From NCBI GenBank assembly GCA_026936335.1, contig JAPMXV010000003.1:310001-374000 (forward strand): a stretch of DNA of 64,000 nucleotides. The letters run 5' to 3'. Both the position numbers and the translations under genes were made by a program. Shown one piece after another: positions 1-64,000 of the stretch. The notes below the pieces were generated by a model. That model searched no databases. It was not told where the DNA came from and was given only the letters and a program-made list of their open reading frames with translations. This stretch comes from Mantamonas sphyraenae STR306 (Eukaryota; Protista; CRuMs). The first letter of the stretch is position 1. Each line of letters begins with the position of its first letter.

Positions 1-495
1 CACTCTGCGTGTCCACCAGGCACTGTGCCCACCCACACACACGCATCCACACCCACCCATGGTTGGGTGGCTGTGTGGGCTGCTTGTACACCCACCTTGG
101 TCGTCGTCGTAGCTGGAGAAGACGTGCAAGTCCTTGCTGTGGTCCACATCCTGGTCCAACTGTGTGTCGTGCACAAGAAACTCGTGCTTGCCTCCTGCCG
201 TCTGTGGTTGTTGCCCATCGTCCCCCGACGATGGTGGACTTCCTGATTGCGAGCGTCCCAACGTCTGCACCGTGTCCGACAGAAAGGCATCGACCCCGTC
301 CGACGCACGGCGCACCCCTTGCTCTTCATTGAACTGCGCTAGGTTCGCTCGCGTGGTTGCCGTCGTGTTGCTGGTCGTCGTGTTGGTCCCCTGCTGCTGC
401 TCCTCCAGTGGCACAGGGAATGTGTTCTGCACCCAGTTTGGCGATGTGCCCAGTTTCAATGACTTGTGCAGTGACTCTTCCCTCTCTTCACTCAT
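1..495 (-). CDS. 5' part of a hypothetical protein gene running off the window start (exon 495-96, intron 95-23)
   Basis: ATG at 495 opens a frame MSEEREESLHKSLKLGTSPNW...SSYDDDQG ending at a GTGGGT donor, with a CACAG acceptor at 24-23. No homology recognised. Confidence 0.5.
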   Translation of the reverse strand, partial: MSEEREESLHKSLKLGTSPNWVQNTFPVPLEEQQQGTNTTTSNTTATTRANLAQFNEEQGVRRASDGVDAFLSDTVQTLGRSQSGSPPSSGDDGQQPQTAGGKHEFLVHDTQLDQDVDHSKDLHVFSSYDDDQGGCTSSPHSHPTMGGCGCVCVGGHSAWWTRRV

Positions 496-545
496 CGGCT
501 TGAGCGGCCCGGCGCTGCGCCGCTCGATCCAGCTCGCACCCACAC

Positions 546-1814
546 ATGGCTGCATCCATCCCTGACCACTGTGCCATCTCCCGTCACTTCTGGTCCAGTG
601 TCCCTCGCGACCATCCCGTGTTTTCCCAATGGCGCATCCATGCCACCTTGGCCGCCCTGGACGACTTGGCCCAGCACGATGACGGTGATGACAACCAGCA
701 GGACGCCCAGGGCCACTCCGACCCACACACACCCGCTGTGCTTGCATGCATGCGCCACCCCTCTGCACGCCTCTTCTGGAAGGAACACTTTGGATCGTCT
801 GTTCTGCGTGTACGCAGCTACGCCCTCCTGGCCGCCGTGGAAAGCGAATACGGCGCTCAGCCTCGCGAACAACTCGATCTCCTGCGTTGTATCCTCACCC
901 TGGATGCATGTGACACGGTGGATGACACGCAAGAGTCACAGCGGGAGGATGAGGACGATGTACAGGGGGCTGCATGGGTCCATGCCGTCGATTTTGCCGC
1001 ATGGACACACACCCTCGGGGTTCTCGGCGCCCTCACACGTCTCCACAGAGAGTTGGACCCGGAACTGCGCGCCATCGACGATGCGCGTGTTCAGTCGTCT
1101 TCCAATGGAGATGACAGCGCAGACGAGTCATCAGCCAACGAGTCGCTGGCTGCAAAGATCTTGCGCGGCGACATCTCCGACCAGGAGCTGGATGCGATGA
1201 CCAGCCGAATGGCAGGCGCTTCCGAACACGACACGGCCTCCTCCTCCTCACCTGAGCAAGAGGAGGATGCGGTGGACACCATGGTGCAAGTCGTCCAGCT
1301 GCTGGGTTCGCTGTCGATGCACACCCACATGGCATCCATCCTCGACGCCGGTCTGGATTCCCTCGCTGCCCTATCCGCTTCCACAGACCAAGAACTTCTC
1401 AAGCTGGGCCTCTCCTACGACGAGCTCCGTGCCCTACGCCATGCGCTGAGCGATGACCAAACGGAACCGTCCCACGCAGACTCCCGCTCGGAGGAGAAGG
1501 GAAAGGACACCGAGTCCGCATCTGTGTCGACAGCATCCAATGTGGTCAAGTGTGTGTTGGACGACGCCACACTGATCAAATGCGACGTTGCCGCACACAC
1601 GTCGCTCCAACACCTCCAAGCGCACTTGATGAAGCAATGGCAGCTGCTGCTGGGAGAGGCGAACGAGCTGCACCAGGATCCGCTGGCATACACGTGGTCC
1701 TATCTGGACGAAGACCAAGACCGGGTGTTTCTGACCCCAGACACGCCGTGGGCAGACTTTGTAGCCAGTGCGCGCAGGGTGCTGGTTCACACAAAGCAAG
1801 GAGGAGGAGGATGA
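546..1814 (+). CDS. Hypothetical protein with C-terminal PB1 domain and a possible SAM-like helical segment
   Basis: 422-aa ORF. The C-terminus VVKCVLDD...YTWSYLDEDQDRVFL resembles the PB1 conserved Lys plus acidic OPCA motif (YxDEDxDxV). Confidence 0.7.
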   Translation: MAASIPDHCAISRHFWSSVPRDHPVFSQWRIHATLAALDDLAQHDDGDDNQQDAQGHSDPHTPAVLACMRHPSARLFWKEHFGSSVLRVRSYALLAAVESEYGAQPREQLDLLRCILTLDACDTVDDTQESQREDEDDVQGAAWVHAVDFAAWTHTLGVLGALTRLHRELDPELRAIDDARVQSSSNGDDSADESSANESLAAKILRGDISDQELDAMTSRMAGASEHDTASSSSPEQEEDAVDTMVQVVQLLGSLSMHTHMASILDAGLDSLAALSASTDQELLKLGLSYDELRALRHALSDDQTEPSHADSRSEEKGKDTESASVSTASNVVKCVLDDATLIKCDVAAHTSLQHLQAHLMKQWQLLLGEANELHQDPLAYTWSYLDEDQDRVFLTPDTPWADFVASARRVLVHTKQGGGG

Positions 1815-1842
1815 TGGGCTGCATCTTCACAGGCACTTCACT

Positions 1843-4800
1843 TCATTCGACAATGACGGCGAGGACGGGCACTTCAAACACCTCGCCCTCGGTGGTAATC
1901 TGGACCACCTCATCCACCTCTTGGCCGACCATGGCCTTGTCGGTGCAGCGCACACTGACACGCACCTGCAACGCCACGCCCGGGAAAGCAGGCTGTGGTT
2001 TGTATGCCACCTGCACATGGTCGCCCAGCGACTTGACGACAAAGCGCATCTGGCGCAGACCCACGTTCTTCAGCTGTAGTGTGCGGCTCACCTTTTGCCC
2101 CACTGCCACCTCGCCCATGTCCAACGCCTCGGGGAACACACGCATCTTGTCCACACTCTGTTGGACCTCCGGACGCCCTGCAAACGAGGAAATCTTCATC
2201 GTGCGCCGTGCCTCAGCCTCCGTGGACAGGTACTTGCTGTTGGGTCGCGACGGCGCTCCGGGCGCATATGCCTTTTTGGACAGCGTCACCGCCTGTCGCT
2301 TGCCATGTCGCTGTGTGCCATACACGTTGACGTGAGCAGCACGCACCCTGTTGCTGCGCTGGCCATGCGAATGCAAACGATCTGTCGTAGCAAACCCTTG
2401 CCACGCATCCTCCTCATCTTCTTCCCCTTGCTCCCCTGCTCCATCGTACGCCATTCCATCCCAGTCTGCCTCCTCGTCGTCGTACTCCTCCTCGTGCTGC
2501 TGTGACGGCGCTTCACGCTCGCCGGTGTCCACCGAGGTGCGTCGTTTCCATCGCCGCTGCACTTGCTCGGGCACCTCTGCCCTACCCTCCTTCAGACGGG
2601 TGATGTTCAGTTCTTGCGACGCCCCCAGGGCCAGGCCGCTGTTGTTGGGTGCGTAGTAGCGGTAGCGAAGCGCCAGACGCTTGTCGTCGTCGTCCACGTC
2701 GCCGTCGCCATCCAGGTCACCCACCCCGTTGCGTGCCACCTCTTCACCCAGCTCCTGTGCCAGCAGAAAGTCCAGGCCGGGTGCTGTGTCAAAGTAGTTG
2801 GCATGTGCCGCTGGTGCAAGGTGTCGCTCCCTGGATTTCGGTCGCGTGTGTGCTGCAATGCCCTCGTACCCTCCCTCGTTGGCCATCATGCCGTACACTC
2901 CTGCCTCGTCCTCGTCCTCCTCGTCGCTAAACGTCTGTCCAAGCTTAATTTTCGGTGTCGGCGGACGCACAAACGACGACGACGACCCGCGCCGTTCGCT
3001 GCCTCCCACGCTAAATTGCACACTGTGTTGTGACTCGCTCGACGCCACACGTTTCATCCGCCTGCGTCGTGCACCTGTGTTGGCATAAAACACGTCCAGC
3101 AGATCTTGGTCGCTCCCTGTGCGTGTACAAAAGTGGACAAAAAGAACAGCGTTGGGAGTCAGTATGCATGTTTCACTCCCGGTGTGTGTGTGTGTGTGTG
3201 TGTGTGCCATCACACACACGCGCCACCAACCCGTCACCATCATCACCACACTCGCTGCATACTTTGAATCATGGCCTGCACCTGTCGCTCGGCCTCTTTC
3301 TCCTCTTCGCTGCGCGTGTCCTCCACCTCCAGGTCGTCGGCATACTCCTCCCGCTCCGCCTTCCACTCCTCGTACTTGCCCAATGCCGTCAACAGGGCGT
3401 TGCGCTGAGCCTCGCTCAGTCGCTGCGACTTGATCAACTGCCTGCAGATCAGCGTGCGCGTGTTGAGACGCAACGCTGCGTCGCTGTCTCCACTCATGGC
3501 CGACGATGACGCAAACGACGAACGACGGCGACGCACCAGCGACGACGACGACGACGACGACAGTGCCAGTTGGCCACGAGCGGACGTCGTCGACTCGATT
3601 ACGGATCCAGCTCCACCGTCAGCTCCACCACGGCGTCGTTTGGCCTCGTAGCCAGGCACACTGGTCATGTATGTGACCACAGTGGGCACACGCACGCTGC
3701 CACCTTGTTGCTGCTGCTGCTGCTGATCACCGCCATCGCCGCCACCGTGCATGTCCCCGCCATCCACAGCACCCGCGGCAAAGCTGACCCCGTGCGATCC
3801 GTCTCCCTGCAGCAGCTCTGTGGCCACCACAGTGTTGGCATCCGCCTGCATCATGCTCTCGTACAACTCGATGTCTTCGGGACGATGCAGGGCACGGCCG
3901 TGCACGCCTCCGCCGCCTCCACGCACTTCTCCGGTGGGCAACACAAACAGCAGAGCCCCATGCGACGTCTGCACACTTGTCTCGCGCAGCGGTTCCAGGT
4001 TGAGGTCGTCCTCGTCCAGAAACGAGGCCGACTCGGGATCCTCATCGTCCGAGGCAAGCGCCTGTTCAAGAGCAAGCTCCTCTGCCAGTCCTGTGCGCAG
4101 GGCACCGTCCCGGTCGACAGCAAACAACATGCCATCGGGATCAACCGTGCTGACGCCGCCCGTGCGCACGTCGAGTTCGTAGGAGCCAAAGGCGTCTGCG
4201 GGAATGCGAGAACGACGGCCGACCTGCGCACGCACTTCTGCCTGCACCTCCAGCGATGCCAGGTCATCGAAGCGCACGCGTCCTTCGGCGTCCACCCGCA
4301 TCTGGGCCCCCGAGTGTTGGCGCACAACAATGCCCTCGGTGACATTGACGTCGACCTGGGTGCCTTTGTCCACCTGGGTGGAGCTCACACGGTTGCCCTG
4401 CGCATCCACGTCGATTTCCACCTTGCAGAAGCCTGCACACTCGACCACCACCGATCCGTCGTCGCTGCTGACCATGCTTGTACCGTCGGCGTGGTGTACG
4501 GTCACCAACCCCGTTGTGGGATTGCGCACCACGGCCACCATGTCCTCGCGCGTGCACACCTCAATTTCCGTCTGCGGATCCACGGTCGTCACGCTCCCAA
4601 TTGCTTCCATGTCCACGCGTTCGCCGTCCGCCTCCACGCCGTACCGTTCGCCCTCTGCGTTCGTGCACACCCATCGTCCGCGTGCGTCCTCCATCACCGT
4701 GTTGCCGTTGGCAAACAGCATCTGTCGCGAGCCGTCGCGCAGACGGCGTACCACCGTGCCGCCGCCAACCACCATGCGCCATTCCTCCTCCTGGGCTGCA

Positions 4801-7800
4801 CCCGCGGGCACCCTGCGCCGTTGCTTCAGCGAACGGAACGTGCTTGCTCCGTGGCCACCCTTTACCTGGTTGTGCTCCGCATACAACATCTGCACACTGC
4901 CGTCCACACGGTGCACGCACGCCAACCCGTTGCGTCCAGACGTCACCACCACGGGCGTCTTTGTTTCCCGCTCCCACTCTACCGAACTCACCACACCGTC
5001 GCCAAAGCTAACAGTGCTTGTGCATCGCGACACCACCGAGCGTGCCACCGTCACTGTGCGCCCCTGTGCTGTGGACGATGCGGCGGCGGCGTCGCTGTTG
5101 GAAGCAGAAGCTGCTGCTCCTCCTCCTGCCCCATCCTCTGCCTCGGACGCTGCGTCGTCGTCGCCTGCCTGGTCGCCGCCTTCTTCATCCTCTTCGTCCT
5201 CCTGCTCGTCCTCATCGCCTTCTTCGTCACGCTGCAATGGCTTCTGGTTGCCACCCACAGTTTCCTCCACTTCGACGGTGCGCTGCAGCGTGTTGACGGT
5301 AAACACAGAGTCGCCGCGCAGCACACGCACATGGGTCGCCTTTTCGCCGGCCTCCTTGCCCTGCCGCACACGCACACGCACCACCGCCCCGTCAGAAGGG
5401 TAGATGTTCTGCTCCTCGTATGCCATGGACGCCGAGAGCCGGTCCACGTCGTAGATGGTGCTCTGCTCGGGAAACGGCGTCATCAGAGTGCTTCGTGCAA
5501 GCGCCGCCGCCGCCTCGTCGTCAATTTCTGCGCCCGTGGTTGTACCCACTGCATCACGCACTGTCGACGCTCCTTCTGTGCTCCCTGCCGCACGCGACAC
5601 TGTAGACGTGCTCGACAGCGCGCTCTTGCGCCCATCCGTAGCTGTGTCGTCGTCCAGCGAGTTGCCATGGCCACGGTCGCTCTTGCGTCCGCTGCGTCCG
5701 CGTGCGCCGCCGCGTCGGTGCTTGCTGCTGCTCTCTCGCTCTGCCTCGGCCTTGGCTGCGGCCTCGCGTGCCTCGGCCTCCTGCCGCTGCAGTTGGATGT
5801 AGTGGCGGAAGGACACGCGTGCAGGCACCTGCAATGCGTGGCGTTCTCGCTGGCTGTGCCTCTCCTGCGGCACAGGGTTGCACAACGCCAGCAGCGTCAA
5901 TCCCTCCTCGGCGTACTCGTAGGCCACCGGCAGGGCGTGGCTGTACATGCCCTGGCTCAGGGTCTGTGCCAACACACGCTCGTTCATGCTCTCTTGCACC
6001 GTGTATCCGCTGCAATCCCACTCCTGCGCTCCTGTGTCCGGCGCATGCAGCTCCAGCTGTTCCTCAAACTGAAAGTGCAGCAGCGCCTGCTCCACATCTG
6101 CTTCGCTCAGTCCCGCGGGGCAAAAGTGACGCAGTTCCGTGCGGTTGACACCGTGGGTGACTGCAAACGCATCGCTGCCATTGCCGCCTCCTCGTCGCCC
6201 GCCCGCACGTCGGCCTTCCTCCTCTTCCCCCTCCTCCTCATCATCCTCTTCACCCGCGGACGACGATGACGATCGTTCGCTGCGCCCGCTGCTCTCTGTG
6301 CTCTGCATGCTGCGCAACACGCTGCCGCTGCTGCGTTTGCTCCTGCTCACGCTGCTGCTGTGAGCGATGCCCTTCTTCCCCTCCTCTGCCGCCGCCGCTG
6401 CTGCTTCTGCCTCTGCCGCCGCTGCTGCTTTTGCTGCCGCCGCCTCTGTTGCCGCCGCTGCGTTGCGTACGGTGTCCAGACCTGCCTCCACCAGCCTGGG
6501 CACCACCCCACACACCTCCAGCATGTGCGCTTCGATGTCCTGGATTTCCGCCTCCAGTGCAGCGTTGCCCAGCGGCGTGTCCACCGCTGCCGTGGCAATA
6601 TGGTCGCCGTAGTGCACAATTGTGGGCCCAGCCGCCGCTGCTGCTGCTGCCGCCGCCGCTGCGTCGTCAAACACGCCACCCGCCGCCTCTTGCATTGCCT
6701 TTTGATTGGCACGCGGCGACAGACCCGCGCTGCTCAGCGACGTCATGAACGGGTTGCTCTGCTTGGAAAACGACATGCTCTTGCTGCGCGGTCGTTCCTG
6801 CGACTTGAGACGCACCACATCTGTGCCTTCTGCCACCTTGCTTTCTTTGACCTGCTGGCGCCGCTTGGCCGTGCTCATCAGTCCATCAAAAGCACTGTCG
6901 ATAAAGTCAACCACGCCGTTGGCCTGCTCCTCTTCGTGGGCGTCCACCGCGCCCTGCAGCCCCTCGGCATCAAGCTGTTCCACCTGCTCCAGCATGGCGT
7001 TCATCATCAGTCCGATGCTCACCCGCTCCTCGGGATACCTGTCCAGGGCCTTTTCGTAGTGGCGCGTGTATGCACGGCCGCCGCCCACCTGATACACGTG
7101 CTCCAGCGCACCGGGGAGCATGACCGTGTTTACGCCACGCAGCCACTGCTCATACTCCTGCTTCTTGTTCACGTACGCATACACCTGCTGCACCACGGCT
7201 TCTGCCACCTCTGCCATGTCTCGGAAGCTCTTGCCATACTCGTCGGGGCTGCTGTCGTCCTCGTCTTTCTTTCCCTTCTTGCTGCTGGCACCACTGCTGC
7301 TGCTGCTGCTGCTGCCTTCACCTGAAGACCCACTACGCACTTCGTAGTCCACATCGACAAGGAGGACGTCGTCCAACCAGCTGTACTGGCGAGCCTGCAC
7401 GTTTTCGATAGCCACGGCGAGCGCGCTGCTGTATGTGGCTCGCACCTTGTCCGCAAGCTCTTTGGACACGTGCATCTCTGCCACCTTGGCACTGCTCACC
7501 TCCACATCTTCCCCTCGCTTGCTCTTGCTCTTGCTCTTGCTCTTGCGCGACGTTTTGTTGCCCGAGTGGCTGCTGTCGTGGTTGTCACCTGTGCCAGCAC
7601 TGCTGCTGCCCCCACTGGCCCCACTGCTGCTGCTGTTGCCAGCTGCGACTGCGTCGGCCTCTTCCTTCTTTGCCAGCAATGTTTGGATGTCCTCCACGCT
7701 GGGCACGGCACAAGTCAGGTTGACCACCAAGCCCACTTGCACTCCGTGCGCGTGCAGCTCCTGCAGCTCCTCCAAGTTTGATGGGAAGCCCGTGAGTGCA

Positions 7801-8811
7801 AAGTACATGTCTGGTGCATCCTCCCCCTGGGGTCCATCGTCTGTGTGGTGTGTGCAGGGCGACAGGTTCGGTGTCAGGATCTTTGCGCGCACAAGTGACC
7901 GTTGCCCACGGCTCGTTTGTCACCCGCAGCTCGCTGCATGGCAAAGACGGGATGCGAGACGCATTGGTGTCGTTGCTTGGGGTCGTACTCCGTCCAATGA
8001 CACACTGTATGGTGTGGATGCATGTCCATGGCACGCGCTACGACGGCACGAAACGCCGTTTGCTCGAAATCCCCCTCGCTCTCGTTTCTCGGCACTCACC
8101 TAGCCGCAGCGTCGAGACGACTTCGGTCTTGTCCTTCTTGTCTCGCTTCTTCTTCTTCTTTTCCTTGGGTGTGGAGGCGCCAGAGGCGGTGGATGTGGAT
8201 GTGTTGAGCAGGGTGTTGGATTTGCCCTTGCGGACGATGCTGCCGGCCGTTGCCAGCAGGTTCCCTTCGTTGTCCTCCGCCCCATCCTCGCCTCCCTCGT
8301 CACCGTTCGACCGTGCGCTCTCGGGCGCATACTTGTAAGCCATGCATTCCTGGCGGGCCTGCTCCACCGCCTGCTGGAACAGCTGCGCCATCAGCGGCGC
8401 CGAAACGTGTGCCAGCGCCTTGTCCACCACGCTGGACAGCAATTTGCTCTCGCGCTCCGCCTTGCTTCCGCTGCCTGTGGCGCCACTGCCGCTGCTCTTG
8501 CCTCCGCGTGGCGAACGTTTGCTGCCCGAGCTGCCGCTGCCGTGTGTGTCGTCGAGCAGCGGTGCCAGGATGGCGTTGGGGACGGCGGACACCACCGCCG
8601 CCTCCACCGTCTCGTGAAACTCGGGCTTGGCGCCGTTCAGCAGAGCCTGGCCAAGCAGCTTCTTGTGGTCCAGCACATGGAACTTGTGTCTGCCTGACCC
8701 TTCGATGGCCTCCTGTAGAGCATGCTGGTCCACCACCTCGCCACCCTCCACCAGGTAGAACACGGGATTGAAGCGCTGTTCGTCCAGCGGCGTCGTCGCT
8801 GCCTCCTCCAT
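1843..8811 (-). CDS. SPAG17: Sperm-associated antigen 17 / PF6 central-pair protein (exons 8811-8100, 7840-3263, 3116-1843)
   Basis: Three ORF blocks join in frame across GT-AG introns. SPAG17-like motifs: DDGPQG..YFALTGF, TTVDPQT..TREDMVAVV..HHADGT, LICRQLI..DTRSEEEK, and a C-terminal PapD/ASH-like Ig domain. Confidence 0.85.
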
Positions 8812-8878
8812 ACGTGGTTTCGATTGCTCAGCGTGCGCTCGTGCAGCCAACCAACACACAACCCATTCGTCGATCCTC

Positions 8879-10401
8879 ATGGCTGCTGCGGACAAGTCCT
8901 CTTCCCAGCCTGGCATCACGCTCACCTCGCTGTACCTCTTTGTGTACAACATGGCGCAGGCCGCAGGCTGGTTCTACGCCGCCTACCTTGCCGCCCTTCA
9001 TTTCCAAGCCCAGGGCGTCACCCTCGACACATTTGCCTCTGCTGCACCTGTGGTGGCCCCTCTTGTCCACAACCTGTGCCTGTTTAGCCTGGTTGAGATC
9101 CTCCACAACCTGCTTGGCCTCGTGCGTAGCGGCCTTGGCCCTCTTGTCGGCCAGACCCTCGCCCGCTGCTTCATGAGCCTCATTGCTCTGCAGTACGCCG
9201 ACGCTGTACGTGTTGCCATCCCGTGCCCCACCGATCCACTGATGTGCGATGAGACGTTGCTTCCCTTGTCTGCACATGTATGCATGCATGCACGGGTGTG
9301 GTGAACGTGTGCGTCCGCCAAAAGGCCACAGCATGCGCTCCCACACCACACACACAGTTCTTAAGGCCCCCTTTTGCGGACGACACAGTGTCCCTTGCAG
9401 GCGAGGACTGCGTCGACGCCCACACACATACACTGGCACCCATGCGCGCACTTTTGTGTGTGTGTGTGTGTGCCTGTGTACGTGTCGTGTGTTTGTCCAG
9501 TCGTTCGCCTGCTCGCTTTCGGCCTGTACGGTCCAGCATTGCCCCACAAAAGGCGTCGAGTCATTGCTGTGTAAGAGAACCCCTATGCTGTCCTTTTTGG
9601 CCAGTGGGTGGACCCCTATGGTGCTGTACATCGCCCTCGACTCTTAATTGTCCCGTGTCGGGTGTGCGATTGCCTGTCTGCCCAGTACGCCCCAATTGCC
9701 TTTGCACTGCGCGTGGAGTTGGTAACCCGGCCTCTGTGTCCTCTGTGACGCATCTGTGCTGTCGTCCATCGCCCCGTGGTGGCCTGTCCTGGCTGTGTCG
9801 ACGTATTCTGCCGCCTCCTCCGTCCTGGAGCTGTGTGTGCAGAGGGCGCCGTTTTGGTGCCTTGTCGGCCAGCCGGTGTCTAGGTTTGGCGGTCCAACAT
9901 TTATCTCCAGCCCACCCTTCGCCCCCACCCCCGCCACCACCCCCTCCCATTCTTGCTGACAGCTGACTCTTCTTGTGTCACCAAAAGACATACACGCTGA
10001 CGACGGTGCCGACGGTGAGCATCTTCCTCTCCGCCTGGATCCTCAGCGAACTCAACCGCTTCCCGACATATGCGCTCAAGAGCATCAACGCATGCCCTTG
10101 GATCCTGACCTACCTTCGTTATACCTTGTTTATTGTCCTCTACCCGCTGGGAGCTGCCGCAGAGGTGGCCTCCATTTTCATCAGCCTGCCCGTCCAGCTG
10201 CAGAAGCCGTTCCTGCCAGAGTACCAATTTTACGTGGTCAGCCACGTCATGATTGCACTCATCATCCCAGGCTTTTTCTACAACTACCTGTTCATGTGGA
10301 GGCAGCGCAACAAGTTCTTGAACCCCAAGGACGACGCCGCCACGCCCAAGCGCACGCGACCGGGCAAGAAGGAGGACAAAGAGACAAAGAAGGGAAAATA
10401 G
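8879..10401 (+). CDS. HACD: Very-long-chain 3-hydroxyacyl-CoA dehydratase, PTPLA/PHS1/PAS2 family (exons 8879-9205, 9988-10401)
   Basis: YLFVYN..AGW, EILHNLLGLVRS, W.LSE..R, catalytic region LRYTLFIVLYPLGAAAE, C-terminal KK ER motif; phase-0 782-bp intron. Confidence 0.9.
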
Positions 10402-10419
10402 AAACCGGGTGGGCTTGCA

Positions 10420-13400
10420 TTAACCGCTGGTCACTTCATCCATGACTTGCACGGCTTTTTCCAAGGCAATCTGAACTTTGATGTCTTTTCGGAACGTGGT
10501 CTTTGTGTCGGCGAGGAGGGTGCGACAGCGTTGGTCCAGGAGGGCGGCGCTGCGTTCGTTTTGGGCCAGTTGGACAATGATGTCTGCGATGGACAGCACC
10601 ATGGAGGTCTGTTCCTGAGTGGCGGTGTGCAACAGGACGAGGATCTGACGCAAGGTCTTTTTCGCAATACCCTCGCGTGCGCTGTTGATGTGTGCCAGGT
10701 TGGCCACCAGAGAGCAGGTGTGTTCCAACACTGTGCGTTCCTGGTGGAAGCCGCCGAGGATGCGTTTGCACATGGTGACGGCGTCGTTGTTGAGGATGTC
10801 AAACAGGCATCCTCGCTTGTCACTCATGAGACGCAACAGCAACAGGGCGTCGCCCATCATGCGCCATCGCTTGTGTTCCACCAGCATGTTGATGACACTC
10901 ATCATGGCCTTGACGCCGTTTGCTGCCACCATTTGGCTCACCGCACTGCTCGAGCTCTTGCACTGCAGCAGCATGCGTATGCCATTGTCCACCAGCTTGA
11001 GGTCCGCTTGCATATCTTCGTCTGCCATCACCTCCATGACAATGGCCACCGATCCCATGGAAATCGTGAGTCCCTCCTCCATCGTTGAGTTACGCACAAT
11101 ATCCACCAGCTCCTGCATCCACTCGCCCATTTGTGTCACATCGCCACCACGTCGGATGCTGCGCAACACCGGCGCCGCACGTGTTTTGGCCACCGCACCT
11201 TCCAGCGGCTCTTCGTCGCTGTCGTTCTCCTCGTTCTCGTCGTCTCCATCTTCACCTCCACGCTTCCTTGGATCTGCCGACGAGTAGCGTCGATCGCCCT
11301 GCTGGTCATCACTGTCCTCATCCTCACTTCCCTTTCCTCGTGGCGACAGGGCAATGGTGGTGATGCGTCGGCGCTGCGAGCGGCCTTTGATTTTCTGCGC
11401 TCTGCGCATTGTCTTTACAATGGGTGCGGCCCCGGTGGCCCAATTGCCTGCCGGACCCGATGACTTGCGACGTCTGCCACGCATGGGTTGACCCGATGAG
11501 TCCAAAAAGGCCCCATCCGAGGAGGATTGGTCGCCGCCCGCAAGGTTTTTCTTGCTGTTGCTGTTCCTCAACTGCTTCTTCTTGCTCTTCCGCCGCTTCT
11601 TTTGCAATCCTTCGCCGGTGGATGATGATGACGACGAGGACGACGATGACGTCGATGTCGTGGACGTGGACTTGACCATGCCCCCCTTGGCCTGTTTCTG
11701 TTCCCACCATCGTTCCAAAGCGTTCCCCCCGCTGCTACTGCTGCTGGAGGTTCCATGGGCTCCTGTTGAGGAAGCGAGCGCGGTTGTATCTTGCATCACG
11801 TTGATGACACTGAGGCTGCCTGCCTCGCCGGCTTCCTCCAACTCCTGCATCCTCTTTTTCTCCTCGGCGCCTTCCACCGCCACCTGAGCGGCCATCAGCA
11901 AGTCCTCGCGCGTGTCTGTCTCTGCGTCCACCGGCTTTGGGGTGGTGCTGGTACTTTGATTCTGTGGAGACTTGGTTGTTGCTGCGGCGGTGCCTGCAGT
12001 GAGGGCGGAGCCCACGCTGGCCCTGCGTGACGAAGAGATGGAGGGAGAACGCAGTGGAGAGCGGTGGGGCGACAACGGTGTGGTCAGCGATGAGAGACGA
12101 TTGGCAGTGAGGGGATTGCGCGTGTTGCTGCTTCGCCGCAGCATGTTGAGGGATTGCTGCTCCTGCATCTTTTCCGTCTCCTTCAACTCGACGCCAGCCA
12201 GAGTCTGCTGCAGATACTCGGACATGCGTGCCAGTTGACTGTCAGAGGAGGTGACGACAACGAGGTCGGGGATGGCCATGGCGCCTGTTTTGCGCAACTC
12301 CAAGATCACGGCGTTGCGCAGGGAGTCGTCATCGACGGCCAGAAGCATGGTGAGGGTGGCCAACACAACCTCGTGCAGCTCTTCCGTTTTGGAGATGCGC
12401 AGGAGTCGCAGGAGGGCACCCAGGGCGCCAATGTCCATCAACGGGGCAATGGCGCCTTCGTTGCCCTTGACTGCAGCCCACAGGAGCAGCACCACGGCGT
12501 AGGAAGTGTCGTCGGAACGGCCCAGCAGTTGCAAAAGGCGCTTGCCGTGCAGTTTGACCAGCAAGTTCTTCTGTGGGTTGGTCTCCATGACGTTGTACAC
12601 GGTGGACAGCGTGCGGTTGAGCAGTGCCTCGTTGCTGCTGTACGCCTCGCGCTCCAACAGACGCACAAGAGGCGTCCAGACGCCTCGGTCGCGCATGTCC
12701 TTGCGGTTTTCCTGTACAGAGGCCATGTTGCGGAGGGCCGAGAGGACGCGTACCATGAGCACCTCGTTCTCCACGGCCTGGGGCGACTCGAGGACGCGCA
12801 TGACAAAGTCGAGCGCCCCTGCGTGGACCACCAGGCGACGGTGTGCGCTTTTGCTCGCACGGCTCACATTCATGTACAGAGTGGCCATGTTGACGTCTGT
12901 GACGGAGCCAGCGCCCATGGGTCCGTCGGCGTCGTCTTGGGCCTCCAGAGCATCGAGAAAGAGGAGGCCGACATCGATGAAGCTGCGTGCCTCTTCCAAC
13001 AGCCGTTCACGACCATACTCACTGGCAGAAAACTCGGCCAGGAGACACAGGGTGCGATCGCGGATCACAGGGGATCGTTTGTGGAGCTTGAGGGTGCCCA
13101 CAAGCATGTCGAGGCCAAAGACCTCCAGCAAGCGTGGGTGGCAGCTTTCCTTCTCGGCCAGACGTGCCAGGATGCCCATGGCCGGAGCTTGCATGGCCTG
13201 GTCGGGCAGAAAGGCGGCCATGGCCTGGATGATGGGATCCAACACCGAGGCGACAATCTGGGTGGCGGCGTCGGGACGGGAGCTCATGTGGAAGAGAAAG
13301 AGGAGCATGCGACGCACGAGGCGTTCCTCACCGGCATACTCGTGCATGCAGGCAGAGATGATTTTGACGGCGTGGTGGCGCATCATCTGTTTGGCGCCTC

Positions 13401-15980
13401 TGCCGCTGCGCGCAAGGGTAGCCAGGAGGGCCAGGATGCGAGAGAGGAGACCCACGGGGTAGGAAGAGTCTGTGGCCATGCTCAGGAGGATGGGCACCAG
13501 ACCCTGGTCTATGTACACGTCGCAGGTCTGGTCGTCGCGGCTGCATTGGCGTGCAATCAGGGTGCACGCCTGCTCACGGTTGGCAGGCACATCCACCTGC
13601 AACTCTTGGATGAGCAGTTCGGCATCGGCGGGACGGACGGCATTCTGTTGTTGTGATGATGGGTCATCGGTGTCTGTGTCAAGGTCCTGGTGGCACAGAT
13701 TGTACATGACACTCATGCACAGCTGGCGCAGGAGGTGTTGGTCGGGTTGGGCGTGCATGAGGGCGAGGACACGAGAGTTTGCGTCAAAGGCGCGTATCTG
13801 GCGGGCACAGGCGTTGGAGAGGGCGAGGGAGGAAAGGGCGGCGGTGGCCTTTTCCAACACAGTGATGTCGCGTGATTGGGTGCGTGCCACAACCTTGAGC
13901 AGATGGGAGTGGATGTGTGCATCGCACAGCTGCTCGCGCACATCGTCGCTCTGGGCAATCTTCCACACGAGGGCACAGGCCTGTGTGCAGACGGGCAAGT
14001 TGAGGGAAAACGTCTCGAGGATGGAGGAGAGGACGCGTGCACACTCTGTGGCCACAGATTCAAAGTCATCCTCAGAGCTGGCCATGTTGTAGAGGGCAGA
14101 GAGGGCCTGAAGCAACACGCTGGGACTGTTTGTGTGCATGCGCAGGACCTCGGCGACGAGAAAGAGGGTTTGGTTGTCCCTGAGCAGCTGGCGGATGTCT
14201 CTGTTGACAGCCATGCGACACAGCAGGTTGCAGACACGCTCTGCGTACGCGACCTCGGTGCCGTAGGCATGGAGAGTGAGGGCGATGCGTTGGGGCACTT
14301 CCAGGGCCTTGATGACGTCGCGGGCCGCCTCCTGCTCGCAGAGGACGTCGAGGGCGGTGAGGATCTTGAGACGCAGGCGTTGGTCTGCTGTGGAGCCGAG
14401 CATGGAGGTGAGTGTGCTGACAATGCTGGAGTTGTTGTGGTGGATGAGTTCCTGGAGGGCGTCCGGATGGGCAGCCATGTTTGTGGCCAACACACTGGTG
14501 AGTTTGACGATCATGCGTCGCTTGGGATGGGTGATGAGTGCGGTGTAGATGAGCGGGATGCCCTTGCAGCGGTAGATCTGCTCGTGCAGGTCGGGTTGGG
14601 CCGAGATGTAGGCCATGGCGAGCAGGGTGCGTTCGAGGATGACGTCCACGCGTGCATAGTATTGGGATAGTTTGATGAGCAGGGCGATGCCATCGACGCG
14701 TTTGTCCTCCCACTGTGCCATGTGATTTGTCTGCGAGGCAAGGTGGGCAAGCACGTACACGGCTCGTTCCACCAGTGACTGGTCTGTAAACAGGTCGTCC
14801 TGTTTGACGCACTTGAGGATGTCGTGGATGAGTCCCACCTCGGCCATGCCCTTTTTGTTCTTTTCGTCGGAAACCATGCCAAAGAGGCAGCCGAGGCAGA
14901 CAGAGACGAGGCGTGCGTCTGTGCGATACGTGGCCAACACAGAGCCGACAAACTCGATGCAGCCGTGTTGGCCAAGGCTACGCACGCATTGGTCCAGTTT
15001 GGAGGTGTTTGCAAACACGGCACACAGGGAAACGAGCAGCTCGCGGCGGACAAAGTGCACGCGGCCCACCTTGATCAGCTGCTTGCACATCCAATCTTCG
15101 ACCACGTGCACACGCACAGCCACATTGTTGGACAGGTTGAGCAGCGTGTCACAGCCGGTTTGCATCTGTGTAGCGTGTGTGCAAACGCAAGGTGTGGATA
15201 GACGAACGGGAGTGTCAGGAATCGAGTCGGGTGCCGTTTTCAGCATGGGGAAGGAGGGATGGCACACGGGCACTGGACAAAGAGGGACGCGTGTGCATCA
15301 TGCAATGCTGTGCACACTCACCAGTTCGGGGTTGTCTTCAAAGCCGCCCATAAAGGCGTCGAGGAAATCGAGCACATCGTTGGCGAGAAGGAACGCCTGG
15401 AGGTCCTTGTTCAAGGCGAGCACTTGCACACAGGTGCACACCGCAAGCTGAAGGGTGGCATCCTGGCGGAAAAAGCGACTGGCGTTCATCATGGCCTCGA
15501 TACCGCCACAGCGTGCGAGATAGCGGCGGTTCTCGTCTGCAACGGGCGGCGGTGGGGAGTCAGATCGGGGGGCTGGCGTTTGCGGGAAGGGGGGACATGC
15601 ACGCACCGGATTCGGCAGAAAGGCGGGCCAGAGTTTTGATGGCTTTGGTTTGGAGGTGTTTGTTGAGGGTGTCATCCGTCATCTTGTTGATGGTGCTGAG
15701 GAGCAGGAGCCGTTGTTCGTCGGCCTCCATGGACGACACCACGCGTGCAGTGCTCTCCACACTGCTGCCTTCCAGCAGATCGTCGTCGTCACTTTGTTCT
15801 GCCTGGGTGGATTGTGTGTGTGTGGCAGAGGAGGAGGAGGAGGAGGAGGCGGCCGCCGCCTGTTGGGCCGCTTTTATCTTGTCCGCCTGGTCCTCCGTGA
15901 CCACGACGCCTCGTAACTGGGCAAGGACGGGTGAGTGGGGAGGTGACAAAGGGATGGGAAGAGGAAGGAGGACGTACCAT
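10420..15980 (-). CDS. Large armadillo-repeat protein (exons 15980-15978, 15916-15607, 15536-15322, 15165-10420)
   Basis: More than 1600 aa of ARM-like helical repeats (e.g. GGIEAMMNAS, ALSALYNMA, VLSALRNMA) with a Ser/Lys-rich insert; splice phases are consistent. Confidence 0.8.
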
Positions 15981-16021
15981 GGTGGTGTTGGAAGCGCTTG
16001 CGCAGGCAGCAAAAGGGGTCG

Positions 16022-17449
16022 ATGCGGTTGGGCGTGTGGTTTGTTGCTCTGGTGTGGGTGGCCGGTGTGTCAGGATGGCTGTTGGACAGTGAAAGGGCAA
16101 GCCATATGTTTCGTGGGGGCAGGATGTGGTCTGGATGTGCCAACATCCACTTTGTGATGGCGGTGAAGACGAATCGGACGGCGCCCGTGTCGCTGGCACA
16201 ACGACTGCTGGACGAGCGTTTGGGGAACGAACACGCCGGGGAATACTGCAACGTGGATGGGCAGGGGGCCCATGGCCAGCGGAACGAGAGTGTGGGGACA
16301 GTGCGACGGTGGCGGGTGGTTCGGTCGGAAGGCTCCGGAGAGGTACTCGGGGTCACGTCGAATGGCCAGGATGTGGCACAGCTGCCGACACTCCATGCGG
16401 CAGGTGGCTACCGTGCAGTGCCTTATGTGCTTGGATGGGCGTTCCGGATGTCCATGGAGGTGTACGAAGAGGAATGGGGTGGGCAAGAGGAGAGCCGTCT
16501 GATCAACGCGCACACACGTGCCCTGGCGCTGAAGGCCGACGTGGCATGCGATCTGCGCATGCAACAGTGTTCAATGGACAGGCTGACAGGATTGGAAGGG
16601 AAGGAGGGTGGTGTGGAAAGGCGTCGTCGCGTGCGTGTGCTGTCGGCCAACTTTTACAACACCAACGGCGGGTGGAGGACACGCGTGAACAAACTGCGTG
16701 CGTTGATGGTGGAAGAGGCGGTGGATGTGGTGTTGCTGCAGGAGATGCGTTTCGAGAGTGGGCGGATGGAGCGATCGCAGGTGGCCGAGGTGATGCGCGG
16801 GCTGCCACGGGAGTGGGCGCATGTGCATGCGCCTGCCATGAGCTTTGCACACCAGCCAGGGTACAGGGAACACGAGGGGCTTGCGGTGCTGTCACGGCTG
16901 CCAATGACAGAGGTGCAGCGTTTGTGGTTGCCCAAGGGGGACGACGACGACAACCAACGGCTGGTGCTGATGGCCAGTGTGAATGTGGGCGCAGAGGTGC
17001 CGTTGCGTGTGTATGTGACGCATCTGAGCTTTGGGCAGGTGGCGCAGGAGGCACAGGCACGAGTGCTGCGCGCGTGGATGGCGAATAAGACGGCAGATGC
17101 GGGGATGCAGCTGCTTGCTGGGGATTTGAACGCAGAGCCAGACTCGGACACCATTCGGCATTTGCTGAGCGATGGCATGCGCGACAGTGTGGTGGAGGCG
17201 GGGGAGGTGGACCACGACGGAGAGGTGGAGTACAATGGATTCATGAACGGGGACACGTGGCTGGAACGTGGGCACACGTTCCATTGCGAGGCACCACAAA
17301 AGCGAATCGACTATGTGTTGGTGCACGGGGATGCGATGCGTGTGGCGAGGCACAGGCTGGTGGGCGACGTCGGAGAAGGGTGTGCACGTGTGGGAAGCGA
17401 CCATTTGTGGGTGCTGGTGGATGTGGATGTGGATGTGGGAGTCCATTGA
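16022..17449 (+). CDS. Secreted endonuclease/exonuclease/phosphatase (EEP) family protein
   Basis: Signal peptide MRLGVWFVALVWVAGVSG; EEP motifs SANFY, DVVLLQE, GLAVLSR, THL, AGDLN, RIDYVL, SDH. Confidence 0.9.
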   Translation: MRLGVWFVALVWVAGVSGWLLDSERASHMFRGGRMWSGCANIHFVMAVKTNRTAPVSLAQRLLDERLGNEHAGEYCNVDGQGAHGQRNESVGTVRRWRVVRSEGSGEVLGVTSNGQDVAQLPTLHAAGGYRAVPYVLGWAFRMSMEVYEEEWGGQEESRLINAHTRALALKADVACDLRMQQCSMDRLTGLEGKEGGVERRRRVRVLSANFYNTNGGWRTRVNKLRALMVEEAVDVVLLQEMRFESGRMERSQVAEVMRGLPREWAHVHAPAMSFAHQPGYREHEGLAVLSRLPMTEVQRLWLPKGDDDDNQRLVLMASVNVGAEVPLRVYVTHLSFGQVAQEAQARVLRAWMANKTADAGMQLLAGDLNAEPDSDTIRHLLSDGMRDSVVEAGEVDHDGEVEYNGFMNGDTWLERGHTFHCEAPQKRIDYVLVHGDAMRVARHRLVGDVGEGCARVGSDHLWVLVDVDVDVGVH

Positions 17450-17460
17450 CATGGGTCTGG

Positions 17461-18877
17461 TCACAATGAGGCCAGGGCAGTGCGTACGTCGGGGACGTCT
17501 GCGATGGAGTGGAGGAGGGGCAGGAGGTCGAGGAGGGCTGTGTCGGACGTGTCGTCGAACCAACTGGTGATGGCAATGGCATTCTCAGGGTGGAAGGCGT
17601 AGCTGTTGGGGCTGTTGTCAATGATGAGGGTGCGCGAAAGATCGCGGCCGAGGCGAGCAAGATCCTTGATGTAGGAGTTGTTGTGGTAGCAACAGGCCGG
17701 GCGGAAGAGACGACCCTCCACGACTTGATACTTGTCGAGGAGGTCGACGACGGGTTCGGCGTACTTGGAGAGGGAGGCGGTAAAGACGACCAGCTCGTAG
17801 TCGCTGGCGAGCTGCTTGAGGAAGGTGTCGACGTGGGGACGCTTGGACACGTAGATGCGGTGTGACTCGCGTTCGATTTGTACAGGAATAACATAGTCGG
17901 CGTTGGCCAGGTAGCGAAGGGAGCTGTGCACAAGGGTTTCGTCCAGATCGAGCACAAGCGTGGGCTTTGTGCCCTTGTGCGATGCCAGAGGCAGCAGCGA
18001 GCCCGTATTGTTGTAGTTTTTGGTCACCTGTGCCGAATCTGGCAAGGAGTGGTCCACGGGCGAACCACCGCGGCGTTTCTGCAGAATTTTTGTGTGTGGC
18101 CGCCGTGTGTGAGTTGCCACGCCGCTTTCTTTTGCTGTGTGGACAGGGTGCAACACACGGCGAGGGCAGGGACGGGTGGACAGGGGTGCGTATGGTCGTG
18201 TGGTGCGAATGGATGGCCTGTGCGTGTGTGGGAGGCGTGGAAGCGGAGGAACTCACTGCCAAATCTGGAATCGTCCCCGTGGTGGAGCGCTTTTTCCTGC
18301 CTCCAGAGGCCGAGGAGGAGGCGTTGGTGGGCAGTGGTTTGCGCGCACTGCTGCTGGACGAGGCGAGAGAGCTTTTGCTGGCGGCCGATGAGGATGAGGA
18401 GGCGGCAGAAAGGCCTGCGGTGGACGCAGAAGCTTCGGCAAGGGCGTTTCGTGAGTGGGCAAGCTGCTTGAGGCTGATCTCTTCGGCGCCGCCAGCCTGT
18501 GTGGAGGCGGAGCCCGAAGCAGCGGAAGAGCGTGTGCTGTCGCCCACCTGTGTGGACTCGCTGCTGAAGCAGCTGGCGAAGCAGGAGGACCAGCAACTGG
18601 AGGAGGAGGAGGAGGAGGAGGAAGAGGTGGAGCCAGCAGCCAAGGAAGAAGTTTGCGGGCTTTTCCTCTGCTGGGCGGCGCCGGCAACCAGAGGCGCTGT
18701 GGAGGGCTGTTTGGTGTCGTGTTGGGCCTCCAAGTCGATGTGTTTGTCTCTCTCATGCCTGGCCTGCTCCTCCTCGGCCTGGATCTTGTCAAAGTCGGTG
18801 AGGGAAAGGGAGCGGCCGGTGCGCAGGAGTGTCTTTTCCTCGGCTCGCGTCACCTGCGTGAGCACTGAGGATGCCAT
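17461..18877 (-). CDS. CTDSP: CTD small phosphatase, SCP/PSR1-like FCP1/NIF domain (exons 18877-18257, 18027-17461)
   Basis: TLVLDLDETLVHSS, KRPHVDTFL, FTASL.KYA, YIKDL.RLGRDL, IIDNSP; Cys-rich CWSSCFASCF segment near the N-terminus. Confidence 0.95.
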
Positions 18878-19012
18878 TGGCTGCTACGGCAGAGGGGCCC
18901 GTTGAGGGGTGGGCAAAAGGGGGAGGGAGGGGAAGGGGGAAAGGTGGGTTGGGGAGAGATTGTGTGGGGTGGCGCAGGTGGCTGCAGCCAGACCCCTTGT
19001 GTGTGAATTGTC

Positions 19013-20001
19013 ATGTCCACTGTCAGCATCACATCAAAGTATGAAACGGGCGAGCGTTCCGAACGCGGCATCCCAGAGATCAAGTTTATCGTATGTTGGG
19101 CGTGGGGAGGGGGAGGTGGATGAGTGTGGGCCGTTGGGCCGTTTTCTGTGCAGGGCGATTTGCTGACGCGTGCGACGGTGCTGCGTGATGTGTTTTGGGT
19201 GTGGGGAACGTGTGGTGGGGCGTATGATTGTTGTTTGTTTGTGTGTGTGTGTCGGAACATGGTTGTGGTGGATCCGGGATGGTGTGGTGGGGTGGGACGC
19301 CTGTGTGTGATGATCAACTCCACAGGAGAACATTGGCGGGTTCCTGACCGGAGACGACACGACAGACGACGCCATCAACAAGCTGCAGGAGTACTACCAA
19401 AAGTACAAGCTGATGGAGATGAACCTGGTTGCACAGCGCTCGTCGTTGAAGCGCAAGATCCCAGAGATTGAAAAGAGCTTGGAGGCGATTGCCGTTCTGG
19501 CCAAGGGCGAGTCGTTTGAGACGCAGTACGAGGTGGCAGACCACATCTATGCCAAGGCAGAGGTGCAGAACACAGGCAGCGTGTGTCTGTGGCTGGGGGT
19601 AGGTTGTGGCGTGTGGGACGGGAGGGCGAGCGGGGGGCCAGGAAGCGGGGTGTTGGGAGGGGGGAATTTGGCGCGCGCTTTGACTCTGGGCGAATGCTGA
19701 CGCAGGGGCGATGCACACGCGGGGTACGTGGGCCACACGGTGACGTGGGACGGGCATGGGTGGGCACAATGGGTATGTGTGGACACAGGCCAACGTGATG
19801 CTGGAGTACACGCTGGAGGAGGCAGAGGAGCTGCTGCGCAGGAACCTGACGCAGGCCAACGAGAACCTGGAGAAGAATCAGGTGGATTTGGACTTTACCA
19901 AGGACCAGATCACCACGTGCCAGGTCAACATGAGCCGTCTGTACAACCACGAGGTGAAGCAGCGACGAAAGGATCAACAGGGGAAGAAGGGCGGCAAGTG
20001 A
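19013..20001 (+). CDS. VBP1: Prefoldin subunit 3 (exons 19013-19090, 19326-19598, 19789-20001)
   Basis: RGIPEIKFI, YQKYKLME, KIPEIEKSL, VCLWLG|ANVMLEY.LEEA, DQITTCQVNMSRLYN. Confidence 0.95.
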
Positions 20002-20097
20002 ATGGAGTGAATGGTGTTTGAACACAGAGAGAGAGTGTGTGTGTGTGGAGGGTGTTGATTGGGTGGCGGTGGTTTTGAATGTTGGTTTGCACACACT

Positions 20098-21427
20098 TTA
20101 GGTCGGGGTGGGGCTGCCGGCAGGGCAGAGGACAATCTTGGGCAGGAAGGTGTTGTAGGCGGCAGCGATGGCCAGGGCCATGAGACCCTCGATGATGGCA
20201 GCGCCCCAGTTCTGGTCCTGCTCGATCTCGTTGTCCAGGCGCTTGCCCGGGAGGAGGAAGCGGTCGACAAACAGGCGGATGAGAAAGAGGAAGATGGAGC
20301 CAAAGACAAAGGAAAAGGTGAATGCAAGGAGGGAGTCGGAGCCCTTGCGGATGGGGTTGGCCAGCAGCATGCCCAGTGCAATGATGGTGAGGCCAAAGCC
20401 GATGCCTGCGGCAGGGTTGCCCTTGACAATCTCGGCCATGTCGTCGTACTTGGTGCCAATCTGGTACAGGCGCATGAAAAGGACCAGGCAGACCTGGCCC
20501 AGAGCAAACCAAGTCACACAGGTGGCGAGGTCCTCCTGTGAATTGGGGCGGGGGAGAACCGGGTGGGGGGGGAAAAGAGGGTGAGTTTGCGCATCAATCC
20601 AGGAATCCAAAGCAAACAAAAAGGGCCAGCGGGAAGACGCGCCTGCAGGGGCGTAGGGAAGGGTGGGATGGTGTGTGGATACGCGTGCGGTGACGTACAG
20701 CAAAGTTGTCGGTGGTTCCAGTCATGGAGGCGCCTGTGATGAGGCCCGTGGCGATAAAGACGCCTGCTTCGAGGGCGCCGGTGGCGACGTTGGAGGAGGC
20801 GAGGGAGCTCTGGAGGTTGAAGCGGCGCAGGACGACCTTGTCGAGGATGAACTGGCACAGGAACTGGAGCACAAAGCCAAAGAGAGCCCAGAGGACGGCG
20901 TTGATGGTGGTGAGGCCTGTGTGCACACGATGTTAGCGGCCATGAAAAACAAACGTCACGCGCCAATTCCCTCTGGGAGCACGTTGTCACGCGTGCCAAG
21001 CCATGGTGGGGAATGGAAGCGACGCAGGGCCATGGTGGACGCAAGGAACAAGGGATGGAGAGGGCAGGGCGGGATGTGGCGACGTACCAATGTCAATGTA
21101 GTACTTGGAAAAGGCGCCCTGGAGGACAAAGCCAACGCTGATGAGCCAGCCGGCAAAGGAGATGCCCACAGACTTGTTGTCAGTCTCGGTGAGGGCCTTG
21201 TTGAGGTTGAAGGTTTGCAAAAGATAGTTGTTGCTGCGCTTGAGGATGTAGGGCAGGGTGTACACCATCTTGGCGATGGCCAGGAAGACGACAAAGAGAC
21301 ACAGGAAGATGAGGTTCTGCCACTGGAAGATCGAGATGGTGAGGGACAGGTCGATCAGGCGCTCAGACAGAGGCACGTCTGGGAAGGTGCCGTACTGAAA
21401 GGTCTCGTCGTTGTTGTTGTTGGACAT
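20098..21427 (-). CDS. Multi-pass DUF350-like membrane protein, paralog 1 (exons 21427-21088, 20916-20699, 20535-20098)
   Basis: Repeated units DNKSVGISFAG, SNVATGALEAG, GNPAAGIGFG, LDNEIEQDQNWGAAIIEG typical of DUF350 repeats. Confidence 0.8.
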
Positions 21428-21568
21428 TGCGAGGGACCGGGGGGGGGTTTTTGGTTGGAGCGGGTCGAGCCCGTGCGGGATTTCATTGTGGTTGTCTTGT
21501 CTCGATCCCTTGTGGCAGCAAAGCCAGGGATGGTTGGGAAAACTGTACAAAGAGATGTGGATTTGGAT

Positions 21569-22910
21569 TTACCAGAAGGAGATGCTGCTCTTGCCGCCGG
21601 GCGGGTTGGAGGTGCGCACCGAAGTGTGCGGCTGGTTGGTGTTGGACTGCTGCTGCACGTTCTTGTTGGACGAGTTGTCGTCGTGGCTCAGCCAGTCGCC
21701 CGAGGTGGTCTCGTTGGTCTTTTTGAAGCTGGCAGCGTACTCGTCGGTGGTGGTGTTGTTTGCTGTGCTGTTGTTCTGTGGGGTGGGTTGGGGGGGGGGT
21801 GTCAGACGAGGTGGTTCGCAGGAGACGGTGGGGAAGCTGGACTCACTTGCGAGCTCACCTCACTGTCCGTGAACGCATTGTACTCCGAGTTGCCAAGGAA
21901 GATGGAGGAGCGTCCGCCGGGGGCCTGGTGAACCTTGACAAAGCGGCGGGAATCAGACACACCGGTCTCGTGGGTGCGGGGCTGCACGTAGCTGCCCTTG
22001 GTCTCGTAGGTTGTCTGCTCCTGCTCCTGCTCCTGCTCCTGCTTCTTCTCCACCTGGGCCTCCTCCTCCTCGTAGCCGCCGAGGGAGAAGGAGCTGGTGC
22101 TCTTGTAGGTCTGCTTCTGCTGGGGCTTCTCCTCGGGCTCATCGTAGCCGCCGAGGGAGAAGGAGCTGTTGCCACCCGGGGCCGCATGGACCTTGATGAA
22201 GCGGCGCGAGTCGGAGACGCCGGTCTCGTGGGTGCGCGGCTGGACGCTGCTGCCGGTGGACTTTTGCTCGGGCTCCTCGTAGTTGCCCAGCGAGAAGGAG
22301 GACTGGTTGTTGTTGCCACGGCGCGTGTACGACGGCTGCTCGTCCTGGGTGGTGTCCTGGGCATACGAGTAGGTCGACTGCTGCTGCTGCTGCTGCTTCT
22401 GCTGCGGCTTCTCCTCGGGTTCGTCGTAGCCGCCCAGCGAGAACGACGAGTTGCCGCCCGGTGCTGCATGCACCTTGATGAAGCGACGCGAGTCGGACAC
22501 TCCGGTCTCGTGGGTGCGGGGCTGGGCATACTGTGGCGTGTGTGTGTGGGGGGGGCGGTGTGAGTGCTGGGAACAGGTGTCGGACAGCCGTTTTGAACAC
22601 GGGCGCCAAAAAGCTTTTCGCGCGCAAAAGAAACGGTTTCTTGTGCACGGAACCCGTCAGGAATCCGTCCGGCGGCATGCAGCATGCAGCGGGGCACATG
22701 GATGGCACAGTTGCGTGTACACATGCTCGCTGCAATGCACTGGGGCGTTGGATACGTGCATGCATGTCTACTTACGCCGCTGGTGGACTCGTCGTTGCCG
22801 AGGCTGAATTGCGACTGGTTCTGCGAGCGAGAGCGCTGCTGCTGCTTGGGCTCCTCCTCGTAGTCGCCAAAGATGTTGGATGTTTGATAGCTCGGGTGAC
22901 GGCTGGCCAT
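21569..22910 (-). CDS. Jupiter/HN1-SPIRAL1-like microtubule-associated repeat protein (exons 22910-22776, 22530-21847, 21775-21569)
   Basis: Three copies of QPRTHETGVSDSRRF(I/V)KVH(A/Q)APGGxSS, plus SNIFG near the N-terminus and C-terminal NPPGGKSSISFW*. Confidence 0.8.
21900..22525 (-). repeat. Three intragenic near-identical coding repeats (~80-110 bp conserved cores)
   Basis: CCGGTCTCGTGGGTGCG occurs at ~21962, ~22221 and ~22502. Confidence 0.85.
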
Positions 22911-23007
22911 TATTGAATGGATTTGTGTGTGTGTAGAAATTGGGGTTGGGGGGGCTGGCGCACGGCTTGCGCATCCACATTTTGCACATTTTTTCGTGAG
23001 GTTCATT

Positions 23008-24508
23008 TCAGGGTTTGGCATTGCCACCAACAACGACAGAGAGGAGGGGCGACGGAGCCTGGAGCACAGAGAGGACGACGCCGCCGTTGCCGTTTTCGCC
23101 GTACATGAGATGGTTCCTGTCAACGAGGCCGCCGCCAGAGGTGGAGACGGTGGGCATGTGCATGGTGTGCTGGCTCATGGAAGCCGAGACGTGGACAGTG
23201 TCGAACTGGACGTCGCCCTGCATGGTGGGCTGTGTGCATGTGGTTGCGTCGGCACCCGTGCACGCCAGCAGGCCGCACAGCTGCGCCACAAAGGGTTTGG
23301 CAAAGTGAAGGGTTCCATCAAAGGCCATGACGGCGTAGGTTTGGTGCTGGCCGAGCGACGAGGCGGCGGTGGTGAAGCTGACGTTGCATACGACGTCGCC
23401 GTGGCTCACCGAGACAGCAGCGTGGCCATGGACGCCAGGCTGCACGGTGGCACACACCCCAGGGATGAAGCCTCCACAGGGCGCCCCTGCGCGTGGGAGG
23501 TGGACTCGTGTGGGTGGAGAGTGAGTGGGTGGCGGTCGTTTGGTGGGGGTGGTGGGCACGTCTGCGACCAGCATGTACTCGTCCTGGGCCACACTGGCGT
23601 TGTAGCGCCAGGCCAGGGGTGTGCCGTCGACATAAATGCCGGAACCAGCCTCTGGGGCGGCTGCCGAGTTGCTGGCGAGGAGGGTGGTGTAGGTGCGCAG
23701 GGACCAGGCCTGCTGGATCTGCACCGCACCCATCCACGGGTAGGTGTTGAACCAGGACGACGAGAATGCATAGTGGATGACGCCGTCGTGGAGCAGCGTG
23801 CGTGTGGGCTCCACAAAGTCGATGTCAAAGCAAACAAACACCCCGAAGCGTTCGCCCACACTGCTGTCCGTCACAGCCACCGCCTTGCTTTCCTGAGGCT
23901 CGTCAAAGATGCCCGCGGGCACCCAAAGGTGCTGTTTGTGGTAGGTGGCACGCAGCACGCCCTTTTGGTCAAAGACGGCTTCTGTGTTGAGCTGCCTGCG
24001 TCCGTCTGCCGGACAGCCATCCACGCCTGCCGTGCATGGTTTGTACTCACAGAGATTGGCCACAAGCATGAGATTGTGTGCTTGTGCCATGCATGCCAGG
24101 CCGTTGAAGAGTGTGGCGTCCGTGGCGTTGGTTGGATCGCAGGTGAATCCGTCAACCACGCGTTCACACAGCCGGAATTCTGCATCTCGGCTGCGCACGT
24201 CCAGACCCAGACCGGCTTCGGGAAAGACGATGATGTCGACGCCCTGTGAGGCTGCAGTTTGGGTGTAGGACTGTTGGAGGGGGGGGGGGGGTGGGCAGGG
24301 GGGGTCAGTGGAAATTCCGGAGAAATGGAAGTTCGGGGGGGCAACGTACGTGATACGCAGCCAGGTTGTGCTGCTTGATGACCTGTGCAGAGTCACTCTG
24401 CATCCACGGGCTGTAGGAGACCACTGCGGCACGATAGTCGCCGTGGGCAGTGGCCACGCAGACTGCAAGGATGAGGAGGAGGGGGAGCCGAGGCAGTGTT
24501 GCGTTCAT
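23008..24508 (-). CDS. Vanin/biotinidase (pantetheinase) family nitrilase, secreted (exons 24508-24350, 24270-23008)
   Basis: Signal peptide; YRAAVV; catalytic triad DIIVFPE, YHKQHL, FVCFDI; QQAWS, GSGIY. Confidence 0.9.
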
Positions 24509-25250
24509 TTGGGTGTGGGTGGGCAGGCAAGATCGGCATGTGCCTTTCGCAGGTGGTCGCCCACCTGGTATCTGTGTACAGTGAGTGGTTGCTCAATGGC
24601 CGCGTCGCCGAGGATGGAGGTGTAGAGACGGCGTTGCCAGCGTGGCATGCGTGATAACCTGTCGTCAAGCTGCTCTCGTAGGGTGGGTGGCACGGGAGGA
24701 CGCACAGCAAGGCGGTCGTGGCGTCGTTTGCGCTTCAGCTTGCGTACTTGTCGCTTGCCGCGTGCCGCTTCTTCTGCGGCGGCTTCGTTCAGCTGGCGGT
24801 GAACGCGTTGCACGGTGGCACGGTCCACGCTGCCTCGCAAGACAATGCCTGGTTCGTCCAACCAGCCGATGTCTTTGTATGGTTGCAGGAGCATGTGTTT
24901 CACCCTGCCACGGACCCCGTACGCCAGTTCGAGGATGTCCACCATGTCCTGGCGGTGTCGACGGCCCCCGTTGGCTCGTTTGACTCTGTGAGGAAAGGGA
25001 GGGTGGTGAGTTGCCAACTGGGTGATTGCACGTGGCATGGACGGGCTGGGGATGCGTACTTGCGCAGGAGGCGGCGGCCTCGTTTGAGGGATTCCCGCAC
25101 GCGTCGCTCGTCCTGGTCGTCCTTGCGACGGTGAAACTCGCCCAGAGTGCGTTCGTAGATGTACGCTTGGCCCACGGGGTCAAAGAAGCGTCGGGATTGG
25201 CGGAGGAGGTCCCGGAACAGCCGCAGGCGGTCTCGGGTAGCCTCCGACAT
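24505..25250 (-). CDS. LYR-motif mitochondrial protein, Complex1_LYR_2/Cup1-like (exons 25250-25060, 24985-24505)
   Basis: LRLFRDLLRQSRRF..F, followed by KRANGG..ILELAYGVRG as in fungal LYR_2 proteins. Confidence 0.75.
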
Positions 25251-25355
25251 GAGGATGGGTTGGGTTGGGTTGGGTTGGGTGGATGAGGGTGTGGTTGTAT
25301 TGTGCAGTTGAGTGTGTGTGGGAGGGGAGGGGGGAGGGGAGGGGGAGGGGGGTGT

Positions 25356-28300
25356 CTACAGCCGGCTCAGGTCGTCGTTGATACGTGCGACAACGGCAAG
25401 GACCTGGTCGCGCTTGGCTTCGAGAGGTCGCTTGAGCTTGTTGATCATCCCCTTCTGCTTGGACATCTGCGCCATCTGCTGGCCATAAGTGCTCTCCAGA
25501 GACTGTTTGTGAGTGTCGAGGCGGCCTCGGAAGACCTGTTTGGCCTCCTCGGCCTCCTTTTCCACATCCTGGGCCTCCTTGAGCAACATGGCACACCGTG
25601 TGTCCTTGGCGCCGCTCTTTCCGGCACACCGTGTGGCCGCCTGCTGCTTGCGCTGCACACTGATTTCAAACTTGAGACATTCGGCGTGGTACTGCAGCAT
25701 CAGCTGTTCGTAGGCACCGATCTGAGTCAACATGTCTGCAAACTGCGCCTGCAGCTTGCTGTCCAGTGTCTCCACTTGCTTCAACTTGCCCTCCACTGCC
25801 GTAAGGTTGCCCTTGGCTCCCACCAGCTGAGTTTGCAGTGTTTTCAGCGCAGACAGCGACGCGGCGTCCCGCTTGGGTTCACCCAGGGCAAACACCACAA
25901 AGTCGTTCTTGTCCGTGGGCAGCAGTTTGATCTCCAGTGTCTCCCGACGCCGTCGCTTCTGGCCCGGGCTCAGCTTGTACGCAGCCCTGCCGCTGAGCTC
26001 GCCCGTGGTCTTGGGCGGCGTCTTGGGCTTCTTGGGCTGCTTGGGCTTGGCTTTGGGTTTGGGTTGTGTGGCTTTGGCCTTGGCCTTGGCCTTGGCTTTG
26101 GGTTTGGCCTTGGGACGTGGCTTGGCACGCGGGTTGGCCTTGCGCTTGGGAGGCTCGACGACGGCGATGGTTGGGTCCACGGCGGTGCGTGGCACTGCAT
26201 GCGGTTGTCGCTTGCGGCCTCGTTTGGGCAGGGGTGGCTGTGTTTCGCGCTCGTCGGACATCAACGGCACCTCTTCGCTCTCGATGGCATCCATGCGGTT
26301 GGACTGTTCCGGGTCGGGTTCAATAAAGTCGTCTGCGTCGCTGACGTCGCTGACCACGTCGCGCAACGAACGGCCCACCCCTGCCCGTGTCTTTGCCTTT
26401 GCCTTTGCCTTTGCCATGGTGGCGTCGTGTGGCACGAGATCGTCGTCGTCGCTGACCACGTCTCGCAGGGACTTGCCACGTGGCGTACGTGGCACGAGTT
26501 TGTCGTGGACGTCGTCCTCCACGTCGCTCGGATCGTCGCTCACACGGCCCATCATCGGATCGTCGTCGACGTCGCTCACATCACTCACCACAATGTCGTC
26601 GTCCTTCCGCCGCCGCTGCTGCTGCTGCTGCTTCTGCTTCTGCTGCGCAAGCTTCTGCTTCGTGTTGCGCCCTCGGTCACTCATTGGGTCATCCACAATG
26701 ACCACGTCGTCGCCGCTGACATCGCTGACATCGAGCAATGGATCGGCAGTCATCTTCCGCTCCTTGCTCATCACATCGACGTCGCCATCGTCTTCGTCGC
26801 TGACCACATCGTCGTCTTCGATGCGGTCGTCCTCGTCGCTGACTCCTGCATCCGGATCCTCCTCCATTTCTTCCATCTGTTTCCTGCTGCGGCTGCGTGT
26901 CTCGCGCAGCGTGTCCATGCGACTGCGATGGGGCGGCGGTGCGTCGCCGTCGTCGTCCGACAGCGCCAAATCGCTGATTCCACCATCATTGCGAGTGGAC
27001 CCCTGCGTGGCCTTGGCGGGTCTCTTGTTCTTCTTCTTGTTGCTGTTGTTGTTGTTGGTGGTGGTGGTGACCGAGGGCCCACGCAGCGATTCGTCAGAGG
27101 AGATTTCGTCGTCGCTGACTCCTTCCACATCCGATTTGCTCAGCCGCATGCCGTTGCCTGCGTTCAACTTGCCCATCACAGGCTGCTTGAACATGGCGTC
27201 GTCCTCCACGTCACTCACCCCTCCTCCTCCTCCCCTGGCCCCCTGTTTGGCCTTTGCCGGTCGTACCTCACGCAACAGTTCCTTCAGGGACATCGGTTCG
27301 TCGTCGTCGTCGTCCAGCGATGAAACGCCGTCGTTGCTTTGTGCGCGTGCGCGTGCGCGTCGGCCCTTGGCACCCACCCCCAGGGACACCTTGGGTGCCA
27401 CAGGTGGGTGTCGTCCTTGTTTGATGTTGTTGAATCCACTCCCTTCGTCGCTTTGCATCCCATCGTCTTCGTCCTCTTCGTCGTCCATCATGTCGTTGCG
27501 CATCTCCATGCGTCCACGTGTCGGTGTGCGTTGCTGACGTCGGTTGCCGCTGCCGCCGCTTGCCTCGTCCGAACTCAACCCTTCCAGGGTGTCGCCACCG
27601 GACAGCTGTGCCTCGTCATCCTTCAGATCCAACGGCACACGCTCCGCCTGTCGTTGGAAACGAGAGCGCAGTTCGCGTGAGTCGCCGCCGCCGCCGCCGC
27701 GTCCGCCTGCCCTTTGGCCGACTTCCATGGGTTCCGGGTCGTCCTCCATGTCCTCGTCTCCATACATGTCGTCCCGTTGCATCACTCTGGCCCTTTGTCC
27801 ACCCATGCGTCCTCCTCGTCCGCCCATGTCTGCCTCGCGCACATACACAACACGTGTGGGCTGGTCCCGGTGGTCCATGCGTCTGCCAGCCGGCGCCTCG
27901 TCCCGCACATACCGCATGTTGCGTTCCTCCTCCATGCGACCCCTCCCTCCGCCGCCGCGTGTCTCCATACGATCCTCCACCACGTCGCCATAGCCTCGTC
28001 CACGGCGTGGCTCGTCCCGTGCGTACCCGCGTCCCCAGCCGTCGCCTGCCGCGTCATCATCATCGTTCCCACCTCGCACGTCAAAGCCGTTTCCTCGCCC
28101 GTACCGTACCTGCTCCCCACGCGGCGCCTGTCTACGCTCCGTCTCGGGCGCCTGTTGCCAATAGTCGCGGCCTCCCACGTCGTTGCGTGCATAGCCACCG
28201 TTGCCGTAGCGCTGTTGGTGGTGGCCATTCCATTGCTGCTCACGTCGGCCGCCGCCCCACCTGTCGTCGTCCTGCACCCGCTTCATGGGCGGTCCCCGGT

Positions 28301-28523
28301 CGTCGCGACCGCCCCAACGTGCCTGCTCCGGGTGGGCCTGGCCATAGCCATGGCCGTTGTTGTTGGGTGGGCCTCGGTCATACCGGGGCTGGCCCCACTC
28401 CTGCTGGCGCATCTGCTCGGGCGCCCGTTGATCGTACATGGGCGCGCCACGGCCTCCGCCTCCGCCGTAATACTGCGCATGCGCAAGCAGTACCAATGCT
28501 GCAAGGACAATCAGTCGCAACAT
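25356..28523 (-). CDS. Secreted low-complexity protein: G/R/D-rich region, (V)SD repeats, PKAK tract, C-terminal coiled coil
   Basis: Signal peptide MLRLIVLAALVLLAHA at ATG 28523; about 1055 aa, intronless. Confidence 0.75.
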   Translation of the reverse strand: MLRLIVLAALVLLAHAQYYGGGGGRGAPMYDQRAPEQMRQQEWGQPRYDRGPPNNNGHGYGQAHPEQARWGGRDDRGPPMKRVQDDDRWGGGRREQQWNGHHQQRYGNGGYARNDVGGRDYWQQAPETERRQAPRGEQVRYGRGNGFDVRGGNDDDDAAGDGWGRGYARDEPRRGRGYGDVVEDRMETRGGGGRGRMEEERNMRYVRDEAPAGRRMDHRDQPTRVVYVREADMGGRGGRMGGQRARVMQRDDMYGDEDMEDDPEPMEVGQRAGGRGGGGGDSRELRSRFQRQAERVPLDLKDDEAQLSGGDTLEGLSSDEASGGSGNRRQQRTPTRGRMEMRNDMMDDEEDEDDGMQSDEGSGFNNIKQGRHPPVAPKVSLGVGAKGRRARARAQSNDGVSSLDDDDDEPMSLKELLREVRPAKAKQGARGGGGGVSDVEDDAMFKQPVMGKLNAGNGMRLSKSDVEGVSDDEISSDESLRGPSVTTTTNNNNSNKKKNKRPAKATQGSTRNDGGISDLALSDDDGDAPPPHRSRMDTLRETRSRSRKQMEEMEEDPDAGVSDEDDRIEDDDVVSDEDDGDVDVMSKERKMTADPLLDVSDVSGDDVVIVDDPMSDRGRNTKQKLAQQKQKQQQQQRRRKDDDIVVSDVSDVDDDPMMGRVSDDPSDVEDDVHDKLVPRTPRGKSLRDVVSDDDDLVPHDATMAKAKAKAKTRAGVGRSLRDVVSDVSDADDFIEPDPEQSNRMDAIESEEVPLMSDERETQPPLPKRGRKRQPHAVPRTAVDPTIAVVEPPKRKANPRAKPRPKAKPKAKAKAKAKATQPKPKAKPKQPKKPKTPPKTTGELSGRAAYKLSPGQKRRRRETLEIKLLPTDKNDFVVFALGEPKRDAASLSALKTLQTQLVGAKGNLTAVEGKLKQVETLDSKLQAQFADMLTQIGAYEQLMLQYHAECLKFEISVQRKQQAATRCAGKSGAKDTRCAMLLKEAQDVEKEAEEAKQVFRGRLDTHKQSLESTYGQQMAQMSKQKGMINKLKRPLEAKRDQVLAVVARINDDLSRL

Positions 28524-28571
28524 GTGGCCTTTTTCGATGGCTGCGCGCGTGTGGGTGCAGCGCAAAGTACG

Positions 28572-30422
28572 ATGTCGCAAAAGGATAACAACGAGCATGG
28601 GCCGGTGGGTGAGGAGGCTGAAGCAAAGACGGCAAAGAAACCAGTGCGAAAGGGAGGGAAAATCAAATTGAAGCGAAAGGGAGGCGGACGGAAAAAGGGC
28701 ACGGGTGGTGGGGAAAAGGCGTCTGCGTTGCAGCTGCAATTGCCGGAGGAGGAGGTGCATGTGGTGGTGGTGGGCGCAGGGTACGCAGGGGTGACGGCTG
28801 CGCAACAGTTGCATGCGTACGGTGGGGACAAGTGTCGCGTGACGCTGGTGAGCAACCAGTCCGCAGAACGGTTCTGCTCGCGTCCGAATGTGTTTTTCCG
28901 GCTCAAGCTGGACACAATGGACGGCGACAAGGTGCCGTATGGATACATTGACGAGGACGAGTGGGCAACCAAACACAACGTCAGTCTGCTCGACGCACAG
29001 GTGCTGCGTGTGGATCGGGAGGCACGCACCATCACGTACAGCAGCAACAAGGGACCGTCAGAGGCACAGGAAGCAGACACGCTGGCGTACGACAGACTCG
29101 TGCTGGCGTTGGGAGGGCGGCCACGCGTGTTGGAATGGCAGGTGTGCAGCGAGGCCGAGGTGGACGGCGGCTGGGTGGCCGCGGAGGACGACGCCAACAG
29201 TCGCAACGCAGAGGCACAGCAGACGGTGATTGCAGAGGGCGGTGGCATCGAAGCGTGTGTGAGTGGGTTTGTGGCGTCGATGCTGCCACACGCACCGCTG
29301 CCTGTGTTTCCGGTGCGGAATCCGCAGGAGAGTGTGCTGCTGCACGCGCTGCTGGCCGCTGGGGCACATGTGGTGGTGGTGGGCGGCGGCGCGTTGGCGT
29401 TGGATCTGATCAGTTCGGTGGTGGACGGCGGGTTGCTGGAAGGCGAGGGCCGCGGGACGTTGACGGTGGTGGTGCGGCGTGGAAAGCTGGGATGGCCGCT
29501 GATGCCGCCGGCACTGGCAGAGATGGTGAGTGCACTGCTGGAGGCAAAGCAAGGGCTGCGTGTGTGCTGCGGGGCTGCGGTGGCGTCGTTGGTGACAGAG
29601 GCAGAGGACAGCTCACGGCTGGTCGGGGTGGTGCTGGAGGACGGGACGCAGATTGCCTGCGCGGCTGTGGTGCAGGCAGTGGGGGTCATGTCGAATCATG
29701 AGGCGTTGGTTGTGGAACCGCCGTTGGATGCGAGCGGTGGGTTTATGGTGACGCCGCGCATGCAGAGCATCACGGATGAGGCAGTGTTTGCGGCCGGGGA
29801 CTGCGCGGTGTTTCCGGACGCGTGGAGGGTGTGGAAGGACAGCAGGGGCCACAGGGAGATTGTAGAGGCGATGGAAGCGGATGCGTTGGGGTTGGATAGC
29901 GTGTGGTGGAGCCAGCCAGACGCGACGACAGTGAGGAGGAATTGGTTTTGGGCAAACGAGAGCGGGCGGATGGCGGCAGCAAATGCGTTGGATGGGCGGT
30001 GCAAGGGGGAGGAGGTGGCAGGGACGCCGTTCTTTCAGTCGTTTTTGTTGGCCGGGTTCAATTATACAGAGGTGGGGTTTGGGAAGCCGGAGCTGGGAGG
30101 GGTGTTGTTGGAGGAGAGGGAGCGGTGTGAGGTGGGTGGGGAGGAGTTTGTGGTGTGGGGTGGGGGAGAGGGAGGAGGAGAGGGAGGAGGAGGGGAGGTG
30201 GTGGTGTTGGAGAGGAGTGTGGGGTTGGGGGAGGACGGGGGGCCGACGTACACGAGGTATGTGTTGAGGAGGGTCGGGGGTGGGGAGGAGGGTGGAGGGG
30301 AGGAGTGGGAGTTGGTGGGGGCGGTGGTGTTTAATCGGCACAAGGTGGGGCTGGCGGTGAGGAAGAGGTTGTTGAGGGGGGAGGGGAGGGGAGGGTCGTG
30401 GGCGGAGGCGGTGGGGGTGTGA
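28572..30422 (+). CDS. FAD-dependent pyridine nucleotide-disulphide oxidoreductase (Pyr_redox_2; PYROXD1- or rubredoxin-reductase-like)
   Basis: VVVVGAGYAG, YDRLVLALGGRP, VVVVGGGALAL, VFAAGDCA; Lys-rich N-terminus. Confidence 0.85.
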   Translation: MSQKDNNEHGPVGEEAEAKTAKKPVRKGGKIKLKRKGGGRKKGTGGGEKASALQLQLPEEEVHVVVVGAGYAGVTAAQQLHAYGGDKCRVTLVSNQSAERFCSRPNVFFRLKLDTMDGDKVPYGYIDEDEWATKHNVSLLDAQVLRVDREARTITYSSNKGPSEAQEADTLAYDRLVLALGGRPRVLEWQVCSEAEVDGGWVAAEDDANSRNAEAQQTVIAEGGGIEACVSGFVASMLPHAPLPVFPVRNPQESVLLHALLAAGAHVVVVGGGALALDLISSVVDGGLLEGEGRGTLTVVVRRGKLGWPLMPPALAEMVSALLEAKQGLRVCCGAAVASLVTEAEDSSRLVGVVLEDGTQIACAAVVQAVGVMSNHEALVVEPPLDASGGFMVTPRMQSITDEAVFAAGDCAVFPDAWRVWKDSRGHREIVEAMEADALGLDSVWWSQPDATTVRRNWFWANESGRMAAANALDGRCKGEEVAGTPFFQSFLLAGFNYTEVGFGKPELGGVLLEERERCEVGGEEFVVWGGGEGGGEGGGGEVVVLERSVGLGEDGGPTYTRYVLRRVGGGEEGGGEEWELVGAVVFNRHKVGLAVRKRLLRGEGRGGSWAEAVGV

Positions 30423-30450
30423 GGGGGAGGCGGTGGCGGTGGAGGTGTGT

Positions 30451-33400
30451 TCATTGGGTCTTAAAGGTCTCTACGCTGTCAAAGTGAGAGCGGATGCGTC
30501 GGACGTCTTGCGGGTCGACCACACAGATGGATTGTTGGGTCCAGTCGTCTCGGTCCACCTGTAGGTTTGGAAGCGAGAGGGTTTGTGCGTCTTGTCGGAT
30601 GTACAGCACCGCTGTGGGGCATTCGTACGCCGCATCGAGAAAGGCGGTTTGGAGCGGCGTGGGTTGTGCGCCAAACAGGCGCTGGTGCAGGCTTGTGGCA
30701 AATTCAGCTGCGTTTGCGTCGTCTGCTGCCTCGATGTGTCCAATCGCAGCGATGGCAATGTTGCTCTCGACCATAGACTTGGCCATGCGGGAGCTGTTGC
30801 ATCCATTGAGGACAATCAGCTTGCGCGGGTTGGAGAGATCCAACATGAGCTGGAGCCACTCGCCTTTGAGGTGTCCATCATCGATGTAGACACCTTGCAC
30901 GCCCATGTGTGTGCAAAGGTGGACAACGTGGTGCACGGATGTGCGCAGTCGTTGCTTGATCACGTCGATGGGTGCTTGGGCGACTGCGTTTGCGGTGTCC
31001 ACGGTGGAAGGGAGGCTGGTCATCAGGCTGTTCGTTTCGTGGAGGACAGCATGGAGGTCCGCTTTGTCCCCGGTGTACACACAGCCGAGGATGAGCAGCT
31101 TGTCTTCTTGGGGAGGGTGCGATTCGTCAAGTCGCGCCTGGAGTTCTTGCAGCGCGTTGCGAAGGTTGTTCAGCTCATCGGAGTTGCTTGAGGAGGAGGC
31201 CCTGTTGTCCAGTTCGGCGTTTGTTTCGTCCAGGTGAATGCGGAGCGTTGCGGCCTCGGCGAGGGATAAGCTGGAGGCGACTGAGAGCTCGTTGACCCAG
31301 CCGAGGATATCCTTGTACTTTCGACCAAGGAGCTTGATGTTGCAAACGGAGGCGTCCAGTCCCTGTTCCAATGTGTCGACGCGGCTGTTCACACTCGCAA
31401 TGGAGCTTTCGTGCGTGTTCAGGCGATTCTTGAGCTTCCATAGCTCCTCCTCGTCCTTCATCACGCGTCCATACAGCAGGGCCTGTGTCTTCAGGTGGAC
31501 CATGTGCACGTGGCAGGACCCACACTTCTCCTTGTCCACCTCCGCCAACTCCTGCACATCCACACGCAGCTCATGCTGTGCCCAGTCCATCCGCAGCACC
31601 TCCTCCACCTCTCCACTCGCCAAGCACCGGTGACACAGCGGATAGCACCTCAGTCCACTGCCCAGCCCATCACACAGCCCACTCTCCTCTGCCACACTCC
31701 GCACAAGTGCCTCCACTTTGCCCATCGTCTCCACCACATCAAACCAGTCGTCGTCGTCGCTGGCTACCACCACGTCTACATACCGCGTGTGTGGCTCATG
31801 CACAAGAACAATGTGCGGTGCATCCCGGGGCCACACATGCATCCAGTTCAAGCGCACTTGCTCTGGCACCCTCTCCTTTCCCACACCGTCTGGGAACGCC
31901 TCAATCAGCCGCACCTGCACCAGATTGAACAGCGCAGGTGGCAGCATGTGCCACTTCTCTGACTGCCATGCCTCGTCCTGCTGCACCTGCTCCTCATCAT
32001 CTCCTTCACCTTCCTGACCAGTCACCACCCACACAAACCGCCGTCCAATCCGACATGTGTTCTCCGCCATCCACTTCCGAGGCAGCTCCATCTCCATCGT
32101 CCGCAGAAACGGAAACACAAGCGTGTCTTCTCCCACACGTGCACACATCTCCACCTCACACAGCAGCTCCAGCAGCACATCCGCAGCCTCGAGGCTTACG
32201 GAGGTGGAGTATCCCATCAGGCTTGCGTGGATCCTGCCTACTTGCACTCTCAATGCGTCATCCCATTGCACCAGCCCGTGGTGCTTCCCTTCCCCGATCT
32301 GCTTCCCTTTGTCCAGCCCTTGCACCTCTGCACCACTCACAAAACCTCCCATCAGCTTCGCCAGCCACACAGGGTCCAGCACAACCACACCTGACCCTCT
32401 GTGCCACACCACTTCCTGCATGTGGTGCAGTTCCTCCAGCGATAAATGAAAGATCCGCCCACTCATGCTCGGAAAATGCTCCGCCATCTCCTCATTCCCC
32501 TTCACCATCGCCTCCAGCTCCTCCACACGCATCCACGGCTGTTCCATCTCACCACTCTCCCTCAGTCCCTGCACATACTTCTGCAGCTCCACCGTCCCGC
32601 GTGGCACCATCCTCTCCTCTGCCAGTGCCACACTCGCTTCCTCCAGACTGCCCAGCAGCCCATCCACGTTGCCCTTCCACACATCTCCATCCACCACAAA
32701 CACTCCCTTCTCTGCATCCATACGCAGCTGCTCGTACCTCTTGCTCTCCTTCCACCCTTGCACCCACCCTTGCACCATCCCACGTGCCTCTTCCCGATCC
32801 ATCCTCTCCCCCACCTTCACCGTCTCTCCCAGATCTGCATGTGTCACCACAAACCACATCTGCGGCTTCTTCTTCCCTGCCACCTTGCTCGCCACCTTGC
32901 TCGCCACCATGTCCAGCCACACCTCCAGCTCCGCACGTGCTGCCTCCATGTCCACCCTGTGCCCACCTGCCACCGCATCCCACACCACCATCGATGCCAC
33001 AAGCACAAACACCCCGCCCTGGCCCATCAACAGGTACTGGTGGCCCACCCAGTACTCTGCCTGGCCGCCATAGTCACTGATACGCACACGCACATCCCCA
33101 CCCTTCAGATCAAACTCATACACATCCATGCTGTGTGTCGCATCCGTCGTCCTCTCTTTGCAATCCAGCCCCCGCTTCAGCACCTTTTCGAAGATACCCC
33201 AAGTCCACTCTCCCCACGAGGTGCTCCTCTTCATCGTGTCAATCAATGTTGTCTTGCCCTGTCCTCCATGTCCCAACACCTTCCAATTGACCCATTCCCA
33301 CGCAGTGTCCATCCTTCCCAGATACTCCACCACCGCCTGCGCCCCCTTCTTCACCACGAACCCTGGCACATCGTCCAGCGCCTCATCATGCTCCAGCAGC

Positions 33401-36286
33401 AAGTGCTCCAGCTTCCCCAGCTTCGCCATTGCCTGTCTGGGCAGTACCCTGATTCCTGATCGAGTGAGGTCCAGCACGAGCAGATGCTCCCACTGGCCAA
33501 TCTCCTCAGGAAGCTCACTCACCACTTCCTCACCCTCTGCGACAAGACAGAGAGCATGTTTGTCAACACAGTGCAAGCTAGCCAGCTGCTCTGCCAGATC
33601 TTGGGTTGATGTGAACGACACGAGGCCAACTCGCTCGGCCCAAGCACCCAGCATGGCCTTGTGTGTGTGTGGATGTCTTTCAGCAGCGATGGTGAACGCC
33701 ACCACGCTCGGGAAAGGATCATCTCCAACGAAGGCGCCACCAGCAATGAGAACTCTTGCTGTCTCTGTGTGCCCGTTTTGTGCTGCAATGTGCAACGGTG
33801 TCCGTCCGTTCTCCGTTGCCTTGTCCACGTCTGCTCCCCTGTCCAGCAGCATCGTCGCCGTTTCTGTGTGCCCGTTCTCTGCTGCACCGTGCAACGGTGT
33901 CCATTCGTTCTCCGTTGCCTTGTCCACGTCTGCTCCCCTGTCCAGCAGCATCGTCGCCGTTTCTGTGTGCCCGTTCTCTGCTGCACCGTGCAACGGTGTC
34001 CATCCGTTCTCCGTTGCCTTGTCCACGTCTGCTCCCCTGTCCAGCAGCATCGTCGCCGTTTCTGTGTGCCCGATCTCTGCTGCACCGTGCAACGGTGTCC
34101 ATCCGTTCTCCGTTGCCTTGTCCACGTCTGCTCCCCTGTCCAGCAGCATCGTCGCCGTTTCTGTGTGCCCGTTCTCTGCTGCACCGTGCAACGGTGTCCA
34201 TCCGTTCTCCGTTGCCTTGTCCACGTCTGCTCCCCTGTCCAGCAGCATCGTCGCCGTTTCTGTGTGCCCGATCTCTGCTGCACCGTGCAACGGTGTCCAT
34301 CCGTTCTCCGATGCCTTGTCCACGTCTGCTCCCTTCTCCAGCAGCATCGTCACAATCTCTGTGTGCCCGTTCTCTGCTGCACCGTGCAACGGTGTCCATC
34401 CGTTCTTCTGCGCCTTGTCCAACTCTGCTCCCTTCTCCAGCAGCATCGACACAATCTCTGTGTGCCCGTTCTTTGCTGCAATGTACAACGGTGTCCGTCC
34501 GTCCCTCTCCGCCTTGTCCACGTCTGCTCCCTTCTCCAGCAGCATCGTCACAATCTCTGTGTGCCCGTTCTCTGCTGCACCGTGCAACGGTGTCCATCCG
34601 TTCTTCTGCGCCTTGTCCAACTCTGCTCCCTTCTCCAGCAGCATCGTCACAATCTCTGTGTGCCCGTTCTTTGCTGCAATGTACAACGGTGTCCGTCCGT
34701 TCCTCTCCGCCTTGTCCACCCCTGCTTCCTTGTCCAGCAGCATCGACACAATCTCTGTGTGCCCGTTCTCTGCTGCAATGTACAACGGTGTCTGCCCGTA
34801 CTTGTCCGCCTTGTCCACCCCTGCTTCCTTGTCCAGCAGCATCGACACAATCTCTGTGTGCCCGTTCTCTGCTGCAATGTACAACGGTGTCTGCCCGTAC
34901 TTGTCCGCCTTGTCCACCCCTGCTTCCTTGTCCAGCAGCATCGACACAATCTCTGTGTGCCCGTTCTTTGCTGCAATGTACAACGGTGTCTGCCCGTACT
35001 TTGTCCGCCTTGTCCACCCCTGCTTCCTTGTCCAGCAGCATCGACACAATCTCTGTGTGCCCGTTCTTTGCTGCAATGTACAACGGTGTCTGCCCGTCCC
35101 TCTCCGCCTTGTCCAACCCTGCTTCCTTGTCCAGCAGCATCGACACAATCTCTGTGTGCCCGTTCTCTGCTGCAATGTACAACGGTGTCTGCCCGTACTT
35201 GTCCGCCTTGTCCACCCCTGCTTCCTTGTCCAGCAGCATCGACACAATCTCTGTGTGCCCGTTCTTTGCTGCAATGTACAACGGTGTCTGCCCGTCCCTC
35301 TCCGCCTTGTCCAACCCTGCTTCCTTGTCCAGCAGCATCATCACAATCTCTGTGTGCCCGTTCTTTGCTGCAATGTACAACGGTGTCCGTCCGTCCCTCT
35401 CCGCCTTGTCCACCCCTGCTTCCTTGTCCAGCAGCATCGACACAATCTCTGTGTGCCCGTTCTCTGCTGCAATGTACAACGGTGTCTGCCCGTACTTGTC
35501 CGCCTTGTCCACCCCTGCTTCCTTGTCCAGCAGCATCGACACAATCTCTGTGTGCCCGTTCTTTGCTGCAATGTACAACGGTGTCTGCCCGTACTTGTCC
35601 GCCTTGTCCACCCCTGCTTCCTTGTCCAGCAGCATCGACACAATCTCTGTGTGCCCGTTCTTTGCTGCAATGTACAACGGTGTCTGCCCGTACTTGTCCG
35701 CCTTGTCCAACCCTGCTCCCTTGTCCAGCAGCATCGACACAATCTCTGTGTGCCCGTTGTATGCTGCAACGTGCAACGGTGTCCACCCGTCCGCTTCCCC
35801 TTTGTTCACCTCTGCGCCCTTCTCCAGAAGCATCGTCGCCGTTTCTGTGTGCCCGCTGTCTGCTGCAAAGTGCAACGGCGTGGCTTCGTCCTCGTCTGCC
35901 TTGTTCACCTCTGCTCCCTTGTCCAGCAGCATCGACACAATCTCTGTGTGCCCGTTGTATGCTGCAACGTGCAACGGTGTCCACCCGTCCGACCCCCCTT
36001 TGTTCACCTCTGCGCGCTTCTCCAGAAGCATCGTCGCCGTTTCTGTGTGCCCGTTGTACGCTGCAATGTACAACGGTGTCCGTCCGTACTTGTCCGCTTT
36101 AACCACCTCTGCTCCCTTCTCCAACAGCACCTCCACCGTGTCTGTGTGCCCCTCCCGTGCTGCAAGAAACAGCGCAGTCCTCCCATCTCCATCTTGCATC
36201 CCAACATCCACCCCCTCATCCACCAACCTCTGCACCAACTCCACGTTGCCTGCTTCCGCGGCCTCTAAAAGCTCATTTCCGCTCAT
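30451..36286 (-). CDS. Ankyrin-LRR-Roc-COR-coiled coil-CHAT ROCO protein with one +1 frameshift at ~35001 (sequencing error or inactivation)
   Basis: About 26 ankyrin repeats; LRRs (LPEEIGQWEHLLVLDLTRSGIRVLP); Roc motifs GHGGQGKTT, T, DYGGQ, THAD; COR VVLDPVWL; CHAT VVHLCTH...LIVLNGCNS. ORFs 33719..36289 and 30451..35274 join by removing one T at 35000-35002. Confidence 0.85.
33740..36200 (-). repeat. Tandem array of about 25 near-identical 99-bp ankyrin-coding units
   Basis: The core TCTGTGTGCCCG...CAACGGTGTC recurs every 99 bp, and several units are identical. Confidence 0.97.
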
Positions 36287-36488
36287 CACGAGAAACCCTC
36301 TCGACCTCTTTGCCCTGACGTGTCAGCACCCCATCCCCGACCACCCTCACCACCACCCACCACAACCCTCCAAGAGCCTTCAACCTCCCACTCACCCTGT
36401 TCAATTGCATCTGTGGCCGCAACACGGCACCAACAAGTTTCGCCTCCCTCCCCAGCCTCTCTCCACCCCCTCCAACCAACTCCTCTAG

Positions 36489-36622
36489 TTTACTCGCCAA
36501 TGACACCAAGGTACCTCCCAAGCCAGTACGACACCAGCTATCCGTTGGGCTCGTACTCTGCGTGTCCGCTGCCGCAATCCACCTGGAACGGGTCGCCATT
36601 CCATCGGAACACGCACAGATCG
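36489..36622 (-). pseudogene. Duplicated 3'-end fragment of the 58341-60566 gene, with a TGG>TAG stop
   Basis: Encodes FRWNGDPFQVDCGSGHAEYEPNG*LVSYWLGRYLGVIGE*. Confidence 0.9.
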
Positions 36623-36788
36623 CGTCCTCATCCCCATACCCATGGCTCCACCATATACTGTCCACTCCCATCGTGAGTGGTGCACGTGCGACCAGCATCT
36701 CCTCCTCTGACCCCTTCTTCCTTCCCAAGACCCATTCCCCCTCCCCCTCCCACACCACCATCAACCATGGGACACAAAGCTGAGCTCT

Positions 36789-38139
36789 TTAATCGTCCTT
36801 CTTGGATCCACCACCACGCAGACGACCCGTGCGGCGGGCTGCAATCAGACCCACCTTGCGACCGTGCGGCGTGTCACGACGCACCGTCGAAGCATGACCA
36901 ATATGCTGATGGTTACCACCACCATGCGGATGCTCCACCGGGTTCATCGCCACACCACGCACATGCGGCCAGCTGTTGCGCTTCACACGGTACTTGTGGT
37001 ACGCGCGGCCTGCCTTCAGCATCGGCTTGTCCATGCGGCCACCGCCTGCAACAATGCCAATCATCGCACGGCAGTTCGAGTTCACCGTCTTCTTGCTGCC
37101 CGACGGCAGCTTCACACGCGTCGTACCGTTCTCCTTGTGCGAAATAATCGTCGCGTAGTTGCCCGACGCACGTGCGTACTTGCCACGGTCTCCCGGCAGT
37201 GCCTCCACATTGCAGATGATCGTACCCTCGGGGCACGACGACAGCGGCACAATGTTGCCGATCGACAGCGTCGCCTTCTTGCCTGCGTAGATGAACTGGC
37301 CAGTCGAGATGCCCTCCGCAGCAATAAACAGCTCCTTGTCCACCTTGTAGCGGTACGGGTTCTTGAAGTGCACGCGGATCAGAGGTGCTCCACGTCCCGG
37401 GTCGTGCTCCACAGAGCGAACCACTCCCTTCAGGAAGCCGCGGCGCTCACCGTAGTCCAGACGGCGGTGCTTGGCCGCGCCCAGGCGGTGGTGCGTGTGC
37501 GATCTGAACACAGATCCATAACCTTTGCGCTGACCTGTGTGTCGTCGAGTGCAGTGCCGCCGTGGATGTGTGTCAGACTCGTCCGCCTGCGTGTCTGCGT
37601 GCCGATTCTTTCCCGCCCTCTGCGTATTTGCATGCACCTCCACGCTCCACCCACAAAACCGCCCCTCCCACACATGGCTGTGTCGGTCTGGGTGGCGCTG
37701 GACATGACACACGCTGCAGTGTATGCTGGTGTGTCCTGTGTCGCAGTGACCATGATCGTATGTGTCTGCCTGCGTCCCAGTCCCTCGCAACCTGCGCTTG
37801 CAGGAGGGGCTTGAAAAAATGCACGCCGTCCCGCTCACGCTCCGGCCGAGGCACAGGCACAGGGGAAGCAGACAGACACGTGGGACGCACGTGACGCATG
37901 CGCACAGGGTGTTCCATGCGCTGGGTACGTGTGTGTCTGCCGTGTCGTGTCTGCCTCGTCCTGTGTGCGCGTGGCAAGGCGTGCGTTTGTCTCGGCCGAG
38001 GCGACGCGGATCTTGCACAGGCGCCAGCGCGCGGGAGACGCATGGAAACGGGTGGGACGAGGTGTGGACGTGTGGGGTGGGGTGGAGGCATGCAGGGGAA
38101 GGTGGTGTGTGCTCACGTACCTCGGATAGTCTTTCCCAT
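36789..38139 (-). CDS. RPL8: 60S ribosomal protein uL2/L8, copy 1 (exons 38139-38121, 37534-36789)
   Basis: [39 protein letters not shown]; 586-bp intron. Confidence 0.98.
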
Positions 38140-38299
38140 GGTTTGTTGTGTTGCTGGGGGTCGGGCGCACGGGCCATGGGGGTGCATGAGCTCACTCAGT
38201 CCTCCCAGACGTTTCTCCAAGGTGTCCCGTGTGACAGGCGAGACCTCTCCCGTCTTGGGTGGATGCATGCATGCGCGCCCATGGAACCAAACACGGACA

Positions 38300-40126
38300 A
38301 TGTCGGAAGGCCTTGACGCCATCCTGCGCTGCTGCATCTGCTTGTCGCGCGTGTCGCACGCAGTGATGTGTCCAAAGTGCAGCCAGATTGCGTGTCGGGA
38401 CTGCATTGCGGTAGGTGGTGGGGCGTGTGGCGGCGGCGTTCTCGGGAGACAGGAAACTCACAGCCGGATCTCCACAGCCGTGGGTTGTTCAGCGCAACGC
38501 GTGTCCTCAGTGTCGCACAACACTGGAGTTGACCGATCTGGTCAAGGCGAGGCACCTTGACGAGCTCATGCAGGTGAGCAGGGAAAGCGGGAGCGCGCGT
38601 CGTCCGTTGCCACAAATCCGGCACCCGCGCATGGCTGACACAGACTCGTGGACACACAGCAAATCCAAGCCCTGGAGGAAAGACAGCTGGAACAAGCCAG
38701 CAAGGCAGCTTCGGCGTCTCCGTCTGATCCGTGCTCAGTGCACGAGTCGATGGCGCTGACGTACCATTGTTCGACCTGCGACACGGCCGTGTGCTCCGAC
38801 TGCGCCATGTTTGGCGAACACCAGGGTCACTCGTTTGAACATCTGAGCGATGTCTACCAGCAGGCAGTGGAACGTGTGCATGCGTCGTCGTCGGTGCTGC
38901 AGGACCGCGTCAAGACAGCGATGGGTCGGCTGTCCGAAGTCAACCAGACGGTGGAGACTCTTTCACGCAGCAAGGACGTGTGCGCCACAGAGATGAAGCT
39001 GGCGGTGGAAGTGATGCTGCGCAACCTCGACGACCAGCTCAAGGGCAAGTTGCTGCCGCTGGTGGAGCTCAAGGCAAACATCACTGGCCAGGTCGAGGAG
39101 ATCGACCAACTGCTCGAGAGCACGCACGAGACTGTGTCCAATGCCACGCGCAGTGAGTTTGTGACCCGTTCCAGGCGCATCCTGAGCGAGATCGAACACT
39201 GTGCACGCCAGGACATCGAGTCGCTGCCACCGGTGGACAAGGCGTTTGTGAACGAGATCACCCCGGGATATGAACTGGGCGAGATGCGCATTGCCAACTA
39301 CGCACAGGTGCGCCAGCAGCAGGAAATCATGTACAGCGGGGTCCTGGCGGCCAGTGCAGGGTTGCGCTGGCGTCTCAAGGTGTACCCGGATGGCAATGGA
39401 GTCGCCAAGGGCAATTTCATCTCTGTGTTTCTCGAGCTCTGTGGCGCGCCGCACCGCGAAGCACAGCGCTTCGACTACCAGCTGGAGGTGCTTCATGCCA
39501 CAGATGAGCGACTGAACATTTCGCGCGCGTTCTCTAGCGTGTTTATCCACGGGGAGTGCTGGGGGTACAATCGCTTCTTCAAGATTGCCAATCTGCTGGA
39601 GGACGGCTATCTGCACGGCGACGGCGAACTTGTGCTGCGGTTTTCAGTGCGTCCACCGACGTACCATGACGCAAGCGTGTTGCAGGATGCATACATCAAG
39701 TTTCTGGAGGAGGATCGGAAGACGCAGCATGAACTCGTCGAACGATTGAATCATCTGGTGGACAAGATGACAGAGAGCAGCCCAGAACTGTCGTCGACCC
39801 TCGACGCGCTCATGGCGAGCACTGTGGACGCGGTGGAGGTCGTGGAGGTGGCTGGCGAAGACACGGGGGACAAGGTAGAGGAAGTGGACGTCGAGGACGA
39901 AGGCGAAGGGGAAGAGGAGGATGACGAGGACGAGGATGAAGAAGAGGATGACGAGGACGAGGATGGAGGGGAGGATGCGGACGATGAGAAGGATAGCAAG
40001 GACAGCACGGGAGAATTGTCAGAGACAACGTCGTCGGGCGAAAGCGTCGGGAAGCAGCCACAGCTGTTGTTTCCGATGGAGGCAGTGGCCATGTCTGGTC
40101 TGGATGACACAGACGACTCCAATTGA
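38300..40126 (+). CDS. TRIM37: TRIM37-like E3 ligase: RING, B-box, coiled coil, MATH, acidic tail (exons 38300-38410, 38478-38573, 38660-40126)
   Basis: CCIC..CPKCS..C.DCI..CPQCR; [25 protein letters not shown]; [11 protein letters not shown]...[10 protein letters not shown]...VRPPTY. Confidence 0.93.
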
Positions 40127-40190
40127 AATGTACAGTGAGCTCATGCACCCCCATGGCCCGTGCGCCCGACCCCCAGCAACACAACAAACC

Positions 40191-41541
40191 ATGGGAAAGA
40201 CTATCCGAGGTACGTGAGCACACACCACCTTCTCCTGCATGCCTCCACTCCACCCCACACGTCCACACCTCGTCCCACCCGTTTCCATGCGTCTCCCGCG
40301 CGCTGGCGCCTGTGCAAGATCCGCGTCGCCTCGGCCGAGACAAACGCACACCTTGCCACGCGCACACAGGACGAGGCAGACACGACACGGCAGACACACA
40401 CGTACCCAGCGCATGGAACACCCTGTGCGCATCCGTCACGTGCGTCCCACGTGTCTGTCTGCTTCCCCTGTGCCTGTGCCTCGGTCGGAGCGTGAGCGGG
40501 ACGGCGTGCATTTTTTCAAGCCCCTCCTGCAAGCGCAGGTTGCGAGGGACTGGGACGCAAGCAGACACACACGGACATGGTCGTTGCGACACAGGACACA
40601 CCAGCATACACTGCAGCGTGTGTCATGTCCAGCGACGCCCAGGCCGACACAGCCATGTGTGGGAGGGGCGGTTTTGTGGGTGGAGCGTGGAGGTGCATGC
40701 AAATACGCAGAGGGCGGGAAAGAATCGGCACGCAGACACGCACACGCACGAGTCTGACACACATCCACGGCGGCACTGCACTCGACGACACACAGGTCAG
40801 CGCAAAGGTTATGGATCTGTGTTCAGATCGCACACGCACCACCGCCTGGGCGCGGCCAAGCACCGCCGCCTGGACTACGGTGAGCGCCGCGGCTTCCTGA
40901 AGGGAGTGGTTCGCTCTGTGGAGCACGACCCGGGACGCGGAGCACCTCTGATCCGCGTGCACTTCAAGAACCCGTACCGCTACAAGGTGGACAAGGAGCT
41001 GTTTATTGCTGCGGAGGGCATCTCGACTGGCCAGTTCATCTACGCAGGCAAGAAGGCGACGCTGTCGATCGGCAACATTGTGCCGCTGTCGTCGTGCCCC
41101 GAGGGTACGATCATCTGCAATGTGGAGGCACTGCCGGGAGACCGTGGCAAGTACGCACGTGCGTCGGGCAACTACGCGACGATTATTTCGCACAAGGAGA
41201 ACGGTACGACGCGTGTGAAGCTGCCGTCGGGCAGCAAGAAGACGGTGAACTCGAACTGCCGTGCGATGATTGGCATTGTTGCAGGCGGTGGCCGCATGGA
41301 CAAGCCGATGCTGAAGGCAGGCCGCGCGTACCACAAGTACCGTGTGAAGCGCAACAGCTGGCCGCATGTGCGTGGTGTGGCGATGAACCCGGTGGAGCAT
41401 CCGCATGGTGGTGGTAACCATCAGCATATTGGTCATGCTTCGACGGTGCGTCGTGACACGCCGCACGGTCGCAAGGTGGGACTGATTGCAGCCCGCCGCA
41501 CGGGTCGTCTGCGTGGTGGTGGATCCAAGAAGGACGATTAA
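40191..41541 (+). CDS. RPL8: 60S ribosomal protein uL2/L8, copy 2 (exons 40191-40209, 40796-41541)
   Basis: Protein identical to copy 1. Confidence 0.98.
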
Positions 41542-41709
41542 AGAGCTCAGCTTTGTGTCCCATGGTTGATGGTGATGTGGGAGGGAGGGGGGATTGGTCT
41601 TGGGGAAGGAAGAACGGTCTGGAGGAGGAGATGATGGTCGCACGTGCACCACTCACCATAGGGAGTGGACAGCGTGTGGCCAGAACCATGGGTATGGGGA
41701 TGCGAACGC

Positions 41710-41843
41710 GATCTGTGCATGTTCCGATGGACAAAGGCGACCCGTTCCAGGTGGATTGCGGCAGCGGACACGCAGAGTACGAGCCCAACGGATGGCTGGT
41801 GTCGTACTGGCTTGGGAGGTACCTTGGTGTCATTGGCGAGTAA
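41710..41843 (+). pseudogene. Second duplicated 3'-end fragment of the 58341-60566 gene, frameshifted (GGACAAAGGC vs GGAATGGC)
   Basis: Encodes GDPFQVDCGSGHAEYEPNGWLVSYWLGRYLGVIGE*. Confidence 0.9.
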
Positions 41844-42150
41844 ACCAGACGTGTTCACCCTCCTATCATGAACATGATCCCAACTCCACCATCCATCCAC
41901 CCATCCTTGCCATCCTTCCCACCTTCTTCCACCTTCTTCCCCACCCCCCCCACACCCACCGCATCCACCCATCCACCGAATTCCCACCCTCCATTCCATT
42001 CTTCCAATCGGCCTCCGCCCCAACTCCGACTCCCCGCTCTTTCGCTCTTTCGCACTTTCGTGCTCCGCCGAATTCAGCGTTCCCGCCCTGAAAAGCGCCC
42101 GCTCGCCGATAGCGCCCACAGCACCAGGAAAACACACACACACACACAAA

Positions 42151-43470
<1,320 letters not shown>

Positions 43471-43579
43471 TCTGTTGATCTTTCCCCCCCCCAAAAGAAA
43501 TGAAAAACGCAAACGTCGCTATCAACACAACCCCTACCCCAATCCAACCCAACCCAACCCCCCCCCCACCCTCCAGTCC

Positions 43580-44218
43580 ATGTCGTGGCAAGACACAAGC
43601 AACACGTCGCTGGGCTATGGCGGCCTGAGCGACAACGACACGTCGACAAGCTCGTTCTCCATGTTCCGTGCCGACACGAGCACACGGCTGAACAGCTCTG
43701 TGAGCAGCTTTGCCAACACATCCTTCAACACAAACCACCGTGGCGGCGGCGTCTCCACGTCCTCCTCATCCATCGACGTGGAAGCGATTGGCGAACGGCT
43801 CAAGGCGAGCACCGCGTACCTGGAAAACAGCGGCAGCACACGCCTGTACGACGTCAGCAGCAGTGGCGGATCGGCTGATTTGTCGTCCAAACGATACAGC
43901 AGCGGTGGCAGCAGCACGCTGAGCGGCACTCCGAGCGCTTCCAAGGGCAGCCGGACTTTTGGCGCCAAACCGCCCAAGCGCGCCTGGGATACCAGCAGCG
44001 GCTCCATCAACACCTCCTCCGCCTCTGTCACCAGCCATTCCACACACACGCTGAGCACAAACCAGACTGTGCACCGCATGACTGCCCTAGTCGACGCCGA
44101 CGCCGACTCGCGCGTCTGCAAAGCCATCTACGACCTCCTCGCCCTCGACGTCCAGCCAGACGTCATTGTACAAATGCTCGAGGCGATGAAGAAGCAGGCG
44201 GAGGCAAAGAGCCATTGA
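43580..44218 (+). CDS. MZT2: MOZART2-like gamma-TuRC-associated protein with a Ser-rich N-terminal extension
   Basis: C-terminal DSRVCKAIYDLLALDVQPDVIVQMLEAM resembles the MZT2 core DPDVFKILVDLLKLNVAPLAVFQMLKSM (recalled from memory). Confidence 0.65.
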   Translation: MSWQDTSNTSLGYGGLSDNDTSTSSFSMFRADTSTRLNSSVSSFANTSFNTNHRGGGVSTSSSSIDVEAIGERLKASTAYLENSGSTRLYDVSSSGGSADLSSKRYSSGGSSTLSGTPSASKGSRTFGAKPPKRAWDTSSGSINTSSASVTSHSTHTLSTNQTVHRMTALVDADADSRVCKAIYDLLALDVQPDVIVQMLEAMKKQAEAKSH

Positions 44219-44254
44219 AGAAAACAAAGTGTCCATTGATCCCCACGCACTCAC

Positions 44255-45626
44255 TCACAACGTCTCGCACGTCTCGCGCAAAAAGTTGCCAATCACCAGA
44301 GCGAGCATGATGGCGGCCGAGCCCTCCACCATGGCTGCGCCCCAGTTCTTGTCGGTGACAATCTCCTTGTCCAGGGACTCGCCGGGCAGGATGAAGCGGT
44401 CGGTGATGAAGCGCATGGCCAGGAGCACGAGGCCGCCCAGGACGTACCACACCCAAAACGCCACAATCGACGACGAACGCAGCACGGGCGCAGTCACCAC
44501 AATGGCCAGTGCCACCAGGTTCAGACCAAACGACAGACCTGCGGCCGGGTTCTTGTTCTCCAGCTCCGTGTGCACGTTGAACTTGCTCTTGGACGTGATA
44601 AACTCAAACACCTTGGCGTACAGCAGGAAGCCAATCTGACCAAAGACAAAGAACAGCACCGTGCTTGCAAGGTCCTCCTCAAACACAGTCGGCTGACCCG
44701 ACACGCTGGCCATCGTCGTCAGGCCCGCGCCAATGATCGACCCGGCCTCCACAGCTGCCACCGCCACGTTCGAGTCGTTCACAAGCGACTTGACGTTGTC
44801 CTCGCTGCTGCGCACAATCAGCTTGTCGTTGATAATGCGAGCCTGTGGGGTTGCCCTCCTGTGTCAGCACGGCGTCCTTTTCCCTTTGCACCTCCCGCGC
44901 CTCCCTTTTCCCTTTCGTCCTCTGCCTTACAATCGTCAGCAGGATGATGCCCAGCGCCTGCGTCCACACAATCGTCAGAATGTTGGCCTCGGGCGTACCG
45001 TTGAGATCGCCCATGGAGCCGACCTGTGTGTGTGTGTGTGTGTGTCACCGTGTGCGTCGTTGCCGAATTGTGTGAGTTTGCCGTTTCCCCTCCTTTTGCT
45101 CCCTCGCTTCCTCCTCCGCGCCTCCTGCGCCCATAAACCTACCAGCACCATGCCCATGGCAAGCATCCAGCTGCCAAACGAGATCGCCACCGCCTTGTTG
45201 TCGTTGTCCACGAGTTGTGTCTGTGTATGGCGAAACAAGCGCCGTCGAATGTGTGGTCTCATGTGTCAGGGAACCGCCTTCTCCGTTCTCCTGCCCCTCC
45301 TCCTCCCTTTTCCCATTGCCACGCCCGTTGGCCCGCCTCCCTCTTTGTGCTCCCAAACCCGCCACTTCCACCCAACTTACCTGCAGCGAAAACGCCTTTG
45401 TGTCCCAGCAGCCCTCCTTGGCCAGCGAGATGTAAAAGGGCACCGAGTACAAAGCCCGCGCCACCAGGAACGACAGCACCATGATCACCAGGTACACCAG
45501 GTACTGCCACTGGAACAAACTCAGACCAAACTCGGTCTCCGTCATGCGGTCGCCCAAATCGGTTTGCAGAAGCACAGACAGCATCGTTTGAACAAACCCT
45601 TGGCTCGCCGTACGCTCGACCCCCAT
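44255..45626 (-). CDS. Multi-pass DUF350-like membrane protein, paralog 2 (4 exons)
   Basis: FQWQYL, DNKAVAISFG, SNVAVAAVEAG, KNPAAGLSFG, LDKEIVTDKNWGAAMVEG; collinear with 20098-21427. Confidence 0.8.
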
Positions 45627-45881
45627 CACCTCTCTCCATCCCGTGTCCTCCCACCACTTCCCGTCTCCCTACCCCTCCCCTCCCCCGCCACCATCCTCCC
45701 TCCCTCCCTCCCCATCCACCTTCCTCCCCCATCTCCTCCAAACAAACCATGTCCACCAGGGTACGCCCAACCAACCCCTTCCTTCTCCCACCACGCCCAA
45801 CCCACCCTACTCACCCCTTCCCTGCCTCTCGCCCTCCAGCCGAGCGTGCTACGGCAAAAGTTAACCCAGCGCACAGACTCC

Positions 45882-48800
45882 ATGGCGTCCCTGACCACAA
45901 CCATGACGCAGGGGCGCAAGATCGCCGCCCGCTCTGCGCAACGGTCTGCCGAGGTACGTCTCCCCTCACACCGCACCCACACCCATCACCCACCCACCCA
46001 CCCACCACTCACACTCCCCTCTCTCACCCTCTCTCCACCTTGCCACCCACCCTGCCCCACACGCCCCACACCCCACACAACCAGGCCGCACAGGTCGAGG
46101 GCGCTGAAGAACAATCCCGCAAGTACGTTTCCCACCCCCTTCCCACCCCCCTACCCTCCACCAACACCCTCCCCCCCCCCTCCCCCTCCTCCCCCCTCCT
46201 CCCCCTCTCCTCCCACAGCACACAAATCGAAAAGGAAATCACCCGCGAGCAGCTCGTGCTCCTCAAGCAGGCGTTTGACACCGCCGACGACACAGGCGTC
46301 GGCGCCCTGACGGAAGAAAAGTTCATCAAGGTGTTTGGCAATGTGATGAGCAACCTCACAGAGGAACAGATGAAGATGCTGTACATGAAAATCGACGCCA
46401 ACGGCGACGGCAGTGTGGACTGGGACGAGTTCTGCACCTTTATGCTCCTGGGCGACCAGAACGCCGAGGAGGAGGCCATGACCCAGGACATGATGGAACG
46501 TGTCCAATTCATGCCCCAGAGCCAGGGCAAACTCAACCAGCCCATGAACTATCACCGCGACATGATCGACGGCATTGTCTACCTCGACAAGGTCGACCGC
46601 TACATCACCGCCGGCCGTGACGGCTCCATCCGCGCCTGGAACGGCCACGACCTCCACTTTGACTGTGCCATCAAGAACGGCAGCGCGTGGATCACAGACT
46701 GCATCCACATCCCGCGCATCGAAAAGTTTGCCGTCAGTTCCATCAACCGCTCCGTCTCCTTCTACGAATACTCCACCGAGAAGGATGCCAACAACGAAAA
46801 CAGGGTCCAGCTCGACCTCGCCTACCGTGTCATGGAGCTGGAAAAGTCGCCGCTGTGCCTCGACTACGTCACCATCCCCGACGAGGACGACAAGCACTTT
46901 CTCATCTTTGGCGACGACGAAGGCGCCGTCCACCTCATCCAGGCCAAGGGCGAAAACGGCGAAATGCTCCAAGCCAAGGCCAGCGACAAGGGCGACCTCG
47001 GCTCCCGCTACTCCGGTGGCATCCGCAAGGCCAAGGGCAAGGGGTCCCAGGTCGGCAAGCACCTGGAAATGTTCACCTCCCGTTCCGCGGAAAACAAGAC
47101 CTTTGACCTGCACCGCGACTGGATCACAAAGGTGCAGGCCAGCGAGAGGCTCGACGACAACATGGCCATCCTGTCCTCCTCCCTCGATGCCTCGCTCAAG
47201 CTCACAGACATCGAAACGGGCAAGAGCAGCCGCTACAAGCTCAAGTACTCCCGCCACGGCATCTACTCCTTTGACATCCATCCCTTTAGCAAAAACTTTG
47301 TCAGCTGCGGCCTGGAGCGGTACATCCAGCTGTGGAGTGCAGGCTACCAGTTTCCCAGCAGCAATCTCGTCGGCCACACCACCTCGGTGCTGGACGTCAA
47401 GTACATCAGCGAACACCAACTGGTGTCGTTGGCCTCGGACAAGACCATCAAGGTGTGGGACCTGCGCAACAACAAGTGCATGCAGACCCTGCAGGACAAG
47501 ACCGTGTACACCCCCGAGGACATGATCAGCTCCATGTTCTACAACGAATCCGTGCCCTGTCTCATCACAGGCACCACCCGTCCCGCCGCCTGGCACGTCA
47601 AGAACAAGCTCAACGTGAGCGAGGAGAAGCGTTCGCACACACACCCGGTCTCCTCCGCCCTCTACTCGCTCAACCTCCACCAGGTCGTGTCCGGCGACGA
47701 GGGCTCCAACATCATTGTGTGGGACCCCAGCACGGGCCAGCGCCAGTTTCGCTTTGGCGAGTGCCACGGCACCTCCAAAATCACCGCCATGTGCTTCGAC
47801 TCGCGCGGCCGCCGTCTCGTCACAGGCGCCCACGACGGCTCCATCAAGGTGTGGAACTTCAACAACGGCCAGTGCCTGTTTGAGCTCAGCATGGAGGACA
47901 AGAAGGAGGTCACCGACCTGCAGTACGTCACCGTCGGCGCCAACGGCTACGTCGTCGCTGTCGGCTGGAACAAAAAGATCACCCTCTGGCTGGATGCGCC
48001 CAAGAAGCGCGACAAGGCCGCACGCTCCTACGCAGGCCACGACGACGACATCCTCGCCGTCACCTTTCAGGAGCCCAACCTCCTCGTCACGTCCAGCTAC
48101 GACGGCGAAATCATCCTGTGGAACTTTGACACGGGCTTCAAAAAGAACAGCCTGCGCGCTCCCGACTGGCGCGACCTCACCATGGACCAGCGACCCATTG
48201 TCGGCCTGCAGTTTCTCCACAAAAAGAGCAACTGCCTGGTCAGCTCCGGAGCCGACGGCTTCCTGCGCTTCTGGAACACCCAGACGGGCGACCTTGCCAT
48301 CGAGGTCAAAGCCCAGCACCAGAAACGCGCCAGCATCGTCGCCTTGGCCACCGATTCCACAAACAGCTTTTTGTTTTCCGGCGACACAAAGGGCATGCTC
48401 AAGGTGTGGGACGTGAGCAAGGTCGACGTCGAGAGCGACACCACCAGCAAGTCCATGGTCATTCCCGTCCACTCGTTCTTTGCCCACCGCGACTCGATCG
48501 TGCGCATCGAAGTGCTGGAACAGAGCGTGGACATGCCCTCTCTCATCCTCACCTCCTCCCTCGACGCCACCGTGCGCCTCTGGACCTTTGAGGGCAAGTA
48601 CGTGGGCATCTTTGGAGCCGACAAGTGGGATCTCAACGACTCGGCCGCCTACCAGGACATGGTGCCCGCAGACATTGCCGCCTACGAGCAGAAGCTCCAC
48701 GAGGACGAACAGGACGGCGAGGGTGGCCTCGGCGACTCGCACCACGACCTCGAGGTGGACGAGGAGGACGCACAGAAGGAGGCCGAGCGACGCGCAAAAC

Positions 48801-49726
48801 TCGCTCGCATGAACACTTTTCTCAACGACATGGACGCACGCCGCGGCTGGTCGGGCATCAATCTGGCCTCCAGCAGTGGGGGTGGGGGTGGTGGCTACTC
48901 GGATGGGTATGGCGGAGGCGACGGCGCAGGGGCGTCGTCGTCGTCTTCCTCCTCGTCCTCGTCCTCATCATCATCCACAAGCGGCAGCACGTCCTCCACC
49001 TCCTCCTCCGCATCGTCGTCGTTGCCAGCAGAAAAGACAAAGGGTGGAAAGGGAGCCAAGGGCGGCAAGGGAAAGGGAAAGGGCGGCAAGGGAAGGAAAC
49101 GGGCGACCACGACGACGTCGTCCTCGACAGGGTTGGGATCAAAGACAACCGGTGGCCCCGAAAGGAGACTGCGCAGGGAAGGAGTGGTGTACAGTGGACT
49201 GAACGAGTACACGTCGGCCAGCGGCGGAAAGTATTCGTACCAGTTTGGCGACTCGGCGCACTCGCTGCCCATCTTTGAGCCCAACCCGGTGGTGGTTCCA
49301 CCCGAGTATGACTTTGCCTCCGACACCCTCACCCTGGCCACCACAGAGCGGCCCAAGCGCAACCGCTTTGCCCCCAGCATGGACGATAGCCAAGGCAGCA
49401 GTGGCAGCAGCGGCACCGGCACCCTGTCCAGCAGCGCCTTTGGCGGCTTGTCACGCATGGGCACATCGAGCAGCAGCAGCGCAGGCGGCAGTGGCAGCAG
49501 CAGCAGCAGCAGCAGCAGCTATGCACAAAACGTGGTCAGCAACTACGACCGCAGCTTGTGGGAAGGCAGCAATGTGTCCGAGTTTGCCGAGTCGCTCAAG
49601 GCCCAGGCCAAGGGCGAAGGCCTGCCGCTGTGGGACTCGTCCGACGTCAACTCTATCGGATTTGGCTCGCGCAAGATCAAGCTTCGCATGCACCAGCAAG
49701 AGCGAGAGAGGAAAGGGCGAAGGTGA
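45882..49726 (+). CDS. WDR49: EF-hand plus WD40 ciliary protein, WDR49/CFAP337 family (exons 45882-45953, ~46085-46122, 46219-49726)
   Basis: YMKIDANGDGSVDWDEFCTFML followed by many WD40 repeats, including ITAMCFDSRGRRLVTGAHDGSIKVWNFNNG. Confidence 0.85.
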
Positions 49727-49751
49727 ATCAGGCAGATCATACACTTGTTCC

Positions 49752-52700
49752 TCACGGGTCAACCATGTCAATCTCCTCAATGCGGCTACTGCTGGAGGGA
49801 GGGTGCAGACGAAACACATGCTTGTGCTTCAAATTGAGCACCAGGCGGCCAGGAGGTCCTCCACAAAGCCGCGGCTTGTTGCTGCGGCGCACGCGCTTCT
49901 TGGAGCCGGGCAGCGTGAGCTGTGAGAGCTCGAGCGGGAAACCGGCAAAGGGGTCGCCTGCCATGGGACTCTTGAGGGCAGGCGGCAGGATGGTGCGTGC
50001 GCGCGACGGGGCTGTGGGCCGCGGCACCCAGGTGCGGTGCTTGGAACGGCACAGCTGCTTCCACTGCTCCATGGAGCGTGTGTGTGTGTCGGCCATGACA
50101 AAGAGGTCGTGTGCAAACAGGCTGTAAGGAGGGCGCGGCAGGCGCATGCGCTGTTGCAGGGCCTCCTTCTTGGGATCCCAATTCATGTAGCCACGGCAGC
50201 GACGTGCCGCACAGTAGCACACCAGCTTGTCGTGCTCCTCCATCTTGAACATGTAATCGTACGAAATCTCCTCGCCCTTCTTGATGGTGCGTGTGGCCAC
50301 AATCACAATCTTCTTTGTGTACGGCCCGTCGCTGATCACACGCGAGCGTGCGTTGGGCTCGCACGAGTGGTTGATGAATCGAGCCGGTCCTCCACGCAAT
50401 GTGGCGTCGATGACCACGTCGTCGTCCACGCGGAACATGTAGCAGGCAATGCCTCGGCTGTTGTAGTACTCCTCCCGCTTGTCGGTCATCCAGTACCGGA
50501 TCAGCTCGCCCACATACTCCACCACAATGCTGCCTGGCTGGATGTCCTCCTCGGCAAAACAGCCCCAGCCGTGGATGCGTGACTTGCCCGGCCTGCACTT
50601 CAGACGCCCGTTGCGCCTTCGCATCTCCTTGGAATACTCGCCGTACTTCTGCTGCTCCACATCCAGTCCCAGTGTCGCCCCGCCTGCGCGTGGCCGCGGC
50701 ATGGTCGTCGCCGCCTCCGCCCCTTCCTCCGCCACCTCCGCCACCTTTGGTTCGATTGCCCGTTCCTTTGTACGCGCACGCTCCTCCATCGTCACGCGCG
50801 CCGCCTTGCGTGTGCGTGCACACGATGCTGGGTACTTGCGTGTGGGCATGCGCATGACCACCCTGCGTTCCAGTGCACGGCCCATCGGCATGGCCAGATC
50901 CTGTTGTGCGCGTTCCAACATTTTGCCCACCACCTCGCCTTGCAGCCCCGCGTGGAACACTCGGTTCCCATTGCCTCCTCGTCGGCTGCTGCTCCCAGTG
51001 CCACTGGGTGATGTCTTTGACGTCGACGTCGACCCTGGCGTTTCCTCCTCCCTGCGCTTCCTCTTTTTCTTGCTGGAGCTACTCGACGGCGTCTCGGTCA
51101 CATATGCCTCGTCGCCCGCAATCATTGCCAGGAATTCGTCGTCGTCGTCGTCGTCGTCGTCGTCCAACTGCAGTGCCTTGCCGCCGCCTTGGAAATCGTC
51201 GTCGTCGTCGTCATCGTCGTCACCCCATCCTGCATCCATCGACACCTTCTTCTTGCGCTTCTTCTTGCTCGGCGACCTCCTCTTCTTTGCCGGGCTGCTG
51301 CTCTTTGCCGTGTCGCGTGCGCTGGGCTGCTCGCTGGCGCTGGCCGGCTTTGGCGTTGCTTTGCGCTTGTAGGGCCTGGACATGCCCGACTTGGAACTAA
51401 ACACAAGCGTGGCGCCGGTATACTTTGCAATGTGGCCGTCGACGACGTCCCATTTGTCCGTGATGATGGGCTGGCCTCGGCTCATGTCCTCGATGCTCTT
51501 GTAGTACGAGTCCAACGTGTCCATGGGCGCCCGTTCCCTCAACTGCTCGCAGTCCGGGTGTTCCTCCTGCAGCATGCGTGCGCTCCTCAGCAATGTGTTC
51601 ACCCACTGTCTGTGCTCTTCGCTTCCCTCGGGGATTCTGACCGTGGGTGTCCAGTCGCGGCTCATGTACGTGGACAGCAACAGCAGCGAGTCGTCGTCCA
51701 GCACCTCGCCAGGCACAAGCACGCGTTCCACTTTCCATCCGTGTTCGAGGCCATACGCAAGCACAGGGTGGTCGGGCACGGGCTTGGTCACCTTCTCGTG
51801 CGGGTTGTTGGCCATGTACAGCATGGTAACCAAGTCTGGCACATACATCCCAGACGCAAGCGGCCCCGACACAGAGTGTGATGATCTTCCCGATTTGCCA
51901 CCGTGCACCCGGTAATTGTGGTCCATCAGCTGCTTGAACAGCGACGACGTCGAACGCGCCGTCATCATCTTGTCCGGTTCAGCAATCTCGTACAATCCCC
52001 ACGATTCGCGGGCGTTCCCGTTGGGCTTGAGGAACTGCATCACCCAATTGCCACAATTTGAGTTGACTCGATTGATCACAATGCGCGTGCCCTGCTTGTA
52101 CGCGTACTTGGTCGCCGCCGGCACCTCACATCCTTCGTCACCCAGGCTCATCAGTGCATAGTGGTCGAATTGCATGGGCAACATCACTGCAAAGCCCCGC
52201 TTCTGTCTCAGGTCCACGTCGCGCACGTCCGTGATCGCTGGTTTGCGCAGCGAGTTTTTGGCGCGAGATTCGCGCCTTTCGCTGCGTGCACTCCGCTGGC
52301 TCTTCTTTGCCACCTTGGCCTCCTTTGCTTCCTCCGCCTTGTCCGTCTCCTCCTTGCTGGCCTTCCTCTGCGTTTGCTCAGGCGCCTGTGCCTCTTCCGT
52401 CTTTGCCTCGCCCTTGGCAACCGGTGTTCTCCTGGCGGCGGGTTTGACGTGTGGACTGCTTGCAGCAGACGTCAGCAATTTCTCCAGCGTGCTCTGCACC
52501 ATCGATCCCGACGCCTCCGCATCCGTGGCCGCCTTTGCACGTTTGCCCTTCTTGCTCGACTTTTTGGCCTTGGGTGTGCTCTGTGCCTCGGCAGCGTCCT
52601 TGGAAGGCGTGGCCTTGCCTGACACCTGATCACCACCTTTCGTTTCGCTCTTCTTCTGGCCATTCCCGTCTCCATCCTTCTTTGCCGGCGCCGCCCCAGC

Positions 52701-53258
52701 CTTTGGTGTCGATGGTTTGGCCTTTTGTGCGCGTTTGGGTTTCGCTGCGGCCTTTCCTTTGCCCTTGGGCGCAGCCGCAGCCTCTTTCGCCTGGTCTTCA
52801 TCTCCTTCCTGTTTCGTTTTCCGGCTTTGCTTGCCCCTCTTGGTCGCCGGTGCCTTTGTTGCTTGCTTGGCACTATCGTGTGACGCTTGATCTGCATCGA
52901 CGCCGCTGCCCTTGCCTTTCTCTTGCGCATTGTTGGTCTTGGGCTGTGGATTCTCGTCCGCACTTTTTGCCGTCGCGGCCGACTTGGACCCCTTGCGCGG
53001 CTTCTTGCCTTCGCTGGAGGCGCGCGGTTTGCCACGTCCATTCTTGGATGACGACGTTGCTTTCGAGGCAGGCGTCACACGCTGACGTTTGCGATCGCTG
53101 GCAAGACTGGCCGCTGCGGCCTTGGCCTCTTCGGTTTGCGGCTGCTGCTCCTGCTGCTCACCCTCCTGCGCATCCTTGCGTTTGCGTGTGCCTCTGGCCT
53201 TGGTGCGCTTTACCACCCCGTCCTTGGGGGGGGCGTCCACCTGGGGTGTCTTTGACAT
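49752..53258 (-). CDS. SET1/Trithorax-type H3K4 methyltransferase (FYR-like region, Win motif, SET, post-SET)
   Basis: KSRIHGWG, VEYVGELIR, YMFRVD, ARFINHSCEPN, GEEISYDY, CYCAARRCRGYMN; CARTR Win-like motif. Confidence 0.9.
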   Translation of the reverse strand: MSKTPQVDAPPKDGVVKRTKARGTRKRKDAQEGEQQEQQPQTEEAKAAAASLASDRKRQRVTPASKATSSSKNGRGKPRASSEGKKPRKGSKSAATAKSADENPQPKTNNAQEKGKGSGVDADQASHDSAKQATKAPATKRGKQSRKTKQEGDEDQAKEAAAAPKGKGKAAAKPKRAQKAKPSTPKAGAAPAKKDGDGNGQKKSETKGGDQVSGKATPSKDAAEAQSTPKAKKSSKKGKRAKAATDAEASGSMVQSTLEKLLTSAASSPHVKPAARRTPVAKGEAKTEEAQAPEQTQRKASKEETDKAEEAKEAKVAKKSQRSARSERRESRAKNSLRKPAITDVRDVDLRQKRGFAVMLPMQFDHYALMSLGDEGCEVPAATKYAYKQGTRIVINRVNSNCGNWVMQFLKPNGNARESWGLYEIAEPDKMMTARSTSSLFKQLMDHNYRVHGGKSGRSSHSVSGPLASGMYVPDLVTMLYMANNPHEKVTKPVPDHPVLAYGLEHGWKVERVLVPGEVLDDDSLLLLSTYMSRDWTPTVRIPEGSEEHRQWVNTLLRSARMLQEEHPDCEQLRERAPMDTLDSYYKSIEDMSRGQPIITDKWDVVDGHIAKYTGATLVFSSKSGMSRPYKRKATPKPASASEQPSARDTAKSSSPAKKRRSPSKKKRKKKVSMDAGWGDDDDDDDDDFQGGGKALQLDDDDDDDDDEFLAMIAGDEAYVTETPSSSSSKKKRKRREEETPGSTSTSKTSPSGTGSSSRRGGNGNRVFHAGLQGEVVGKMLERAQQDLAMPMGRALERRVVMRMPTRKYPASCARTRKAARVTMEERARTKERAIEPKVAEVAEEGAEAATTMPRPRAGGATLGLDVEQQKYGEYSKEMRRRNGRLKCRPGKSRIHGWGCFAEEDIQPGSIVVEYVGELIRYWMTDKREEYYNSRGIACYMFRVDDDVVIDATLRGGPARFINHSCEPNARSRVISDGPYTKKIVIVATRTIKKGEEISYDYMFKMEEHDKLVCYCAARRCRGYMNWDPKKEALQQRMRLPRPPYSLFAHDLFVMADTHTRSMEQWKQLCRSKHRTWVPRPTAPSRARTILPPALKSPMAGDPFAGFPLELSQLTLPGSKKRVRRSNKPRLCGGPPGRLVLNLKHKHVFRLHPPSSSSRIEEIDMVDP

Positions 53259-53342
53259 GGAAACGGGGGGCTCTTCCGGCCAAAGTTTGCGTGGTTGGGC
53301 GCGTGCATGGATGATGGGTGCTGTTCATTGTGCTGCATGCGC

Positions 53343-55769
53343 TCAATAGTACGAGGGTGGAGCCTCGTTGGACTGTCCCTGTGCCTCCTGGCTAGTGGAA
53401 GCCGCAGCGGGAGGATATTCCTGCATGGGCACGGGCTGTCCAACGCTGACGGGACGTGCGGCCCTGTTGTGTGTGGGTCCGCTGGCATAGTTCTTGCTGC
53501 TCTTTGTGGATGCATTGTCCGAAGCCGCCTTTTCAGCGGCAGCCTTCTTCGTGCGGTGGCGCTTGATAAGCACGCCGGCTGTGGCAATGGTGAGGGCGCC
53601 GCCGACGGCAATGAGAGCCCAGGCCCAGCCGGGAACGCAGCAGCACTGGGGATCGCCCAGAGTGGAGCCGTCGGCGTTGCAGGCCGCATCCGAGATCTTG
53701 GACGAGGTGGAGCCACTGGCGCACGGGTTGTCGTCAAAGTTGATGTTGGAACTGCAGCCGCTGACGCCGCAAGTGTCGGAGCCGCGCAGCACCTCGATCT
53801 GGCACTCGGTCAGGTTGAGGTTGGGGCAGACCTTGGATCGCTGCTGCAGGAAGGTAAGGGCCGTCTTTGAGTCAGTGAAGTTGACGAGCTCGGACATGAG
53901 CACGTCGGTGCCGGCCACACCGATCAGCAGAGGCGGGCTGCGCGAGTTGTCGTACGCAGGCAGCGCGGCTGTGACCATCTGGCCCAGACCCGAGGCGTCG
54001 GTGTACTCTTCCGTCCACACCGTCTGGTTGTTGGTGATGCCCGCCGCAAAGTACTGGTAGTATGCAGTCATTTTGCCCAGCAGATTGCCACCGTCCTCGA
54101 TCTTGGTGTGCACGCCCTTGTGAGCACACGCGATCAGTTTCGGGTCTGTGCTTGTTGCACCACTGCCCAAAGAGTAGGTGAAGATGCGTGCGTCGATCGC
54201 TGCCGTGTTGCGGTTGTTGATCAGCGTGCGCGCAGCCGGGCCGTTGGGCGAGTTTCCGTCGGTGAGAAAGAGGATGGCAGCTGTGTGCGTGTGTGCGTGT
54301 GAACGAGTCAACCACACCGAGTGAGTGAGTGGGTGCTTGAGAGCAAGTCAAGTGGGACGGGCACAACCCAAACGGGATCGTCGGCATCACTCACTCTTGC
54401 AGTTGGACGTGGCCTCCTTGGTACGCGAGGCATCAATCACATCAAAGGCCTTCTTGAAGGCCACCTCAAAGTTCGTGCCTCCACCAGCCTCCAGGGCGGT
54501 GATGTAGTCCGTCATTTCCTTGCGGGTGACGTTGTTGGCCTGCTTGAGCTCAGCACTGGCCGACGAGGCGGTGTCGGAGAACTGGACGGATCAGAATACA
54601 GGGTTAGTTTTCGCCGCGGGAGGGGATGCCACATCACAGCACACACACACACACACACAACGACCAACAACACGGGGAAACCACTGGCGTGGGAATGACT
54701 GTCATCAAAGGCGCAAACGTACCTTGACGACGGTGACAAAGTCGGCGCTGGTGAGCGTTCCGACGACAGAGTTTGCAGCCTCCTTGGCAATGGTGAGACG
54801 CTTGTTCTGGGCCATGGAGCCACTGACGTCGATGATGAGGATGACATCCTTGGGACCACTGCTTGCGGCGACGTACCAGGGCCGCGTGCGTGGGTCGTAC
54901 GCGCTGCAACCTCCCAGGTCGGTGCGCGGCCAGACGTTGCCCGGGTACTTTCGGTGCACACCGTGCTTTGTACCAAAGTACGTCCACTTGGTGTTGGCCA
55001 GCTCCTTGTACTTGCTGATAAACAGCGAGTCCAGCTCCTTGGTGTAGCAGGCGCTTTCCTTGACACCTGCGTCCTTGCGGTTGACGGTGCTGGGAATGTA
55101 AATGCCAGACGAACCCAGGAGCACAGGGCGGCCGCTGTGTGTATGTTGTGTACGTGGTACCACAGCATCGGCGAGTGCACAGACGGCGATACGTCGCAGT
55201 AGATGTGGCGCAGTGAGTAAAGGGTCAGCTGGCGCAGGAGGGGCTCGGGTGTGCACGCGGCGGGCGGCAAAGGGAGGGACACTCGGAGCCACCACAGCCT
55301 CAAACGGCGACGGAGCAAGCGACCGTGGACTGCAGGAGCAGGCAATGCACAGTGCACGCTGCACAGTGGATGGGGGATGGGAGGGCAAGGACAGTGGGGC
55401 AGAGGAAGGCCGGACAGCCGCACACGCGGGCTGGGAGCATCTTGCGTCCGAGCGGTCTCAGCGAAAAACGGCGCAAGGCGCGCTGGGACAGGTTGAGGCG
55501 GAGGCAAAAACGTACGTGCAGTCACAGTTCTGGCCCTGGCCGAGATCATCGACACAGGTGGTGTTGAGGCCACCCAGGCACAGATCAGCGCCGAGGCAGC
55601 TGCAGTCCTTGGTGCACCTGGAGGTGTGCAACGTCTGGGCGCGGTCTCGGATGGCCTTGACCAGGCCCTCGCGCTTGTTCACCAGCTCCTGCAAGGAGTT
55701 GGCCCACACCATGGCACACAAGACGCACAGGAGCACAGCTCGAAGTTGTCCCTTTCGTGCGTGCGACAT
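53343..55769 (-). CDS. Alpha2/delta- or CACHD1-like VWA+Cache type I membrane protein (exons 55769-55516, 55134-54723, 54581-54395, 54280-53343)
   Basis: Signal peptide; YDPRTRPWYVAA.SGPKDVILIIDVSGSM (MIDAS); GGTNF; AILFLTDG; WTEEYTDASGLG; GVAGTDV; C-terminal TM helix. Confidence 0.88.
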
Positions 55770-55782
55770 CGAGGGCAATGAA

Positions 55783-56543
55783 ATGAATAGTTTGGTGACA
55801 ACAGCGACGTCTCTGGCCTTCAGCATCCACTTGGGTGTCCTCGCTGTCCTCGTGCCCGTGTGGTACGTCGGCTTCGACTGGTCCTACTTTTCTCTCCATC
55901 CCCTCAGCCTCGTCACTGCCTGGGCTCTCGTCACAGAGGCCCTGGTGGCGATGCGCTTGCGAAGTACGCCTCCTGCGCAGCCGACCCACACGTGTTTGCC
56001 TCCCATCTGCTCACACATCTTCTGTACACAGAGTGGGCGCCCAATGTGGTCACCTACAAAAACCTGGAGTTTGTCCATTTGGTCGTTGCCGCAACGGCTG
56101 TGTTTGCCGCTGGCCTTGGCGGCGGCTTTGTCATCGAGCACATCAAGTTCACCGAAGGATACGCCCACTTCAAGTCCTGGCATGGCATCCTGGGCGCCCT
56201 GGCACTTGGCTTGTCTTTTGTCACCGCCTCGGGAGGCCTGCTCAACTGGCCCAAGCGCGATTCGCCCACAAAGTCTGAGCGCGTGGCTGCCGCCCAGGCC
56301 TTTCAAGCTCACCGCCTCGTCAATGTGGCGTCCTACCTGCTGTGGGTCGGTGCCGTCAGCACGGGTGTGCTGTGGACCGGTTGGGGCCGCCGCAACCTTT
56401 CGGGCTACCTCGGACAGGCTGTCTTTGCCGCCATTGCCGTCACGTCCACCCTGACCCTTGTCCTGAGGTTTTCAAGCCCCAACGGTGGCAACAAGGGCAG
56501 TGACGACAGCAAGAAGCAAGGGGAGGTCAAGAAGGACGAGTGA
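55783..56543 (+). CDS. Cytochrome b561 (CYB561D-like) membrane protein (exons 55783-55963, 56032-56543)
   Basis: Four haem-ligand His contexts: FSLHP, FVHL, HFKSWHGILG, AHRL; about 6 TM helices. Confidence 0.88.
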
Positions 56544-56659
56544 GCCCCAAGTGCGCAAATGGATGTCCATGGCGTTTCCACGCAGTTCTTGTTCGATGGG
56601 GAATGGTGGTTGGGGGTGGGGGAGGGAGACGATGGGGCTTGGAAGGTGATGGGGAGGAT

Positions 56660-58470
<1,811 letters not shown>

Positions 58471-60618
58471 TCGTCATAGGGCAGCAGTTTGCGCACATTG
58501 GGCTTGCCACCCCGGTCGGGATCGGGTCGCCAGATGATGTCCAGCCGGTGCGAGTTGTGCACGGGCCAGTCGATCAGCTCCAGCGGCCACTGCCTCAGCG
58601 TCTCGATGCCTCGGTCCAGCTCAAAGTTTTTGGCGCCACTCATGCTGTAGATGAGATTCCACAGCGGGCTGGCCACCTCGCTGCTGATGCGCCATTCGCG
58701 CTCGAGACCCAGCATCATCTCTGGCCAAGCCGTGCGCGAGCCAGACCACAAGTACACAAAGAAGGGCAGCAGAGTCAGTTCGTCGTCGCTATAGTTGTCG
58801 TCGTTGGGAATTTGAATCTTGCAGTTGACCACGTTCAGTGCGTAGCCGTGCTTCTCTCGAAGCAGCGCGCTCGCGTCGCTGAACGTGCTGTCGTTGCCGC
58901 TCAGCGCATACGCAGACTCCAGAAACGCCAGAATCTGCACCGAGTTGGGTCCTCGCTCGTCAAAGTAGTACATGTTGTCGTTGATGTCTACCCAGTTCCA
59001 CCGTCCCCACTTTGTAGGCTCGCCAAACTCGCCAATCAGATAAAAGTTGTTGGCCACAATGTGGTGCATGACATCGGTGACAATGCTGGTGGCTCGTTGC
59101 TTCTCCTCGGGCGTCTCTGCCACGAGGTGAGCAAACACGGGATACGTCGCCATGTGGCCTGTGATCTGATCCGACGACGTTTCCCCCTTCCAAATCCACC
59201 CCTCGTCCGTCGTAGAGTTGTACCAGTTGCCCGTGCCCGGTGCAATCTCACCCGTCTTGGCAAATGTTCGTGCGGGATAGCCCTTGATGCCGGTCAGCTT
59301 GGTCGCCATGCGCTCCATGCCTTCAAACGACATCCACGCGTTGCGCTTTGCATCTGCATCCCGTGTCACCGCCCAACGGAACGCTTGCGACAGCACGTAC
59401 TGCCCTGTCCACAACGCATCCGAGTCGGCTGGATGCTTGGTCACGGTGCTTGTGTCGCCAAACCGTGGCAACGACACATCCGACACCATTCCGTATCGCA
59501 CATGCCGTGGCACAATCGTCTCGAAATGGGCAGCCTTTTGTGCCAGAGTCCATCGCTGGACATCAATCACAGCCAACCCGGCGTCGGTGACGGCCCAGGC
59601 TGTGGGCAAGCCGTCCTCGTACCACACGTGCAGGTCCAGCACAGCCTGGCCCGGGTGCCAACGAGGGCCGTAGTAATACGACCACACACGGCCCGAGGAG
59701 GAGTGACGATCGTAGCGCACGATGCCCTTGGAGGTGCCCATCCAGACCTGGGTGCCAGCTGCATCCATGCAGGACGTGGTGTTGAACGGCAGACCCTGCA
59801 TGCCGCCAATGCGACCCAGGGTCATGTTGGGATACTGCATGTTGAGTGCAGGCAGCGTGCCGATCCACACAATGTCGTCGTCGTCGGTCTGGGCAAACGA
59901 GGTCACAGTGGCGTCCACGTTGCCCGTCACCCACTCGAATCGCCACCCGTGGGCATCTGTGCGTCGCCAATACTTTGTTTCTGTGCCAACCACGAGTGCA
60001 CGCGAAGATGCAAGCACCGCAGACACTGGCTCCTGGCCCAGCGCCGCCTCGTGTTGCAGGCCGTCGTGCGCGTTCCACCAAAACAGGCCGTGCGGCGTGC
60101 CTACAAACGCATGCTCCTCTTTGGACGCCCATGCGGCGCAGGTGATGTGTGACAACGGTGTGTCAAACGCATGTGTGGTGCATGCGGTGTGCACAGACGC
60201 GCACACGTGCAGGGCGTGCGTGTCCAACAACACAAATTCCTGGCCGTCGCCGCCGCCGCGCAGCAGCCGTGTCTCTGCGCCCACAGACACGCCCAGTGCG
60301 GTGTCCACCCGTTCGTACTTGCTGTCGCCCAGGCCTTGCATCAGCCACACGCTGTCGTTGGTCAGCAGCAGTGCCGAAGCCCTGCCCAGAGGCAGTGCCG
60401 TGCGCACATTACCCACCGCAAGCTCGGGCCACTGACCCACAGGCGCTTCGCCTTTGAACGTGTACCGAAAAGCCACCGGCTGTTCGTACGGCGTGTCAGG
60501 CACCACCACGGCCGACGCACATGCAGCCAAGAGGAGCACAAGGGGCAACAGAGTGCGAGGGGTCATCACAGCCTTTTCTTCTGCCTCACTTTGCGCACGC
60601 CCACCCTCCATTCTCCTG

Positions 60619-61679
60619 TCACTCCTTCCTTGCAAGATACACGTAGTGGACACCCTCATCCTCGGGGTCCTCGTGGACGACGCCCTCGGCGCGGGGCTTC
60701 TCCAGCGTGCGTGTGTCGACGGCCCACTTGTACTTGGCCTTCTCCAGATAGGTGCTGCGCAGCGATGGCCGCGCATACGACACGCAAATGTACAGACCGC
60801 CCGGTTTGAGCACACGGCTCACCTCGGACAGCATCCGGTCGGCTGCCTTGGCGCTCGACGTCGAACACAGCACCGAGTCCAGCGTCGCCTTGTCGATCAC
60901 CACGTCAAACTCGCCCGTGTCAAAGTCCATCTTCTTTACATCCATGCATGTGACTGTCCGTGTGTTGTGGTGAGCCAATCCCCTCCTCCCGCGTGTCAGC
61001 TGCGCCGGCAAACACAAGCGTTGCTAACGCTCCCCTCTTGCCCCACACACACACGCACGCACGCGCTCACACCCACACACACACACACACACACATGGAT
61101 CAAACAAAACAGACGCAACATACACACCAACCCGTCCTTCTCCTGTGTGCGTGAGGCCATCTGTTTGATCACCACGGGCGAGATGTCGATGCAGTTCAGC
61201 TGTGCGTAGCCGTCCTGAAACATGTCCTCCTGGAAGGCTGAAACAGGCCAGGATCCGGGCAAACAGGATTGCAGGTGCATGTCAAAATGCACGTGCACGT
61301 GACCAGCGTCTCCATGTCAGCAGTGTGCTCCAGTCCAGCCCGCCACAGTCGCCTGCACAAGAAACGGGCGCGGGCGTCACGAGAGGGGTGCCGCCAAAAA
61401 CTCACTGCCGTTGCCGCATCCCACCACCAGAATGTTGGCATCCTTGGCCACCAGTTCGTTGATCATGTCACACATGTCCTCGTACGTCTGATACCAGTCG
61501 AACGGCTCTGCATCACTGTCCACCCGCCGCCGACGAGTCCCAGGTCCGTCAGTACCTGCACCACAAGCAACAAGCAACCCCACCCCGGCTCCTCACTGTC
61601 CCCCTTTGCTACCCCACCTTTCAAACCGTTCGTTCCAGTAGTCTTCCGACCCGTAGTTGGCCACGGACGAAGAAGACAT
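60619..61679 (-). CDS. EEF1AKMT4/ECE2/METTL13-like class I SAM methyltransferase (exons 61679-61618, 61515-61406, 61237-61124, 60953-60619)
   Basis: YG.EDYWNERF, PFDWYQ, ILVVGCGNG, IDISPVVI, FDVVIDKATLD, EVSRVLKPGG.YI.VSY. Confidence 0.9.
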
Positions 61680-61768
61680 TTGCAGGTTCGGTTTGATTGA
61701 AACGCGCGAGGATCGCGACAGGTCCGCCAACACAAAAACGAAAAAACCGCGCAGGAACGGCCACAACC

Positions 61769-63700
61769 ATGCAGTACCGCACCATGTATGTGATGGCCGC
61801 ATGGACCATCTGCATTGTTGTCTTTTCGTCGATCTTTGCCGTTGCTTGCCTGGCTCTGTTTGTGCTGGACCGCCGCCGGCGAAATGCGCAGGTGTCAGGC
61901 CAAGTGCCGCCCAGCAATCTCAAGCGTCTCCTGCCACGCATGGTGGCCTGTCTCATCGCCTATGTGCTCGGGTCCCTTCTGTTGACCCTCAGCGCCTACG
62001 ACTACATGTCGCCCATCATCTCGTGGATCTTGATCAGTCTGCTGACCATCCCGACGACAGTCCTGCTGCTCCCCGACGGTCTGACCCCGCTCCTTTCCTC
62101 CTCCGACGATTCCATGCGCATGGACGAGTCCCTCACCATGAACAACGTCAAGCCGCGCTTTTCTGTGACCAAGGAACTCGGCAAGCGCTGGATGGGCAAC
62201 CGCAAGATGGTCATTGGCCTCGCGTTCGTCCTGACGCTCACCAGCCTCCTGCTCGCCGTCCTCACCGACGGTGCCTGCTCCTGTGCCCAGCCCAACACCT
62301 TTTCCTTCCGCTACCAGCGCCAAGCCCTGCCGCCCGCTTGCCCCGTGGGTGCCCCGTGCCAGGTGTACCTCACTATGACCCAGGACATCAACCGCGGCAT
62401 GATCATCAACTTCCACAGCGGCGCCTGGTCAAACTCGACGCAGTTCACCGTGCAGTCGCAAATCCGGTATGGCACCACCACTTCCCTCGATCCCTACGAC
62501 CTCAACATCACTGCACGCGCCTACAACCGCTACTTTGACCGAATCGAGGAGCCTCGTTTCGTACACACCGCCGTCCTGGACAACCTCCAGCCCGACACCG
62601 AATATTTCTTCCGCGTGGCCGCTGCCCCCTCCGAGAAGGATGCACTCAACTGGTCGCCAGAGTACAAATTCCGCACCCCGCCGCTGGACAACGTGCGTTT
62701 TGTCACAGGGGGCGACGTCGGCCTCTCCGACAACGCACAGAAGCTCATGAAGGTGGCTGGCCAGATGAACCCGCACTTTATTGCCATTGGCGGCGATCTC
62801 GCGTATGCAAACTCCCTCGCCACTTGCTACCGCCGCTGGGACGAGTGGCTCAAGATCCTGCCCACAACCCAGGACGGCCACATGATTCCTCTCATCGCCT
62901 CCATCGGCAACCACGAGGTCGGCGGCTTTGGAATCCCGCGCAACGAGGTCGTGTTCTTCCCAGAGTACTTTGGGCAAAGCGACCAGGCCTTCAAGACCGG
63001 TGACGAGCGCCTGACGGTGAGTTGCAGTGTGTGTGCGCAGATTCCCTGCGCTTGTTTCTCCCTCCAGCCTCTTTCAGACCACCAATCCCCACTCACACAC
63101 ACAAACTCACAACCCGATCACCTTTCACGTCCCTTTCTGCTCCCACAGTACTGGAAGCATTACGTGGGCAACCACACGGGCCTTGTGGTGCTGGACTCGG
63201 GCTGCACCGAGCCCCTCACCGGACCGCAGAGCGACTTTATGGACAAGACTCTGGGTGCATTCAACGACAAGACAAGCTCCGAGTGCCGCAGCAACACGCT
63301 GGCGCTGTACCACGTGCCTCTGTTCCCGTCTGTGCGTTCCTTTGCCGAATCCAAGCCCAACCGTGACGCCTGGATGCCTCTCTTTGATAAGCACGGCCTC
63401 AACGCCGCGCTGGAGAACCACGACCACTACTACAGCCGCACCTTCCCCATGAAGGGCGGCAAGAAGGTCAGCAGCTCCACAGAAGGCACCACCTACGTCG
63501 GCGACGGCTCCATGGGCGTCAATGTCCGCCCTGTCAGCGCCCCCAAGGAGGACTACCAGGCTGTGCGCGAAGCAAAGAACTTTTTCTTTGAGGTCACTCT
63601 CACCAAGGGCTCCATGTCCTTTGTCACCTACGACCAGGACGGCAAGCAGTTTGATCAGTTTGTGGTCGCCTCCTCTCGGGCCTGCGACAACGGCAACTGA
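61769..63700 (+). CDS. Purple acid phosphatase family metallophosphoesterase with an N-terminal multi-TM region (probable in-frame intron 63017-63148)
   Basis: FN3-like HTAVLDNLQPDTEY; metal motifs GDVG, GDLAY, GNHE, YH, ENHDH. Confidence 0.9.
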   Translation: MQYRTMYVMAAWTICIVVFSSIFAVACLALFVLDRRRRNAQVSGQVPPSNLKRLLPRMVACLIAYVLGSLLLTLSAYDYMSPIISWILISLLTIPTTVLLLPDGLTPLLSSSDDSMRMDESLTMNNVKPRFSVTKELGKRWMGNRKMVIGLAFVLTLTSLLLAVLTDGACSCAQPNTFSFRYQRQALPPACPVGAPCQVYLTMTQDINRGMIINFHSGAWSNSTQFTVQSQIRYGTTTSLDPYDLNITARAYNRYFDRIEEPRFVHTAVLDNLQPDTEYFFRVAAAPSEKDALNWSPEYKFRTPPLDNVRFVTGGDVGLSDNAQKLMKVAGQMNPHFIAIGGDLAYANSLATCYRRWDEWLKILPTTQDGHMIPLIASIGNHEVGGFGIPRNEVVFFPEYFGQSDQAFKTGDERLTVSCSVCAQIPCACFSLQPLSDHQSPLTHTNSQPDHLSRPFLLPQYWKHYVGNHTGLVVLDSGCTEPLTGPQSDFMDKTLGAFNDKTSSECRSNTLALYHVPLFPSVRSFAESKPNRDAWMPLFDKHGLNAALENHDHYYSRTFPMKGGKKVSSSTEGTTYVGDGSMGVNVRPVSAPKEDYQAVREAKNFFFEVTLTKGSMSFVTYDQDGKQFDQFVVASSRACDNGN

Positions 63701-63843
63701 TCGCGTCCTTCTCCCTCCACGTCGTCAGTCGTCGAAAGCACCGCCTCGCAGTGGTTGGTGCATGCAGGGAGAGTTTTGTGAGAAAAGAAATGCAGAACAA
63801 TCCAACCGACATCACGCACACACCCAACCCAACCCACGCACCA

Positions 63844-64000
63844 ATGTCGGGAAGGAAAGCAGCGAGGAAAGAGGCGCAAAAGAAGAAAGAAGAGCTGTTT
63901 GCGGCAGAGGTGGCACGCAGAGAAGCGGAAAAGGCAGCCAAGGCAGCCAAGAGAGGCAAGCGGCGAGATGGCAAGACCTTTGACACGCCCAAGCCGTCCT
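63844..64000 (+). CDS. 5' end of a basic helical protein running off the window
   Basis: ATG after a CA-rich leader typical of this genome; open frame MSGRKAARKEAQKKKEELFAAEVARRE. Confidence 0.55.
   Translation, partial: MSGRKAARKEAQKKKEELFAAEVARREAEKAAKAAKRGKRRDGKTFDTPKPS

Follow-up and report, generated by a model that had tools for sequence, protein, structure and literature searches.

Is a protease-bearing ROCO protein of the deep-branching marine flagellate Mantamonas sphyraenae part of an immune system? This question is raised by an intronless gene on the minus strand (36286-30451) of the window, i.e., of the whole stretch of 64,000 nucleotides analyzed here. Invader sensing and regulated death in single-celled eukaryotes are an open subject, and the CRuMs diverge close to the base of Amorphea. 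A preliminary description had proposed a coding sequence without introns that encodes ankyrins, LRRs, Roc, COR, a Cys cluster, a coiled coil, and a CHAT-like domain. The gene indeed extends from an ATG at 36286 to a stop codon at 30453-30451 with no intron needed, and all of these parts were found in place in the order N-cap, 25 ankyrins, two to three LRRs, Roc, COR, Cys cluster, coiled coil, and CHAT. The gene likely (probability about 0.6) encodes an immune sensor-protease of a fast-evolving ROCO family, which would serve the surveillance of non-self or damage.

The putative sensor part starts with the start codon and an N-cap or degenerate first ankyrin (36185-36286; minus strand, as for all following features), which resembles the starts of paralogues. 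Pfam, alignment of the units, and column entropy delineate an array of 25 ankyrin repeats with a period of 99 nucleotides (33720-36184). Across the family, variation of the ankyrins is highest at hairpin and first-helix positions (column entropy of 69 repeats). Such positions vary typically in all ankyrin arrays, which counts against the immune reading. The array is followed by two full LRRs and a degenerate one (33370-33516; Pfam LRR_14, E 5e-6, and LRR_8) and by an LRR-Roc linker helix (33369-33310) that aligns with the equivalent linker of the bacterial protein P0004.

The Roc GTPase (32610-33300) is intact, as had been proposed, with a P-loop (G1) at 33273-33247, the switch-I Thr (G2) at 33138, G3 at 33075-33061, and G4 at 32844-32833. 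A COR domain consisting of COR-A and COR-B (31650-32607) follows immediately, and with this arrangement the predicted product belongs to the ROCO proteins. Ankyrins and LRRs were detected by Pfam and the CHAT fold by AF2, whereas the Pfam models for Roc, COR, and CHAT remained below cut-off (CHAT slightly, with E 7e-5). NCBIfam and PADLOC returned nothing specific. A profile built from paralogues matched Roc-COR-A of LRRK2 (E 5e-7) and bacterial Roc (HH probability 98%). Comparison of the COR part with COR-A/COR-B clusters of the ESM Atlas gave a value of 0.97 at a recognition value of 2162, which is below the guide of 2300; COR was the best family match in 10 out of 10 cases, while the match to COR-B was weak in direct profile comparison. 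Roc-COR is under purifying selection, with a dN/dS of 0.27-0.36. GTP binding and a nucleotide-dependent monomer/dimer cycle are predicted for this part of the protein.

At the end of COR-B lies a Cys cluster (31513-31647) with conserved Cys residues in paralogues and in bacterial Roc-COR proteins. Two Cys are invariant among the paralogues, and 25 bacterial Roc-COR proteins have four invariant Cys at the equivalent place; the cluster likely binds Zn. Further downstream, a recombination seam (31435-31465) is marked at about 31450 by the end of DNA identity to CHAT-less paralogues and by a flip of the G/C skew at third positions. The coiled-coil-like linker (31123-31446) shares 33-46% protein identity, but only 26-35% identity at third positions, with the tails of most CHAT-less paralogues, and is homologous to them but long diverged. 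Because of this seam and the discordant tails, the gene is regarded as a recombinant. By sequence comparison it is a mosaic, in which the 5' part of a young CHAT-less clade has apparently been joined at about 31450 to an old coil-CHAT tail. A misassembly of the CHAT tail was ruled out by single contigs from three DNA runs of the assembly's own study, which cover the junction of COR end, coil, and CHAT with zero mismatches. The CHAT domain was likewise not copied recently from any known paralogue, as the tail DNA is single-copy, the nearest CHAT is 30% identical, and the domain groups with Roc-linked CHATs.

The C-terminal domain (30600-31101) was identified as a caspase-clan CHAT protease by Pfam, predicted fold, and profile. 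The AF2 model obtained with an alignment reached a pLDDT of 77 and a pTM of 0.81 (single-sequence AF2: pLDDT 35) and has the caspase-hemoglobinase fold predicted for CHAT and clan CD. Foldseek retrieved SAVED-CHAT with E 3e-10, which was also the best match in a VIA structure comparison (Z 19.8, rmsd 2.3 over 174 residues), followed by legumain, metacaspase, caspases, and separase. Profile comparison with SAVED-CHAT gave E 3e-17 with the His-Cys dyad in register. The proposed catalytic residues, which had been suspected at about 30905 and 30800, are His 30909-30907 and Cys 30801-30799. They align with H375 and C422 of SAVED-CHAT (PDB 8TL0) and are predicted to lie where the two catalytic strands end. 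Together with the Leu-Asn preceding the Cys, both are invariant among 20 CHAT paralogues of 21-30% identity, and proteolytic activity is predicted. In a tree, the CHAT of the gene groups with Roc-linked CHATs. Pfam Peptidase_C14 had one match in the whole genome, and this was below cut-off. The short C-terminal tail and stop codon occupy 30451-30599.

A conserved single-copy housekeeping gene would have spoken against a receptor, and a multi-copy, variable family was found instead. The genome contains seven Roc-COR-CHAT genes and 13 close CHAT-less paralogues with 60-86% identity to the gene in Roc-COR; within this clade, the gene is the only member bearing a protease. The common Roc-COR core is combined with heads of 4-25 ankyrins or RI-type LRRs and with tails of several coil types or of coil plus CHAT. 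These combinations indicate a recombining, fast-evolving ROCO family in which heads and tails are exchanged as modules. A search for paralogues with other effectors, as suggested in the preliminary description, revealed only CHAT or no effector. Split CHAT genes beside CHAT-less paralogues were absent from the 10-kb loci examined. About 13 further CHAT copies form an NLR clade, and all six that were scanned or read are CHAT-NB-ARC-TPR proteins. The proposed logic of sensor, switch, and protease thus fits the caspase-clan fold, the invariant dyad, the variable multi-copy family, and the presence of the same CHAT on NB-ARC-TPR receptors. The gene itself has a Roc GTPase as switch and neither NB-ARC nor NACHT, so that it is no NLR of the STAND type and would at most work like one.

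In an immune sensor-protease of this kind, which would be cytoplasmic, binding of a ligand to the ankyrin surface would shift the nucleotide state of Roc. A COR-mediated change between monomer and dimer could then bring CHAT domains together via the coiled coil, as oligomerization does in the activation of SAVED-CHAT, or it could free CHAT from autoinhibition, comparable to CtRoco. CtRoco monomerizes on GTP. CHAT would subsequently cut one dedicated substrate, either a pore-former or a second protease, and the infected cell would die or arrest.

An unlikely alternative is that the gene is a recent pseudogene or null allele and that function rests on other copies. When the repeat units were aligned as DNA, 22 of 23 were exactly 99 nucleotides long and one had 100 owing to an extra A. 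This causes a +1 frame break between repeats 12 and 13 (35000-35002), where AAA replaces the AA of the other units. This interruption of the frame in the assembled sequence was not stressed in the text of the preliminary description; the two frame pieces were searched separately. The extra A at about 35001 may be either an assembly error or a real lesion. If real, translation would yield 12 ankyrins and an off-frame tail ending at a stop at 33719. Such a loss would agree with frame breaks outside the repeats in three of the 13 close paralogues (C56b, C52b, and C76), as known for birth-and-death families, and with the probable RNA run X4, in which the single-copy part of the gene is covered by just one contig of 185 nt and CHAT by none. 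On the other hand, the break is a run of two A extended to three within almost identical units of 99 nt in a PacBio RS II assembly, where short reads cannot polish such units uniquely. In addition, the approximately 1,940 codons are otherwise free of lesions, no motif is damaged, and dN/dS amounts to about 0.3.

It is rather improbable that the gene encodes an active protease for non-immune signaling in trafficking, cytoskeleton, or life cycle, in which the protease replaces the kinase of LRRK or Dictyostelium ROCO proteins. Characterized eukaryotic ROCOs do work in trafficking, signaling, cytoskeleton, and life cycle, which counts for this alternative and against the immune reading. Furthermore, the caspase clan also includes separase, a housekeeping protease, and the locus is no defense island, its neighbors being the housekeeping genes for RPL8 and an FAD oxidoreductase. 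This explanation is at odds with the lineage-specific expansion, the swapping of heads and tails, the broken copies, searches of other eukaryotes that yielded no orthologue above about 29% identity, and a CHAT family shared with NB-ARC-TPR proteins. A catalytically silent CHAT scaffold that signals through assembly alone is very improbable, because His, Cys, and Leu-Asn are invariant over the 20 deeply diverged paralogues despite a Thr-His-Met in place of the usual Gly-His-Gly at the CHAT His.

The architecture had been regarded as undescribed in the preliminary description, but bacterial precedents are published, and bacteria employ this arrangement to set off cell death through gasdermin. 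A gasdermin-cleaving protease from Runella is labeled Roc-COR-CHAT (bioRxiv 10.1101/2021.06.07.447441, fig. S8 legend) and has the order repeat-Roc-COR-CHAT and the His/Cys dyad in common with the gene. In contrast to the Runella system, the Mantamonas gene is eukaryotic, has 25 ankyrins before a short LRR, has COR and CHAT separated by a coiled coil, lacks a gasdermin neighbor, and is very distant in sequence. Bacterial LRR-AP-GTPase-COR proteins, which carry a caspase or at least 23 other C-terminal domains, belong to counter-invader systems (PMC8195603). Like the Mantamonas family, they have many paralogues per genome and combine a variable sensor and a constant Roc-COR with an exchangeable C-terminus. 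They are described for prokaryotes, whereas the Mantamonas family showed either CHAT or no effector and swaps the sensor type itself. SAVED-CHAT, which the protease domain matches best both in structure and by profile, has no GTPase; its sensor is the cA3-binding SAVED domain, it is encoded in a CRISPR locus, it is activated by oligomerization, and its substrate is PCaspase (bioRxiv 10.1101/2023.06.23.546230). For a CHAT version in eukaryotes and a recombining family of this kind, no published report was found as far as literature searches reach.

Among eukaryotes, brown algal ROCOs are candidate immune receptors, and one group has a C-terminal peptidase of IPR009003 (PMC11378527, PMC3341825); the main text of PMC11378527 does not mention CHAT or caspase. 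These ROCOs are likewise expanded and repeat-variable, but their diversification proceeds by LRR exon shuffling in intron-rich genes, as opposed to the intronless recombination of heads and tails in Mantamonas. IPR009003 belongs to the trypsin-like clan. Compared to LRRK1/2, DAPK1, and MFHAS1, the gene has the Ank-LRR-Roc-COR order of LRRK and a Roc-COR-A matching LRRK2. Unlike these conserved single-copy genes, it has coiled coil and CHAT behind COR instead of a kinase, WD40, or death domain, and its output would be a protease. A ROCO with such a simple output could serve as direct read-out for the old question of whether GTP-driven monomerization or dimerization activates ROCO effectors such as LRRK2.

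The gene is a concrete candidate for a eukaryotic counterpart to the tested bacterial gasdermin-activating protease. The sole bacterial match with an LRR-Roc-COR-CHAT layout, P0004, is encoded 20 bp upstream of a gasdermin gene, and its LRR-Roc and CHAT parts each align with the gene (E 8e-9). None of the four other bacterial Roc-COR-CHAT genes has an annotated gasdermin neighbor, two of these contigs being short. No gasdermin gene lies beside the Mantamonas gene, the genome had no match to Pfam PF04598 or to one bacterial gasdermin, both of which are insensitive queries, and two scans of sequence collections for profile building were blank. It is conceivable but, taken as a whole, improbable that a unicellular eukaryote runs an inflammasome-like network based on ROCOs. 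In this case, the 13 CHAT-less paralogues would be variable sensors, or else dominant-negative tuners, by Roc-COR pairing with the gene product, which would then cleave a divergent gasdermin-like pore-former. If true, such a network and the choanoflagellate copies would place a Roc-COR-CHAT death module of bacterial type far down on the branch towards animals. No transfer is claimed, since the Roc-COR tree with its long branches neither tells gain from loss nor resolves any connection with bacteria or choanoflagellates. The best full-length Roc-COR match was found in the choanoflagellate Salpingoeca urceolata (P0002, 26% identity over 450 columns). The proteins from this organism (EukProt EP00051 P024870 and P013700), which are unstudied transcriptome predictions, have the same Ank-Roc-COR-CHAT order with His and Cys kept, but few ankyrins and no LRR or coil seen. 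In a small tree, the S. urceolata CHAT is placed outside of the Mantamonas CHATs.

The ROCO gene occupies two overlapping frames on the minus strand of the window and extends from an ATG at 36286 to a stop at 30451. An array of 25 ankyrin repeats is followed by two to three LRRs, Roc, COR, a Cys cluster, a coiled coil, and CHAT. This order, confirmed along the frame, agrees with the domains read in the preliminary description, and the feature is real. Of the ankyrin units aligned at the DNA level, 22 of 23 measure 99 nt and one measures 100 nt, the latter with three A at 35002-35000 in place of the two A of the other units. Without the extra base, the frame would encode about 1,944 residues. 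The FALCON assembly of M. sphyraenae (25.06 Mb, 78 contigs, 59% GC, diploid) contains mostly single-exon genes (PMC10492846); 25,061,354 bases in 78 contigs were searched here. Single contigs of three DNA runs span about 30500-31600, from the COR end through the coil and CHAT, with zero mismatches and exclude misassembly there; the runs come from the same study as the assembly and are not an independent sample.

The G1-G4 motifs of Roc are intact in the printed translation. Pfam detected neither Roc nor COR in the protein, which was searched as two separate frame pieces and not as one joined protein. A profile built from the paralogues matches LRRK2 Roc-COR-A (E 5e-7) and bacterial Roc (98% probability), and the COR part alone matches COR-A/COR-B clusters of the ESM Atlas (score 0.97), the COR-B match being weak in direct profile comparison. 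The Cys cluster is found at the place of four invariant Cys in 25 bacterial Roc-COR proteins and is therefore probably a portion of the COR-B end. Switch I, at window 33132, reads Thr-His-Ser; the third position is Gly in the paralogue consensus and invariably so in 25 bacterial Roc domains. Purifying selection acts on Roc-COR (dN/dS 0.27-0.36), and it is unlikely that this copy is dead. A fourth run, probably an RNA library judging from its size and patchy cover, contributes a single contig of 185 nt over the coil, which is single-copy; this weakly suggests expression.

The C-terminus scores E 7e-5 with Pfam CHAT, slightly short of the cut-off, and one His and one Cys are invariant across 20 paralogous CHAT domains of 21-30% identity. 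An alignment-based model (pLDDT 77) has the CRISPR-linked protease SAVED-CHAT (PDB 8TL0) as top match in Foldseek (E 3e-10) and in VIA (Z 19.8, rmsd 2.3 over 174 residues); legumain, metacaspases, caspases, and separase come next. In the CHAT profile, His and Cys are in register with catalytic H375/C422 of SAVED-CHAT. Both the caspase/CHAT fold and the His-Cys dyad proposed earlier are thus upheld. Over the whole genome, Pfam Peptidase_C14 has a single match, below cut-off, at a place on contig C49 that CHAT also matches; classical metacaspases may therefore be scarce while CHAT has expanded.

Within the genome, about 20 sequences are related to the Roc-COR core. Thirteen close paralogues, mutually 58-91% identical over Roc-COR, end after the coil, with no CHAT nearby in the fetched 10-kb loci. 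Six distant relatives (35-38%) all carry CHAT, one on contig C6 and five on C68, where four of the five stand in tandem. An NLR clade of CHAT comprises about 13 further copies, and the six scanned or read are all CHAT-NB-ARC-TPR. On C68 (L035:7079-10000 and L020), such a gene, with a long TPR array of near-identical units, stands in tail-to-tail orientation to a Roc-COR-CHAT gene. Heads on the same Roc-COR core consist of roughly 4-14 ankyrins or of RI-type LRRs (C77, C34). Ankyrin variation is highest at hairpin and first-helix positions, a pattern that is normal for ankyrins and is only consistent with ligand binding.

DNA identity of the ROCO gene to its close CHAT-less paralogues (77-87%) ends at 31435-31465 in nearly all of them. 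At this seam, protein identity, about 85% on the upstream side, drops to about 35%, and third-position G/C skew turns from positive to negative; dS is 0.3-0.4 upstream, and third positions are saturated downstream. Coil types are discordant with Roc-COR similarity, two CHAT-less paralogues on C52 sharing 91% in Roc-COR and 49% in the coil. The tail DNA is single-copy in the genome, and its CHAT clusters with other Roc-linked CHATs (SH-aLRT 91). On the simplest reading of these sequences, CHAT would be old in the family, one clade would have lost it and expanded, and the ROCO gene would combine a young head with an old tail; the Roc-COR tree alone would fit either gain or loss of CHAT. Also on C52, a TPR array fused in frame to a COR-B fragment (L026:3240-4907), just downstream of a CHAT-less paralogue, is another recombination product. 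A CHAT piece at C52:299103 (L003), among the closest to that of the ROCO gene, and a COR-B piece at C52:292401 are separated by about 6 kb and probably represent an interrupted gene.

A search of 1.84 billion representatives returned five weak matches. Among them are an Ank-Roc-COR-CHAT protein from Salpingoeca urceolata, a choanoflagellate with two paralogues that keep His and Cys, and a metagenomic LRR-Roc-COR-CHAT whose gene has a bacterial gasdermin 20 bp downstream. None of four further Roc-COR-CHAT genes from bacteria adjoins an annotated gasdermin. At two bacterial loci (L041:8095-13300 and L042), tandem FGE-sulfatase (FGS) domain genes follow the Roc-COR-CHAT genes, and a reverse transcriptase gene lies upstream at L042. 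The architecture had been put forward as undescribed, but its bacterial layout is already published: a gasdermin-cleaving Runella protease is labelled Roc-COR-CHAT (bioRxiv 10.1101/2021.06.07.447441), and bacterial LRR-AP-GTPase-COR proteins carry at least 24 C-terminal domains, including caspase (PMC8195603). Brown algal ROCOs are proposed receptors, one group having a C-terminal peptidase (PMC11378527) that differs in class from CHAT. No report of a eukaryotic Roc-COR-CHAT was found in the literature searched, whose coverage is incomplete. Rather than a novel type of system, the ROCO gene represents a eukaryotic variant on a sensor-protease layout already known from bacteria.

Architecture, fold, dyad, selection, and modular exchange are directly supported. 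In known families, assembly switches CHAT proteases on, and their substrate range is narrow (gasdermin, PCaspase). In the proposed mechanism, the protein would bind a ligand, binding would be coupled to nucleotide state, and CHAT would cleave a substrate, presumably leading to cell death. CtRoco, another ROCO protein, is a monomer when GTP-bound (PMC11052575), so that the switch could run in either direction. Pfam PF04598 and one bacterial gasdermin, both insensitive queries, detected no gasdermin in the genome. We consider an immune sensor-protease the best reading (probability roughly 0.6); a non-immune signalling protein is distinctly improbable.

In the neighbouring DNA, the RPL8 gene forms an inverted duplication (window 36667-38196 and 40134-41662; 1,459-nt arms, 98%) enclosing a B-box/MATH (TRIM37-like) gene. 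An ARF GTPase gene is likewise duplicated in inverted orientation (41733-43486 and 56716-58451; 99% identical, 13 kb apart). The duplicated block stops some 190 bp short of the ROCO start, on its upstream side (36478-36622), placing the ROCO gene where ARF stands in the mirror copy; these 190 bp have no match to upstream DNA of the fetched paralogues. A long ORF at 25356-28976, with a signal-peptide-like segment and Gly/Arg-rich and acidic repeats, overlaps the 5' part of an oxidoreductase ORF on the opposite strand.

Follow-up and report, generated by a model that had tools for sequence, protein, structure and literature searches.

The gene and its domains

The window, a stretch of 64,000 nucleotides from the deep-branching, free-living flagellate Mantamonas sphyraenae STR306, carries on its minus strand a long gene that begins with an ATG at 36286 and ends at a stop codon at 30451-30453. 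Read from its sequence, the domain order of the product is ANK25-LRR-Roc-COR-coiled coil-CHAT protease, in which COR, the coiled coil and the protease are predictions. Translation shows that the start codon and an N-terminal capping half-repeat (aa 1-31; 36194..36286), which is similar to the N-termini of paralogues and of ANK-only genes, are followed by 25 ankyrin units (33718..36193) of 99 bp each, except unit 13 with 100 bp, read in frame from 36193 down to 33718 as 25 x 33 codons. TRF reported a single array at 33762-36165, whose 24.3 copies have a period of 99, with matches at 90% and indels at 1%. The original prediction had placed a 99-bp repeat array at 33740-36200; such an array is present, with its 25 units in register and its gene on the minus strand. 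When the array was searched as two halves, Pfam (PF00023 and PF12796) gave E values of 1.8e-121 and 8.7e-120 for Ank and of 1e-123 to 1e-132 for Ank_2, and the units have the length of 33 residues, the TPLH..AA..GH core and the score above the family cut-off that define ankyrin repeats. Apart from a frameshift in unit 13, the array is one continuous reading frame in which no introns were seen, and it is closed by a degenerate C-terminal capping repeat and linker (33520..33717; rows 26-27 of the unit table).

A short leucine-rich repeat segment (33343..33561) was recognised by Pfam LRR_14 and LRR_8, and the family profile matched solved LRR proteins with E values of 1e-16 to 1e-35. The Roc-type GTPase (32674..33306) has the G1, G3 and G4 motifs of a ROCO protein, namely the P-loop GHGGQGKTT (33247-33273), DYGGQ (33061-33075) and THAD (32833-32844), and profile A3 aligned in a single stretch to LRRK2 residues 1254-1610, including the whole Roc domain (E 7.6e-17). 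Pfam Roc reached an E value of 0.24 at best in 2 of the 10 members scanned, while GTP_EFTU matched weakly in all ten. The first ~100 residues of the COR-like region (31459..32673) match LRRK2 COR-A; the region is conserved at 72-80% among paralogues, and Pfam COR-A gave no hit in the gene family. An AlphaFold model of the core (858 aa, 10 close paralogues) had a pLDDT of 39.5 and was unusable. A coiled coil is predicted between COR and the protease (31099..31458) from long helices in two models and a weak Trimer_CC match.

The C-terminal region (30517..31098) is predicted to be a CHAT/caspase-like protease domain. Pfam CHAT (PF12770) gave E 7e-5 and 22.8 bits, just under its cut-off of 24, which two homologues in the genome exceed with 29.4 and 24.2 bits. 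The model of this region (pLDDT 76) had SAVED-CHAT 8tl0 as its top match (E 3e-9), and the conserved His (30907-30909) and Cys (30799-30801) are invariant across 11 genomic homologues. Neither NACHT nor NB-ARC matches the gene, and the NB-ARC hits sit at other loci of the genome. Because the gene has neither domain, it does not belong to the NLR/STAND proteins; it lies outside the NLRs by domain content, although it may work like one.

The gene is one of at least 12 paralogues, which carry 2-25 ankyrin units each on a 72-80% identical core. The same CHAT domain is also found at the head of at least 11 NB-ARC-TPR proteins of this genome, one of which contains a 129-bp array of 15.5 copies with 91% matches; the distribution fits a shared executioner module. 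Outside this genome, no homologue reached E 1e-5 when the LRR-Roc-COR-CHAT piece was used in a word-based protein search, and an exact-product look-up returned no record for the gene product. 'Giant arrays' of 10-15 kb on contigs 51 and 67 were rejected as such, being tandem clusters of separate ANK-only genes.

The only break in the frame is a +1 frameshift in an A run of unit 13 (35000-35002, minus strand), located by frame comparison and alignment with sister units. Apart from this shift, the unit matches units 6 and 7 exactly, and the frameshifted codon was masked (N/X) throughout all analyses. If the lesion were real, the gene would be dead or dying, a recent pseudogene whose array pattern is a relic; the frameshift is present in the assembly, and such genes are common in large receptor families (PMC11378527). 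However, it is the sole lesion in 5.8 kb, the frame is open on both sides (428 and about 1,515 codons), and it falls in a unit with two identical sisters, so that polishing reads of short length are unplaceable there. Across four runs, zero short-read unitigs had the extra base, which counts weakly since this bin is without coverage. An uncorrected long-read error is likelier than a real lesion, and we consider a pseudogene unlikely. Programmed frameshifting was dropped as a candidate: the site, which lacks any known slippery motif, is sister-unit sequence plus one base.

The number or order of the units might instead have been made or distorted by the assembler. The assembly (25.06 Mb, 78 contigs, 59% GC) was built from PacBio reads and polished with Racon and Pilon (PMC10492846). 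The array contains exact repeats of up to 207 bp and probably one indel error, and the short-read unitigs, which come from four DNA libraries of one study and among which paralogues cross-map, are too short to span it and leave 34896-35288 without depth in four runs. On the other hand, the array, at 2.5 kb, is short relative to the reads (N50 11 kb, 106x), its frame is kept throughout except for one base, the unitigs of the four libraries cover most of its bins, and the paralogues, with 2-15 units, are built alike, making an assembly artefact a very improbable explanation. The unitig 'joints' hold foreign inserted letters, probably derived from paralogues.

Homogeneity and exchange among the units

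As predicted, the framework codons (TPL, AA, GHTE, MLL) are almost invariant at the DNA level, being shared by 22-25 of the 25 units: T6 ACA 23, P7 CCG 24, L8 TTG 24, A11 GCA 25, A12 GCA 24, G15 GGG 25, H16 CAC 25, T17 ACA 25, M22 23, L23 CTG 22 and L24 CTG 23. Four-fold synonymous diversity at invariant framework codons was 0.025 over the whole array and 0.000 in units 6-24, compared with 0.14-0.38 in all other ankyrin arrays of the genome. Likewise, 18% of internal unit pairs were at least 95% identical, including eight identical pairs, while each of 15 other arrays had 3% or less. Between units, nucleotide identity (86%) exceeds amino-acid identity (72%). These data support a DNA-level homogenisation of the array far beyond that of the other ankyrin arrays in the genome.

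The blocks of related repeats that had been proposed were seen in the difference matrix. Units 2-5 (35699..36094) are a two-unit dimer repeated twice, in which helix 2 alternates between an ETAT type and an EIVS type; units 2 and 4 are 13 nt apart and units 3 and 5 are 7 nt apart, and the unit tree joined units 2 and 4 with a support of 98. Units 6-15 (34708..35698), with hairpins DKY or ERD, are the youngest block of the array: pairs differ by 0-9 nt, amino-acid identity averages 92% over 330 aa, and exact internal repeats reach 163-197 bp. Units 16-19 (34312..34707) are a 198-bp dimer repeated twice (ER[ND]-YI-K / QKN-HG-E), with 2 nt between units 16 and 18 and 1 nt between units 17 and 19. 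Units 20-24 (33817..34311) form an S/TEN block in which units are 0-3 nt apart with 96% amino-acid identity over 165 aa, EI and EN alternate with a period of 198 bp, and a 207-bp exact repeat recurs at an offset of 198. At the DNA level there are four sets of identical units, namely 6=7=13, 8=14=15, 10=12 and 21=23.

In the unit tree, 14 and 7 internal units of the array fell into two clades dominated by units of the window, whereas the last unit joined those of seven paralogues with a support of 99, and the gene labels required 6 changes, compared with 21.6 when shuffled. Because the internal units cluster by gene and the last unit joins its counterparts, the tree indicates that the units expanded, or evolved in concert, inside a single gene, in agreement with the unequal crossover or conversion that had been proposed; the internal units arose and have stayed alike through duplication, unequal crossover or conversion within one gene. 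No other locus of the genome had more than 83% identity to four array units. The predicted mosaic repeats were also borne out, the four-gamete test being failed by 77 of 231 informative site pairs; a distance-structured (PHI-like) recombination test was not significant (p 0.1).

Variable positions and selection

Differences between units fall mainly at positions 1, 2, 3, 5, 9, 10 and 13, with position 1 the most variable of the array. The great majority are nonsynonymous, and they are concentrated in the hairpin and the inner helix. All variants listed in the original prediction were found (the hairpin triplets, Q/R/W/A before TPL, YI/HG/HV/HF and KN/EN/EI/YN/DS/QN), clustered in the hairpin, before TPL and in helix 1 as it described. 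It omitted helix 2 and the loop: positions 19-21 (IVS/IVT/TAT), 25-27 and 29-31 lie off the presumed binding face and also vary, each having two to three states. The phrase 'homogenised except at ligand-contact codons' leaves this variation out of account.

DARPins are reportedly the designed consensus ankyrin libraries of Binz et al. 2003. Their library positions are 2, 3, 5, 13, 14 and 33, and position 1 is a fixed Asp. The suggested match with this scheme is partial: the five most variable positions of the array include four of these six, but position 33 is almost constant and position 14 only moderately variable.

At variable codons defined from six other paralogues, omega was 2.54 in units 2-24 (p 0.005) and 4.84 in units 6-24 (p 0.003), compared with 0.43-0.99 at the remaining codons, which suggests diversifying selection on the variable codons. 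The dN/dS excess depends on how codons are chosen: it is found with the family-defined codons (2.5-4.8) but not with the a-priori DARPin-position partition (Fisher test, p 0.29, not significant), nor family-wide, where omega is about 1. The family-wide values come from per-site parsimony codon counts, which are near saturation and gave about 0.6-1.1 at the hypervariable positions, position 2 excepted; in any ankyrin repeat, these positions are under the least constraint. Independent events within the young blocks are few, about 9, and a proximity test for silent polymorphisms near variable codons was not significant (p 0.25). The positional entropy profile is shared with 241 other ankyrin units of the genome (rho 0.71-0.74). 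Because the same positions vary in these units, at an approximately neutral rate family-wide, relaxed constraint probably explains much of the pattern at variable positions.

It is possible, though in our judgement doubtful, that a few pre-diverged unit types were recently amplified by neutral processes, namely replication slippage or unequal crossover, that the surface positions are simply unconstrained, and that the protein is a ROCO signalling scaffold of the ordinary kind. An entropy profile identical in kind across the other genomic units agrees with such an amplification, as do the family-wide omega at hypervariable sites, the non-significant DARPin partition and the helix-2 types ETAT and EIV, old variants that are found family-wide; the order ANK-LRR-Roc-COR also occurs in LRRK2, which is not known to be an immune receptor. 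What speaks against it is the high omega at independently defined codons, the complete lack of silent framework differences between blocks that are 9-23 of 99 nt apart, the exchange between units shown by the four-gamete failures, and the multigene family to which the gene belongs, whose members have 2-25 units and whose swappable protease effector is shared with NB-ARC-TPR genes.

The reading we favour, which we hold to be evenly balanced between right and wrong, is that the array is the N-terminal sensor of a large cytosolic ANK25-LRR-Roc-COR-coiled coil-CHAT protein and has been diversified by reshuffling of units. The variable residues would lie along the concave groove of the ankyrin domain and make up a putative ligand-binding surface, which the reshuffling of a small set of unit types would diversify. 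Ligand binding might then free the Roc-COR switch and turn on the CHAT protease, in the manner of NLR-type receptors.

Relation to known receptors and repeat proteins

The parallel with fungal NLRs is apt, and their HiC ANK repeats are the closest known system (PMC4986451). The ANK, TPR and WD repeats of the HiC (highly internally conserved) class have more than 85% repeat identity over at least 100 aa (2014, PMC4986451), a level that units 6-15 and 20-24 reach; the class is further defined by repeats that differ in number and order between individuals and by positive selection at sites of the concave binding face. Like the fungal repeats, the array consists of 33-residue ANK units with more than 85% identity across more than 100 aa, has variable hairpin and inner-helix sites with evidence of exchange between units, and is part of a multigene family whose members vary in repeat number and whose effector domains can be swapped. 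Unlike in the fungal proteins, the switch here is a Roc-COR GTPase rather than NACHT or NB-ARC, the repeats lie at the N-terminus and the effector at the C-terminus, and the host is a CRuMs flagellate in which differences in repeat number are known among paralogues alone. By resemblance to these fast-diversifying fungal receptors, we infer an immune-receptor-like role for the gene.

LRR-ROCO proteins are candidate immune receptors in brown algae (Zambounis et al. 2012, PMC3341825; PMC11378527). There too, an expanded ROCO family carries a hypervariable repeat sensor with NB-ARC-TPR genes alongside, and positive selection on the concave face has been proposed, as it may be for the present array. 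Their repeats, however, are LRRs encoded by one exon each and shuffled as exons, whereas the ANK units here share one frame, and a CHAT effector, predicted here, has not been reported in them.

The general design of DARPins is described in PMC8683736. The array resembles them in its constant consensus framework and in being diverse at positions 2, 3, 5 and 13, to which the family as a whole adds 14 and 33. It differs in being natural, in having 25 units rather than 2-3, in varying at positions 1, 9 and 10 as well as in helix 2 and the loop, in having a nearly fixed position 33, and in using a small alphabet of 2-6 residues instead of full randomisation.

The ANK-LRR-Roc-COR order and the collinear profile match to residues 1254-1610 are shared with LRRK2, and DAPK1 couples ANK-Roc-COR to a cell-death domain. 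Unlike either, the protein here has no kinase, WD40 or death domain and a predicted CHAT protease instead, and the ankyrin domains of LRRK2 and DAPK1 are short and without the internal homogenisation of this array. With the bacterial defence proteases SAVED-CHAT (8tl0) and TPR-CHAT/Csx29 it shares the predicted C-terminal fold, the His/Cys pair and the fusion to a sensor or switch, but its activator would be a ROCO GTPase with ankyrin repeats, where theirs is a cyclic-nucleotide sensor or a CRISPR complex.

Tentatively, Mantamonas may have innate recognition on two chassis, ROCO GTPases and NB-ARC ATPases, which would share the same CHAT protease and carry homogenised, reshuffled arrays; the sensor arrays would be ANK here and a 43-residue TPR on contig 72. 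Our literature search found no paper that connects a CHAT domain to ROCO, nor one that connects Mantamonas to NLR, ROCO or ankyrin genes. Fungal NLRs generate new recognition specificities through homogenised arrays with variable binding positions, and such arrays have been described as strongly enriched in fungi. The same construction on ROCO-CHAT and CHAT-NB-ARC-TPR proteins would extend this mechanism to CRuMs, near the base of Amorphea, and, if this is true, repeat-array diversification of immune receptors either predates fungi by far or is easily invented anew. The array also amounts to a natural test of consensus ankyrin design, with 25 stacked near-consensus units and a small alphabet at library positions. 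If the reading holds, ROCO proteins could be death switches of the NLR kind that use a caspase-like executioner, and ROCO GTPases, whose functions are mostly unknown, would gain a testable receptor-and-protease role.

Reading frame and assembly of the ankyrin array

The interval 33762-36165 forms a single tandem array (period 99, 24.3 copies, 90% matches, 1% indels by Tandem Repeats Finder) whose coding strand is the minus strand. Translation on this strand gives a capping half-repeat of 31 residues from the ATG at 36286 and 25 ankyrin units of 33 codons each (36193-33718), with a degenerate cap directly 3' of unit 25. Pfam ankyrin models matched either half of the array at E 1e-120 when the halves were searched separately. 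Long ORFs over the array in other frames or on the plus strand were rejected as by-products of the stop-free repeat. Elsewhere in the window, a TRIM37-like B-box/MATH gene (38648-40126) is flanked by near-identical ORF translations on opposite strands (36789-38316 and 39810-40607), a pair that looks like an inverted duplication including ribosomal protein L8 sequence.

The reading frame of the array shifts once, by +1 in unit 13, where a short A run (35000-35002) carries one A more than the sister units; apart from this base, unit 13 is the same as units 6 and 7, and we masked the frameshifted codon in every analysis. We lean towards an assembly error as the source of the extra base. The genome of Mantamonas sphyraenae, a diploid free-living flagellate, was assembled by FALCON from PacBio reads (read N50 11 kb, 106x), with Racon and Pilon used for polishing (PMC10492846). 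Because unit 13 is identical to two other units, short reads are not uniquely placeable there, and a one-base long-read error would therefore survive polishing. Zero unitigs from four short-read unitig sets were placed in the bins holding the break, as expected if the short reads lack the extra base, but empty bins prove nothing. The number of units is probably correct, since 11-kb reads span the 2.5-kb array. At 32888-33001 and 36539, unitigs show several base differences from the assembly at two to five times the depth of the unique flanks; the source may be either a paralogue that cross-maps or wrong bases in the assembly.

Homogeneity of the units and their probable expansion or concerted evolution

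Several units are identical in DNA (6=7=13, 8=14=15, 10=12 and 21=23). Pairwise differences are 0-9 nt of 99 among units 6-15 and 0-3 nt among units 20-24, a two-unit dimer is present twice in units 2-5 and another twice in units 16-19, and the longest exact internal repeat reaches 207 bp. At least 95% identity is found in 18% of internal unit pairs, whereas 15 other ankyrin arrays from this genome each reach no more than 3%. The third positions of seven invariant framework codons gave a four-fold diversity of 0.025, far below the 0.14-0.38 of the other arrays, and in units 6-24 it is 0.000 even between blocks that are 9-23 nt apart. The framework is therefore invariant in DNA because the units share a recent ancestor or have been homogenised, rather than through codon preference. 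A four-unit probe found no locus above 83% identity in the rest of the genome, so that the array units are not common to other genes.

A maximum-likelihood tree of all units clusters the last one of the array with its counterparts at the ends of all seven paralogous arrays (support 99). The first units of the paralogues also cluster, and the first unit of the window gene lies beside them in an unresolved clade. Fourteen internal units form a clade exclusive to the window gene, and seven further ones fall in a clade with one foreign unit. Gene labels change 6 times on this tree as against 21.6 times after shuffling, and none of 500 shuffles was as low. The original prediction also took mosaic repeats as the signature of unequal crossover and gene conversion. 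All four gametes are present at 77 of 231 informative site pairs (V and L at position 30, for example, each occur with both DKY and ERD hairpins), and unit 9 joins a hairpin like that of unit 18 to a block-type body. A distance-based recombination test was not significant (p 0.1).

Variable positions and selection

Nucleotide identity among the units (86%) exceeds amino-acid identity (72%). Amino-acid entropy is highest at positions 1 (2.17 bits), 2 (1.93), 5 (1.69), 13 (1.62), 3 (1.58), 29 (1.51) and 10 (1.49) of the unit and moderate at 21, 27, 9, 19, 20, 25, 26, 30, 14 and 31, while 15 positions do not vary across units 2-24. The top five include four of the six library positions of DARPins, which are 2, 3, 5, 13, 14 and 33 (hypergeometric P ~0.002, hand calculation). 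The variants first listed for the hairpin, the residue before TPL and helix 1 are correct, but that list omitted helix 2 (IVS/IVT vs TAT) and the loop (DKE, EKG, DRG), with G, D or E at position 29.

For the DARPin positions, pairwise Nei-Gojobori omega is 1.72 vs 1.16 elsewhere, and minimal events (N:S) are 16:2 vs 24.5:7.5 for the rest (Fisher p 0.29); the set named in the original prediction, chosen post hoc, gave 26:1 vs 14.5:8.5 (p 0.007). To avoid circularity, we took a further set from the variability of the six other ROCO paralogues, keeping those positions that reach at least 1.5 bits there (1, 2, 3, 5, 9, 10, 13, 14, 21, 29 and 33). Its omega is 2.54 vs 0.43 for the rest in units 2-24 (p 0.005) and 4.84 vs 0.99 in units 6-24 (p 0.003). 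Family-wide, counting codon changes by parsimony over a tree with 84 units of eight genes gave omega ~0.6-1.1 at these positions, except position 2 (5.2, p 0.011 uncorrected), and 0-0.5 at framework positions. Diversifying selection within the array is suggested rather than proven, because the events are few and the simple counting methods ignore recombination.

Domain architecture and related genes

The array is followed 3' by a short LRR, a P-loop GTPase (GHGGQGKTT, DYGGQ, THAD) and a conserved region. Pfam Roc and COR models stayed below significance for this family, and AlphaFold gave no usable model of the core, but a profile from 11 genomic homologues aligned in one stretch to LRRK2 1254-1610 (E 7.6e-17), taking in the last LRRs, Roc and the start of COR-A. 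A predicted coiled coil separates the core from a 200-residue domain scoring slightly below the Pfam CHAT cut-off. Its predicted structure (pLDDT 76) best matches a SAVED-CHAT protease (E 3e-9), with other clan CD proteases next, and a His and a Cys are invariant across 11 homologues.

At least 12 paralogues share the LRR-Roc-COR core (66-80% identical; 72-80% among the nine closest) and carry 2-25 ankyrin units each without a CHAT domain, which within the close-paralogue subfamily is found in the window gene only. The close paralogues L002-L011 (contigs 74, 56, 52, 22, 77 and 51) terminate in an acidic Glu-rich tail soon after a coiled coil. Contigs 68 and 6 hold more distantly related ROCO-CHAT genes, whose N-termini consist of LRRs in place of ankyrin arrays; four lie in tandem on contig 68 (200700-234633; L032-L035, L049; ~1,800-2,000 aa), with CHAT domains above the Pfam cut-off. 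Tandem clusters of ANK-only genes (L013, L014, L024, L025) on contig 51 (207800-222650, six genes) and contig 67 (249180-260020, three) have 10-36 units per gene, with the unit consensus and variable positions of the ROCO arrays. The CHAT-like domain itself recurs in large ORFs at 20 or more loci (e.g. contigs 67, 68, 72, 73 and 76), and at 11 or more of them NB-ARC lies directly downstream, giving CHAT-NB-ARC-TPR proteins. One such gene, on contig 72 (184000-190500; L052 2827-4824), has a second type of homogenised sensor array, a TPR array of 129 bp x 15.5 copies (91% matches, no indels).

Our literature search found no paper uniting ROCO with a CHAT domain, nor one linking Mantamonas to NLR, ROCO or ankyrin genes. 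The window gene is not an NLR, because it has neither a NACHT nor an NB-ARC domain. Its array reaches the identity by which highly conserved NLR repeats have been defined (>85% across >100 aa; PMC4986451) and is like those of fungi in where sites vary and in family behaviour. A further parallel is with brown algae, whose candidate receptors are of the LRR-ROCO and NB-ARC-TPR types (PMC3341825, PMC11378527).
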